Shown here in pieces: positions 1-64,000 of a stretch of DNA of 64,000 nucleotides; positions within the stretch are counted from its first letter, which is position 1; every line of letters begins with the position of its first letter. The stretch comes from Leucoraja erinacea (lineage: Eukaryota), in the NCBI RefSeq assembly GCF_028641065.1, contig NC_073377.1:91698001-91762000 (forward strand), given 5' to 3'. The translations under genes were made by a program, and so were the position numbers. The notes beneath the pieces are model-generated. The model ran no database searches, was not told where the DNA came from, and saw only the letters and a list, made by a program, of their open reading frames with translations.

Positions 1-292
1 TTCCTCTGTAGTGACTAGGAGAGGGTGACCTACTCCTGTAATAAACTGTTTTAATGTTACAATGACTGTTCAGTAGTGATTTTAAGTTGCCATAATTATT
101 ATTAATTGATGCACACAAATGTCAGCTTGTAATACCAGCATGTAATTAATAAACTATTAATTATGAATGATGTTGCTGTATATGTTTTAGGAGTTTTAAA
201 GTCAGCCTTATTGGAAACTATGTGCTGTAGCTGAGTGGATCTCCTGAGCGCAAGTACATTGAGGGAAGCTGCCAGGCTGGGTCCCTAGTGTC

Positions 293-593
293 GGGGTGGC
301 ACGGTGGCACAGCGATAGTTGTTGCCTAACAGCGCCAGAGACCCAGGTTTGATCCTAACTACGGGCGCTGTCCGTACGGAGTTTGTATGTTCTCCCTGTT
401 ACCGCGTGGGTTTTCTCCGAGTGGCCTGGTTTCCTCCCACACTCCGGGTTTGTAGGTTAATTAGCTTTGGTAAATTGTAAAATTGCCTTTAGTGTGTCGG
501 ATAGTGCTCATGTACGGGGATCGCTGGTTGGCGCGGACTTGGCAGGCCAAAGGGCCCGTTTCCACGCTGCATGTTTAAACTAAACTAATCTAA
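293..593 (+). mobile_element. V-SINE/HE1-like tRNA-derived SINE
   Basis: tRNA-like head (ggtggcacagcg...ggtttgatcct), V-core gggttttctcc...ggtttcctcccacactcc, (TAAAC)n tail; >10 similar copies in window. Confidence 0.85.
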
Positions 594-990
594 ATTGGTA
601 ATGCACTGTTGCAATAATAACATTTTGAACCAAAAACATTTTTACTTACTTATCGCTCTGATTTATTTTTCCCTTGCCTGAATACAGAAGGTTCTCAATC
701 TTAGGTTTCTCACAACACACACCATCACCTTGTATGAGACACATGAGCTTCTTCTAAGCAATGGACTCTGATTGTAAAGGTTGCTTTGTTTTGGGGAAAA
801 CTAAGGTCATTAAAAGCCAGGGCACCATGGACTAGAAACTGATAGCAGATTGTCTCATCTGAGAAAGTCATCATCGACAAGATGTCTACCATCATCATTG
901 AAGATACGAATGAAACCTATGAATGATTTTTTTAAATAAATGAGACCTGAAATCAGGAGAAAGCATTGAATCGTATGTTGCAGAGTTGAA

Positions 991-1802
991 ACATAGGAGC
1001 TTGAAACTAGAAATTAGGTGCAGGAGTCTGTGATTGGCCCTGAGCCTGCAAAGCCATTCATTGATCATGGCTGATCATCCAACTCAGTATCCCGTACCTG
1101 CCTTCTGGTCTCTCCATACCCCCTGATCCCCTTAGCCACAAGGGCCACATCTAACTCCCTCTTAAATATAGCCAATGAACTGGCCTCATATACCCTCTGT
1201 GGCAGAGAGTTCCAGAGATTCACCACTCTCTGCGTGAAAAAACAGTTCTTCTATCGATCAAATTTCCCCTTTATCCTTAAGCTTGAATCACTTGTCCTGG
1301 ACTTCCCTATCTCGGGAATTTCTGGGAGATCTAGACTATAACCCCTTAAGAAGCCAGAAGTTTCTAAAGATCCCCTCTCAATCTTCTAAATTCTAGAGAG
1401 TATATACCAAGTCTATCCAGTGGTTCTTCATAAGACAGTCCTGACATCCCAGGAATCAGTCTGGTGAACCGTCTCTGCACTCCCTCTATGGCAATAATGT
1501 CCTTCCTCAGATTTGGAGACCAAAACTGTACGCAATACTCCAGGTGTGGTCTCACCAAGACCCTGTACAACTGCAGTAGAACCTCTCTGCTCCTATACTC
1601 AAATCCTTTTGCAATGAAAGCTAACATACAATTCGCTTTCTTTACTGCCTGCTGCACCTGCATGCCTACCTTCAATGACTGGTGTACCATGACACCCAGG
1701 TCTCGCTGCATCTCCCCCTTTCCCAATCGGCCACCATTTAGATAATAGTCTGCTTTCCTATTTTTGCCACCAAAATGGATAACCTCACATTTATAATGCA
1801 AT
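991..1802 (-). mobile_element. 5'-truncated CR1 LINE (ORF2 C-terminus + 3'UTR)
   Basis: ORF 1364-1876 has KCEVIHFG, RDLGV, LYRVLVRPHLEYCVQFWSP, RRLRGDL; flanking TTGAA at 986-990 and 1803-1807. Confidence 0.92.
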
Positions 1803-2039
1803 TTGAAGGAGCTTGCTAAAACATACAACTTCTGTGAGTGCCTGAGAGAAAGCCTCATTTGAGATCGCATCGTCATTGGTATTGCAGACTAGGAAGACAC
1901 TACTTCAAAAGTTGAATCTGACACTGCAGGGGACTGTGGGCATATGTAGATCCTCTGAGGTAACAGTGGCAAGAATGCAGCTTGAGGGAAAACACAGTGG
2001 ACTATCTATCAAATCTATAAATCCACTAATTTAATCACA

Positions 2040-2528
2040 GTGGACTATCTATCTAATTTCTGGGAGATAGACAGACTATACGACCTGAGTAGCCAGACGA
2101 TCGTTGTGGAACTCAAGAGTCACTTTTCAAGATACGGAATTCCCAGCACTGTGGTAATCGACAACAGGACACACTCATCAGAGGAGTTCGCCAAATTTAT
2201 CAGGAAATGGCCATTTGACCACTACACAATTTCTCCAAGACATAGCCAAGCTAACAGAAAGGTGGAATCAGCAGTCAAGGCAGCTAAGCGAGTGCTGAAG
2301 AAAACTAATCATTCTAAGACAGATGTTTACTTGGCAATACAGGAATTACGCAATACCCCTGCACAAGGAGTGAACAGTAGTCCTGCACAAAGACTACATG
2401 GAAGGAGAACAAGGACGACTCTTCCAACTACATCTAAACTCCTCAAACCACGTGGTGCTGAGATACTCACAGAAGAGAGGAAAAAAATGAAGGGTTTGCA
2501 AGGAAAACAGTCAAAAATCTACAACTGA
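2040..2528 (+). pseudogene. Gypsy integrase (rve core) remnant
   Basis: DYLSNFWEI...FSRYGIP..VVIDN...SPRHSQANRKVESAVK...RNTP...SPAQRLHGRRTRTTLP. Confidence 0.88.
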
Positions 2529-2947
2529 CATGCCAAGGATCTGCCAATCCTGGAAGAAGGTGATGTCGTAAGACTAAAATCCTACAAACTAGGAGATACC
2601 AGATGGCAGAGAGCAACAGTCCAGAGACGATTGGATGAGAGATCATACGAAGTCGAGACAGAGTCAGGACTTCCAATCTGGCGTAATCAAGTGGATCTAA
2701 ACAAGACCAGAGAACGTAGGTACATCACAGTTTTGCTGTGATGTACCTACGTGCTTATGTGAAGACAGCAGGTGAACATCAGCTTATGTTATTGAAATGT
2801 CACAAGTGTGACTTTGATTGAAATTGTGAAATAAGACAGAACAGTTGTTTTACTCTGTTAAGTTAAACCATATTACTACGTGTAATATTATGAAAAGTGT
2901 TTAAGTTAACTGTTTTGGGATCGTCGGAAATGTAATCCCAAAATGTC

Positions 2948-3077
2948 AAAAAGGAAAGGATGTGACAATATCCCTGTAATTTATGCATATGAGGTGCGCT
3001 CATTCTTGCAAATGCTCAATAAACCAGTCAGTGACCTTTGACTTGGAAATAAATCATTCCTGTTTTAGACTCCAACA
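2948..3077 (+). mobile_element. Polypurine tract and putative short 3' LTR of the Gypsy element
   Basis: aaaaaggaaagga (2948-2960) immediately followed by TGT...AATAAA...AACA; matching 5' LTR not found. Confidence 0.5.
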
Positions 3078-3527
3078 CGAGTGGGTGTGCAGCCATCTTT
3101 CTCTGTAGATTATGTACTAGTTTACTTATTTTATAAGTAGACTGATATCAAATCAACATGCTTCCTGCTGCCACCGCATTATAGCTAGTATGAATTTTAC
3201 ATGGTGCATGCCGCTCCAAAGATGCCTGATGTGGAGTAACCAGAGCAGTTTTACAAAGCTCTTCCCCATCTCCTTCCAGCTTCCAGCTAAGTGTGTTGCC
3301 TTAATTACTAAATAGCCAACATAGAGTTACATATTTTTGCACTGCATATTTCAATTGCTTAAAAAGTATAAAATAGTTAGTGGAAATCACGGATTTACCG
3401 CAAGCTCACTGCTCCTTGTGCTTACTGTGCCAATGCACACAATCTACAATTCTGCACAGTGGGAGTCCAACAATATAGAATCCCCAAATGAACAGCACAT
3501 CGGTAATGTTCAATCATGTATATGAGG

Positions 3528-3620
3528 TTGGAAGAAAGATCCCGACGTTAAACGTCACCCATCCTTTTTATCCAGAGATGCTGCCTGACTGGCAGAGTTA
3601 CTCCAGCACTTGGTGTCTCT
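3528..3620 (+). mobile_element. Penelope-like terminal repeat fragment (decayed hammerhead motif)
   Basis: gaagaaag...aaacgtcacc...ccagagatgctgcctga...gagttactccagca matches 23870-23965. Confidence 0.7.
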
Positions 3621-3804
3621 CTCATGGATCTGAGGTTCATGCTTTTCATTGGCAGAGAAGGTCCCCACAGCTCCTGAGAATCTTGCTTCATGTGTTCTCA
3701 CTAAGCAGATCCAGGCCAGCACAAAGAACCCAACCTGCATGGGAGCTTCGCACCGTACAACAGGCAAATAGGAAATGCTTGGTTACGGTCACTTTCATAG
3801 AGGC

Positions 3805-4028
3805 CTTTTTTCACACAAGGTGGGTGTATGGAACAAGCTGCCAGAGGAGGTAGTTGAGGCAGGGACTATCCCAATGTTTAAGAAACAGTTAGACAGGTAC
3901 ATGGATAGGACAGGGTGGGAGGGAATGGACCAAAAGCGGACGTGTAACTGGGACATGTTGGCCGGTGTGGGCAAGTTGGGCCAAAGGGCATGTTTGCACA
4001 CAGTATCACTCTATGACTCTATAACTCT
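3805..4028 (+). mobile_element. CR1 LINE 3' fragment
   Basis: VWNKLPEEVVEAG...FKKQLDRYM, ctctatgactctat tail. Confidence 0.85.
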
Positions 4029-4215
4029 AAGTAATTTACTTACATGACTCACTTTGCTGCAATCCACAAAAACAATCCCCTCCTCTCACTACCCCACCAC
4101 CCATACCTTGCTCCATCCTCACCATCTGATCTGATCTTGTAACTATCCCTGAGTCCTCAAAACCCAACTCCAATCCCAATGACTGAGCCCAATCTCTCCA
4201 ATGACTGCAAGTCAT

Positions 4216-5498
4216 TGTTACGACTCCCGAATGCAGGTACTTCAGAGCCGCGTAACATAAGTCAAAAAACCAGGTTCAAGTTCAAAAATCTTTTAATTAT
4301 TCAATGGAACACAAAACCCAAACCTGATTTAAACAACCCAGTCAGGGATATGGATGGACTAACAAACAATTAAACAGTGCTCCAGCCAGCCACGTAATGG
4401 ACCGTCGAACCAGAGACTCTAAAACCTGCCTAAAGAGATATAACCCTGAAACAAAATACACAAAAACACTAAGGTCAGCCCTTATCCGTCCCAATTCAAT
4501 ATTTGTTAACAAGGAATGGTGAAAGTACACAACAAAGTTCTATGCCATGTGGCCAGGCCTTCTGCAGCTCACACCAGCAGGCTGCTCACAAGTCAGGGTC
4601 GACGAAGAAGAGAGAGAATCCTGGGAGATTCTGGTATTTAAGCTTCAGATGAGTCACCCGTCACCTGACGCAGCTTGGCCAATCGGGTACAGGAGCCTTT
4701 AACCCCGTGATTCCTGACTCACAGCCACGCCTGCACTCAGGAGAAAACAGAAACAGGTGAGTACCCTATAACACCAGCAGAGGGAGCGCGTAACACCCCC
4801 ACCCTAAGATACTGAATAAGTTTCTGAAAATGAACTAAAAAACACCACCAAATTTCAGCAACTATTCAGTAGCACAGACATCACTGGCGCGACAATGCAT
4901 CAGCCAAGACATTATCTTTGCCACGGATATGCCTGATCTCCAGGTTGTAGTCTTGCAGCTGCAAACTCCAGCTCATTAACCGCCGGTTCTTATTCTTCAT
5001 TCTCTGCAAAAATACCAAAGGATTATGATCCGTGAGTACGATGACAGGGACATTCGAGGAGCCAACATAAACCTCGAAATGATTCAGAGACATTAAAACA
5101 GCAAGGGTTTCTTTCTCAATGGTGGAGTACCACTTCTGATAACGATTAAACTTCTTAGAGAAGTACGAAACTGGATGCTCCACCCCATCTGAATCATCCT
5201 GTAGAAGAACTCCACCAGCCCCACGATCACTAGCATCCACTGCCAGCTTAAATGGACGCTCAAAATCAGGTGCCGCAAGCACAGGTGCACGCACCAGAAG
5301 ACTTTTAGTATGATCAAAGGCTTGTTGACACTCTGCGGACCACACAAAAGCTACCTTCGGACTCAGCAAATCCGTCAAAGGGGCAGCCACCGCAGAGAAA
5401 TTTGGACAGAATCCTCTATAGTACCCAACCATAGCCAGATACCTACGGAGTTCAAACAGGTGAGTACCCTATAACACCAGCAGAGGGAGCGCATAACA
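4216..5498 (-). mobile_element. Deleted LTR retrotransposon with Gmr1-like order (pol ends at RNase H)
   Basis: Full LTR 4216-4795 (TGTTAC...GTAACA), PPT 4796-4809, RT/RH ORF, 45-bp stub of second LTR 5454-5498 matching 4751-4795, TSD GTCAT at 4211-4215 and 5499-5503. Confidence 0.9.
4881..5432 (-). pseudogene. Ty3/Gypsy RT connection + RNase H domain
   Basis: GYYRGFCPNFS..AAPLTDLL, LAVDAS..G.GGVLLQ, YSTIEKE.LA, TDHNPL, GKDNVLADALSR then stop. Confidence 0.92.
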
Positions 5499-5601
5499 GT
5501 CATAACCGCCAAGCCTCCACAACCAGTTTCATCTTTGACCAAGTTAATCACCGAGCTCCACTCCCTGATTAATAATCGAATTCCCCAACTAATGCTAACA
5601 A

Positions 5602-6247
5602 AGGGGGGCCCCCGGTGGGGGTCCCTCTACGCAGGGATTCCCCCCCTCTACATTGGGGACCGAGGTGTTTCCTGCAACCTGTTTCTCTCGCGGTTCACAG
5701 ACTCGCCAGCCGCCTGCCACTTTTGCGGGCTGGAAGAGTCTGTGTACCACGTGTACATGGAGTGCGTGAGGCTGCAGCCACTGTTTGAATACCTAAAGGG
5801 GCTGCTCCTTACCTTCTGGCTGCATTTTTCACCCACCATCCTCATCTTTGGACACTCTGTGCGTAGGGGAGAGGGTAGGGCTGAAGATGTCCTGGTTGGG
5901 TTGCTCCTGGGCCTGGCCAAGCTGGCCATCCACGAGTCAAGGCGCCAGACGGTGGAGGGCTCTACCCAAGCCGGCTGCCTGCCCCTTTTCCGGGGATACG
6001 TCCGTGCCCGGGTGCGGATAGAAAGGGAATACGCCCTGTCTACGGGCACCCTGAGGGAGTTCCGCGACCGCTGGGCACCGAGGGGGGTTGAATGTATCCT
6101 GGACAAGGATTGCAATATAGTTGTTTAACAGTTGCTTAGCGTATTTGTTTGTCTTGTATTATGGTGGTGTTTTGTTTTATTGTATTGTAAATACTATTTT
6201 AATATTTGAATAAATATTTTTGATTAAAAAAAAAACATTTTTTTTAA
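5602..6247 (+). mobile_element. Tx1/L1-clade non-LTR retrotransposon, 5'-truncated
   Basis: zf-RVT-like CHFCG.EES..H...EC motif; AATAAA + A tail; 15-bp TSD AACTAATGCTAACAA at 5587-5601 and 6248-6262. Confidence 0.9.
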
Positions 6248-6759
6248 AACTAATGCTAACAAGACAGGAACATGCTCCCCTTGTCCAGTGATCCCCTCCA
6301 TGCCTCCTGTGCTGGGCCTCATGTGCTACTAAATTTCTTATCAAGAAACTTCTAAATCAAATCTTCATTTCCCTGCCCATCAGTCACTGTCTTGCTTTAC
6401 AAATCATTTTATGAGAAGTTGAAGTCTCTCACTTCAACTTCTCATAAAATAAAGATCAAACTTCAAACGGTAAGTTTTTGTTTAATCTTTCTATTTTATA
6501 TCGAAGTCACGTGAGTGACTACGTGAAGCCTTAAAAGCTCTGATGTTTCATGCAGTAACCCAATCTGTGTGTGAAACACTTAAACAGATAAACCATAAAT
6601 GGTAGAAAAGACATGGGTTACTAACAACATGATGCTAACTTGCATACATGACCATTGCTCTTAATCGGACCACAATCCCAATTGGCTGTGTTAGACAATA
6701 ACTCATGCAACACTGTTCAGAATTCTATCTGCAATCATCCAGGCATATTCAACCAAATT

Positions 6760-7250
6760 TTATAACTTCTGAAGTGCACTATGTAAGTCTCCTGCTGTTG
6801 CAAGAAGATGATCAAATGGGAATATCCATGCTATTGGCTGCTAATGAGCCAGCCCCCTTGGAAGAGTGAGACTTGAAATTATTTGAATTCACACCCGCTA
6901 TTAGCTGCTGATACTCCATTCATGGTGAGATGGTCTGCACCAGCAATCTCTTGCAAAAACTATTAAATAACAATGAAGAAACGATTGTGACAGGTACACT
7001 AGCAAGCTCAGTGTACCTGTATACATAATAACACCCCCAATCCCCGATCAGGTGGGTATGCCATCAACTTTTCACGTCAGTTATGACCCAGAGACCGAGC
7101 CGGAGATTGAGTAAATACTGTGTTCTTTGTGCTGAAATCAGATGCTAAAAGCATAATCAACTTAAAAGATACTGCTCCCATTAGGAATACACTAGCTGAA
7201 TATGTGCTATATATCTCAAAAATAATTTACTGATACACATTCCACACTAC
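6760..7250 (-). pseudogene. DIRS tyrosine recombinase C-terminal remnant
   Basis: FKSHSSKGAGSLAA...IP / DHLLATAG...LQKL resembles the HS.R.A..S.A...IL..AGW...F.KFY box; frameshifted. Confidence 0.65.
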
Positions 7251-7649
7251 CATAAGTCTAGGCTTTTAGAGTGTTCATACAAAAGACACATTGCATAACA
7301 TTAGTCAACAGTGGGTGAATAACCAATTATGTATTGTCCCACATGGTATTATAGAGAATGACAAAGCAGCACAAGCAGTGTCAATTGTATTATAACATAA
7401 TCGCTTCTCTAAGCCCAAACTGAAAGAAACACAAACCTCTGCTACTTCTGTTAAAAAGTAGCTCACGTGTCCTCTTCACAAACTTCCCATACAACCGTGC
7501 AGAGAAATACGCGAGAAATAGGCTGAACTAGCAACTCGTGACCGAGTAAATAGGAGCTTCTTTCAGCCGCCATTAGACACCCTGAATGAGTAGGCCAAAT
7601 TGGCATTATTAAAATTCATGTCGCCTCATCTTTAATTTCATAAGAGGCA

Positions 7650-7900
7650 CCTACTGATAAACCCCTGAGTCTTATCAGTTACAAAAGCATGCCATCTATA
7701 AACACCATGACATAATGCCCTTTTGATCTGAGTAGGGCAGCATAGCTTTAAAATCTTTGTAAACTGAAGACTACCCCTAGGTAGAGCCTAAACGTTCCAC
7801 CACTGGCTTTGCCATCAAAAACACCAGATATATCTGTGCCTCTCGTGAACAGATATGGAAAAAACATGCATCTTCAAGATCGATTGAGGCCCTAAATCCT
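7650..7900 (-). pseudogene. DIRS reverse transcriptase remnant
   Basis: ASIDLEDACFSISVH.RHRY..F.WQ.Q.W...LP.G, FTKILK, LLRSKGHYVMVFIDG (decayed YIDD). Confidence 0.75.
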
Positions 7901-9109
7901 CAGAATCAGCTAAATTGCTGAAAGACAATTATTCATCTTAAACTGGTTAACCAAACACATGATCAGACTAGCCAAATCCTAACTTGATTTGGCATGCTAC
8001 ATTTCTCTACCCTTGAGAATTCTCAAAACTTTCTGGAGTTAAAGCCTTTCGAGTTTGATTTTACCTCAACTGATGGCATTAAACTACAAACCTCCAGTGT
8101 CTGATAGAATCAGAACCTCCACCAGATCCTTATGCAACTAGAATTGAAGCATAGCATCCACTTGGTGTGGGAATACGAGTTCCCTGTCAACTCCTCAAAG
8201 GCAGAATAACCCTCAGATTGGAAAATATCATAATGCAAGCGTGAACCAGGAGTTGCTGCCGCAGTTCTCTGCCTGGAACGACCTATCTCAGTCGCCAGTG
8301 TGCGCAACACATTTTCTTCACCATGGTGAGCGCGATGACCCACGGGCTAAAAAAGGCCTCTGGCTATAACTGAATTGAGTAGGCCTGGTGTTGCAACCAG
8401 CCTCAGAGTAACGATTCCTGCCATTAGTTATATATAGAGGTGGTATATCCGCCAGAATACTGAAGCTCTACCCACATAGGATGGTTCTACTACTCCCGCA
8501 GCCTAAAGTTCTTCCTGCAAGTCTTAAACTTGCTAACATAAGTCCTCTCCGAAGAGATACTTTGCAGGCTGCATGTTACTGGCCCTGCATAAATGAGCAC
8601 ATTTTTTAGGAAGTACCTCAGGGCTTATAGCATTTTGCGAAGGCAATTTAGCTCCAACTGCATATTACATCGAAGTGCTGATGCATCTTCTACACTATCG
8701 AAAGCTGAACCCATCAACTGCCCTTGCAAAGGCCGAAATTACATCAGTGACCAGTCTTTTGGATACGCTGAAATTTTAATTCTCTGCCCACGTATCACCA
8801 CTGAGATATCCCAAATGGTGAGATTGACATTTGGAACATCCGAAGTCAGGCAGTTCATCAGGACTGGCATATTTCCCAGCTGTATCCAGCATATACCCCT
8901 CCTTAGCTGGTTTAAGAAGTTAATTTACTGATGCTCGTAGCCAGATCTTCTCCAGTGGATCTCCTATCTCCGATGGGATGGCAAATTATGTGACAAGAGA
9001 CGGAACTCCTTCATATGATTAAACTGCAGCATATCCCCCGTTTGTTCAGGGGTTTCAAATTCCTTGTCGCTATCCCCATAGTCACAGTTACTTATGTAAT
9101 AATCTCCAG

Positions 9110-10860
9110 TACTCCCCTCTACTGAGCGGGAACTAAAATAACGCAACCCTGAACCAGGTTTTGCTTCCCCTCTTCTGAGCGGGAGATATTGAAATGCAAA
9201 CCTGAACCAGGTATTGCTTCCCCTCTTCTGAGCAGGAGATATAACACAAGCCTGAACCAGGTGTTGCTACCACAGGCATCTGACTGGAGCAGCCTGCAAG
9301 TGGCTCCTGAGCCAGGAGCACAATTCTATTATATACTGACTGGACAGGTCGCACCTGTTAATGACTCCGAGTCCGGGCTTGCTCCTTCTGGAGCTTCAAC
9401 GGAGTCTAGAGGGGAGGAATATAACGCAACACTGAGCCAGGTGTTGCTTCCTACAGGCATCTGGCTGGCTCCCTTTTTGAGCCTCGATGGAGGTGTCTGT
9501 ACTGCCGCACCTGTCTGCTCTCCGCGACCAGTCGCCTGCTCCCTTGGACCCCCAAAACGGAGGTGGGCCTCAATGGCGGTAGCTGCACCGGCCATGCCAT
9601 CAGCCTACTGAATCCGGTCACCTGCTGCCACTCGGAGCCTAATGGTGGTAGCTGCACCAGCCGAGCAGTCAGCTTATTGAATGCGGCCGCCTGCTCCTTT
9701 ACGGAGCCTCCACGGCAATAACTGCACAGGCTGTGCCAGCTTCTCCGGGACCACTGCGCCTATTTTTGGAGTAGCAGCCTGTTCCTGAAACAAATTCGTT
9801 ACCTGCCAGCGTCTCTGACTCCTGGCCACCCTCCTTGTTGGAGCTTCAGCGAAGTTCCATTGCAGACCAAGTCTGACCACATCTTGAGCCCCACGCTTGC
9901 CAAACAGCTCCCTTCCGGAGCTCAAAAGCGACATTACTGTGCAAGACACGCCTGTCAGCATTTCTGAGCCCATAGGACAGACTGCTGGTTCGGCCTACAG
10001 CCTCTTTGGAGCTTTGCTGGAGCTTACTGTGCAGGGCACGCTACCAGTTTTACTCCCAGCCTGGTTAGCCAGGCCACTCCTTCAGCCCCTTCTGTTCATT
10101 CGGAGCCTTAGTATTCTGAGTTTAATTCGACAGCCTTCTGTCTTTTTTTTTTCTCCCAGCATGGATTAACAGGCAGCTCATTTGGCCAGCTGCTCCTTCG
10201 GAGCCTCAGCGGGGCTTACTGGATGGATCACGCCTGCCAGTACTGTAAGCCTGGACCAATAGGCTGTTAATGCAGGGCCAGCTAGTGATTCCCGACTGCT
10301 CCTTTCTGGAGCTTCAACGGAGGAAGCTGTACGGGTCGCGCCCTTCAGCTTCTCCGCGTACCGCTGTCTGCTCCCTTCTGGCGCCTCCACGGAGGTGTCT
10401 GAACTGTGCGCCGTCAACTTCTCTGCTCCCATCCTGAGCCTTACTGGCGGCAGCTGCATGGGTCACGGCCATTAGGTTTCCTAATTCAGGCCTCCTGCTC
10501 TCATTAGGAGCCTGAAGGCGGCAGCTGTATGGGCCGCGCCCGACAGTTTTACTGATGCCAGTCGCCTGCTCCCATCTGGAGCCTCACTGGCTGCTTCACC
10601 AAGTCCGGCCGCCTGCTCCCGTTTGGAGCCTTACCGGCAACTTTACCAAGTCTGGCCGCCTGCTCCCATTCGGGGCCTCGTTAACAGCCTCACCAAGTCT
10701 GGCTGCCTGCTCCCGTTTGGAACTCTAACGGCGACATCCGGAGCCTCACTGGCGGCCTCACCAAGTCCGGCCGCCTGCTCCCACAATGGCGACAGCTGCA
10801 CAGGCTGTGCCCATCAGCTTCTCCGGGCCCGCTGCACCTCAGTTCCTCAAAACAAAATTG
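9110..10860. repeat. Degenerate GC-rich minisatellites inside the DIRS 5'/gag region
   Basis: ~52-bp unit x3 at 9112-9265 (cccctcttctgagc...cctgaaccagg); many gcctgctcc....ggagcct units; caagtc(c/t)ggccgcctgctccc repeated 10600-10785. Confidence 0.85.
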
Positions 10861-11090
10861 TCTTACCTGCCGGAGCAGTTTAGAACTGTTCCGATTCCCG
10901 CACCGTGTCGACGTATTGATGCGCATGTGGGCTGGCGGGCTCTTCATGTAGTCACTCACGTGACTTCGATATAAAATTATGATTATCCCCTTTACATTGA
11001 ACTGACAAATACCTTTATGAAAACAGTGGAATGTATCCTGATGGTAATTCCCTTTTATTGTATCAGAATACTGTGGTCTTGTCTAGTTTC

Positions 11091-11185
11091 TAAGTTTAGT
11101 TTAGTTTAGACATGTTGTGGAAACGGGCCCTTTGGCCTGTCGAGTCAACAATCACCCCGTACATTAGTACAATGTATTAGTATCC
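11091..11185 (-). mobile_element. V-SINE 3' fragment
   Basis: (GTTTA)n then ggaaacgggccctttggcc...atcaccccgtacattag. Confidence 0.7.
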
Positions 11186-12269
11186 TTTTATTTAGCATCT
11201 TTTGCACATCATGGTGTGAACAGCAGGTGTAAAAGTGGGGCTGTCAAGAAAAGCCTTGCTCACAAATACCTGAAAAAAAGATTGTGTGGGATGCTGAGAC
11301 ATAACCCAAGTCTTAGCCAAAACAGCTACAAATATAATCATGCCGAAATATTTAGAAATATTGAAAAATAATGGAAAAAAAGTAAAACAAAAAATGCAAG
11401 AAACAAACAATTTATAAAAGACTTTACAAAAGTCAAAAGATAATTACGTTTCTTAATTAGCAAGTCCTTAACAGAAATTTAAATAAAAATCTGGAACTGA
11501 TTTCAAACTCTTTCTAAGCATAAGTTCCCTTCTAGCTTATGTTCCTTCCTATCAAAATCAATGGGAATATATTATTTGCTCCTCCTCAGTCCTGTTGAAG
11601 AATCCTTGGGTGAGTTCCCTCTGTAAGTATTTGGCAATAAGCCTAAGTTCCTGCATTGAATTTTGTGTTGTTTAATGAAGTAGCAAAGTCTGAAGGTTTG
11701 CGTGAATTGCTGACATTTATTTGCCAATTTCCATTGTGGAGCAGGCAAGCAAGAAATGCTTGGTTACTGTCACTTCCATAGAGTGATGACTGGTAACACT
11801 GACACTTTTTCCATTGTTACTACCTCACACTCTGGGCTGTTGGGCATGTCAGATATATTAGGATTTAGAAAACATTTCCACTATGAAACAGCCCATTCAT
11901 CAAATTCTTTGAATGTACCTTTATTCTGGTGCAATAACCATGAGAGGACGTTCTCTAAAAAATTCCTGCCAATGCTAGTGAGCCCAGAATCACTGAAAGG
12001 TTCACCTCCCTGTAGTTTTGTTACAATAAGTGTATTATGAGACTGATGTCAAACAACATCATTATCATTTCATATTTTTAAGAAGCATATTAAACTTCTG
12101 TAGATTCTGTTTGCTCCAGATGCGCATTTTCATTTTTGTTGGCTTTATTAAGACCGAATCAGCCAAAATCTGCGGAATGAACAAGATAGAGTACCGCCAA
12201 AAAACAACCTTTATTGAAGACAGCAAGCAACTGTCACTAACAGTAAAGACCGGTAAAACAATGTACCAA

Positions 12270-12612
12270 ATTCATCTTCTTAGGCAGTCCCTTGAGGTAG
12301 AGAATGACTTTCCATTCCAGTTTTATGTGTTTTGATAAGGCCAATTTAGAAATCATAGCTTCTTCCATAATTGGAGTAGGATGCAACTGAGGGGATAACT
12401 GGGTGAGTAGTTTGTGAGATGCTGTGTTCCTTTTGTGGTTTATTCAGGGCTTCAACTTTCTTTTTATGTTCCAGATACATAGCTACAGAGTTTTTGAGAC
12501 CACACCAACTGGTTCTTCTCCATTTGGAGTAATAATTATCCAGGAGTCAATGGCAAAGATGCACTTCTTCAAAGAAGCTTTTTCTCAGTCTGCCTAGTAA
12601 TCTCCACCCATG
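12270..12612 (-). mobile_element. Old RTE-clade LINE 3' fragment (possibly continuing ~13000-13200)
   Basis: tcttcttaggcagtccctt gaggtagagaatgact resembles reversed RTE 3' end; highly diverged. Confidence 0.45.
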
Positions 12613-12616
12613 ACCA

Positions 12617-12984
12617 GGCGGCACAGTGACACAGCAATAGAGCTGCTGCCTTACAGTGCCAGAGACCCACGTTCGATCCTGACTAGGGATGCTGTCTAAA
12701 CGGAGTTTGTACGTTCTCCCTATGACCTGCAAAGGTTTCCCTCTGGTTTCCTCCCACAGTCCAAAGACACAGGTTTGTAGGATAATTGGCATGGTATAAT
12801 TGTAAATTGTCCCTAGTTTAGTTTTTATTTTAGTTTAGAGAAACAGCGCGGAAACAGGCCCTTCGGCCCACCGGTTCCGCACTGACCAGCGATCCCCGCA
12901 CATTAACACTATCCTACTCACACTAGAGAAAATGTTTACATTTACCAAGGCCTGTTTCCAGCTGAATCTGTAAACTAAACTAAA
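12617..12984. mobile_element. V-SINE (+) interrupted by a V-SINE 3' fragment in opposite orientation (~12816-12948)
   Basis: Head and core on +, then (GTTTA)n-led reverse piece, then ggcctgtttcc...taaactaaactaaa tail. Confidence 0.75.
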
Positions 12985-13214
12985 AAGACAGAACTTGGAA
13001 TAGAATTTGGTTTTGTGAGTCCGACGTTGGGCATGAAAGTGATCGTGGCCATCTGAAAGGACTTGGGGACGTTTGCCTGAAAATGCACGCATTAGTTCAC
13101 TGATTCCTCTGGTAAATTTGGAGGATTTTGCAGATTCAACATTATTGTTATTTTTCCAATGACTTGAGATGCCTGGAGGTTGTCCATGTCTCAGAACCAT
13201 ATAGGAATATATGT

Positions 13215-13534
13215 GTTCCGGTAGGCGGCGCGGCTCTGGCCAGCAGCGGCCTCTGCAGCCTGTCCGCGTTTTTATTATTTTTTGTCTGTGTTTTTATGTA
13301 GTGTTTGTTATTTTATGTTGGGGTGTGTGTGTGGGGGGGGGGGGGTGGGGTGGGGGAGGGGGGGGGGAACTTTTTGAATCTCTCCCTGCACTGAGACCCG
13401 ACCTTTTCTCGTCGGGTCTCAGTCGTCGTTGAGGCCGCAACGAGGAGCGGCCTCCAACAGGAAGAGACCGGGGACTCAGGTGTCGACTCACCGTTGCCGT
13501 CGCGGAGCTGGCCGAGTCCGGAGCGGTGGAGGAG

Positions 13535-13601
<67 letters not shown>

Positions 13602-14123
13602 ACTGGAGAGTCGGAGGCTCTCTACAGGTCTGCGGATGACGGCGCCGAGCCCACGGCTCCCTGGAGGGAGACCGCTTTTCGGGGCTTCTGCGGCGGCGAC
13701 TTCTCCCGCCCGAGTTGCGGGGTCGAAGAGCTCCTGGAGCGGGGCCTAGCACCACTGCCCCGCGCGGCTGGAATGGCCGCGGACTCTGCGAGCGCACACC
13801 GGGGGCTCCAACATCAAGACCCGGTGTGCGACCTCGCACCACCCGGCGTGGCTTTAATGGCCGCGGGACAATCGCCATCGCCAGCCGGGGGCTATGACTT
13901 TGACTCTGACATCGGGGGGGGGAGAGTGCAGTGGAGAGATAAGTTTATTTGGCCTTCCATCACAGTTATGTGATGGATGTTTATGTTAAATGTAATTGTG
14001 TTGTGTCTGGGGTCTATTTGTGTGTAATGTATGGCTGCAGAAACGGCATTTCGTTTGGACCTCCAGGGGTCCAAATGACAAATAAATTGACTCTGACTCT
14101 GACTCTGACTCCGACTGACTCTG
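13215..14123 (+). mobile_element. GC/CpG-rich non-autonomous retroposon with Rex1-like 3' tail
   Basis: Ends gtgatggatgttt...tttcgtttg...aatgacaaataaa + (TGACTC)n; homologous to 56712-58810; no RT ORF. Confidence 0.7.
13536..13601 (+). repeat. (GCT)22 microsatellite
   Basis: Perfect trinucleotide run. Confidence 0.97.
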
Positions 14124-14165
14124 AAGGAAGGGATCATTACTGGTCTGTAAAGCAATGGTCTCTTA

Positions 14166-14330
14166 TGCCCCTGTCCCACTTAGGAAACCGGAACGGAAAC
14201 CACTGGGTACTTTGTGCCCCACCCAAGGTTTCCGTGCGGTTCCCGGAGGTTCCCGGAGGTTCCCGGAGGTTTCTGTCAGTCTCCCTACCTGCTTCCACTA
14301 CCTGCAACCTCCAGCAACCACCTGCACCAG
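14166..14330. mobile_element. Harbinger-type MITE, one end only
   Basis: TTA then TIR-like tgcccctgtcccac; internal (ggttcccgga)n. Confidence 0.55.
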
Positions 14331-15169
14331 ATTACCCAGCACAGTAATGCTGTCAATACTGCATTAAAAAAATATATATATTGACCCTTAGTACAACTGA
14401 TTCTCTTTGCGCTCTTGCTTCTGAGAAGACATCCTGAACATTGTGTGACGGACCACTGGAAGCAGTCATACTTTGCCAGTTTCGCACGATTACTATATTA
14501 CCCTCATCACAATTCTTGAGTTATACCATTTCCTTCTGATCTACCAGCCCCATACCAATGTTCATGTGGTCAAGGTAGTCATAGGCAGACAAACAAATAG
14601 CAAGAGAGAGAGAGAGGGAGAGATAGAAAGAGATAGATTCACAGAGAGATGCATGACATGGAAACAAGCCCTTTGGCCCACCGAGTCCCTATCAAGTATC
14701 ATTTTACACTTGTTCTACCCTCACTCATTTTATCCTGAGCACATTCTCTACACAGAGTACATAATCCTTCTGATTCTGTATTTTGTTTGAACCCAGTTGC
14801 TCATGTTTCCTTCAACAGGATTCTATCTTTGTCTTGTCCATGTTGTTGGCTCCCTCGTGAATTACAAAAGTTGTATCTTTCCTTTCCCATTCCAAGTTGC
14901 TCTCCAGCCCAAAAGAGGTTTCCTTAATCCTGGCATAGATTTTTGGGACTCATGCTCTGGTTGCAGAGAGCGGTATCGATTCCCCCTCACCCGCATCCAA
15001 CTATGCAGTTCCCTACTACCACTATATTCCTTTTCGCTCTTCCAACTTGAATAATACCCCAAAACATGGTGCTGTGTTGAGTTTGATCATTCACCTTGTC
15101 AACTCTGCTTTCATCTGCAAATTCTGCAAATTCGTCCCTGTTAAACAATCACAAGGCCTACCCTCTGGA

Positions 15170-15382
15170 TGTTAGGCCACGGGAGAGGCGACATGGAAAA
15201 AGTCGCCTCTCCATGGAGGAGGCGACCAAAGCGGTTTCCCCCTTACCCCCTCACACCACCCCCCACACAAGACATACAAAGAAACATTAAAAACATAAAT
15301 TAAAACATACTAAAAAAACAAAAAAAAGAAAAAAAACGGACACGCTGCTGACAGGGCTGCCGGCTTGCAGCGCCCCCACTGG
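15170..15382 (-). mobile_element. 5' fragment of the GC-rich non-autonomous retroposon family
   Basis: Reverse reads gggggcgctgc...ggcagccctgtcagcagcgtgtcc + T-rich + G-rich tract, like 13215 and 22590. Confidence 0.55.
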
Positions 15383-16464
15383 AGAGGTTAATAGGGATAT
15401 GGACTAGGCACAAGGAAGTGGAACTAACTCAGTCAGGCAACTTCATCATCATGGATGAGCAAGGCAGAAGTATGTAGAAGGAAACATTTTCAGATCAAAG
15501 AATGGAAATAGGCCCTTCGGCCCACCGATTCCACGCCGACCATCAATCCCCTGTACACTAGTTCTGTTATCCCACTTTCGTATCTTACACAATAAGGGAA
15601 ATTTTACAGAAGCCATTTAAGCACAAACCTGCACATCATTATTAATTTCTCAGAAACAGATATATGTGGCATATTTCCATCTACCAAATCTTCTACTAGC
15701 CATCCCTTTAATTTACCATTCATATTAAAGTGTGAGTTGCTTTGTAATGATTCTGAACTTGGATGGACATACTGTTAGTCATGCAATTTTATATCAACAT
15801 ACAACAGCTCTGAAAAATGCTATTAATGCTTCAGGTCGTGGTCTGCAGCTCCCCTTTGTATTCTTGCAGCGGAGCAGAGCGGACTTTACGTCAAGTATTC
15901 TTCAGGTTTTCTCAAATCAAACGTATTTATTCAGAGCGAAACACCTGTGCTAAAAGTAAGTAGCAACCCAGAAACTGTTTTCTATGTGATTTCACTTGAA
16001 CCTTGCCCATCATTTATTTCCCTAAAAGAAAAAAACACTCATCTTTCTTTTCACAGATCAACCCTATGTTTGGTAACAGCAATAAGCCTGTTGCACACTG
16101 ATCATAACAGTAAGTGGTGAAATATAACCAAATTACATTTGGCTTTGTTAGCTTCCAACAAGTCTCGTTGATGTTAAGTACAATTTTCTTTGTTCAAATG
16201 CCAAATTCCCTTGTTTCTGAAATGTGACACAGTTAATGGTGAAGAAAGATTCTTTAATAAATGTCTGTGTTTGTTGTTGGTGCAGATTCATACTTTAAGA
16301 AGGAAATCACTGAGAAGAATGACCTAAGAGACAGCACTGGGAGCACTCGTAGAACAGAGATGATGGATTGATACTCCTACAGCTGGTGGCACAATAATCT
16401 GCGAAAGGAAACAGATACTTCTGTGAATAGCATGTTAAGCAGAGAGAAAGGTGTTTACATTTTC

Positions 16465-16570
16465 ATTAATCTAGCCTGACACTCCAACACGTTACAAAGA
16501 GAACAACTACATTGTTGGAGATGCCGTCCTTTCAATGAGATGTTAAGCTGATGACCCGCCAGCTGGGATG
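16465..16570 (+). mobile_element. Deu-SINE (SacSINE1/AmnSINE1-like) remnant
   Basis: ctgacactcca...tgttggagatgccgtcctttcaatgagatgttaagctga resembles recalled consensus. Confidence 0.55.
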
Positions 16571-17167
16571 GATGGGCTGGGTGGACCGACTTTCTTTATG
16601 CATTATAATAACACATTATGAAGATAGGTCAGGACAGGCTGGGTGAAGCAGCTTTGCTCAGCATTCATAAAAAGAATTCTGCAATCGTTTCTGTCTTATT
16701 CATTTCGTCATTCTCCATATTCACCCAGCAATACTTTTTTTTCAAAGTCGGATCAGTCTAAAGTACAAGAGGTCCAACACAAGAATCACAAAGTTGTCTT
16801 TCTGCATTATTTTGAGTGTACATGTGTCTAGGTAGGGTGGGGCGCAGGCATGACGAATATTCTGGCAGTGTGGTTGCATGGTTAAATCAGCTAAAAACAT
16901 ACCGCAAGAGTAATTCTCCACTGGTGTTTTTTCCCCCACAGCTCACACATGCACACAAGGGCACACACAAACATTTGATCACAGTTGTCACTTTGCAAAA
17001 ATGATATGAACAATTTTAGATTTATTGTGTGCTTCTTACTTTAAAAAAAAATAAGCTATTTGTTTATTTGTTAGCTTATTTAATTGCACGTGTGGCACTT
17101 GAAACTGGGAGATACACCCTGCTAAACATATTCTAAGTATATTATAGATGCTTGTTTCAGCATACAC

Positions 17168-20100
17168 AAGTAAGTAAGTAAGTAAGTGAGTAAGTAAGTT
17201 TATTGGCCAAGAATTCACATACAAGGAATTTGCCTTGGTGCTCCACCCACAAGTAAAAACATGACATACAGTGACAGTTATGAATGACTCAGAAAACACT
17301 AAACATTAACAATAATAAAACATCAATGAAAAAACACCATTGATCAACCATGCGAACCAACTACTCTTGGATAAAAACTGTTTTTATGTCTGGCTGTGGC
17401 AGCTTTGACAGTCCAGAGTCACCTTCCAGAGGGAAGTGATTCAAAGAGTTTGTGGCCAGGGTGAGATGGGTCAGAGATGATCTTGCCCGCTTGTTTCCTG
17501 GCCCTTGCAGTGTGCAGTGTACAGTTCATCAATGGAGGGAAGGTTGTAGCCAATAACTTTCTCTGCTGATCGGATGATTCGCTGCAGCCTCCAGGTGTCA
17601 GGCTTGGTGGCTGAGTCAAACCAGACCATGATGGAGAAGATGAGGACAGACTCCACGATGGCCATATAGAATTGAACCATCATTGCCTGTGGCAGATTGT
17701 GCTTCTTCAGCTGCCGTAGGAAGTACATCCTCTGTTGTGCCTTTTTGACTGTGGAGTATGGTCCCCCACTTAAGGTCCTTGGAGATGATGGTTCCCAGGA
17801 ACTTAAAATACTCCACAGATGTGACTGTGGTGTTGTTGATGGTGAGTGGGGTGAGGGGAGGGGGAGCTCTCCTAAAGTCTACAATCAATTCCACTGTCTT
17901 AAGAGCTTTGAGCTCTATGTTGTTGCGATGGCACCAGGACGCCAGCTGTGACAATTCCTGTCTGTAGGCAGATTCCTCCCCATCCTGGATCAGTCCAATC
18001 AGGGTTGTGTCGTCCGCAAACTTGAGAAGCTTGACAGAGGTGTCTGTGGAGGTGCAGTCATTGGTGTAGAGAGAGTAGAGGAGAGGAGAGAGTATGCAAT
18101 CTTGCGGTGCTCCTATGCTGAGCGTTTGCGGGTTCGAGATGTGCTTTCCCAGCCTCACATGCTGCTTCCTGTCTGTCAGGAAGCTGGTGATCCACCAACA
18201 GAGGGGTTCAGGCACAGTCAACTCGGAAAGTTTGGCGTGTAGTAGCTCAGGCACAATGGTGTTGAATGCAGAGCTCAAATCAACAAACACGATCTTCGCA
18301 TAGGTCCCCTGGCCATCTAGGTGCTGTAGGATGAAGTGCAGGCCCAGGTTGACGGCATCATCCACAGATCTATTGGCCCGATATGCAAACTGCAGATCGT
18401 GATAATTTTCAGCTTGGCCAGCACAAGCCTTACGAGTGTCTTCATGACTACAGAGGTCAGTGCGACAGGTCTGTAGTCTTTAAGACAAGTAATCCTTGCC
18501 TTTTTGAGTACAGGGACAATAGTGGAGGCTTTGAAGCAGGCAGGGACACTACAAGTTTGTTGGGACTGGTTAAAAATGTCTATATAGAATGGTGCCAGCT
18601 GTTTGGCACAGAGCTTAAGAGTAGAGGGGGAAACATTGTCAGGTCCTGGAGATTTCTGGCTTTGTCCTCTGAAAAGCCTCTCCACCTCCTCTATTTTTAT
18701 TGTTGATATTGGATGTGATGTTTTGCAGCACAGAGGGTGTGGATGATTGGGTGTGAAGTGGAGATTGGAGGGGGTGGGTTTAGAAGGGCCCAGTCTTTGC
18801 AGACTCAGGTCAGGCTGTGAGTGGGTGTGAAGTGTTGGTTGGGGTGGGAAATGGTCCAGTCTTTTCACACTTTAAGTAGGTAGGAAGAGGTGAATGGGAA
18901 GTAAAGGGTGCAGGGTCCATTCTTTGTAGACTGGGGTCTGACAGTGTTGGTTGGGGAGGGGGGTAGGGAGTACCAGGGTTACGTTTCAGATTTTCAAACC
19001 TGTAGTAAAACTCATTCAGGTCATTGGTCAGCTGACGATTGTCAAGAGAGCGGGGGTCTTTCGTCTTGTTGCTGGTCATTTCTTGCAAGCCCTTCCAAAC
19101 TGAAGAAGAGTCACTAGCTGAGAACTTCTCAGAGTACCTTTCCTTGGCAGCTCTGATTCCTCTTCTCAGCTTGTACTTGGCCTGCCTGTAGAGGTCTGGA
19201 TCCCCGCTCCTGTAGGCCTCCTCTTTAGACTGTCGGAGCTGTCTGAGTTCTGCAGTGAACCAGGGCTTGTTGTTGTTGAACCATGTCCGAGTCTTAGTTG
19301 AATGAATGAATGAATTAATCTCTTTATTGTCATTGCACATGGTACAACAAAATTTAAAAGTCAATCCCACGGTGCGATTCACAAGAGCAATTTTAAATAT
19401 ATAAGAAAAGGTAAAAATATATACATATAAAAAAAAATTGCAGATAAATAACAATAGCAGCTGAGGTAGAACCATTTATTTGAATGTTAGTGCTATTTCT
19501 TATTTTGCATTATTAAGTTCACGTATGGCTATGGGGTAGAAGCTGTCTCTGAGTTTGTTTGTGCGAGTTTTGAAAGACCTGCACCGTCTGCCAGAGGGCA
19601 GCAGGTGGAACAGGTTGTGTCCAGGGTGGGAAGGGTCCTTCAGGATGTTGGCTGCCCTGCCAAGGCAGCGAGAGCTGAAGATGTCCTTCAGGGAAGGCAA
19701 TTGGAATGCAACTGTCCTCGCAAAAGCTGACATATGATGATACAGTGTCCGTACACTCATCAAGGCTTGTGGTTGCTTCCCTGAACACATTCCAATCCGT
19801 GCAATCAAAGTAGGATTGTAGGTTCTCAATGCTCTCACTTGTCCACCGTTTCGTTGTTCTGACCACAGGCTTAGCAGCTTTTAGTTTCTGCTTGTAGTTT
19901 GGAATAAGGTGAACTAGACAATGATCAGAGACCCAGACACGCCCAGGGAACAGAGCGATATGCGTTCTTGATTGACTTATAACAGTGATCGAGTGTTCTC
20001 TCCCCTCTGGTGGGGCAGGTAACATGAAATCTGTATTTAGGAAGGACACGGCTGAGGTTAGCTTTGTTAAATTCCCCCAAAACAATGACCATGGAGTCCA

Positions 20101-20285
20101 GGAAGTCACTCTCTACCCTCATTACCTGGTCAGCGAGTTCCGTTTGCACCTCACATACGCAAACTTGGGGGGGGGGAATGTAAACTCCAGCGAGAATAAA
20201 GGAGTTAAATTCCCTCAGAGAGTAGAAGGGTTTGCAGTTTATAAAGAAGGATTCTTGGTTGGGAGAACAGAAAGTTACTAATACA
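17168..20285 (-). mobile_element. Rex1/Babar non-LTR retrotransposon (APE + RT, frameshifted)
   Basis: APE-like GEFNKANL..TRGERTLDHCY..DHCLV; RT YRPVALTSVVMK, FVDLSSAFNTI, GAPQ.C.LSPLLYSLYTND, KFADDTT; (CTTA)n tail 17168-17200. Confidence 0.92.
19299..19700 (-). mobile_element. Second Rex1-like 3' fragment nested in the Rex1 element
   Basis: LPSLKDIF...DPSHPGH..F.LLPSGRR...SFYP; (ATTC)n tail; host reading SCIP|TKTR resumes across it. Confidence 0.85.
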
Positions 20286-20609
20286 CAACTTTAGCCACAA
20301 ATGCATTGAAATTGGAATTGAAATTATATTACTAGGGCCTTTTTAAAACATCCTGGTCACAAATATCCTTTGTATGTATTCCTGATTTAAATTCTTGCCA
20401 TGGAATTTTGGAATGCTTTAATTATATATGACATTTTTTGCCAGTTGTCCATCTAGGAAGACAAGATGGAAATTTCTACCAACAGGTGTGTTTTTTAACT
20501 TTCTGTTAATAATGGTGTTGGGAATTATCTTTATATATACCACAATATACCTCGTAATACAAGTGTTCTCTAAATTCTGCCACCAAGCACTCATTCAGAG
20601 GAGACTGAC

Positions 20610-20940
20610 ATGCATGTGTTGGTATGTGTGTGAGAGATGTGAGGGTATCTGTATGTATTTTAAGTATGTGTTAGGCTTGTGTGTTTATGAGGTGTGAGTG
20701 GCGAGGGCAGTGTGCAAAGTTTTTGTACATATGAACTTTGGGTGAAGTATGTGTATGTGAGGTGTTTGTGGTGTGAATTGTGTGTGATATATATACATGC
20801 AGATTGTGCACATGGGATTTGTGCTTGCATGCATGCACGATGTGTGCGTGGTGCATAATGTCTATGCGGTATGTGGTGATATTTGCATGAAGAGTAAAGT
20901 GTGACACTGATGTGTATGTGGTGTATGTAGAAGTGAGTGA
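20610..20940. repeat. TG-rich low-complexity tract
   Basis: Degenerate (TG)n. Confidence 0.7.
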
Positions 20941-21382
20941 TATATGATGGGGCCTAAAATGTTATAGAAGAAGGTTGTCTGACTCTCAATGGGCATATCT
21001 TCATTTTAAGAAGTCAGAGAAGACTGAATTTTGAAATGAAATGAAATAGATTTGTTCTGTAAAATTGGCTGATATCGCATGAGTGCTTTCAAATCATCCA
21101 ACTGACTTAGCTTTGACATGCAGATGAACATATTTTTGTGCTCTGGAAAAGGCTGTTCTAGGTCATTGAATCATCGTAGCTATTAATTACATTTGGCAAA
21201 TCTAATAGAACACTTTTGAAACTAACCAGATAGCTCCAGGAACCCACTAATCTGGATTTTCAAAAGTTGTGATATATCATTCAACATGTTATCACTTGAA
21301 ATAAAGTTTAGTCATGGATTTACAAGTAACATATTCCATGGATAGAGGATTAGTTAATTGACAGAAAATGGCAAAGGAGTGA

Positions 21383-21601
21383 TGGGCTTGTCCCACTTTG
21401 GCGATTTTTTTAGGTGACTACAGGCCACTGCTGAAACTTTTTCAACATCTTGAAAAGTTTTTGCCGACAGTGGCGACAATTTGGGCTGTCATAGGTTGTC
21501 GCCAGGTTAACGTAGGTTGTCGCTGGTGCTGACTTTGGTGAATTCCATTGTCCTAGTTGCTGACAGTCGCCCAAAAAAATCGCCTAAGTGGGACAAGCCT
21601 A
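21383..21601. mobile_element. Harbinger-type MITE (219 bp)
   Basis: TIRs tgggcttgtcccactt / aagtgggacaagccta; inserted in a decayed CR1. Confidence 0.8.
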
Positions 21602-21754
21602 CAAAGGAGCATTTTTCAGGAATTAGAAGGTTACCATGGCAACCATTTATGGGTTCTGACCTATTCACATTTTATGATCATGATTAATTATAAAAAACAA
21701 TGCATAGTGTGTCCAGGTTTAATCATATTATAAAAGTCGGGAAAATGACATTCA

Positions 21755-22312
21755 ATTTAGTTTATTGCCAAGTGCACTGAGGTAGAGTGAGAAGCTTTTT
21801 GTTGCATGCTAGCCTGTCAGTGGAAAGACAATACATGAATACAATTATGCCATTTACAGTGTATAGATACATGATATGGGAATAAAGTTAAGTGCAAGGT
21901 AATGCCAATAAAGTCCGATCAAGGATAGTCCAAGAGATATCAGAAGTACAGTAGATAATAGTTCAGCACTGCTCTCTGGTTGTGGCAGGATGATTCAGTT
22001 GCCTGATAACAGCTGGGAAGAAACTGTCCCTGAATCTGGTGGTGTGCGTTTTCACACTTCTGCCTGATGGGATTTACACCTTTTCCCTGATGAGATAGGG
22101 AGAAGAGGGAGTGGCTAGGGTGCGACTCATCCTTGATTGTTCTACTGGCCTTGCTGAGGCAGCGTGAGATATAAATGGAATCAATATTGGGAAGTTGGTT
22201 TGTAAGATGGTCTGGGCTGCGTCCACAATTTGCCACAATTTCTTACTGTCCAGGATGGAGCTGTTCACAAACCAAGCTGTGATGCATCCTGATAAAATGA
22301 TTTCTATGGTGC
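21755..22312 (-). mobile_element. Rex1-like LINE 3' fragment
   Basis: IKDESHPSHSLFS; matches 59860-60470 and 35750-35940. Confidence 0.75.
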
Positions 22313-22589
22313 TATGGTTCTATGGTCGTGTAAGAAAGATGAAAGAGGCAACGATGAAAAGGGTAATAGACAAATGAACTGAACATTTTTTAAATGAGAA
22401 ACTAGTAAATGTTGGAGGTAGGATCTTTTGCTGAGATAATACAAGGCTTTACAGGGACCTCATTTAGAGTGTTGTGTGCAATTTTGGCCTGCAGTAGGAA
22501 ATCCTCAATGTTTAATGAATTCACAAGAATGGCTATGTAGATGAGAAGATTGTCCTCTGAAAAAGATGGATGAAACTTATGGCACCGCC

Positions 22590-22900
22590 CACTAGGGGGC
22601 GTCATCCAGTTGGGTATGGCTGCCCAGCCTGCAGCTGTCTGTCTTTTCACTTCTTTCTTTTATTGTTAGTGTGTTAAAAAGTGTTTTGTTTGGAGGTCTA
22701 TTCTTTTTTATGTGGGGGGTGGGGGAAAGGGGAAACTACTTTTCCTAGTCCCTACCTGGTCGGAGAGGCAGCTTTTCTCCGGGCAACATCTTCGACCTGT
22801 CCTCGCGGCCTACCAATGGGTTTGGAGCGGCGTTTCCTGAGGGGATTGGCCAGAACCACAGCTTCGGCGGCGGCACAGCGCTGGAGCGCTATCGCGGAGC
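22590..22900 (+). mobile_element. 5' fragment of the GC-rich non-autonomous retroposon family
   Basis: tagggggcgtc...cagcctgcagctgtctgtctttt, G tract, cgcggccta..tcgcggagct. Confidence 0.55.
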
Positions 22901-23481
22901 TGAGTGGTCATGGAGATTGTATCAGAATATGGGTATGAGGTACAAGATCAAACATAATCTTATTTCATAGCACAGCAGAGTCAGGAGGCATCTGGCATCA
23001 TTGGATTTCTTATAGAGTCGTACAGAATGTAAACAGGCCTTTGGCTCAACTTACCCACACCAAAATCTTGTTCTTGTTTTGATATTCTCAGGAGGGAGAA
23101 TCTTGCACATTCAGACTTTAATGGGTCATGATCATTTATTATATCCTGCCCTCAATTAACTAATTAAGCACAAAGTGGGATTTTTTTTTGAGGCATGTAT
23201 TGCTCTTTGTGGCTGCGATCCAAGTGAGCATTTTTTGGATGCTTTTTACGGATGATTTGCTGATTAATTTGTGAAGGAACCAATCCTGCTATTTTACACT
23301 TTGGCTCCAAATGAAACATTGAGAGAATTCTAAATGATGTGTAGGACAGCCACTTAGATAGATTTTATTTCAACCAATTCAGATGAAATCGACAAAATAT
23401 TTTACCAGCACCAAATCGCATCACAGCATAAACAATAAAATCAAAATGTAATTAAAACTTCTGGAAAAAGGTCTTCATCTT

Positions 23482-23745
23482 CAGCTGCTCTACATCGGTG
23501 AGACCAAGCGTAGGCTTGGCGATCGCTTCGCCCAACACCTCTGCTCGGTTCGCATTAACCTACCTGATCTTCCGGTGGCTCAGCACTTCAACTCCCCCTC
23601 CCATTCCGAATCCGACCTTTCTGTCCTGGGCCTTCTCCATGGCCAGGGTGAGGACCACCGTAAACTGGAGGAGCAGCACCTCATATTTCGCTTGGGCAGT
23701 TTACACCCCAGCGGTATGAACATTGACTTCTCTAATTTCAGGTAG
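23482..23745 (+). pseudogene. Penelope-like element GIY-YIG endonuclease C-terminus (open 87 codons)
   Basis: LYIGETKRRLGDRFAQHL...PVAQHFNS..H...RKLEEQHLIFRLGSLHPSGMN. Confidence 0.9.
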
Positions 23746-23865
23746 TCCCTGCTTTCTCCTCCCCTTCTCAGCTCTCCCTCAGCCCACTGACTCCACCTCT
23801 TCCTTTCTTCCTCCCATTCTCCCCCCCCCCCCCCTCCACTAACACCCCCCCCCCCGCTATCACAT

Positions 23866-23901
23866 CAGTCTGAAGAAGGGTCTCAACCCGAAACGTTGCC
23901 T
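23866..23901 (+). ncRNA. Minimal type-I hammerhead ribozyme motif in the Penelope-like 3' repeat
   Basis: CTGAAGA(23870-76)-A-GGGT/ACCC stem II-GAAAC-GTT; ACGT palindromic stem III. Confidence 0.65.
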
Positions 23902-26900
23902 ATTTCTTTCACTCCATAGGTGCTGCCTCACCCACTGAGTTTCTCCAGTATTTTTATCTACCATCTTTTTATCAGGCATTTTCCTTAGATACTTTAAAAA
24001 AAAACATAATCGTAGGGTCAGGCAACTTTGGATCGGACTTATTTCTCCTCGGATTTGCTCTACGACACACATTAACAATTGCACAAAAGAAGCCTGGCTG
24101 GATTGCTACAAAGCAAAGAATGTGTCCATTCAAACCTGTTTTAAATGTTTTTCTGGTGCTCACAATAAACAGAGAAACAAATAGTTTCCAATGCCCAGAC
24201 AGTACTCTCTTGTACCTTGTTTTTTTTCGTGCACACATTTCATTCTCATCTATACACCGTCACAAAGGTTCACACAGGTGTGCAGAACTACAATGGAACA
24301 AGTGCTTTTTTTGTTATTGCATAAAATAGCCAAGAACCTGAAGGTTTGTGATGAAATGCCCATTACAAGGTTGAAGCAGACAATGTATTCGTGTGACTAC
24401 AGTATAGCAATCTCAGGTTTACACTTTGCACATTGTCCTGCTAAGTCAGGCAGCTCCCTGCTCCCATCCTGATGATGATGATTTTTCCTGGTTGAGGTTG
24501 AATGGACTTGCTGATTTAACATTAAGGTTCGAAGTATACTCTGGAGCCAAATTATTGCCTTATTATTAAATTCCACTTCCCACAACATAACCACTGCGTC
24601 TGTCTGGAAATAGACACTGCCGGGGAAGAAATTAAACTGCCAGATATGAATGGTAGGCTCTATACTTGAGCAGTTCATTTGAATTCTAACAAAAAATTAG
24701 TGGAAAATTCAAAGTACTTAATTTCAACAATGATCGTTATGAAACTTTAACTCAATGTGAAGGCAAGGAATGAGTGTCATTGCCTATGGTTAGAATAATT
24801 TTGTTCCATGCGGTTTAAACATTCTAAGAAAGTATTCTGTGTCACTGATGCATGCAGATTCCTATCCAAATGGTGGTATTTAGCTAGGACCAGACTTGTA
24901 AAATCTTTGAAAGCCATCAGCACTCTGTATTTCAGTAATCTAGATCAGGATTTCATGCCAGACCTTTGGATAAGTGGTATGTGACAGATCTTCAAAAAAT
25001 ACACCCGTTTTACCAGTGTAGTACTTCACTATCCGAACACACACTTGGTAAAAGTTGGGTTACACGTAGTGTCTTATTTTTAAACTGAAAAAAACTAATA
25101 CATTGATAATCTAATGGTAAATAACAGGCATTCAGGATTTTTATGCTTTTAAAGCAAGTTCCTAAATGTTTGGTATGTAGAAGAAAACATATTCAGATCA
25201 ATATTGCATGTTAAAATGAAAGATGTTATTAATTTTATAAATATATACATTTTGAGTTAGGGAATTTTATGAATGAATCCTCTTGTGAATATCAACATTT
25301 TCTTTCTCCCAAAGGATGAAAGGCAATAAAAAGGTCCTCTACTGATTAATAAAAATCCTGTTTATTCATATACGGACACTGTTTAAAATTAGTGGCAGCC
25401 AGTGTGTCTGCAGATGAATTTACATTGGGCTGTTTAGATTGGCTTCAGGACTGTAATAATTTATAACAGTTACAACATAAATGCTTGCTAACACAAATGG
25501 AACCTTTTTTTAAGTTGCAAAGTTTTTCTATTCTGGATTGCAGAATGAAGACTTATGTTTTGTTTTTTTGGTAGGAGCTCAATAAGGCATTTTCTGTGAA
25601 GGAGACCTTGTTAATCCAAGTTTTCACACTACAGTAGCCTGGATAACTCAACATCTTGAAACCGACCAGCTACTTGCGTAACAGAATACGCAGAGGGAAA
25701 ATGAAAAGCAAGTAAATAACAGTTTTATTTATTTTCTCAGGCACGGTAGCATTCTGATGCAATTAATTTAATTTCTAGTGTAAATTTAATAACATCACCA
25801 GCTATAACTGCTTATATTTTATGAAAAGTGAAGCATTTAAATCGGTGGGGATATTCCCTGTAGAACATTTTGCACCTGGAAATGCTTGTTGGGCTGTTAT
25901 GTAATGCTTAACCACTTGGGGTCATGAATGCAGATTCCATTTTGAGTAAAACCCTCTACTGTGCTCCATCCTTTACTAGACTAAAAATGTAATATGTATT
26001 GAAGAAAACACTTTGCCAGAGGTACTTAATATGGAAATAAATTGCTTATGAATAGTGGATTTTCAAATGACCTTTATTGGATACTTAAGCTACCACACTA
26101 TGCTGATTATGGCACTTAAAAAATAAAACTTCATGTCAATTTGTTTGAAGCACGCCAAGTATTAAAAGGTAAAGGCTTCGAAACTGGTGCAACTAAATTG
26201 TGCCTTCCCACCCCTGCTGCCAATTTCAATTGTTATCGAGACCCAATGTCACAGGCACAACTGAACAGATATTAAATGTTGAAGATGGGAACAAGACCAT
26301 GTTTGGGAGTTCTAATGGAGAGGAAATTACAGTGGAGCAAGTAGGTCAGGATAGGTCACTGAAGGAAATAAATTAACAGGATGGGGATTATTGACAAGAA
26401 TTGGGACTGGGCGTGATAATCAGGGAAGTAGCCGGGGTGGATGTAGTATAATGATTGGAACATCCTCTATTGGGGTCTCAGGGAACCACCAATTTGTGTT
26501 CCTGGTCTTGGGTATGCCAAGACATTGAAGGGACCTTAAAGGGTCCACAAGGATCTTTACTGGGACTTCTGCTCTGTAATATATATGAATGATTTTGATG
26601 ATATTGTAGATGGCCTGTTAATTAAATTTATAGACGGCATAGTTGCTCCTCTAATACCTGTTCACTATTGGGGGTTGGTGGGAGGGGCATTATTTGCATA
26701 TGCACTGGATCCGGAACAATTAAATCCTTACTTGGTGCAGGTTTTCAAGCACATTAACACAGTAACGTGCATCAAATATATATACAATAAACAATTATGC
26801 AATTCATTATTAGCTTGATCTCAGCAGTCAATAGTTCTTTTTTTCCAACTGGAGCCTCAATATCTCAACAAACGGCATCTCCTAATTAACCTCTGCAAGT

Positions 26901-26929
26901 TCTCCCAACAAGGATATTGATGTATAGAT

Positions 26930-27295
26930 GTAGAGAAGTTATGTTGCAACTGTGAAATCTTTGGTTTAGCTGCATTTGGAATATTGTGTGCAGTTCTGCA
27001 TGCCACACTTTGGAGAGAGTGCAGAAGTGTATTAGTGATAGTGAGAGGCTGGACAAACTTTGATTAATTTCTCTGTAGCATGGATAGGCCGAGTGATGAT
27101 AAAATTATAAGAGGCATGGATTGGGTTATAAAATTATAAGAGGCATGGATTTGTCTCAGGATTGAAATGTCAAATGCTAACGGTATAGGTTTAGGATGAG
27201 GGGGCAATTTATGAAGGAGATATATGATGCAAATGTTTATTTTTTCTGAGAGTGGTAAGACCTGGTGGGATGAAGGGCTAGTTCCTATGTTTTAT
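26930..27295 (+). mobile_element. Decayed CR1 3' fragment
   Basis: ttggaatattgtgtgcagttctg, ggagagagtgcagaag, gaagggc..gttcc. Confidence 0.7.
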
Positions 27296-27614
27296 CTAAT
27301 AGCATTACATTTCTCTCTGCTGAATGGAGTAGCTGAGAGTTCACTGCCAATTTAATTACACGTGAAGGCTTAGCAATATTTACAGTGTCCTTTGTACGGT
27401 GACATTTATGAATCTGGCACGGAAAGTATTGGGGAAAATGAAACAGACCACACATTATAACCAATCCATATTTCCCTTAGCCCTCCTTGCAAATCATCTA
27501 CTTACAAGAAAGGGATAGCAATCACAACTCCATGAATTTTAAAATCGTTTTGAATAGGCACAGATCTGGATGTTGGGGGAAGGTATTTAATTGTGCCAAG
27601 GAACATTACAATGT

Positions 27615-28930
27615 CATTAGGCAGTAGCTAAAGAGGTTAGATTGGAATCTGTTGTTATTAGGCAAGTCCGCAGAGGACATGTTGCAGTCGTTTAACGGCC
27701 AGCTGATTAAAGTGCAGGATCAATATGTTCCAGTAAGGAGGAGAGTTAAGCACAACATGGCAAGGGCACCGTGGATGTCCAAGAAGGATGTAAACTTGGT
27801 CAGGAAGAAAAAGGAAGTGTTTGTCAGCTTTAAAAACAAAGCATCAGATGGGTCTTATGAGAAATATAAATCATGTAGGAAAAAAACAAGTGGGTGATCA
27901 GAAGGGGCCATGAAATGTTATTGGTGAGTTGGATTAAGGAAAATCCCAAAGCTTTTTATACGTACATTAAAAGTAAGAGGAGAACAGGGACAAGGTAGGT
28001 CCACTCAAAGATAAAGGAGGGAATCTATGCTTGGAGTCGAGTCGAATCATCATGTCATGGAGTGATATAGTGTGGAAACAGGCCCTTCAGCCCAACTTGC
28101 CCACCCACACTGGCCAGCATGCCCTAACTACACTAGTCCCACTTGCCCGCATTTGGTCCATATATTCCAAATGAGTCCTATCCATGTACCTGTCTAACCG
28201 CTTCTTAAATGTTGAGGTAGTCCCTGCCTTAACTACCTCGTCTAGCAGCTTGTTCCATACACCCCAAACCCTTTGTGTAAAAAAGTTACCTCACAGATTC
28301 CTATTAAATCTTTTCCCCTTCACCTTAAACCTATGTCCTATGGTCCTCGATTCACCTACTCTGGGCAAGAGACTTTGTGCCTCTACCCGATCTATTCCTA
28401 TCATGACTTTATACAGAAGATGTAGGTGAGGGAACAAATAAATACTTTGCATGTATGTGCTGAGGAGAAGGACTTGGAGGACAGCAAAGTCAGTGCGGAG
28501 AATACAAATATACTAGGGCAGTTGGAGATCAGGAGCTGAGGTTCATAAACAACAGCAATGTGTATAAGTTCCCAGGGCCTGATGAAATAATAATTAACGG
28601 ATTTACTATTCCCTCAATAATCCCAGGTTGTGGGGGCCTTAACAAGGATCTTTCTTCTCCAGCCACAGGCAAGGTTCCCAGAAGACTGGAGAGTGCCCAA
28701 AGTTGTTGTTTAAGAAAGGAAGTAGAGAGAATCCGGGGAATTATAGGCAAGTGAGCCTCATGTCAGTGATAGGGAAACTACACTCGAGATAGGATTTATT
28801 CCCATTTGGAAGCGAATGGCCAAATTTGGGATTGCCAGGATGGCTATGTAGACGGCAGGTCGTGTGTCACTAACATGATTGAGTTTTTTTAAGAGGTGAC
28901 AAAGGGGATCGATGGGGGTCAAGCAGTATC
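27615..28930 (+). mobile_element. CR1 ORF2 internal fragment, split by a reverse CR1
   Basis: APWMSK, IKENPKAFYTYIKSK, PGPD, VPEDWR, NPGNYRQVSL.SV.GKL, GRSC.TN.IEFF. Confidence 0.85.
28045..28414 (-). mobile_element. CR1 3' fragment nested in CR1
   Basis: Reverse complement of the 3805-4028-type 3' end. Confidence 0.85.
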
Positions 28931-28954
28931 TGCAGTTCCTACAGCAGTTCCATC

Positions 28955-29519
28955 TGTATATATGTATATATGTATGTAGCGCCGCAGAATTTGTGCACCT
29001 ATTCCCCCCCCATCTCCCTTCTGTTTTTTTTTTTTTTTTTTTTTAAATATTTTATTTTATTAGAAGTAAGCACAGTCATATGGCACCAAAGTGCCTAATA
29101 TATATTTTCATAATACATTTTACGTACAACTTTTTTTTTTGTTACATTGAAAAAAGATGAGAATAAGAAGAAGAAGTTAGATAGTAAAGGATAGAAAAAT
29201 GTGAAATATATAGTGTGTGAAGAAAGAAAACGAGTAAATGAAGAAAGTTGAGAGAGAAAATAGTGAAAAGAAAAGGAGATCATTATTTATAGTCTTGACC
29301 AACCCTCGTCCAGTCCTGAAACAGTTATTTTTTACAATTGTGTTGCACCATATGATTCCAAAAAAAAGACGAATGGAGACCAACTCGTTATGAATTGGTC
29401 TGATTTATCCATTTTCTGTTTCTTGTTTTTTGTGCTAAATTGTATGTATGCACTGAGTACGAGCAGCTTTCAGTTTCACTGTACATGTATAGTGACAATA
29501 AATGGCATATCTATATCTC
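28955..29519 (+). mobile_element. Rex1-like 3' tail fragment split by an L1/Tx1 3' end
   Basis: tttcactgtacatg..gtgacaataaa + (ATATCT) tail. Confidence 0.55.
29024..29412 (-). mobile_element. L1/Tx1-like 3' end with poly(A)
   Basis: T-run at 29024-29044 with reverse AATAAA; TTCTGTTT duplicated on both sides. Confidence 0.6.
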
Positions 29520-29559
29520 AGGGGTGGGCAGGGCAGGGTGGGTGAGGGGAAGGAATTGT

Positions 29560-30540
29560 CAACGATTCATGTTGAGACCCTGAAGGACAGAGTGTGGAGA
29601 GAAGTTGGCCAGTATAAAGATGAGAGGGGGAATGGTGAGACAGGGGCTAGTAGGTGATTGATGGACTGAGGAGTGGTGTGGGATGGTAGGTGAAAGGTGT
29701 CAGGTTGGGGAGGGGGAGGTGTAAAATTTGGAGATAGAAGCACTTTGTAGAAGGGTCTCGACCCGAAACATCACCCATTCCTTCTCTCCAGAGATGCTGC
29801 TTGTCCAGCTGAGTTACTCCAGCATTTTGTGTCTGTCATCAGGAATAGCAAATTGGGGAGACGGTGAAGATGGAGACAGAGGCAGGAGGAAGATAAGTGG
29901 GGACACAAAGGCTACAAATCATCGGAAGATGATGCTGGGAACCATTTACTGGAGAGCTAAAGGGCACGTGGAAGCAGAAGGTGGAGGGGATCTAGTGGGT
30001 AAAGTGGATCAACAGTAGGTGGATGCAACCAGGTTGGGGAAGGCATAAAATGTGGATTATCATGTGGCTGAATGTGGGGAGGTATGGGAAAGAGAATATT
30101 GGAAGGAGAGAGAAAGGAAAGCACAGAGGTAAGGGTTACTTGAAATTGGAAAAGTCAATGTTCATACCAATAGGTTATTGTCTACCCAGTGGGAATAGGC
30201 TGTGTTGTTCTTCTAGTTTGTGCTGGGCACACCCGGGCAGTGGAGAAGGCCAGAAATGGGCAGGTTAGTTTGAAATAACATGCAAACCAGTCATCTAGTC
30301 TGTGCTTGTTCTCGCTAATGTACAGGTGGCCACATTGGGATTACGGAATACAGTAGATGAGGTTAGAGGAGCTGCATGAGAATCTTGACCTCAACTGGAA
30401 GGGGTTATTTAGTCAAACATGAAGGCATTGTTATTATAAATTGTTACATTTAATTTTGTCCTGAGGGCTGCAAATTGCCCAGCTGGATAATGAAGAGCTG
30501 TTGCTCAAGCTTCGATTGGTCTTCACTGCAATACGGTGAA
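29560..30540 (-). mobile_element. Decayed Penelope-like 3' regions (GIY-YIG remnants), with a + strand terminal repeat at 29748-29835
   Basis: Reverse of ggtatgaacattgacttt at ~30150; agaagggtctcgacccgaaacatcacc on +. Confidence 0.65.
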
Positions 30541-30729
30541 AACGGGCAAGAGCAGGTTGTCTGACCCCTCAAATCTAATTTAACAAGATCACGGCTGATT
30601 TACGACTGCAACATGTTCTTATCCCATCCTCATATCCTTGATTCCACTGATACACATCAATCTCAGTATTAGATGCAGTCCATGACAGAGTCTCCACAAT
30701 CCTCCAAGGTAGAGAATTCTAAAGATTTA

Positions 30730-31841
30730 AGGGCCTGTCCCACTGCGGCGACCTAATTCGCAACTTTAGAAGCGTTTGCCCTCGACTCATACTCGCAGCA
30801 TGGTCGACACAAGGTCCTCGGAGGTCTTTGTAACTCTCCTGCATGCTCGAGAGCAGTCTCGCGTAATCGAGGCCTCAGCAAGGTCGTAGTATCTTTTAAA
30901 AAATGCTGAAAAATGCCTGCGAGTAAAATAAGGTCGCCAGTGGAAAAATTGATTTATTTTACTCGTAGGTTTAGTCGAGGTAGGTCGTAGTAGGTCGGCA
31001 TGTAATTCGTAGGTAATCAAAGGCAATCAAAGGTAATCGAGGGTAGTCGAAGGTAAAACTCATTGAGAAAAAAAAGGTAAGTAAACCGACTGGTAATGTT
31101 AAATCCCTGCTAAACTTTATTAAACGTTGTCTGGCTTCTTAAAAGTGTCTTCTCCCCCTTTTCTTCTCTCCCCTTTTCCCCCCCTTTTCTCCCCGCCCCT
31201 CACCCCGCTCTCACCCCGCCTCCCCCCGCCTTCTCCCCGCCTCCCCCCGCCTTCTCTCCCCGCCTCCTCCCCCCCCTCTCACCCCCCTTCTCACCCCGCC
31301 TTCTCTCCCCCTTCTCTCTCTCCCCTTCTCTCCCCCTCTCTCCCCGCCTTCTCTCCCCGCCTCTCTCCCCCCTCTCTCTCCCCCTCTCTCCCCCATTCTC
31401 ACCGGCGGCTATTCCCCTCTCATCTCCCCACATTATTTTCCCCTCTACCCCCCCCCCCCCCCATACTACCCCACCCGGGCTCTCTAAAGGACCCACCATA
31501 ACTGTGCCAGCTGTCTTTTATTTTGCAGTTCATCGCGGGTGTGAACTTCAGACAGCACTCTCCCCTTTCCCTGNNNNNNNNNNNNNNNNNNNNNNNNNNN
31601 NNNNNNNNNNNNNNNNNNNNNNNNNNNNNNNNNNNNNNNNNNNNNNNNNNNNNNNNNNNNNNNNNNNNNNNNNNNNNNNNNNNNNNNNNNNNNNNNNNNN
31701 NNNNNNNNNNNNNNNNNNNNNNNNNNNNNNTCGCGGTTTCATCGCTGACGATCGATCCAGCGTGAGGTTTTTCAGGCGAGTGCCCTCGAGCTTGAAGGTC
31801 GAAGACAGTCGCTGAAAAGTCGTGTTAGTGTGACAGGCTCT
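30730..31841. mobile_element. Harbinger-type non-autonomous element with C-rich core, spans assembly gap
   Basis: TIRs agggcctgtcccact / agtgtgacaggctct; TTA TSD 30727-29 and 31842-44; host CR1 3'UTR rejoins. Confidence 0.82.
31574..31730. other. Assembly gap (157 N)
   Basis: N run. Confidence 0.99.
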
Positions 31842-31934
31842 TTACTGCCCTCTGAGTAAAGAAATCTAAGATGACTTGCCCTTTATTTTGAAGAATAAGC
31901 CTTGCTTCTAGACAGTTAGAGAAACATTATCCCC

Positions 31935-33040
31935 ACGGAGTCATGGAGTCAAAGAGCATGGGAATAGTCCTTTTAGCCCAACTCGACCAAGATACCCCAT
32001 AAATATTTATCCCATTTGCCATGATTGGCCCATGTTCCTCTCTCTTATCCATGTCCAAGTGCCCTTTGAATGTTGTTACAGTACTTGCTTCAAGGACTTC
32101 TCTGACAACTAATTCCAAATAACCACCACACAGAGTGAAAAGGTTGCCTCTCAGGTTCCTACTAAATGTTTCCCCCCTCATCTTAAACCTTTGGTTTTTG
32201 ATTCCCCCACCATTGGTAGAAGAGTCTGCACATTTATCCTATGAATTCCCCTAATGATTTTACACATCTCTATAAGATCACCCCTGTGGCTCCTGTTTCC
32301 CAGTGAATAAAGTCCTAGCATGCCCAACCTCTCTCTGTAGCTCAGGCCTGCAGTCCTGGACACATCTTCCTATATCTTCTCTGTACTCTTTCCAACTTAA
32401 TGAAATACATCCCGTAGCAGAGTGACCAAAATTGGGCACAATGCTCCAAATGCTGCCTCACCAACATCTTGTATAATTGTAACATAATGTCCCATCTTCT
32501 ATTCACAATAGAAACACAAGGAACTGCTGATGATGGTTTACATGTCCTTGACTTGACTTGATGATGGTTTAGATGTCCTGGAGTAACTCAGCGGGTCAGG
32601 CTGTACCTCTGAAAATATGAATAGGTGACGTTTTGGGTTGTGACCCTTCTTCTGACCAGAAACATCACCTCCAGAATGCTGCCTGGCCCACTGAGTTACT
32701 GCAGAAGTTTCTGTGTTCTTTATTCTACTCAATACCCTGTCTGATGAAGGCTGATGATGTACCAGAAAACCTTTTTACCATCCTATATACCTGTGATGCC
32801 ACTGTCAGGGACTGTTTACCTGTACTCATGGATCCCTCTGCTACACATTCACTGCAAAGATCTACCTTGGTTTGATTCTCAAAACCTTGTATAACTGCAT
32901 TAAACTCCATCAACCATACCTCAGGTCACTTGCCCAGCTGCCTAGGATCCTGCTGAAAATGTTGATAATGTCTTCATAGTCTACTATACCATCTACGTCA
33001 ATGTCATCTGCATGCCTTCTACATTCATATCTAACCTCGT
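31935..33040 (-). mobile_element. CR1 3' region split by a Penelope-like inverted terminal fragment (~32510-32722)
   Basis: GLSYRERL..LGLYSL..RGDLIE; insert carries head-to-head ggagtaactcagcggg...ccactgagttact. Confidence 0.8.
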
Positions 33041-33612
33041 CAAGCCCTGTAAACATGTATGTTTCCATGAGATGACCTCTCATTCTTATAAACTTTGGAT
33101 GAACACACCCTTCTCTCAGCCATCACCACACTTTTTAAGCCTAGCCTAATCAATCTCTTCTTATATACCCTCTATCTCAGTTGGGTGTATCTATGTTGCA
33201 CCCCACCTGTTGCAAGTATATTCTTTTTTTAGGTGAGGAAACCAAAATTCTATATTATGCTTTGGGTGTAGTCTCAACAAGCCCTTGTATAATTATAGAA
33301 ATTATTCTTGTACTCGTCATTTTCACAAAAGGGCCCACATACCATTTATATCCCTCATTACCTGTACAACAAGGACACAGACACATTTGAACTAATATTT
33401 CCCCATCTCACATCATTTGAAATTACTCTTTTTTTCCCCATTGAAATGGATAACTTTGTATTTTTTATCATTGAATTCCATCAGACATGTTGTTGGCAAC
33501 TCTCTCAGCTTGTCTATTTCCCCTGAGCTCCTTTGCATCCTCATTCTACATAATTTTGTGCCATGGAAATGTCATATAACAAATACAGAAAATACTGGAA
33601 GCACTCAACATC

Positions 33613-33915
33613 GTTTAGTTTAGTTTAGAGATACAGCATGGAAACAGGTCTTTAGGTCCGCCAAGTCCCAAACACCGACCAGCGATCCCCGTACACTCGC
33701 ACCATCTTACATATTATGGACAATTTACAATCCTTACCGTAGCTAATTAACCTACAAACTTTAATGTCTTTGGAGTGTGGGAGGAAACCGGAGCACCTGA
33801 GAAAACACATGCGGTCAAGGAAAGAACGTACAAACTCCATATAGATAGCACCTGTAGTCAGGATTGAACCCGAGTCTCTGGCGTTGGAAGGCAGTAACTC
33901 TACCGTTGTGCCACC
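33613..33915 (-). mobile_element. V-SINE
   Basis: Full reverse complement of the family. Confidence 0.88.
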
Positions 33916-33952
33916 TTACTACCCGAACTGTTCAAACAGCAGCTGTGAATAA

Positions 33953-35002
33953 TGGGCCTGTCCCACTAGGCGACTTTTTAGGCGACTGCAGAAGACTATG
34001 CAGTCGCCACATGGTCACCACATATTCACAGGTGGTTGCCGGGGAGTCACCTTCATGGTCGTGAGAAGTTCCCGCATTCTGGGAACTAGTCGCGGCCTCA
34101 TTATGGTCACCGCAAATGTTTCAACATGTTGAAAAATTAGCGGCGACTAGAATGAAGCCGCCATGGAGAGTAGCGAGAATTCTCGTGCCGTAGGAGGGTC
34201 GCCAGGAGGTCAAAGGTTCTCGGGGGTTCTCGTAGGTTGTAGCCAGTGCTGACTGGTGAATCTCATTGGCTCATTGGGGAAAAAAATCGTAAGCAGTAGT
34301 TTTCAGAACCACAGATAACCGATCGGTAATGTTAATGTCCGCCGAGCTTCACAGCTGTGTATCTCTGGCTTCTTAAAAATTGTCTCTCCATCATTCTCCC
34401 CCTTTCTCCCCCCTTTTCTCTCCCCCCCCCTCTCTCCCCCCCTTCTCTCCCCCCCTTCTCCCCCCCTTCTCTCCCCCCCTTTCCCCCCCCCTCTCTCCCC
34501 CCCCCTTCTCCCCCCCCTCCCCCCCCTTCCCCCCCCCTCCCCCCCCTTCTCTCCCCTCCCTCCCCCCCCCCCCTCTCCCCCCCCCTCCTCCCCCCCATTT
34601 CTTTTAAAGGACTTACCGTACACTGGGAAAAAAACGTAAGCTGTAGTTACCGACCGGTAATGTTAAATGTCCGCCGAGCTTCTCAGCCGTGTATCTCTGG
34701 CTTGTAAAAAGTCTCCACTCCTTTTCCCCACTTCTTCTCCCTTCTCACTCCCTCTTTTAAAGGACTAATTACCATACATGTGTGTCTGTATCACCTTGGC
34801 TTTGCACCGTGTGAATTTCACTCAGACAGCGCTATCCCCGCTTGCCTTGTCCCCCGCCTGCATAACAGGCTGGTGAAGGAAGCAATACACGTACGTGTGT
34901 GTGTTGTTCCACTCTGACAGTCGCTGTTCCAGTTGCCGGTTTTTCAGGCAACTGCCAGCAACTTGACAGTCGCTGACAGTCACCTGAAAAATCGCCGGCT
35001 CA
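33953..35002. mobile_element. Harbinger-type non-autonomous element (same subfamily as 47477-48287, opposite orientation)
   Basis: TAA + tgggcctgtcccact; right TIR partly deleted; internal duplication ~34277-34400 vs 34625-34770; C-rich core. Confidence 0.8.
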
Positions 35003-35264
35003 ATAAGAAACAGTGAGCATAACAGGTCTGGACAATTCAACTGAATGCTGAGTGTTTCCAGCATTTTCTGTTTATATTTCAGATTTTTAGCTTTCACAGA
35101 TTTTCTTTGCATGTTTATTTATTGGTAATGTTATATTTGGTTCTCACATCCAGCCTGTTAAGAGAGCCGGTAAATAGTAGTGGCCCAAGCAGTGAACTTT
35201 GTGTTACCCCACTAATCAGAGCCAACCATACTCTCCTTTTTGTTTCACCACCTGCACTTGTGTA

Positions 35265-35555
35265 TTACCTACAATTCCACATGCTCCAACTTCAAGTTCC
35301 TGGATGTAAAGATCACCAACAATTTGACCTGATCCAACCACAATGGTCAAGAAAGCACACCAATACCTATACTTTCTCGGAAGACTAGGGACATTTGGCA
35401 TGTTCCCAATGAATCTTACCAATTTCTACAGATGTACCGTTGAAAGTATCCAATTGACATATATCACAGCTTGGTGTGGCAACAGCTCTGCCCAAGATCG
35501 CAAGAAACTGCAGGAAGTTGTGGAAGCAGCCCAGTCCTTCATGTAAACCAGCCTT
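35265..35555 (+). mobile_element. Rex1-like RT C-terminal fragment
   Basis: KKAHQYLYFL..L...NFYRCTVES..TYITAW.GN...DRKKLQ.VV. Confidence 0.8.
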
Positions 35556-35944
35556 AAATGTGATGATAATAAACTAATCTTTGTGAATGTCTTTGGCACA
35601 AATATTCAGTAACATTAGAAATATTAAGGAATAAAAATATTTGAGAAAACTAAAATATTATATTTTTAACATTGAAAACACACCCACACTTTTAAAATTA
35701 TTGAAACCAACTTAAAGAAATAATAAAAACAAGTCTGAGGCAGGAGAGACTCTGTTCCTGAGTCTGGCTTTCAAGGTGTTGTACCTTTTGCCTGACGGGA
35801 GAGAGGAGAAGAGTGAATCACTTGGGTGTGAATGATCTTTGACTGAGGTACAGTGAAAATGTTTGGTTGTGTGCTATCCAGCCAAAAAGACTATACATAA
35901 ATACAGTCAAGCCATCCACAGTGCTCAGATAAATAATAAACGGT

Positions 35945-36620
35945 AGGTTTCATGTCACAGTTGTACATGACATTGATGAGGTCAAATTTAGGGCATTGTG
36001 TTCAGTTTTGGTTACCCTGTAATAGGAAAGATGGAAAGGGTGCAGAGAAGATTTATGAAGATGTTGCCAGGACTTGAGGGCCTAAGCTATAGGAAGAGGT
36101 TGAGTAGGCTAGCACTTTATTCCGAGGAGCGCAGGAATCTGAGGGGTGATCTTACAGAGGTATATACAAGGTCATGAGAGGAATAGATAAGATAAATGCA
36201 GTCTTTTACCCAGATTAGGCTAGATGGGCTAGATGCAGGAAGATTGTTCCCGATGTTGGGGAAGTCCAGGACAAGGGGTCACAGCTGAAGGATAGAGGGG
36301 AAATCCTTTAGGACCGAGACGAGAACATTTTTTTTTCACACAGAGAGTGGTGAATCTCTGGAACTCTCTGCCACAGAAGGTAGTTGAGGCCAGTTCATTG
36401 GCTATGTTTAAGAGGGAGTTAGATGTGGCCCTTGTGGCTAAAGGGATCAGGGGGTATGGAGAGAAAGCAGGTACGGGATACTGAGTTGGATGATCAGCCA
36501 TGATCATATTGAATGGCGGTGCAGGTTCGAAGGGCCGAATGACCTACTCCTGCACCTATTTTCTATGTTTCTATGTTTCTATTAGAATCAAGAACCAGAG
36601 GACATAGGTTCAAGGTGAGG
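35945..36620 (+). mobile_element. CR1 3' fragment with younger CR1 nested at 36219-36580
   Basis: ATTAG TSD 36214-18 / 36581-85; (TTTCTATG)n tail on inner copy. Confidence 0.85.
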
Positions 36621-37101
36621 GGAAGGGGGAGAAGGGCTCAAGGACAAGTTCTCCATGGGTTAAATACACAATTAAAATTTTGTTTATTTTATTCATTAGT
36701 TTCAACTGCCCAGTTTCCACTCCAGTAACATTAGCAACTCAGACCTTCAACAACTTACCACACAAGAATGTGTGGGGAACACGCATAGATGAGCCTGTCC
36801 AATGGAAGATGCCAGTAGAAACTCGACCACGGCAAAATGCAGCCCAATATTTGGGTTGGCTGTTTAGTGGAATAATGTTACACAGCAGTCCTACAGATGG
36901 GAAGTTAAACTGTGGTCCCTCTAATGTGGATATAACAGGTTCCTTGGCTGCATTCAAAGAGCAGTGAGGAATTTCCAAACATGGATCAAAGAGCTGAATT
37001 CCAGAGATGAGATGAGACTGACTGCCCTAGTAAAACTGAAGCTAATGAGCATGAATGGGTAAGAATCCCAGTGGCTGGAGTCGCACAAAAGAAGATGGTT
37101 A

Positions 37102-37345
37102 AGGGCCTGTCCCACGTTGCGATTGTTTCGGCGACTGCCGGCATCATATCAGGGTCGCCAAAAGATTTTGAACATTTCAAAATCCAGCGACGACAAAAAA
37201 ATGTTGCGACAATTGAAAAAACAAAGCGCATCATATGTCATCACACCACGTCACGCCGCATCACACCGCAAATTTTTTGGTGACCTGATACATCAGTCCA
37301 TGATGCCGGCAGTCGCCAAAAAAATCGCCAAGTGGGACAGGTCCT
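37102..37345. mobile_element. Harbinger-type MITE (244 bp)
   Basis: TIRs agggcctgtcccac / gtgggacaggtcct; TTA TSD 37099-101 and 37346-48. Confidence 0.88.
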
Positions 37346-37539
37346 TTATGCTCATTGGAGGTAAATTATTCCAGACCCAGAATTTTACTGCAGAGGTTCT
37401 TGAGGATCGAGTACTGGACCCAATCATCTTCAACTGCTCCATCGTTAACCTTCCTTCCAGCATGAATTCATATGTGGGGATTTTCACTGAAGATCACATG
37501 ATGTTCAATGCCATTCACAGTTCTGTAAATTAACTCTTG

Positions 37540-38030
37540 CATTCCCTCTCTCTCCATCTCTCCCCCAACCTAATCCTGCTATTTTCTCTGTTAGTATCCC
37601 TTCGTTATCACCTCCTCCACAGACAACAAAGGACCATTGTGGGGTCCATGGCCATCTGTGCCCACTGTGATTTGTTCTGTATTATAAGTTCATAACTCAT
37701 AGGAGCAGCATTAGGCCACTCGACTCATCAAGTCTACTCCATCATTCAATCATGGCTAATCTATCTTTCCCTCTCAACCACATTCTCCTGTCTTCTCCCT
37801 GTAACATTTGACACTCTTATTAATCAAGAACCTGTTAATCTCTGCTTCAAAAATACCCAATTACTTCTTTTCATTCCTCTAGTTTCCCTCTCCCCTGCCT
37901 CTTAATCTGAAGAAGGGTCTCAACCCGATGTGTCACCTCTTCCTTTTTGCCAGAGATGCTGCCTGACCCGCTGAGTTACTCCAGAATTTTGTGTCTATCT
38001 TTGGTATAAACCCTGCATCCTTCCTACACA
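37540..38030 (+). mobile_element. Penelope-like 3' repeat (decayed hammerhead ~37907-37936) with nested reverse CR1 tail (~37685-37860)
   Basis: ctgaagaagggtctcaacccga..gtcacc, ccagagatgctgcctgacccgctgagttactccag. Confidence 0.72.
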
Positions 38031-38544
38031 TTTCCTGCCTTTTGCTGCAAGACTCAGACAACATTCAGACGTGGGCTGTTAAATGGAAAGCAACATTTGC
38101 TCTACAGAAATTCCAGACCATGACCACCTCCAACCATAAAGTACTTAACCACCTATCTGGGACATTAAACCATCGCTGAGTCACACACCATTAACATCCA
38201 AGGGAAACTCAACTGGATGGGCCAAGTAAACAACGTGGCTGCAACAGTTCAAAGTCTGGGCAGCCTACAGTGAGTGACCTGCTTCCTGACAGCCCAAGGT
38301 CTTTCCACCATCTACAACGCAGAAGTCAGGAGTGTGATAGAACACTTGCTGGAAGCTCAACATCATTCAGGACAAAGAGGTTTATTTGATTGCCAATCTG
38401 AAAACCACCCTATGTATTCATTCCCTCTATCATTAGCTACAATGGATACAATGTGTGCTATCGGAACAGTCAACCCAAATTAATTACTTGTTGAATTCAA
38501 TACCATAGCCCCTCCCAATCTGTGACCTCTAGAATGAGGAAGGC

Positions 38545-38832
38545 CACGGTGGCACAGGGGTAGAGTTGCTGCACTTGCAGTGCCGGAGACCCGGGTTCAA
38601 TCCCGACTACGGGTGCTATCTGTACAGAGTTTGTATGTTCTTCCCACTACCACATGGGTTTTCTCCAAGATCTTCGGTTTCCTCCCACACTCCAAAGACG
38701 TACAGGTATGTAGGTTAATTAGCTTGGTGTATGTGTAAATCATCCCGTGTGTGTAGGATAGTGCAGGGTTCACTGGTTGGCTCAGACCCGGGGGCCAAAG
38801 AGCCTGTTTCCACACTGTATCTCTAAACTAAA
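38545..38832 (+). mobile_element. V-SINE
   Basis: Head, core, ctctaaactaaac tail. Confidence 0.88.
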
Positions 38833-38949
38833 CAAGGACTGCAGGTGCGTGAGAACACCACCACCAAGCGATGGCCGAGAGCAGGGTGTGTGCGTATAAA
38901 GTTTATAATAATGAAATGTCATTTATTGTAAACATGCAACACGTTTACA

Positions 38950-39760
38950 TGGCTTGACAAGGTTAGATGTGAACGTAGAAGGCATGGTGAGGAAGTTTGC
39001 AGATGACATTAAAGTAGGTGGTATAGTAGACTATGCAAACATTATCAACATTTACAGCAGGATCCTAGGCAGCTGGGTAAGTGACCTGAGGTATGGATGA
39101 TGGAGCTTAATGCAGATAAGTGCAAGGTGTTGAGAAGTCAAACTCAAGGCATCTTGAGAAGTCAAACCAAGGTAGACCTTCGCAGTGAATGATAGGGCCC
39201 TGGGGAGGGATGTAGAGCAGAGGGATCCAGGAGCACAGGTACACAGTTTCCCAAATGTGGTGTCTCAGGTAGACAGGATGATAAATAAGTCTTTTGGTAC
39301 ATTAGCCTTCATCTAATATAACATTTACAACACAGGAACAGGCCCTTCAGGCCACAATGTCCAGGCTGAACCTGATGCCAGGATAAACTAATCTCATCTG
39401 CTGCACATGATCCATAATCCTCCATTCTCTACATATACATGTATCTATCTAAAAGCCTCTCAAACACCTTTATTGTATCTGCCTCCATCATCAACCCTGA
39501 CAACGCGTTCCACGCATCCAACATCCTCTATGTAAAATCTTTCCTCACACATCTCCTTTAAACTTTGCTCCCCTTAAGGCTATGCTCTCTAGTCTTTCAC
39601 TTTCCACCCTGGGAAAAATGTACTGATTGTCCATCCTATGTATGCCTCTCATAATTGTATATTCTTGTACCAGCCCTCTTCACTACCTTGAGTATCTGAG
39701 AGAACAACCTAAGTGTATCCAACCTCTCCTTGTAACCAATCCGGTAAACTCTTTTGTACT
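38950..39760. mobile_element. CR1 RT fragment (+, ~38950-39315) abutting a CR1 3' fragment (-, ~39318-39760)
   Basis: KFADDIKVGG, W.MELNADKCKV; reverse 3'UTR. Confidence 0.78.
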
Positions 39761-40129
39761 CTAATTCATATCTTATCCCGATTTGGTAATATGTCACTTT
39801 TTTATTGTCACTGGTCTAAGTCTTGAAACCTCCTGTAACAACACAATGGCTGTACCTTCATCAGAAGGATTGTGGTATTTCAAGAAAGCAACACAGCACT
39901 TTCAAAGTGGGTCTTGGGAATGAGCAATAAACACTGACTTGATCAGGACTGTTAAGGTTCCACGAAAAACAAATGAATAAATAAAGATTCTTGGTCCTCA
40001 AACAACATCTATTCATCAAAGAGAAACTCCAAAATGCACAGATTGACTAAACATTTATCTCATTTCTATTTCACGGTTCTTGCTGCAACAGAATTAATAC
40101 TATAATAAAATAGAAAATGCTGGATATAC

Positions 40130-40430
40130 AGGTGACAAGGTGGGGCAGCGCCTTACAGTGCCTACAGCACCAGAGATCCAGGTTCGATCCCGTGTACGGG
40201 TGCATTCTCCCTGTGACCGCGTGGGTTTTCTCAGATATCTTCAGTTTCCTACTACACACCAAAGGGTATAGGTTTGTAGGTTAATTGGCTTGATATAAAT
40301 GTAAATTGTCCCTGGTGTGTAGAATAGTGGTAATGTGTGGGGATTGCTGGTCGCTGCAGACTCAGTGGATCGAAGGGCCATGCTGTTTCCATGCTGCATC
40401 TCTAAATGAAACCAAACTACACTAAACTAA
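40130..40430 (+). mobile_element. V-SINE
   Basis: Core and (CTAAA) tail. Confidence 0.8.
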
Positions 40431-40567
40431 ATTGCTCAATAGGTCTGTCTGCATCTGTGAGAAGAGAAACAGAGTTAACATTTCAAGTCAAAGACACTGT
40501 TGAAATGGGACAAAGGAGGTTTGTTAAGCCGCCGGTGAGGTTGGGAAGGGGCATTCCTGTGTTTGGC

Positions 40568-40937
40568 ATGAAGAAGGGTTTCGGCCCGTTGCCTATTTCC
40601 TTTGCTCCATAGATGCTGCCTCACCCACTGAGTTTCTCCAGCATTTTTGTCTACAGTTGTAGAGATGTTGCTTTACAATGCCAGAGACCCGGTTCAATCC
40701 TGATTACGGGTGCTTGCCTGTACGGAGGTTGCATGTTCCCCGATGACCTGCGTTGATTTTCTCCGGGAAGCTCCGGTTTCCTCCCACACTCCAAAGACGT
40801 ATAGGTTGGTAGGCTAATTGGCTTGGTATAAATGTAAACTTGCCCCTAGTGTGTGTCGGATAGTGTTAATGTGCGCGAATTGCTGGTCAGTGCAGACTTG
40901 ATGGACCCATGGGCCTGTTTTTGCACTGTATCTCTAA
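40568..40937 (+). mobile_element. Penelope-like terminal fragment (40568-40655) followed by V-SINE (~40657-40937)
   Basis: tgaagaagggtttcggcccg..gcctatttcc; V-SINE tail split by MITE. Confidence 0.78.
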
Positions 40938-41565
40938 AGGGCCTGTCCCACTTAGGCAATTTTTTTGGCGACTGCCGGCGACTATCACAGTCATAGCAGG
41001 TCGCCAAAAAGGCGGCGACTGAACCCCCCCCACGACAATGTCTACGACAACCTACCACCTAGTCGACGGCAAGCTACCAACAACTGGCGAAGCAATCGTC
41101 AAGACTTAGGATGTCCACCTATGACTGCACCACAGGTGACAACTTACGACAACCGAAGTCAACCTACGTCCACCCGCGACAAGCTACGATAAGCTATGAC
41201 CCTGTCGGAGACAACTGAAGACAATTCAGTCGCCGGTACCTGTCGCCGGTTGATGTAGGTTGATGTAGGTTGTCGCCAATGGAATTCACCAAAGTCAGCA
41301 CTCGGCGACAACCAACGTTACTTGGCATCATCCTGGCGACAACCTACGACAGCACCTATGACAGGAGAACACATGCAACGTCCACTCCACTGTCGCCGAA
41401 AGGTTTTGAATATTTCAAAATCCAGCGACAACAAGAAAAATGTTACGACACTTGAGGAGACAACTCACAAAATTCAGGTGTCACCCCGCGTCACCCCGCG
41501 ACCATGTGGCGACAGCCTATTTTACCGGCTGTTGCCGAAAAAATCACCTAAGTGGGACAGGCACC
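40938..41565. mobile_element. Harbinger-type MITE (628 bp) inserted in a V-SINE tail
   Basis: TIRs agggcctgtcccacttagg / cctaagtgggacaggcacc; TAA TSD 40935-37 and 41566-68; internal cgacaa/ctacga repeats. Confidence 0.88.
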
Positions 41566-42693
41566 TAAACAAGACGTTCACTCCTTTCTCTCTTCTGGCT
41601 AGAATGCCTCGGTTTTTTTAAGGAGCAGTCTGACGAGGTTCAGACGGCCAATCCAATGTCAGCTAATGGGACCCAGCTATTACCAGTGATGCTGTGGATT
41701 GAGCTGCCAGCCAGTGAGAGGGATCAGAGCGGCATCCAAGGGAGAGGGTGCTGCCACATGGGAGACTCTGTAATATTCTACCCCAATCTTTGTTGTAATA
41801 AATATACATAGAGAACAGTTGTTCACATGATGCAATGCTCAAAGTGGTAGCAACACAATTTTACAGAAACGCCACATGTCTTAAAGCAGTGGCAGTTCCA
41901 CCACTGTAAGGAATGGATGGAGGATCTCCCAAGAGGTCTGCTGCTCCTTTGCTTGTGACTCAGCTGGTCATTGAGTGTCTTGTGTGGCAGCTTCTGTCCT
42001 GTATCCTGCTGTGCAAGTCTTGCTCTCTACTTCCTGCATTCACACTCCCATTCCTACATCTGGAATAGCTCACTCCATTCTCACATCTGGAATGGCTCAT
42101 AGATAACCGATTGCTTTGTGAATACAGCAGTGTTTCTCACTTGGTTGTTATGTTTTAAGCTTGTCCACAATGTACGATATCCAAGTTTCCAGGTAGTGAG
42201 CAGAATGATCCCGGAGTTTGCTGTGATTGCTTTTGCGAGAGTAATGTTGCACTAATTCATAGGCTTGTGCACATTGAGAGTAAAGACACATGAAATGGGA
42301 AATTGTTTATATTGAGGCATGATCCTTCTAGGACTAAACTTCTCCATCCCCATAAATTCAGAGGCTGACGGAGATCCTCCAGGAGGCCATGGACTATCAT
42401 AACTGAGTTCTCCTCATTTACTTGGGCTGCAAATTGTCTTTCCATTATTTTCCTGGGCCATGTGTTTTCAATAAGTTTTTAAACAAGGAAAAGACAAAAT
42501 GGCATAAAACGTGAATTTTTTTAGTTTAGAGATACAGCGCGGAAACAGACCTTTCGGCCCACTGAGCCACTGAGGTGTGATTGATGTGGTATAAGCCCTC
42601 TGTGAGACATGGTCTGTTCAGACAAAAGCAACACTGTGCCCATGTGAAGAAATGATGCGTTCTCCCAGTGTCCCCAGATCCAACATATTTTAC

Positions 42694-43040
42694 TTTAGTT
42701 TAGAGATACAGAGTAGAAACATGACTTCGACCACTGAGTCCACGTTGACCAGCAATCCCTGCACACTAACACTATCCTACATACAATAATGACAATTTAC
42801 AATTTTACCAAGCCAATTTTACCAGTGGCACAGTGGCGCATCGGTAGAGTTGCTGCCTTACAGCGAATGCCAGAGACAGATTCTACTGACAGAGACCCGG
42901 GTTCGATCTTGAGTCCCTGGAGAATGCCCACGTGGTCACATGGAGAATGTACAAACTCCATACAGACAGCACCAGTAGGTAGGTTCGAACACGGGTCTCT
43001 GCTGCTGTAAGGCAGCAACACTACCGTTGTGTCATCATGC
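42694..43040 (-). mobile_element. V-SINE with a + strand V-SINE head inserted (~42825-42912)
   Basis: Reverse tail and head with embedded ggcacagtggcgca..ggttcgatc. Confidence 0.7.
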
Positions 43041-46000
43041 CACCTGCAAAACGAGTCAAGTCAAGTCAAGTCTATTCATCACATACACATACGAGATGTG
43101 CAGTGAAATGAAAAGTGGCAATGCTCGCTGACTTTGTGCAAAAAGGACAAACAACCAAACAGAATCACATATTCTTTACATATTGTGGGCGGAGGGAAAA
43201 ACAGCAATTTAAAAAAAATCTCTGCAAAATAGTAAATGCTATTTTATTTTCCAAATGTTATTTACTTTTATCCCCAACGCAGGATACCTTATCGCTGGGG
43301 TGTCTTTGCAGCAGATGCTAGGGTATTTTTTACAGAACGATATTGAATTCAAAGGCTTGAGAATAGCAGGAAGATTTTGTTTATTGTTGGAGTCCCCTTG
43401 CTTGGTTCTTAGGATTAGTGGCCAAGTAGTCAATAGGTTTGTGTACAATAGTGCAAGGGATAGAATAGCTGATGTGCATTCCAACTATAGCTGAAGGTCA
43501 GTTAGCAACGCAGAGAGCACTGGGCCACAGATGAGTCGACAAAGTAAATACCACCTGAGAAAACAGGAAAAAGTCACATTCACTTTAACATCTTTTATTC
43601 ACGAGATGACATGCACCATTAGTGGCGCTGAAAGCAAAACAAGCTCCCAAACATAGCAAACTCTCATTGTATAGCAGGCTCTTACTTTAAAGAACTCCAT
43701 ACTTACTGGACAATGATGTGACACCGGAAATAATGATCATATCATACATCTCAGATTCCCTCAGGTCTGGAGTTAACAAAGTGTGAACACCAAATTGACA
43801 AGTCCAAGGTTTTTAAGCAGCAATAAAAAAAATAGTAGAAAGGGTTAGAAGGAATAAAAGGGGTACAAAGGAGTGTTTCTCTATGTATGTCTTTACTTGC
43901 AGACAGCATGATATCTTAGTTAAGCAGCTAATTTTATGTAAGTACTTCTGGTATTGTCCAGGGATTGCAAGTCCTTTCATAATAATCTTGTTTGTGTTTT
44001 CTCATAAGTAAGAATCCAAAGAATAAAATGAAAAGAGATTGTAACTTTTTGAATTTTGGTTTGGTTCCAGCACAGGATTGAAGGCGGGATCAAGAAATCA
44101 ATCAATTAACGTGGTACACCATTAGCAAATATGTTAGTAATTCAGGATGATATCTGGGGAATATAAACACAGTTAAAAGGCTGTCACTGTTCAATTACTT
44201 TAAATTGCTCTAATCATCAGTAACTTTTACCAAGTTTCCCTGAACACTGAGACATCATTCATGTGTTACAATTCTGCTGGGTGCATTGGCACACTTTCCA
44301 GGAAAAAATATTCAACTTTGCAATAAAATTCTTGGGCTTCTCATGACTTGACATTTATACATTTTTTCCCCTAAAATTACTTAGACCTGACATTCAAGTT
44401 AGTTCTAGTGCCGTCACAGCAATTATAACCATTTGACATTCTAGTCGAGCAAAGAAACTGCTTTCCTTATTTGGGGGCTATTTATCTTTTCTTAATAATG
44501 ATTAAGTGTGATTTATTTTTTTTTCTCTGAGCTATTTATAAACTCGTACTGAAGTAAATGTTGTTTAGTTGATGTGTAGACATTTGTAAGAGTTACAGTA
44601 TATGTTATACGTTTAAATTTATTCTGAAAATGTAATACCTTTAAGGGACTGCTGAAGGCTGCCAACAAAAGGGTGTTTTTTTTCTTTTTAACTTGCTCTC
44701 ATGTGCAGCCAAGGTAAGCAGGAATGTTCCTCCTGGCTCCAAAGCCTTCCCAAGGGATGGTACCAGCCTACTCTCAATGTCACCACCTACTACATCCAAC
44801 CCATCCTGTTCACCACATCTCCCCATTCCAGAGCCCTTATCTGGGCCTCTTCTGAATGTTTAATGATGGTTGCCAATCAGGAGTTATAAGATTGCAACCC
44901 ACTTGGAAGAACCTCAGGCCTTTAGTTCTGGGTTCAGGACCTGCATGTGTTGTGTAAGATGGATCTAAACCAACATTTAACCTGTTCCCCCTTCCTACAT
45001 TTTCCTCATTAGCATCTTTCTCCCCTTGCCTCACAATACCTCACAGACTACTTGTTCCATTCTCTTATTTTCAACAAAGTCCTTCTTTTCATTAAATGGC
45101 CTATGTTTCCACATCTTCCTCCTTAACTAAATCCCCAAGGAGATTTCTTACCCATTTCCTTTGTCCCACCCAACAAATGGATCTGCCTCTTTGTCTGACT
45201 CTCTCCAGTTTTCCAGAATAAAGCATCACTGTAATAAATATCTGTACTCGGGGGAGATCTTCACCAGAAATTGGTTGTGTTGTTTTTGTTCTGCTGACTG
45301 TACACAGTCAACAACAACTGAGTTATTGTTAACAGCACAGAGCCCCAACTGGGTGATGGCATCTCTATGACATTGTTCTTATAGACCAAAGATTGGCATT
45401 AGGACTGGTGAGGGCAGGACAAGTGACCTTTGTACAGCGAGTGTCCGAGTTAGCACTACACATGCAAAACAACTTTGTCAAACATGGCAAACAAACATTT
45501 CATGGCCATCATAGTAGGATTTAAAATTATGACGCTATAATATGTAGACTGGAAGAAAGGGGTAAAGATTTTACAGAGGATGCAGATGAGCTTTACTAAA
45601 ATAATTCGAGGGATAAGAATCTTTTCATCTGCGGATAGACTAGAAAACCTGGGTTGGTGTTTTTAGAACACAGGATCCAATTGAGAGGTATAGCTCGGAG
45701 AACATATTTACTGATGGAGAGGAGTTACTCCCATTAGAAGTAGGGTTAATGAGCAACAGAACCAGAAATGACATGGGTAAAAACTTCTTTGCACTGTGTG
45801 CGTGTTAAGGTTACTTGCAGGGTAGGTTCAACTAGAGGTTTGAAAACTGTACCTGAAAGGAAAGAATTTATAACTCTTAGGGTGGGAGAATGGACTAGTT
45901 AGATTGCTCTTGGAAATTGCTGATGTAAGCTTAATAGTCTGTATAGCCTCATCCGGAGCTGCAACTATGAGATTCTACAAAAGAACAACATGCGTTTCCA

Positions 46001-46159
46001 TTAAGAATATCTGCAGGTGCTGGAATACTGAGATAAAAATCAAAGAGACCCTTCTTTAACTTGAAACATTACATTTCTCTTTCCAGCCAGAATGTTTCCA
46101 GCATTTTGTGTTTTTAGTATGCATTTTTTTAAATGATTTTAATGAACTTCTTAATATAC

Positions 46160-46620
46160 CTCTCAGGGAATATTCCAGTTGAGTGTTTTGGAATGTGATC
46201 ACTGTTGTGATGTAGGAACAGCAACAGCCATTTTGTGCATAGCTTGCACCTATAAATGATAGTGACGAGAAAAAAACATCAAGAAATGTATCCTTGGTTA
46301 TGAGCTCCACACATGCAATCCCTTTACTTAAATATAATTGAATTCAGAAGCAGATGCAACAATATTTCATGTTTAGGACTGACTGAGTGACTGAGGATAA
46401 ATTTTGCAATCTGTTACCTTTAGTGATGTTGAGGGAATGGATAAATAATGACTTTTAAAAGAACGCCATGGCATCTTTAATATCTGGCAGAGAGAGCAAA
46501 CGTTCATCCAAAGAGCTTGGTACTCCCTTAGTATTACACTCAGCTTGTATTTTCATGCTCAAATCTCAGGAGGGAGTTAAAATCTCTAATCTTCTACCAA
46601 CTGAACCACAAAGTGAAGCT
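46160..46620 (-). mobile_element. Deu-SINE (SacSINE1-like) remnant
   Basis: tcactgttgtgatgtaggaac..cagccattttgtgcatagc and gccatggcatctttaa..actccctt..agta resemble reversed Deu core/head. Confidence 0.55.
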
Positions 46621-46940
46621 GAAGGTGTGTGTACAATGGTTGGCGTACTAAATGTGGACTTTACTTTCCTTAACCATGGTGTACCCTGTAAACCCATTGT
46701 GGTACTTAAATTCTGTACTTGTGATTAATCTTCTTTCTGTCTCTTTGAGTTTCTTCTTAAAGTAGTGCTGAATTTAGCCTAATCTGAGTTTTCTACTTAT
46801 TGATAACCCAACAAGAATATTAACATATTGTGAAATGTGGTGTCGTTCTGTAATTTAGTTCGACAATTATTCATCAATGTGTCATTGTTAAACTCAAGCA
46901 CTTCATGATTCACAAGCACACAAATTAAAACTGAGCGATC

Positions 46941-47231
46941 GCAGCACAGTGGCTCAGCGGTTGAGCCACTGCCTTACAGCGCCAGAGACCCAGGTTCGAT
47001 CCTGACTACAGGTGCTTGTCTGTACGGAGTTTGTACATTCTCCCTGTGACTTGCGTGGATTTTCTCAGAGATCTTCGGTTTCCTCCCACACTCCAAAGAT
47101 GTACACGTTTGTAGGTTAATTGACGGTGTAAATGTAAAATTGGCCAGAGGACAGGGATCCTTTGTTGGTGCGGACTTGGTGGGTCAAAGTGCCTGTTTCC
47201 ACGCTGTATCTCTAAACTAAAATAAACTAAA
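46941..47231 (+). mobile_element. V-SINE
   Basis: Full head/core/tail. Confidence 0.88.
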
Positions 47232-47476
47232 TAAGTGGGAGTTTAATACCAATTTGGTTTATAATGTCATTTAAAAGTGGACAAAATTGGGAATCATTAT
47301 CGACAATGAGGTCTTTTGGTAAGTCTTCTTCACCAATGTGTTCTGCTGTGGTACCAGACTCAACATATTTCACCCTGATTCATTTTGAATGATTAATTAT
47401 GGATACCAAGAAGCTGACAGTCCCTCCGCTCACAATAACGTGGTCGCTTTGGAAAGAAGTAGTATGCCAATTTTAA

Positions 47477-48287
47477 CTCTGTCCCACTTAGGCGATGTTT
47501 CAGGCAACTGCCGGTGACTGTCAAGTCGTAGCAGGTCGCTGAAAAACCAGTGACTGGAACGGCGACTGGAATAGCGACTATCAGAGTGGAACACACATAC
47601 ACATACACACATCACCATTTACCAGCCATTTATGAAGGCGAGGGACAGGGCAAATGGGGGGGGGGGGGGGGAGGGAAGCGCTGTCTGAGTGAAATTCACA
47701 CGGTGTAAATCCAATGTGATACAGACACAAACCGCATTAAACAGGCTGGTTGGCGCTTTAATTAAGACGGTGAAAGCACAGTGTACGGGAAGGGTCACTT
47801 AAGTCCTTTAAAAGAGGGGGGAGAGGGGGAGAAGGGAGGAGAAGGGGGGAGAAGGGGGGTGACGGGGTGGGGAGAAGGAGTGTAGACAACTTTTTAAAAA
47901 GCCAGAGATACACGGTTGTGAAGCTCGGCGGACATTAACATTGCCAATCGGTTATCCATGGTCCTGAAAACTACTGTCTACGTTTCCAGCGGTCAGCACT
48001 GGCGACAACCTACGTCCATCTCTAACAAGCTACGACCTCCTGGTGACCCACTACTACTCCACCTACGTCACAAGAACTCTTGCTACTTTCCATGGCCGCT
48101 AATTTGTCAACATGTTGAAAAATTAGCGGCGACCAGAATGAAGCCGTGACTAGTTACAAGAATGCGGGAACTACTCACCACCATGCAGGCGACACCCCGG
48201 CAACTTTCGGCGAACATGTGGTGACCTTGTGGTGACCTCATATTCTCCTGTAGTCGTCTAAAAAGTCGCATAAGTGAGACAGGCCCA
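47477..48287. mobile_element. Harbinger-type non-autonomous element
   Basis: ctgtcccactta / taagtgagacaggccca; TAA on both sides; reverse homologue of 33953-35002. Confidence 0.85.
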
Positions 48288-48619
48288 TAAAGGTCTTTGT
48301 GTTGACTTGATGCTGCAATTTTGACAGTTTATACCATTTACTTGCTCTTCAGTCTTTTATCAATGCAGGCCAATAAACAAAATGCTTGATTGTTGCCTTA
48401 ATGCTTACAATAGCAGAATGTTTATTGTGAAACTCTTCAAGTTCTGTTTTTTTCAATAAAACAATACGACTTTGTGTCTCATTTGACCAGCAACAACTTG
48501 TTCTGTTGGTTATGGCACCATTTCGAAATTTGTTTAATTAGTTCAATCTTGTGGTTTGTAGTTTATTTATTTTTAGAACTGTATTATTGGTGTATTCTTG
48601 GCTAGCTCCATTTGCTACC

Positions 48620-49182
48620 TAGAATTCTTGAGCCCGGTTGTACTAACACCAATAATTATGAAGTGCCGGAGAGATTGGTCCTTAAGCACATCAAGGCCAC
48701 TCTCCCATCAACCCTGGATCCACACCAATATGCTCACAGAGACAACAGATCAACAGAAGATGCCATTGCCACTGGCCTCCATACTGTACTGCTCCACCTG
48801 GAACAATGGGGAGCATATGCAAACTGCTATTTGTGGATTACAGCTCTGCATTCATCACAATCATACCCAGCAGACTGGTCTCCAAGCTGTCCGACCTAGG
48901 CTTCGAACATAACATCTGCCTATGGATTAAGGACTCCCTTACGGACTGGCCACAGTCAGTCAAGATGGGACCCCACCACTCCCCCACTCTGACACTCATC
49001 ACAGGAGCTCCACAAGGCTGTGTGCTGAGTCCCCTCCTCTACTCCCTCTATACATATGTTGTTGTTTCCATTGTCATTATTATTTATCTGTTATGTTGGA
49101 GCTCCGTTCGGGCAGCGCGCCTGAAATTTTGTTGTATGGTTTTACAATGACAATAAATGTATATTATTATTATTATTATTAT
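48620..49182 (+). mobile_element. Rex1-like fragment: RT N-half fused directly to 3' tail
   Basis: LDPHQYA..NRSTEDAI, LLFVDYSSAF, GAPQGCVLSPLLYSLYT, then aatgacaataaa + (ATT)n. Confidence 0.85.
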
Positions 49183-49713
49183 AAATTAATCTTCTACTAT
49201 CTTCAAAGTAAATATCATGCTTACACGGTAAACCTACATTTTTATAGGGTAACCTTGGCAATGCTTCGGGAATCACACTTTGTTTTAAACTACTGTATTG
49301 AATCGTGTGAATGTATAAAGAGATGAAGATGGCCTGCCTGACATTCTTGATGCAACATTTGCTGAATAGGACAACAAATTGATAATAAATATGTATGGTC
49401 TGTGTTCAAAGTTAAATATCTGACCAACAGAAATAAACAAAAGTTTTACGCCAAAGAAAATTGCTAATGGTTATTTCTCTACCTGCACATAGTTTCACTC
49501 ACTCATTGTCAAAGTAAAGTAAAGTAAAGTATCCTTTATTGTCATTCAGACTTTTCAGTCTGAACGAAATTTCGTGCCTCAATGTAAATGATGTAACTAA
49601 TTCTGTACAAATGCACACTTGGTTCACTTGAGCCTTGCATTGTGTTTGAGTTGTTGCCTGTACACTTCCAATATCCAAGGACTTTATTTTTCAATACTCA
49701 TGGCTAACACTGA

Positions 49714-50002
49714 GGGCAGCACAGTGGTGTAGTGGTAGAGTTGCTGCCATACAGAGCCAGAAACCTGCATTCAATCCTGACTAGGGGTGGTGTCTGTATG
49801 AAGTTTGTACATTATCCCTGTGACCGCGTGGGTTTTCACCGGGTTCTCCGGTTTCTTCCCACATTCCAAAGACGTACAGATTTGTAGGTTAAGTTGCATC
49901 TGTAAATTGTCCCTCATGTGTAGGATTGTGCTAATGTATGGGTAATCGCTGGGTAGTGTGGACAGTGGGCTTAAGAGCCTGTTCCCATACTGTATCTCTA
50001 AA
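49714..50002 (+). mobile_element. V-SINE
   Basis: Full head/core/tail. Confidence 0.88.
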
Positions 50003-52157
50003 GACTGAGGTTGAAAGTATTGATACCTTGTTATATCTTGCCCTTTATAGCATACAAGGTTTTTGACAAAAAAATCACCCCATAATGATTTTTGCAGAGG
50101 AGTATGTGTCTTTATTTATAAAAGATTTTTTACTCTTTCACTCCAAAATCATCTGAGCGCATGCATGGAATAGACTCACTTTGGTGAAATTGTGAACTCC
50201 TGACAATTCTCCGTACAAACCTTTTGAAGAGGTCACAGAGTACAGCTTTGCATCAACTTCCTTGTTCAAAATCTTCTTGCAATCACCACATAGTGAAACA
50301 CTATTACAGTCAATCTGAGTCGTCTTTACTTGACCTCTGTTCATTTCTAATCTATCAAATTTTTCCTTTGCCTAAAATCAAAGCAGCAAATGCTGGAAAC
50401 ATCTGCAGTTCAAGCATCATCAGTGGAAAGAGAAGCAATTAATGTTTTAGATGCAGCTACTAATTTTTCCACACCAGGTTCCTCAATGCATTTGAAATAT
50501 TGCAAGACAGTCAGAAAATTGGCATTAGCTTGATATAGATACAATCATTGTAATCTGTAATACCTTTACAGGTATCCATGAATATTTATGCCCATTGGTA
50601 TGATGGTGTAGTCCTGCAGCATCTATGTCAAACATCCCTTTCTAGACCAGTTTCAATCCGGTGAGGCTATCTTTACCAAAAATGTTGGGTTGATTAATAT
50701 AATTAGCCATATCCATGCCTGTTCTATTTAGAGTCATAGAGTCTTACAGCATGGAAACATGCCCTTCAGCCCAACACACCCACTTCAACCAACATGCCCC
50801 TATGCTGGCTGCAATAGCTTTGTCTTCCATAATCACCCTAAAAATTATTGTGTTCACTCTGTTTTTCCTTTTACAAGTTTCCTTTCTAATGCTTAACTTT
50901 TCTCTTTTTATACATTTTTCTGTTATCTTCATTTTTCTGATACTCTAAATTTTTTTTTCCAGTTTTTAGATATTAATATATCCAAGCTTTCATTCCAACT
51001 ACAACTTTGATTTAAGCAGGGATGATTTCATCACTTTTATCAGTTGCCCGTCTGTATATTCCTCACTTCTGTTGCTATCTCCTGTTGTGCATTATTCTCG
51101 AGCATGCAGTGGGAGCAGCCGATAGGCATCTGCCAAGCTTCTGCCTATTCCTGTGCAAGTGCAGCTGTGCCGATTTACCATTTAAAGATGACTGTGGCAA
51201 TGTATAATGCACTTACACAAAAGTCTATCAATGAAGAGAATAAAAAATCTCAAAAGTATACCATCAGCCACATGATAACATTAATATGTTATTATGACAA
51301 ACTAACTATTGCCCAGGATTGCTGATTAACATCATTTTAATGTCTTGCGTGTATTTCACTTCAGAGACCTTATCTCTCTAATGTGTAATCCAGTTAGTTT
51401 GTTTGTAGCAAGAAAAAACTCAGATTCAGCTGACAGTGCACCCTGGCCCCAATTCATTTGCTGCATGATTCAACAGCAGATGAGGTAAATTCAAAATGAT
51501 GGGAAAAAAACAAATTAAATGACCTGCACAACACCAGCAGATAAATAAAACAGAGAGGGTTGAACAAATGAGAATACCAGTTGCAGTTGAAGGAGCTAAA
51601 CCAAGTGAAGGAACAGGTGTCAAAACAAACAGTCGGAATGGTGACTTTTTTGGTTCAGAAGAATTGTAAATACAGGAGCTGATTTTGAAATTTGAAGAAT
51701 GGTCTTAACGGGACAAAAAAAAACTTCCTGCAGGTTTAATTCAAGCTGATCCTATCTCATTATCACAGACTTTCCTGATGTAGCAACCTGGGCCTCTGTC
51801 ACATGCGAATTGTGACTACATGATGTTGCAGCTAGGATTCAGATTACAATTTTAAGGGACAATTTGTTGGTGTAAACACTTAATGGAACTGGCACCTTTA
51901 CAGCCATTACATCTGGGGATCTTTACATGAAGGGATCTACATGAAACAAAGAAAGAAACTGCGTCGATATACCCTTTCACTCCTTCACAATTTGCAAGCA
52001 ACATTAAAGTTAAGTTTTGAAATGTAGTTATGTTATATACATAAAAGTACTGTGATCATTAAGAGGACCAAATAAACTGTCCGAGTGACGTTGATTACAT
52101 GATAGATATTGGTCAGACCTTTGCCATGTTCTTCTTTGAGTGCCATAGGATTTGATT

Positions 52158-52328
52158 TTAGAAACATAGAAAATAGGTGCAGGAGTAGGCCATTCGGCCC
52201 TTCGAGCCACCACCGCCATTTAATGTGATCATCGCCGATTATCCTAAATCAGTACCCCGTTCCTGCTTTCTCCCCATATCCCTTGATTCCGTTAGCCTTA
52301 AGAGCTATATCTAACTCTCTCTTGAAAA
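52158..52328 (-). mobile_element. CR1 3' end
   Basis: agaaacatagaaaataggtgcaggagtaggccattcggccc. Confidence 0.85.
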
Positions 52329-52674
52329 CGTGAACATTTTAATTTATTATCAGTTTTCCTCAATGAATGTGATGGTATGTTAAACTACTTGCACACTTGA
52401 CATCCTGGCTTTCTATTACAGGAATGGCATTGATTTATTGTGATGGACTAGTAACAAACCAGCTCATAACTGAATCAGTGGATTATGTCACTATTTCCCA
52501 TGAACAATAATGTAGCAGAGGAAATATATAGAAGAATTACTGCAAAATTAGTTCATTGCTTGGAAACATGGACGGTGCTGCTTGAATGCGGGTCATTCAT
52601 ACCTTTGCAAAGCAGCAAGAAGTATAAAAACCCATGAACCCTTCGCTGACCACTCCAGGTTTCAAGGGCAAGTT

Positions 52675-52872
52675 TGTTTAGTTTTAGTTTAGAGATACAG
52701 CGAGGAAACAGACGCATCGGCCGACTGACCATGATCATCCACACACTAGTTCTATCCTGCACACTGGAGACAATGTACAGAGGCCAATTAACCTACAAAC
52801 CTGCACAGCTTTGGAATGTGGGAAGAAACCAGAGCAGCTGAAGAAAACCCACCAGGGAGAATGCACAAACCA
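52675..52872 (-). mobile_element. V-SINE 3' part
   Basis: (GTTTA)n, ttaacctacaaacc, ttggaatgtgggaagaaacc. Confidence 0.78.
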
Positions 52873-52880
52873 CACAAAAA

Positions 52881-53135
52881 CTAAATCCAATTCAACTCTG
52901 CCTGTTAACCTACCAAACCTACCTGGACTTACGGGAACGATGGCCCATGCTTACAGCCAGCGTGGAGAAGCAGGGCTAAATCCAGCTCAACTCTGCCTGT
53001 TAACCTACCAGGCCTGCCTGGACTTAAGGGAATGATGGCCCAGGCTTATAGCCAATGTGGAGAGTAGGGCTAAATCGAGCTCAATTCTGCTTGTCTCACT
53101 GGGTTAACCTACAGCCCTGCCTGGACTGACGGAAC
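52881..53135. repeat. ~95-bp tandem repeat, ~2.6 copies
   Basis: Units start ctaaatc at 52881, 52976, 53070; shared aactctgcctgttaacctac..cctggact. Confidence 0.88.
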
Positions 53136-53301
53136 AGCAACCCGGAGTTGTGGAGTTAGCCCTGTTTCTCCGTGCTGCCTCTCGGCGCTGCCTGTGGGCA
53201 TGGGGGCGCCGCTCCCGCCTGATTCCCGATGTCTCTGGCCGCCCCCGGATGGGGGGGGAGGGGGCACTCGGGAGGAGACGGGGATGGTCCAGTGGCGGTT
53301 T

Positions 53302-54401
53302 GGCAGCGATTGAGGCGCCGGAGTCCCAGGATCGATCATGGCTGCAGATGAGGTGCAGGTCTATGTCCATGCTGCGGCAGTGTGTTTCGCTAGTAACACA
53401 TGACCTGGGCATGTGCAGGTCATATAATACCAAACTCGCTTATTCCCTGCCCCATCTTTAGAAATGGAGAATTCTGGCTGTGCTCTGTAGTTAATGCATT
53501 TCGCATCTTTCATTGCAAGTGGCATGTATAATGTACATGTTCACTCAACACTAACAGGGCATTTAATTTAAGGTTGGCTGATTTATGAGTAATGGGCCTG
53601 TCCCACCAGCATGCGATTGCATGCGTCTAGCGCGACCAAACATGGTCGCTTGAGGCCTACGGGCCGCGCGGGGCCGGTACCACTTCGAATTGCGGAGGCG
53701 TATGGAGTTGTGCGGGGCTGGTCCCGACATCGCGCAGGGCTCCGAAAATCCTGCACTGTCCGAAAATTCCGCGCGCCAACGGCCTGTCGGCCCGCAGGCG
53801 CAATGAGGGCATACACAGCGTCTTGACAGCATATGCCTAGCGCGTGGTGTTGCGCGATGACGTCATCACCCGGCGTGCCATTGCGTGATGACGTCACCGC
53901 CCGATGCCGTGTGACGTCCAAATTCAGTTGGCACGCCTCCTGCCCAGCTGATTGGTGAGTATGATGTCGGGACCAGCTCCGCACAACTGCATACGCCTCC
54001 GTGGTTCGAAGTGGGAATGGCCCCGCGAGGCCGTACGCCTCAAGCGACCACGTTTGGTCGCGCTAGACGCATGCAATCGCATGCAATCGCATGCTGGTGG
54101 GACAGGCCCATTACTCATAAATCAGCCAACCTTAAATTAAATGCCCTGTTAGTGTTGAGTGAACATGTACATTATACATGCCACTTGCAAAGAAAGATGC
54201 AAAATGCATTAACTACAGAGCACAGCCAGAATTCTCCATTTCTAAAGATGGGGCAGGGAATAAGCGAGTTTGGTATTATATGACCTGCACATGCCCAGGT
54301 CATGTGTTACTAGCGAAACACACTGCCGCGGCATGGACATAGACCTGCACCTCATCTGCAGCCATGATCGATCCCGGGACTCCGGCGCCTCAATCGCTGC
54401 C
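53302..54401. repeat. Long inverted repeat: 291-bp arms (53302-53592 / 54111-54401) around a Harbinger-type MITE
   Basis: Arms are reverse complements with 4 mismatches seen by eye and no indels. Confidence 0.95.
53593..54110. mobile_element. Harbinger-type MITE (518 bp) with ~140-bp imperfect inverted ends
   Basis: tgggcctgtcccacc / ggtgggacaggccca; CpG-rich. Confidence 0.88.
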
Positions 54402-54619
54402 CTTAAGAAGCTAATTGGGACCTAATTTTAACACCACCATGTTCATAGTGAGAAATCAAATGGTAGGATGACTACATTTTCCATCAGTGAGATCAAAGCT
54501 GCTGCTTGGTGGATGATCCCAGTAGGTTCCTCAAGGTATTTCCAGAAGAGCTTTTTTAAATATTTTTTCCAGGGTTAAGGAGGGACAGTATAGCTGGTGG
54601 AGATGACCAGGGAACTCAG

Positions 54620-55168
54620 TCTGAAAAAGAATCCTGGCATGAAATGTCGCCTATCCATGTTCTCCAGAGATGCTGCCTGAACTGCTGCGTTACTACAGTA
54701 CTTTGCTCATTAGTTCATTAGTTGATTTATCTCTCCCTCTCAACCCCATTCTCCTGCCTTCTGCCCATAGCCCTTGATGCTCGTACTAATCAAGAATCTA
54801 TCTCTGCCTTAAAAACATTAATGGATGGCCTCCACAGTCTTCTGTGACGATAAATTCCACAGATTCACCATCCTCTGACTTAAGAAATTCCTCCTCATCT
54901 CCTTCCTACAGGAACGTCCTTTTATTCTGAAGCTATGATGTCTGGTCCTAGACTCCCATTCGTGGAAACATCCTCTCCACATCCACTCTATCCAAGCATT
55001 TCACTATTCAGTAAGTTTCAATGAGTTTCCCCCTCATCCTTCTAAACTCCTGCGAATAGAGGCCCAGTGCCGTCAAACGCTCATCATATGTTAACCCACT
55101 CATTCTTGGGATCATTCTTATAAACCTCCTCTGGACCCTCTCCATCGCCAACACATCCTTTCCTCAGA
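54620..55168. mobile_element. Penelope-like terminal fragment (+, ~54620-54705) and CR1 3' fragment (-, ~54715-55168)
   Basis: ctgaaaaag..gaaatgtcgcc..ccagagatgctgcctga; reverse CR1 C-terminus/UTR. Confidence 0.78.
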
Positions 55169-55489
55169 AAGCTGGAATGGTCAGGGACGCATTCACATGT
55201 TTGCATGCTGCTTACTGCTTAACAAATGAATTAATTAATAAATGAAGAATTTGTATTTGTATTTGTATTCATGAAGCACCTTCCACTAATACGAGATGCA
55301 GCAGCAGAAATGAAATGTTCCTCGTCATCATTGTGTGCGTGGAGAGGTAGAGACAACAGATAAAATCAATTCCCATTCTCTTTTTGCATTAAATGCTAAA
55401 CAAATGACCCCATTGATTGCTCAAGTGGATGTCAACAAAAGCAACACATTGTTGATCACAGTCTCAGCAAAGAGCTTTACAACCAGTTA

Positions 55490-55985
55490 TTTGCTTGCTG
55501 AAGTGCAGTTTCTGTTGAACAGATAAACAAAACAGCTAATTTACACTCAGCAAGGTTCCACAAACAGTAAATTGATCACCAACAAAGGCAAAGTACTGTG
55601 ACTGCTGGAAATATTGATTCATCAGTTGTGATGAGAGGTCATTGACTGAAATGTAAACTTTGTTTCACTACTCACAAATACTGCCTGCCCACCTCAATCT
55701 ACAACAGTGCTGCACTCTTCATCATTTTCTCCATTTAATCCATCTTCTGACAGGCAAAAGTATTTTCTGTGAGTTGAACAAACACTGAATTTCATAAGCA
55801 GTATGAAGAAAAGGAAGGGATTATTTGATATTTTGGCCAACATTTCTCTTTCACAGCACAGAAAAAAATAATGGTCCCTTTATCATTTTCTGTTTATTAT
55901 GCATAACTGCCTGAAAAATGTCCCTACATGAGAACAGAGACCACACTTCAAAAGCAATCAAATATGAAGCACATAGAGTGTGCTG
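55490..55985. mobile_element. Deu-SINE remnants in both orientations (~55490-55580 minus, ~55820-55985 plus)
   Basis: cagctaatttacactcagcaaggttccacaaacag; cctacatgagaacagagaccacacttcaaaag. Confidence 0.5.
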
Positions 55986-56611
55986 GCATTTGTTTCCTTT
56001 GGAGCCTCCTGGGTTAATTCTACGCTTGCCTTTCCTCAGACTTCTCCCGTCGGCAATTCATTTTAAAAGAAGTGAGTGGGATCCACTGGATCACTGGATC
56101 GGTTAAGGATATAAGGTCATAAGGAATAGGAGTAGACTTAGGCCATTTGGCCCACCAAGTTTACTCCACCATTCAATCATGGCTGATCTATCTCTCCCTC
56201 CTAACCTCGTTCTCCTGCCTTCTCCTTATAACCTCTTATTAGGTTTATTATTGTTACCTGTACTGAGATACAGAGGAAAGCTTTGTTTTCCATGCTGTTC
56301 TGCCAGATCAGATAGTACAATCAAAAATACAATTGTCAAACTCAAGTAAAATAGGAAGAGCAAAGGGGAAGATACAGAATGCAGAATATAGTTAGATTTA
56401 CAGGCAGGAAAGAGATTTAAAAAAAACAGTGATTGTATCAGATAATAGTGGATCCATCTCTGGGAAGAGTACACAGAGTCACCGTGCTCCTGCAACACCT
56501 TGACAATAACGACCTGAGTATTGATCACCGAATATTATTACACTTTGACAGTTTTGATTAACTAAGATCTCATGTTAACAATGTGATCAGGTAATCTTTA
56601 TCACAAGCAAA

Positions 56612-56709
56612 TGACTAATCCTTGCACGTACCAATATGCACCATGTACAGCTGAAACAATGCAGAATTGGTTTAAATTAAAATAGGTAGTCTCATTTATT
56701 TAGTTGAAA
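56612..56709 (+). repeat. Copy 1 of ~97-bp direct repeat (copy 2 at 58809-58904)
   Basis: aatccttgcacgtaccaatatgcaccatgtacagctgaaacaatgc...ttatttagttgaaa in both. Confidence 0.93.
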
Positions 56710-56711
56710 TA

Positions 56712-58810
56712 AGATGTGGTGGCCTCTGCAGTCCATCTGTCTTTTCTTTATTTTTGTCCTGTTAGGTGTATGTTTTGATTTTAGTTTTATATTATTTTTA
56801 GCTATGTATATATGGGGGGGAGGGGTGGGGGCAAATGTTTTCATCTCGTCCCTGTACGGGGACCCGACTTTTTCCTTGTCGAGTCTCCTTTGTCGTTGGG
56901 GCCTAATATCATGGAGCCGGCGGCCTCTAACCGGAATCGACCTGGGGCTCCAGTCGCAGTGTCTGCGGACTCACCAACTTCGGAGTGCTGTGGTGGCGCA
57001 CGGCTGCGACCCGACTTCGGAGTACGGAGACTTCGTCTGTGGGCTTTGTGGATGGTAACATCGGGAGCTCGCAGGTCCCTGGTGGGAGACCACTTTTCGG
57101 AGTTCCCACAACGGCAAACTTTGCCCGCCCGAATCGAGAGGTTTAAATCGACCCAGAGCGGGGCCTTACATCACCCGGCACGGCTTAAACAACCGCAGGA
57201 CTTACCATCGCCCGCCGGGGGCTCTAACGTCAAGAGCCTCAATCAGCTCGATGCAGCAGTTTGACTGCTTGACTGCGGGAGAAGAATAAAGAACAGGGAA
57301 CAGGGAAGAGATAAGACATTCATCACAGTGAGGAGGTGTTTGGAGATTCGCTGTGATGGATGTTTGTGTGGAATTGTGTTCATTGTGTGTTTTTTGTTGT
57401 TGTTGTTATGACTGCAGGAATGTAATTTTGTTTGAACCTATGTTTAAATGACAACTAGACCAAGTGTAGACCCATTGGGTCTGTTCCCCCAATGCGTATT
57501 TGCGGGGGGGGGGGCAGGGCGGCATGCGGCGTCACACACACTAACCACCCCCAAACGCACAATAATTACCCCGCTTGATATTATATTAATATTATTAATT
57601 TGCTCCTTTTACCCCATAACCGCCCTATCCACTGATGCATAGCCCACAACTCACAGGCGCGTCTAGAGAGGGGGGGGGGGGGGGGGGGGGGGTAGAGAGT
57701 GAGGGCAGAGAGAGAATGAGAGAACGAGAGAGAGGCAGAGACAAAAGGGCAAGAGACAGAGGGAGGGGGGGTGGAGAGGAGGAGGAGAGGGAGGGTAGGT
57801 GAGGGGGGGAGGATTGGGGGAGGGGGGGGGGAGAGAGATGGGGGGGGAAGGGGCAAGGGGAGTTGGTTGGGGACGGGGGTAGGAGAGGGGTGGAGGGGAG
57901 GGTGTGTAGGGGAGGGGGGTTTTAGGGGGAGAATGAGGGGGAAGGGGATTTAGGGGAGGGAGGCTGAGGTGGGGTAGGACAGGGGGAGGGGAGGGGAGGA
58001 GGACCACACAGACACACACACACAGCGGGTCCGATCTAAGCTGTCAATGAATACAGCAAATTTTTTTTTTTAAACTGTCTTTGAAATTAAAAGTTAATGT
58101 TAAGAATTAGTGATGTTAAGTGACAAATAATTCAGTTCAATTCAATGAAAACCAATGGAATCTACAAACCGGCAGCTGGGGGGGGGGGACCAGCAGACAG
58201 GCTGGGGGGGGGGGGGCCGGGCAGGGCCAGTTGGGCCTGGTGCAAAGGCATTGTGAGGTCAGCGGGCGGGGCCGGATGGTGCCACCAGGCATGCTGGGGC
58301 GGGAAAGGGCCGGGCGGGGCCAGTTGGGCCAGGTGCAAAGGCATTGCGAAAGGGAGCGGAGGGAGGGGGAGAGATCTCCCACCCCTGTCACATTGTGATT
58401 AGAGGGAAATGGAGGAGAGCCGGGTGGCAGCTGAGCACGCGGCTCTGCACGAGCGGGGGGTTGGAGTGGGCGGCCGGGCATAGGAGTCCAGATGCGGAAG
58501 GCGTGGCACGAGCGTACTCGGAGGAGGGGGGGAGTGGAGGAGAGCCGGTCTGCCAAATGAAGAGAGAGAGCAAAGCGGCTTGGATTGGTCGGCATGTGGG
58601 CATTGTGACGTCAGCAGCTGGTTAGAGCTGTTGTGCGAATGTAAAAGTAAAATCGCTAGCAAACTGGTAAAAATGTTCGGCGTTTTTGCATCTGGTTTTT
58701 GCGGAGTAACGAATCAAAGGCAAAATGCTGTACACCTACACACACACACAGTTTTAAAAGTATATGGATATGATATGATAAACGGCATTCTGATTCTGAT
58801 TCTGATTCTG
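56712..58810 (+). mobile_element. GC-rich non-autonomous retroposon with Rex1-like tail, split by a Helitron
   Basis: Homologous to 13215-14123; tail aatgacaa|taaac + (ATTCTG)n rejoins on removing 57455-58778. Confidence 0.75.
57455..58778 (-). mobile_element. Non-autonomous Helitron
   Basis: Minus strand begins TC, ends hairpin agaccca-t-tgggtct (57468-57482) + 9 nt + CTAG; inserted between A and T without TSD. Confidence 0.8.
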
Positions 58811-58904
58811 ACCAATCCTTGCACGTACCAATATGCACCATGTACAGCTGAAACAATGCTGAATTGGTTTAAATTAAAATAGATTCTCACTTATTTAGTT
58901 GAAA
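58809..58904 (+). repeat. Copy 2 of ~97-bp direct repeat
   Basis: Matches 56612-56709 with a few substitutions and a 2-bp indel. Confidence 0.93.
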
Positions 58905-59007
58905 CTTGCAAAAAACAAATTTTGTTTCAACATTTAAAATTGTGAGGAATTATATATCTCATACCTGTGTGTGTGTGTTGTGCAAGATGGAATTATAAAT
59001 GTTTAAC

Positions 59008-59185
59008 ATGGAAACATAGAAAATAGCTGCGGGCATAGGCCATTTGGCCCTTCGAGCCAACAACGCCATTGAATATGATCATGGCTGATTATCCAAAATC
59101 AGTATCCCGTTCCTGCTTTCTCCCCAAATCCCTTGATTCAGTTAGCCCTAAGATCTAAATCTAACTATCTCTTGAACACATCCTA
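59008..59185 (-). mobile_element. CR1 3' end
   Basis: Same as 52158-52328. Confidence 0.82.
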
Positions 59186-59859
59186 TATATAACTCTCTCA
59201 TGAATACATCTAAAATCTCATTTGGCCCCAATTCCTGTCTAGCTCCCCACCAGGTTTTAATGAAGGTGGTATTGGAGACAAACTATCAGGAGGATATTTA
59301 GAACCCATGGAGCTGCAATTTCCTGGGCTCGCTATTGAGATGCAAGAGGGTCTGATCCAGAAGGTTATTGTAGCTTCTGATTGAAAAGGGGTAGAAACAT
59401 AGCTCTCTGACGTAATAAGTGAACAACATTTACATTTAGCAATTACCTGACATCCATCCCCTCAAACTCTTTTTCATCCAATCATTTCCAACTCATTCAT
59501 GATCTCTGATTAGTTACCACAGATTTCTATTTTTCCTTGTGTGTTGCTGCTCCCACATTAGACTTCAACCCATTTCCTCCGATTGCCCAACCCTGGCTAC
59601 AAATAAAAAAAAACATCCAAAATCTCCTACCTCGTATCATAATCTTGGGATACATTGAAGATTTGTTGAAAAATGTAGAGGGAGTTATGATCTTATGCAC
59701 TTTTCACGTTTTTAATCATATTCCTCAATCTCCCATATTTTTCCAATCTAACTGCTTCCAATAACAGTCATACTTATTTCACCTCTCTATCTCCAATTCA
59801 AGAGAGTCAAGCTTGTTTAATTGACATGTACACAGGAACAATAACATTCTTGCTGGCTG

Positions 59860-60470
59860 CAGTATTAGACACAGTCAGTGGAAAGACAATGCATGATTAC
59901 AATTGAGCCATTCACAGCGAATTACGATTAGTGCAAGGTAAACCCAGTAAAGTCTGATCAAAGATAATCTGAAAGTCTCCAAATGAGGTGAATAGTAGTT
60001 CAGGACTGCTCTCTAGTTGTGTTAGGATGGTTCAGTAATAACAGCTGGGAAGAAACTGTTCCTGAATCTGGAGGTGTGAATTTTCACGCTTCTATACTTT
60101 TACTCGATGGGAGAGGGGAGAAGATGGAGTGGCTAGGGTGTGACTTGTCTTTGATAATGCTCAGCTCTGTTCAGTTTCAGTTCAGTGGAGCCAAATTGTA
60201 ATCAATGTAATAAGGGAATAACGTTTCATGCAAGGTTATAGTTAAAGTAAGAAATGTTGCTGTAGGAGTAGAGAATTAAAAGTGTGGAGCAATTGTAATG
60301 TGTGATTGCAGATCTACTTCTGTGACTAGCACAGAAATACTTGCCTGGATTGGACGCTATGAAGCAAGGCTAAAGAGAGACCTGTTAGGCCTTGCCGAGG
60401 CAGCATGAGGTATAAATGGGGTCAATGGAAGGGAGGTTGGTTTGTGTGACAGTCTGGGCAGAGAACACAA
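59860..60470 (-). mobile_element. Rex1-like 3' fragment (RT part resumes ~62352-62625)
   Basis: Matches 21755-22312; downstream piece encodes LSPLLYTL.SHDC...KFADDTT. Confidence 0.72.
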
Positions 60471-60472
60471 TA

Positions 60473-62349
60473 TCTGTCTCTCTGTCTCTCTGTCTCTCTG
60501 TCTCTCTGTCTCTCTGTCTCTCTGTCTCGCTATCTCTAAAACTCTAATCTAGTTTGTTATTATGACTGTGGTTCTGTCTGTCTGTGAGTGTGATCCTGAA
60601 ATTACGCCACAATGGTACACGATAGTGCTGCAATATTTGGCCCACCTTACTCATCATTACCGTGTGGTGCGGTGTTTCACGTTTCGTCCAGACTGATGGT
60701 ATATTTTACAAGTTATTCACATTTAAGGAGTGGTAGAGCAGAGAGATAGAGGGAGAGGAGAGGGGTAAGGGGGGGTAGTGTTTAAGGATGGAGGGAGGTA
60801 GTGTCTGTAGTGGCCATTTGGCTTGTTTTGTGTGTCATTAATAATGGCGTGTGTCTTTAAATTTTAGACTATACGTTATATTGTGGGTGGGATTTAGGAC
60901 ATATTTTAAGGCGTGTTTTGAGCTAAGTTTTTTTGCGCAGAAGCTTAGTTGTTAGTTTGGTTTGGGATCAGCATGGAGAAGATTTACCGTTTGAACATGC
61001 GAAGTGTAACGGAGACACGAGGAGTTTTCTAACATTTAAAGTGATAAGCTGGAGTTTGATGAGATTATAGTAACAAATGTTGGGCGAGTCCAGAACCAGG
61101 GGCCACAGTCTTAGAATAAAGGGGAGGTCATTTAAGACTGAGGTGAGAAAAAACTTTTTCACCCAGAGAGTTGTGAATTTATGGAATTCCCTGCCACAGA
61201 GAACAGTGGAGGCCAAATCACTGGATGGATTTAAGAGAGAGTTAGATAGAGCTCTAGGGGCTAGTGGAGTCAAGGGATATGGGGAGAAGGCAGGCCCGGG
61301 TTATTGATAGGAGATGATCAGCCATGATCACAATAATCATATAACCATATAACATTTACAGCACGGAAACAGGCCACCTCAGCCATTCTAGTCCGTGCCG
61401 AACACTTACTCTCACCTAGTCCCATCTACCTGCACTCAGACCATAACCCTCCATTCCTTTCCTGTCCATATACCTATCCAATTTATTTTTAAATGATAAA
61501 ATCGAACCTGCCTCCACCAATTCCACTGGAAGCTCATTCGACACAGCTACCATTCTCTGAGTAAAGAAGTTCCCCCTCATGTTACCCCTAAACTGTTGTC
61601 CCTTAATTCTCAAATCATGTCCTCTTGTTTGAATCTTCCCTACTCTCAATGGAAAAAGCTTATCCAATTCAGCTCCGTCTATCCCTATCATCATTTTAAA
61701 GACCTTTATCAAGTCCCCCCTTAAACTTCTGCTCTCCAAAGAACAAAGACCTATCTTGTTCACAATGAATGGCTCGAAGGGCCGAATGCCCTCATCCTGC
61801 AACTATTTTCTATGTTTCTATGTTTTTATGTTTCTTTAGTAAAGGGTCAGAAGAAGTTTGGATGTATCTTATTGTTTTTCATCAACAATAAAGAATTTAT
61901 TCATCAAAAGACTGTGTTTTGGTAGATTTGGCTGTGAAGAAGTTCTGAAGGTCTCGCATGCGTATAAAGACATTCCCCTTAACCATGTAGTCCATTTAGC
62001 GGCTAGAGGGAGTAATCTCTTGAACAATATAAAAATCTGCCGCTACAGTGACTGAGGGTAGGGGAAACTAGAGTGATGGAGAGATGAGGGAGGGAATGGG
62101 GGAGGGGAGGAGGCGAGGGGAAAGAAGAGGGATGGTGAAGAGGGGGAACGAGTGCTGGGGGCTGAGGGAGAATGGAGGAGGATAGGGGAAGAGGAATGAC
62201 GAGGCACAGTTGGAGGAGGGTTGCCGTGACTCACGTCACAACGGGGATCTACGGCGTCAAAACTGCCACGCCTGCGCAGTTGGGGGCTATGGATCAGTGG
62301 TGGAATATTGTCTTGGGGGACGGGGCCCAACGGGTCCCACTTGATCAAG
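60473..62349 (+). mobile_element. Non-autonomous Helitron with nested CR1s
   Basis: A|TC start with (TCTGTCTC)n; 3' hairpin gggcccaacgggtcc + cacttgat + CAAG|T; subterminal gggctat.atcagtgg shared with 57455-58778. Confidence 0.6.
61074..61836 (+). mobile_element. CR1 3' fragment (TSD TAGTAA) containing a reverse CR1 at 61335-61759 (TSD TCACAAT)
   Basis: GESRTRGHSLRIKG...FFTQRVVNLWNSLP; TSDs at 61068-73/61837-42 and 61328-34/61760-66. Confidence 0.88.
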
Positions 62350-62749
62350 TTTACTCTTAGAAATTTGAAGTTTTCAATCATCTCTATTTCGGCGCCATCA
62401 ATGCTTCCTGATGTCGATCACTGTCTACTTTGTCTTGATGACGTTGAGAGAATGGTTGTTGGCTCAATACCAGAACATAATGTCCTCAATCTCTTTCCTG
62501 GAGATTGATATCTGGTCCACAATGGTGGTGTCGTCTGCAAATTTGTAAATTGAATTAAATTTGTGCATGGCTGCACAGTCATGGCTGGACAAGGTGTAAA
62601 GGAGGGGGCTGAGAATGCAGAGGAAATTTAACATGGCATCATCTTTGGCTGGGACATTGTGGACCAAAGGGCCTGTTCCAGTTTTGTTATATTCTTTGTA
62701 ATATGTTCCATGTTCTCAAAGACAACTTGTTTTGTAGATCATCCTGGAA

Positions 62750-64000
62750 TTCCTGACCTGTAGACTTCCTGGCCAATCTCAGGCCCGGGCCACCGAAGAT
62801 GCTGCCATCATCGATCTTCGCCGCCTTCCCGGCCCACCCCAGACCCGGACCACCAAAGATGCCGCCATTGTCAACCTTCACGGCCTCTCCGGGGTTGCTG
62901 CCACCGACCTTCACAACTTCCCCGGGGCCACGGCCACTGACCTTCACGGCCTCCCCAGGCCACAACCTCCTCTGCCGCCGACCTTCACAGCCTTACTGGG
63001 ACCGCTGACCTTTTCTGCCTCACCGTTGACGCCGACCCTTGCTGCCTCCCGGCCATCTGCTGACCGGGACTACCAACACTTTGTCCACTAACCTGGATTC
63101 CACTCCCCGCGGGCCTCCACCATCCTCCCTGACCTCCCCCTTTCTGATACGGATGGTCTGTCCTCAGCAGAGGCCTCACCTTTGTTCCGCTCTGACACCA
63201 CCTCATCGAGTTCTGGATCCCCCACGATGTAGAGCTGTTCTTCCGTCGCCTCCACCTCCGGGCCTTTCTCTATGGCAAGGAGTCCTCACCACCCAGTGAT
63301 GACCTCTTCTCCACCCTCCTCGGACTCCCCCGGATCGCCATCTGCCTGCTTTAGACCGTTTTATTTTCAACTGCTGGTGGGACATTAGCCGCCTCAAATT
63401 TTCCACTCCCCTTACTCACGCTAACCTCTTGCTCCCTGAATGTATAGCCCTCCACTCACTATGCAGCATCCCCAATTGCTTAATCAAATCTGCCTACAAG
63501 GGAGATGCCATGGTAGTCTGGCGGACTGACCTCTACCGGACTGAGGTCAGGCAACAAATCTCAGACACCTCATCCTACTTATCCTTGGACCATGACCTCA
63601 CGAACAAGCATCAGGCTTTAATCCCAAGCACCATTACTGATTTCATCACACCCAGGTCTCTGCCCTCTAAAGCCTCCAACCTTATCGTTCCCCGGCCCCA
63701 CACAGCCAGATTTTATCTTCTACCCAAAATCCACAAACAGAACTGTCCTGGCAGACCCATTGCATCTGCTTGTTTTTGCCCTACCAAACCTATTTCCCAA
63801 TACCTCGACTACATCCTATCCCCCTATCCCCCCGGTCCAATCCCTTCCTACCTATGTCCAAGACGCCTCACACGCTCTTCCTCTCCTCTATAACCTGTTA
63901 TCCAGGCCCCCACTCCCTCATCTTCACCATGGATGTCCAGTCACTCTACACCTCCATCCCCCACAAGGAGGATCTTAAAGCCCTCCTCTGCTTCCTCGAC
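62750..64000 (+). mobile_element. Penelope-like element, N-terminal region and RT (frameshifted; runs off window)
   Basis: IKSAYKG...VVW..DLY, ARFYLLPKIHK..CPGRPI, QSLPTYVQD, FTMDVQSLYTSIPH; upstream ccttcacggcc repeats. Confidence 0.88.

What the first reader, a model, noticed from the sequence alone, without database searches (positions are those of the whole stretch)
53302..54406. Fold-back inverted duplication of host flank seeded by a Harbinger MITE, with a readable template-switch junction
Seen: the 291 bp left of the MITE (53302-53592) recur inverted directly right of it (54111-54401) with 4 mismatches, three of them CpG-type transitions, while the MITE's own inverted arms are clearly more diverged. 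The right side starts TTA (reverse complement of the left TAA) instead of a true TAA TSD. At the far junction the sequence reads gctGCC-CT-TAA-gaagc; GCCCT|TAA resembles a family TIR end followed by the missing TSD. Inference: a nascent strand paired with the left TIR, copied the left flank backwards, then returned via GCC microhomology to the right TIR end. This would be a MITE-driven route to long hairpins (possible cruciform or dsRNA/siRNA source) from unique DNA.
Basis: partly seen in the sequence, partly recalled or inferred. Interest (0 to 1): 0.7.

Follow-up and report, generated by a model that had tools for sequence, protein, structure and literature searches.

The report
Transposon-primed mirror copy of flanking DNA
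A 291-base stretch of ordinary DNA is repeated back-to-front on the other side of a small jumping element, likely because a copying enzyme jumped between the element's mirrored ends and briefly ran backwards; it is an unusually clear, long example of a known kind of mutation, with no sign that it does anything.

Summary
Real. 53302-53592 recurs inverted at 54111-54401 (4 mismatches, 3 CpG-type) around a 518-bp Harbinger-derived MITE. One template switch of four-point type 3-2-1-4 accounts for every letter. It explains a 10-bp duplication in the right TIR (0 of 29 other copies) through a 7-nt microhomology, a non-consensus terminal base at both ends, zero outer-TIR mismatches (family mean 5.1), and the orphan CT+TAA at the far junction. 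A short-read contig of organism A bridges that junction. One contig of relative B has CCT-TAA plus the right flank without the arm, so the copy is young and the MITE older. That flip is about 9-fold above background, shows no TIR homogenisation and likely arises at insertion; it is the more novel side result. A second, 15-nt flank copy was found (1 of 73 other flipped-TSD loci). Expression was not tested, and no host-gene domain appears in the window's long ORFs. The scan noted similar events in other genomes (e1-9841431, e1-9965645). Known mechanism, new example.

The parts
52881..53444 (.). Older moderately repeated element that runs through the left arm boundary; intact on the left, truncated in the right arm (fixes the direction of copying)
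   Evidence: family copies L003-L020 align to 52881-53446 on the left but only to about 54255-54402 on the right
53302..53592 (+). Left arm: original flank and template (switch point 3 at 53302); ends in the left TSD
   Evidence: relative D has 53283-53616 as one contig
53590..53592 (+). Left target-site duplication TAA
53593..54110 (+). 518-bp Harbinger-derived MITE (family about 508 bp; best copies 84-90% identical)
   Evidence: end shared with transposase-bearing element L199
53593..53731 (+). Left TIR (about 138 bp); terminal base T instead of the family A
53619..53625 (-). Inferred switch point 2: 7-nt microhomology in the left TIR, 10 nt out of register
53963..54110 (-). Right TIR; inner part consensus-like and original, outer part identical to the left TIR
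54070..54089 (+). 10-bp tandem duplication private to this copy; contains inferred switch point 1 (after 54084)
   Evidence: (0 of 29 other copies)
54085..54401 (-). Inferred copied tract, 317 nt = reverse complement of 53302-53618
   Evidence: 4 mismatches over the 1601 bases 53000-54600
54111..54401 (-). Right arm: inverted duplicate of the left flank
54399..54406 (+). Return junction: GCC microhomology (54399-54401), orphan TIR tip CT (54402-54403), original right TSD TAA (54404-54406)
   Evidence: bridged by an X1 contig; B contig aligns from 54401
54407..54612 (+). Low-copy original right flank
   Evidence: X1 and X5 contigs

Best explanation
The mirror copy likely arose in one polymerase template switch primed by the MITE's inverted ends. 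Inferred steps, in + strand terms: (1) synthesis stopped inside the right TIR after 54084; (2) the 3' end re-paired with the complementary 7-mer in the left TIR (53619-53625), 10 nt out of register, which made the 10-bp duplication; (3) it copied 317 nt backwards through the left TIR tip, the left TSD and the left flank to 53302; (4) it returned through GCC to the last bases of the original right TIR, leaving CT plus the original TAA, and 11 nt of the old TIR end were lost. This is four-point type 3-2-1-4. Shown: the structure, the direction of copying, the junction in short-read contigs, absence of the arm at the junction in one contig of relative B, and the greater age of the MITE. Inferred: the switch points and the single-event history. 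Unresolved: intra- or inter-strand switch, and stalled fork or break repair. The product is most likely a neutral, species-level young scar.
For: A four-point rebuild matches 53000-54600 in length, with only the 4 arm mismatches (built from the window itself, so this shows consistency and is not a test). The 10-bp duplication occurs in 0 of 29 other copies and sits on a 7-nt microhomology. The outer 49 bp of the TIR pair have 0 mismatches, against a mean of 5.1 and 0 of 24 scored copies at zero (5 of 29 skipped because the right end was not parsed); the inner zone has 11, against a mean of 10.6. The non-consensus terminal base is at both ends here, while the orphan tip keeps the consensus T; the left-end T is also in B and C (B contig 0 differences over 54098-54200; all 6 differences of C's contig lie elsewhere), so it predates the copy. 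The old repeat is intact on the left and truncated on the right. X1 contig 54346-54538 has 0 differences across the junction, with more than 31 letters on each side. X5 (organism B): a 290-nt contig aligns from 54401 onward, and its first 31 letters do not fit the arm. D: one contig runs 53283-53616, 19 nt past the arm boundary without a break. A second locus, L152, has 15 exact inverted flank bases followed by a TAA.
Against: The 31 unaligned letters of B's contig were not displayed, so their identity as the TIR end is inferred; it is one contig from one sample, and the other B run (X3) had no depth at 54448-54531. C and D gave no contig on 54404-54612 at 89% likeness, so they do not test the junction. 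X1 may be the sample behind the assembly, and no listed piece spans the whole unit. The return microhomology is only 3 nt. The 10-bp duplication could be a separate slippage, with an in-register switch anywhere between about 54052 and 54109. The terminal T also occurs at one end of other copies (2 among the 50 loci listed).
Confidence: 0.85

Rival explanations
1. Transposase-initiated event: the Harbinger transposase cut one end, or two ends on sister chromatids (alternative transposition), and repair synthesis or re-insertion made the inverted duplication.
For: DDE_Tnp_4 matches are abundant in G000 (151 matches of 150 candidates scored, many with long open frames). Alternative transposition makes inverted duplications in maize (10.1101/2020.01.07.897926, passages).
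Against: The far side keeps TIR bases (CT; CCT in B) inside the TSD, which a cut at the TSD (model in PMC4561436, passages) would not leave on the flank. No new TSD or second element copy lies at the far junction. The MITE end predates the A/D split while the arms differ by 1.4%, and its left tip was already mutated.
Confidence: 0.07
2. Assembly or library fold-back artefact.
For: Long hairpins are a classic long-read chimera product (own knowledge). No listed contig spans the whole 1.1 kb. The junction contig's depth (12.4) is half the local figure of about 25.
Against: The arms differ at 4 places, 3 of them CpG decays. Against relatives B and C, one change is on the right arm and two are on the left; the fourth is inferred left from X1 contigs. 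The junction is present with 0 differences in contigs of a public run of organism A. A chimera would not rejoin at the TIR tip plus TSD.
Confidence: 0.03
3. The whole 1.1-kb unit is one long-TIR transposon.
For: It looks like a 430-bp TIR pair.
Against: The unique half of the arm matches only the two arms among the scored candidates in G000. The left boundary cuts through an older repeat that continues leftwards. The bases outside the two arms do not form a TSD. Relatives hold the left arm and the MITE end at the same site.
Confidence: 0.01
4. Hairpin or cruciform cleavage followed by snap-back end-joining (SD-MMEJ / Pol theta type) rather than a switch at a replication fork. The product and junctions would be the same.
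For: An 11-nt loss, short microhomologies at both switches and a templated inverted insert fit that class (search listing and abstract starts only; the rest is own knowledge).
Against: 317 nt is long for such inserts (own knowledge). Nothing in the sequence demands a break. This is a sub-case of the best explanation and cannot be separated from it by sequence.
Confidence: 0.25

Closest known systems
Four-point template switch, type 3-2-1-4 / 1-4-3-2 (Loytynoja and Goldman 2017, PMC5453318; passages); Ripley quasi-palindrome correction as cited there
   Same: Order of switch points 3-2-1-4, reverse-complement 2->3 fragment, creation of an inverted repeat; this type is 31% of 794 human-chimp events in that paper.
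   Different: The copied fragment is 317 nt (that paper filters at 14 bp and addresses small mutation clusters), and the switch points lie about 460 nt apart, in the two TIRs of a transposon. That study focused on unique regions and has no hit for 'transpos' in its main text.
Template-switch origin of hairpins and miRNAs (10.1101/2023.04.19.537475; passages)
   Same: One-step creation of a long perfect stem from unstructured flank.
   Different: Their miRNA-like stems are 30-55 nt, and repeat-overlapping events were excluded from their polymorphism data. Here the stem is about 430 bp and no transcription is shown.
mPing-facilitated inversion by template switching in rice (PMC5724284; passages)
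   Same: A Harbinger-class MITE provides the homology for a replication template switch.
   Different: That is a large inversion between three clustered copies; here one copy duplicates its own flank.
Ac/Ds alternative-transposition inverted duplications and Mu killer (10.1101/2020.01.07.897926; passages)
   Same: A transposon-associated inverted duplication with potential for dsRNA.
   Different: Those need transposase and two elements or chromatids, show new TSDs, span kb to Mb and have demonstrated siRNAs. None of that is seen here.
PIF/Harbinger (Tourist-like) MITEs (PMC13668399, passages; PMC4561436, first part and passages)
   Same: TIRs, a 3-bp TWA TSD, no coding capacity, and a related DDE_Tnp_4 element in the genome.
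   Different: 28% of strict-end copies have non-matching TWA TSDs; the cited screen discards elements without identical 3-bp flanks.

Membership tests
Four-point template switch 3-2-1-4 | Inserted fragment is the reverse complement of nearby sequence | tested here: met
   54085-54401 = reverse complement of 53302-53618 with 4 mismatches
Four-point template switch 3-2-1-4 | Ancestral state lacks the fragment and is collinear on both sides | tested here: met
   B has the left flank plus TIR tip, and the right flank from 54401 without the arm; single contig, upstream letters not displayed
Four-point template switch 3-2-1-4 | Point 4 lies downstream of point 1 on the original template | tested here: met
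   Against the family majority, synthesis leaves inside the right TIR and resumes at its last 2 bases; 11 nt are lost in the out-of-register reading
Four-point template switch 3-2-1-4 | Arises in a single replication event at one fork | not testable with these tools
   Sequence cannot separate a fork switch from repair synthesis
PIF/Harbinger MITE | 3-bp TWA target-site duplication | tested here: met
   155 direct TAA/TAA or TTA/TTA loci; one TAC/TAC copy; 59 loci with a flipped middle base
PIF/Harbinger MITE | TIRs, short, non-coding, many copies | tested here: met
   About 138-bp TIRs; 5175 first-look candidates, 40 scored; no Pfam hit for the two long frames across it
PIF/Harbinger MITE | Ends shared with an element encoding a DDE_Tnp_4 transposase | tested here: met
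   L199 (1 of 20 transposase loci fetched): first 282 nt 83% identical to the MITE end; 451-aa PF13359 frame (E 1.3e-33) between facing TIR motifs; its TSD is not intact on one side
PIF/Harbinger MITE | Partner Myb/SANT (MADF) gene in the autonomous element | tested here: inconclusive
   No Pfam hit in 6 other frames of L199; the element looks interrupted by other repeats, and spliced or short frames were not scanned
Alternative-transposition inverted duplication (Ac/Ds type) | New TSD and a transposon end at the distal breakpoint | tested here: not met
   The distal junction holds only 2 TIR bases and the ORIGINAL TSD
Killer-type siRNA locus (Mu killer, Ac killer) | Transcription through the inverted repeat, dsRNA and siRNA | not tested
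   No RNA run was laid; both lay calls went to genomic contigs
Long-TIR (Foldback-like) element | Whole unit repeated at other loci with its own TSD | tested here: not met

The most novel reading that the evidence does not exclude
Harbinger-type MITEs leave two readable records in this genome. Their TIRs recurrently prime backward copying of host flank (15 nt and 291 nt so far), a transposase-free route from unique DNA to long palindromes. And 28% of insertions carry a TSD whose middle base is flipped on one side, which would be genome-scale evidence that Harbinger ends carry the donor's 3-nt overhang into the new site, piggyBac-style, instead of having both TSD copies templated by the target.
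Probability: 0.4. Interest if true: 0.62.

Novelty: new member of a known kind. Interest (0 to 1): 0.4.

Why it matters
As one locus it matters little: a likely neutral scar, with no host-gene domain found in the window's long ORFs. Its value is as a fully readable natural case, with an outgroup, of a 300-nt template switch primed by a transposon's two ends, a class that surveys of unique sequence leave out. If this is general, MITE-rich genomes gain long palindromes (and, where transcribed, dsRNA substrates) without transposase. The side result is directly testable and bears on an open mechanistic question, how PIF/Harbinger ends are joined to the target. It also means that TE annotation requiring identical TSDs would discard about a quarter of real insertions of this family.

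Tried and rejected
Empty site: none seen; no joints were listed, and the MITE's left end is present in B, C and D. Zygosity in X1: the junction contig has depth 12.4 against about 25 locally, but no second allele was listed and contig depths did not add up in B either, so this is inconclusive. C and D gave no contig on the right flank at 89% likeness; a hole proves nothing. The first lay (2.5 kb at 82%) was swamped by high-copy repeats, so its joint and loose-end tables were uninformative. Expression: no RNA holder of note was listed and none was laid. The idea that flipped TSDs are short versions of the same hairpin copying was tested and not supported: no TIR homogenisation (mean 3.5 against 4.0 mismatches at positions 14-30, 73 flipped against 41 direct, p=0.52), no age difference (p=0.92 and 0.56 in the two largest families), and no general excess of complementarity beyond the TSD. 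A-run slippage as the cause of flips was rejected: the +1 flank base is not A-enriched (15 of 114 against 14 of 82 ends), and SINE-site insertions show a clean substitution. Re-reading flipped copies as TA- or TTAA-TSD elements was rejected because they occur in the same families and share the same flank preference as direct copies. Host gene: 38 of 41 ORFs of 120 aa or more were scanned (3 near the N stretch left out); the hits were retroelement domains plus one ALKBH8_N hit beside an RT frame. Short exons would be missed, so an intronic position is not excluded. The RNA fold (-972 kcal/mol, no shuffles) only restates the complementarity. 19 of 20 transposase loci fetched showed no match to this MITE.

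Full report
Observation. The sequence and the repeat scan show one inverted pair, 53302-53625 / 54078-54401, 99% complementary, which continues inward as more diverged TIRs. Global alignment gives 291-bp outer arms with 4 mismatches, three of them CpG-type. The genome G000 is 2.19 Gb in 1769 contigs; earlier scan notes call it a skate (not checked by me).

The MITE family. A search with the MITE gave 5175 candidates; the 40 scored include full-length copies at 84-90% identity. The 29 other copies fetched have the majority ends TWA-AGGGCC...GGCCCT-TWA. One of 20 transposase loci fetched (L199) starts with 282 nt that are 83% identical to the MITE end and holds a 451-aa DDE_Tnp_4 frame between facing TIR motifs. 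No Myb/SANT frame was found in the 6 other frames scanned. I file the MITE as PIF/Harbinger-derived on the TSD, the TIRs and this link.

Marks private to this copy. (a) Both ends have a non-consensus terminal base (T left, A right), while the orphan tip at 54403 has the consensus T. (b) The right TIR has a 10-bp tandem duplication, seen in 0 of 29 other copies. (c) The outer 49 bp of the two TIRs are otherwise identical, against a mean of 5.1 mismatches and none at zero among 24 copies scored (5 skipped); the inner 88 bp differ at 11 places, like the family mean of 10.6. So the outer right TIR was overwritten from the left one, and the switch lies distal to about 54051. A 7-nt word at 54078-54084 is complementary to 53619-53625, 10 nt out of register. 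Taking 53000-54084, then the reverse complement of 53302-53618 (317 nt), then 54402 onward reproduces the observed length with only the 4 arm mismatches. This rebuild uses the window itself, so it shows that one event suffices, not that it happened that way; an in-register switch plus separate slippage also fits.

Direction. The outer half of the arm belongs to an older repeat whose copies align leftwards to about 52880, whereas the right arm holds only the cut-off piece. The left is therefore the template.

Reads and relatives. One search listed 24 runs, 20 holding part of the stretch. In organism A (X1) a 193-nt contig covers 54346-54538 with no difference and bridges the far junction; X1 may be the assembly's own sample, and no listed piece spans the whole unit. 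In organism B (X5, about 91% of the run read) one contig matches 54098-54200 exactly, which is the left TIR tip and flank read on the other strand. A 290-nt contig aligns from 54401 (CCT-TAA onward) to 54612 with 8 differences, and its first 31 letters do not fit the arm; they were not displayed. That is the predicted ancestral filled site, on one contig. In D one contig runs 53283-53616 (19 differences, 5 gaps), through the arm boundary and into the TIR, so the MITE is older than the A/D split and the arm looks single. In C the arm contig's depth (42) is close to that of low-copy flank (46-47), a weak hint. C and D gave no right-flank contig. B and C carry the left arm's base at 54201 and the right arm's base at 54191, and C carries the right arm's base at 54330; X1's arm contig carries the ancestral base at all three. 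So both arms changed after the copy and some differences are likely polymorphic: the event is young.

How general. Exact-pattern counts in G000 (13-bp ends, gap 474-490): direct TSD 155, TAA..TTA 44, TTA..TAA 15, middle base C or G 16. A copy that runs through the TSD must flip it, so I fetched all 59 flipped loci and the 18 TAA..TTA loci at gap 491-500 (which includes the window), plus 61 of the 155 direct loci and all 16 controls. Three loci were dropped as duplicates. Exact inverted extension of 12 or more bases beyond the TSD occurs in 2 of 74 flipped loci (the window and L152), 0 of 61 direct and 0 of 16 control loci. L152 (G000:C1251:130698-131219) has 15 exact bases including the TSD, followed by TAA; its left flank is single in G000, and the direction of copying is ambiguous. 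Flank copying is therefore recurrent but rare, of the order of 1 in 200 of these copies. Earlier unreviewed notes describe like events in other genomes; they are leads, not support.

Side result. Allowing A or T at all eight end positions gives 234 loci, so only 20 loci have an A/T change at the six other positions, against 59 at the two middle positions (about 9-fold per position; binomial p 3e-20), with a 44:15 asymmetry (p 2e-4). Eight fetched copies sit in the same site of a SINE. The uninterrupted site reads TTA in 11 and TAA in 0 of 26 matches, yet 7 of the 8 insertions have TAA on one side (the sample is enriched for flipped copies by design). So these are true insertions with one changed base. 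Flipped copies are neither older nor more homogenised than direct ones, which argues against late hairpin copying. The best inference is change at insertion. PMC4561436 (first part and passages read; supplements not opened) proposes staggered cleavage within the TSD with 5' overhangs; the element end would then carry a donor TWA overhang that anneals to the target's with a possible middle mismatch. That extension is my inference. Paper searches (open-access library only; most hits seen as listings) showed no report of such a genomic excess, and searches showed none of a MITE copying its own flank; older subscription literature on transposon-induced inverted duplications is not covered.

Function. 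The RNA fold is a stem of about 430 bp by construction. Pfam found retroelement domains, plus one ALKBH8_N hit beside an RT frame, in 38 of the window's 41 long ORFs. No RNA was laid. There is no evidence of function.

Verdict. It is a new, unusually long and legible member of the known four-point template-switch class (PMC5453318, passages), primed by a transposon's ends. Interest 0.4, part of it for the flipped-TSD lead.

Noticed in passing
G000 genome-wide; loci L051-L080, L127-L155, L180-L193, L214-L216: 59 of 214 strict-end Harbinger MITE copies have non-matching TSDs (44 TAA..TTA, 15 TTA..TAA), about 9-fold above A/T changes at neighbouring positions, with no age or TIR-homogenisation signal; likely set at insertion by a donor-derived overhang.
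   Followed up: partly
L152 = G000:C1251:130698-131219: Second MITE with an inverted copy of its own flank: 15 exact bases (18 of 19), then a TAA that could be the orphan TSD; not checked in reads.
   Followed up: partly
L199:706-5640 (G000:C1:167488100-167497500): Harbinger element of about 4.9 kb with an open 451-aa DDE_Tnp_4 frame and a left end 83% identical to the MITE; likely parent lineage. One TSD is not intact and no Myb/SANT frame was found.
   Followed up: partly
window 54346-54538 in run X1: Junction contig depth is half the local figure, and two short contigs of the arm's outer end with one difference each were listed; the duplication may be heterozygous or segregating.
   Followed up: partly
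L027:2549-3501: Another inverted pair, 261 nt at 95% with 391 nt between, in a repeat-like stretch with a purine-rich end; possibly a head-to-head retroelement insertion like those in earlier notes on this genome.
   Followed up: no
G000:C1:10484856, C5:50114585, C33:15667454: Copies in which the TIR start recurs about 47 nt inside the element at an internal TAA (nested insertion or terminal duplication), seen in the listings.
   Followed up: no
window 52874-53132: Three degenerate 95-bp direct repeats, with internal inverted similarity, in the older repeat left of the arm.
   Followed up: no
window 4881-5468, 17471-18479, 48686-49150: Retroelement remnants: an RT-RNase H domain and two RVT_1 frames, with an ALKBH8_N Pfam hit next to one of them.
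   Followed up: no
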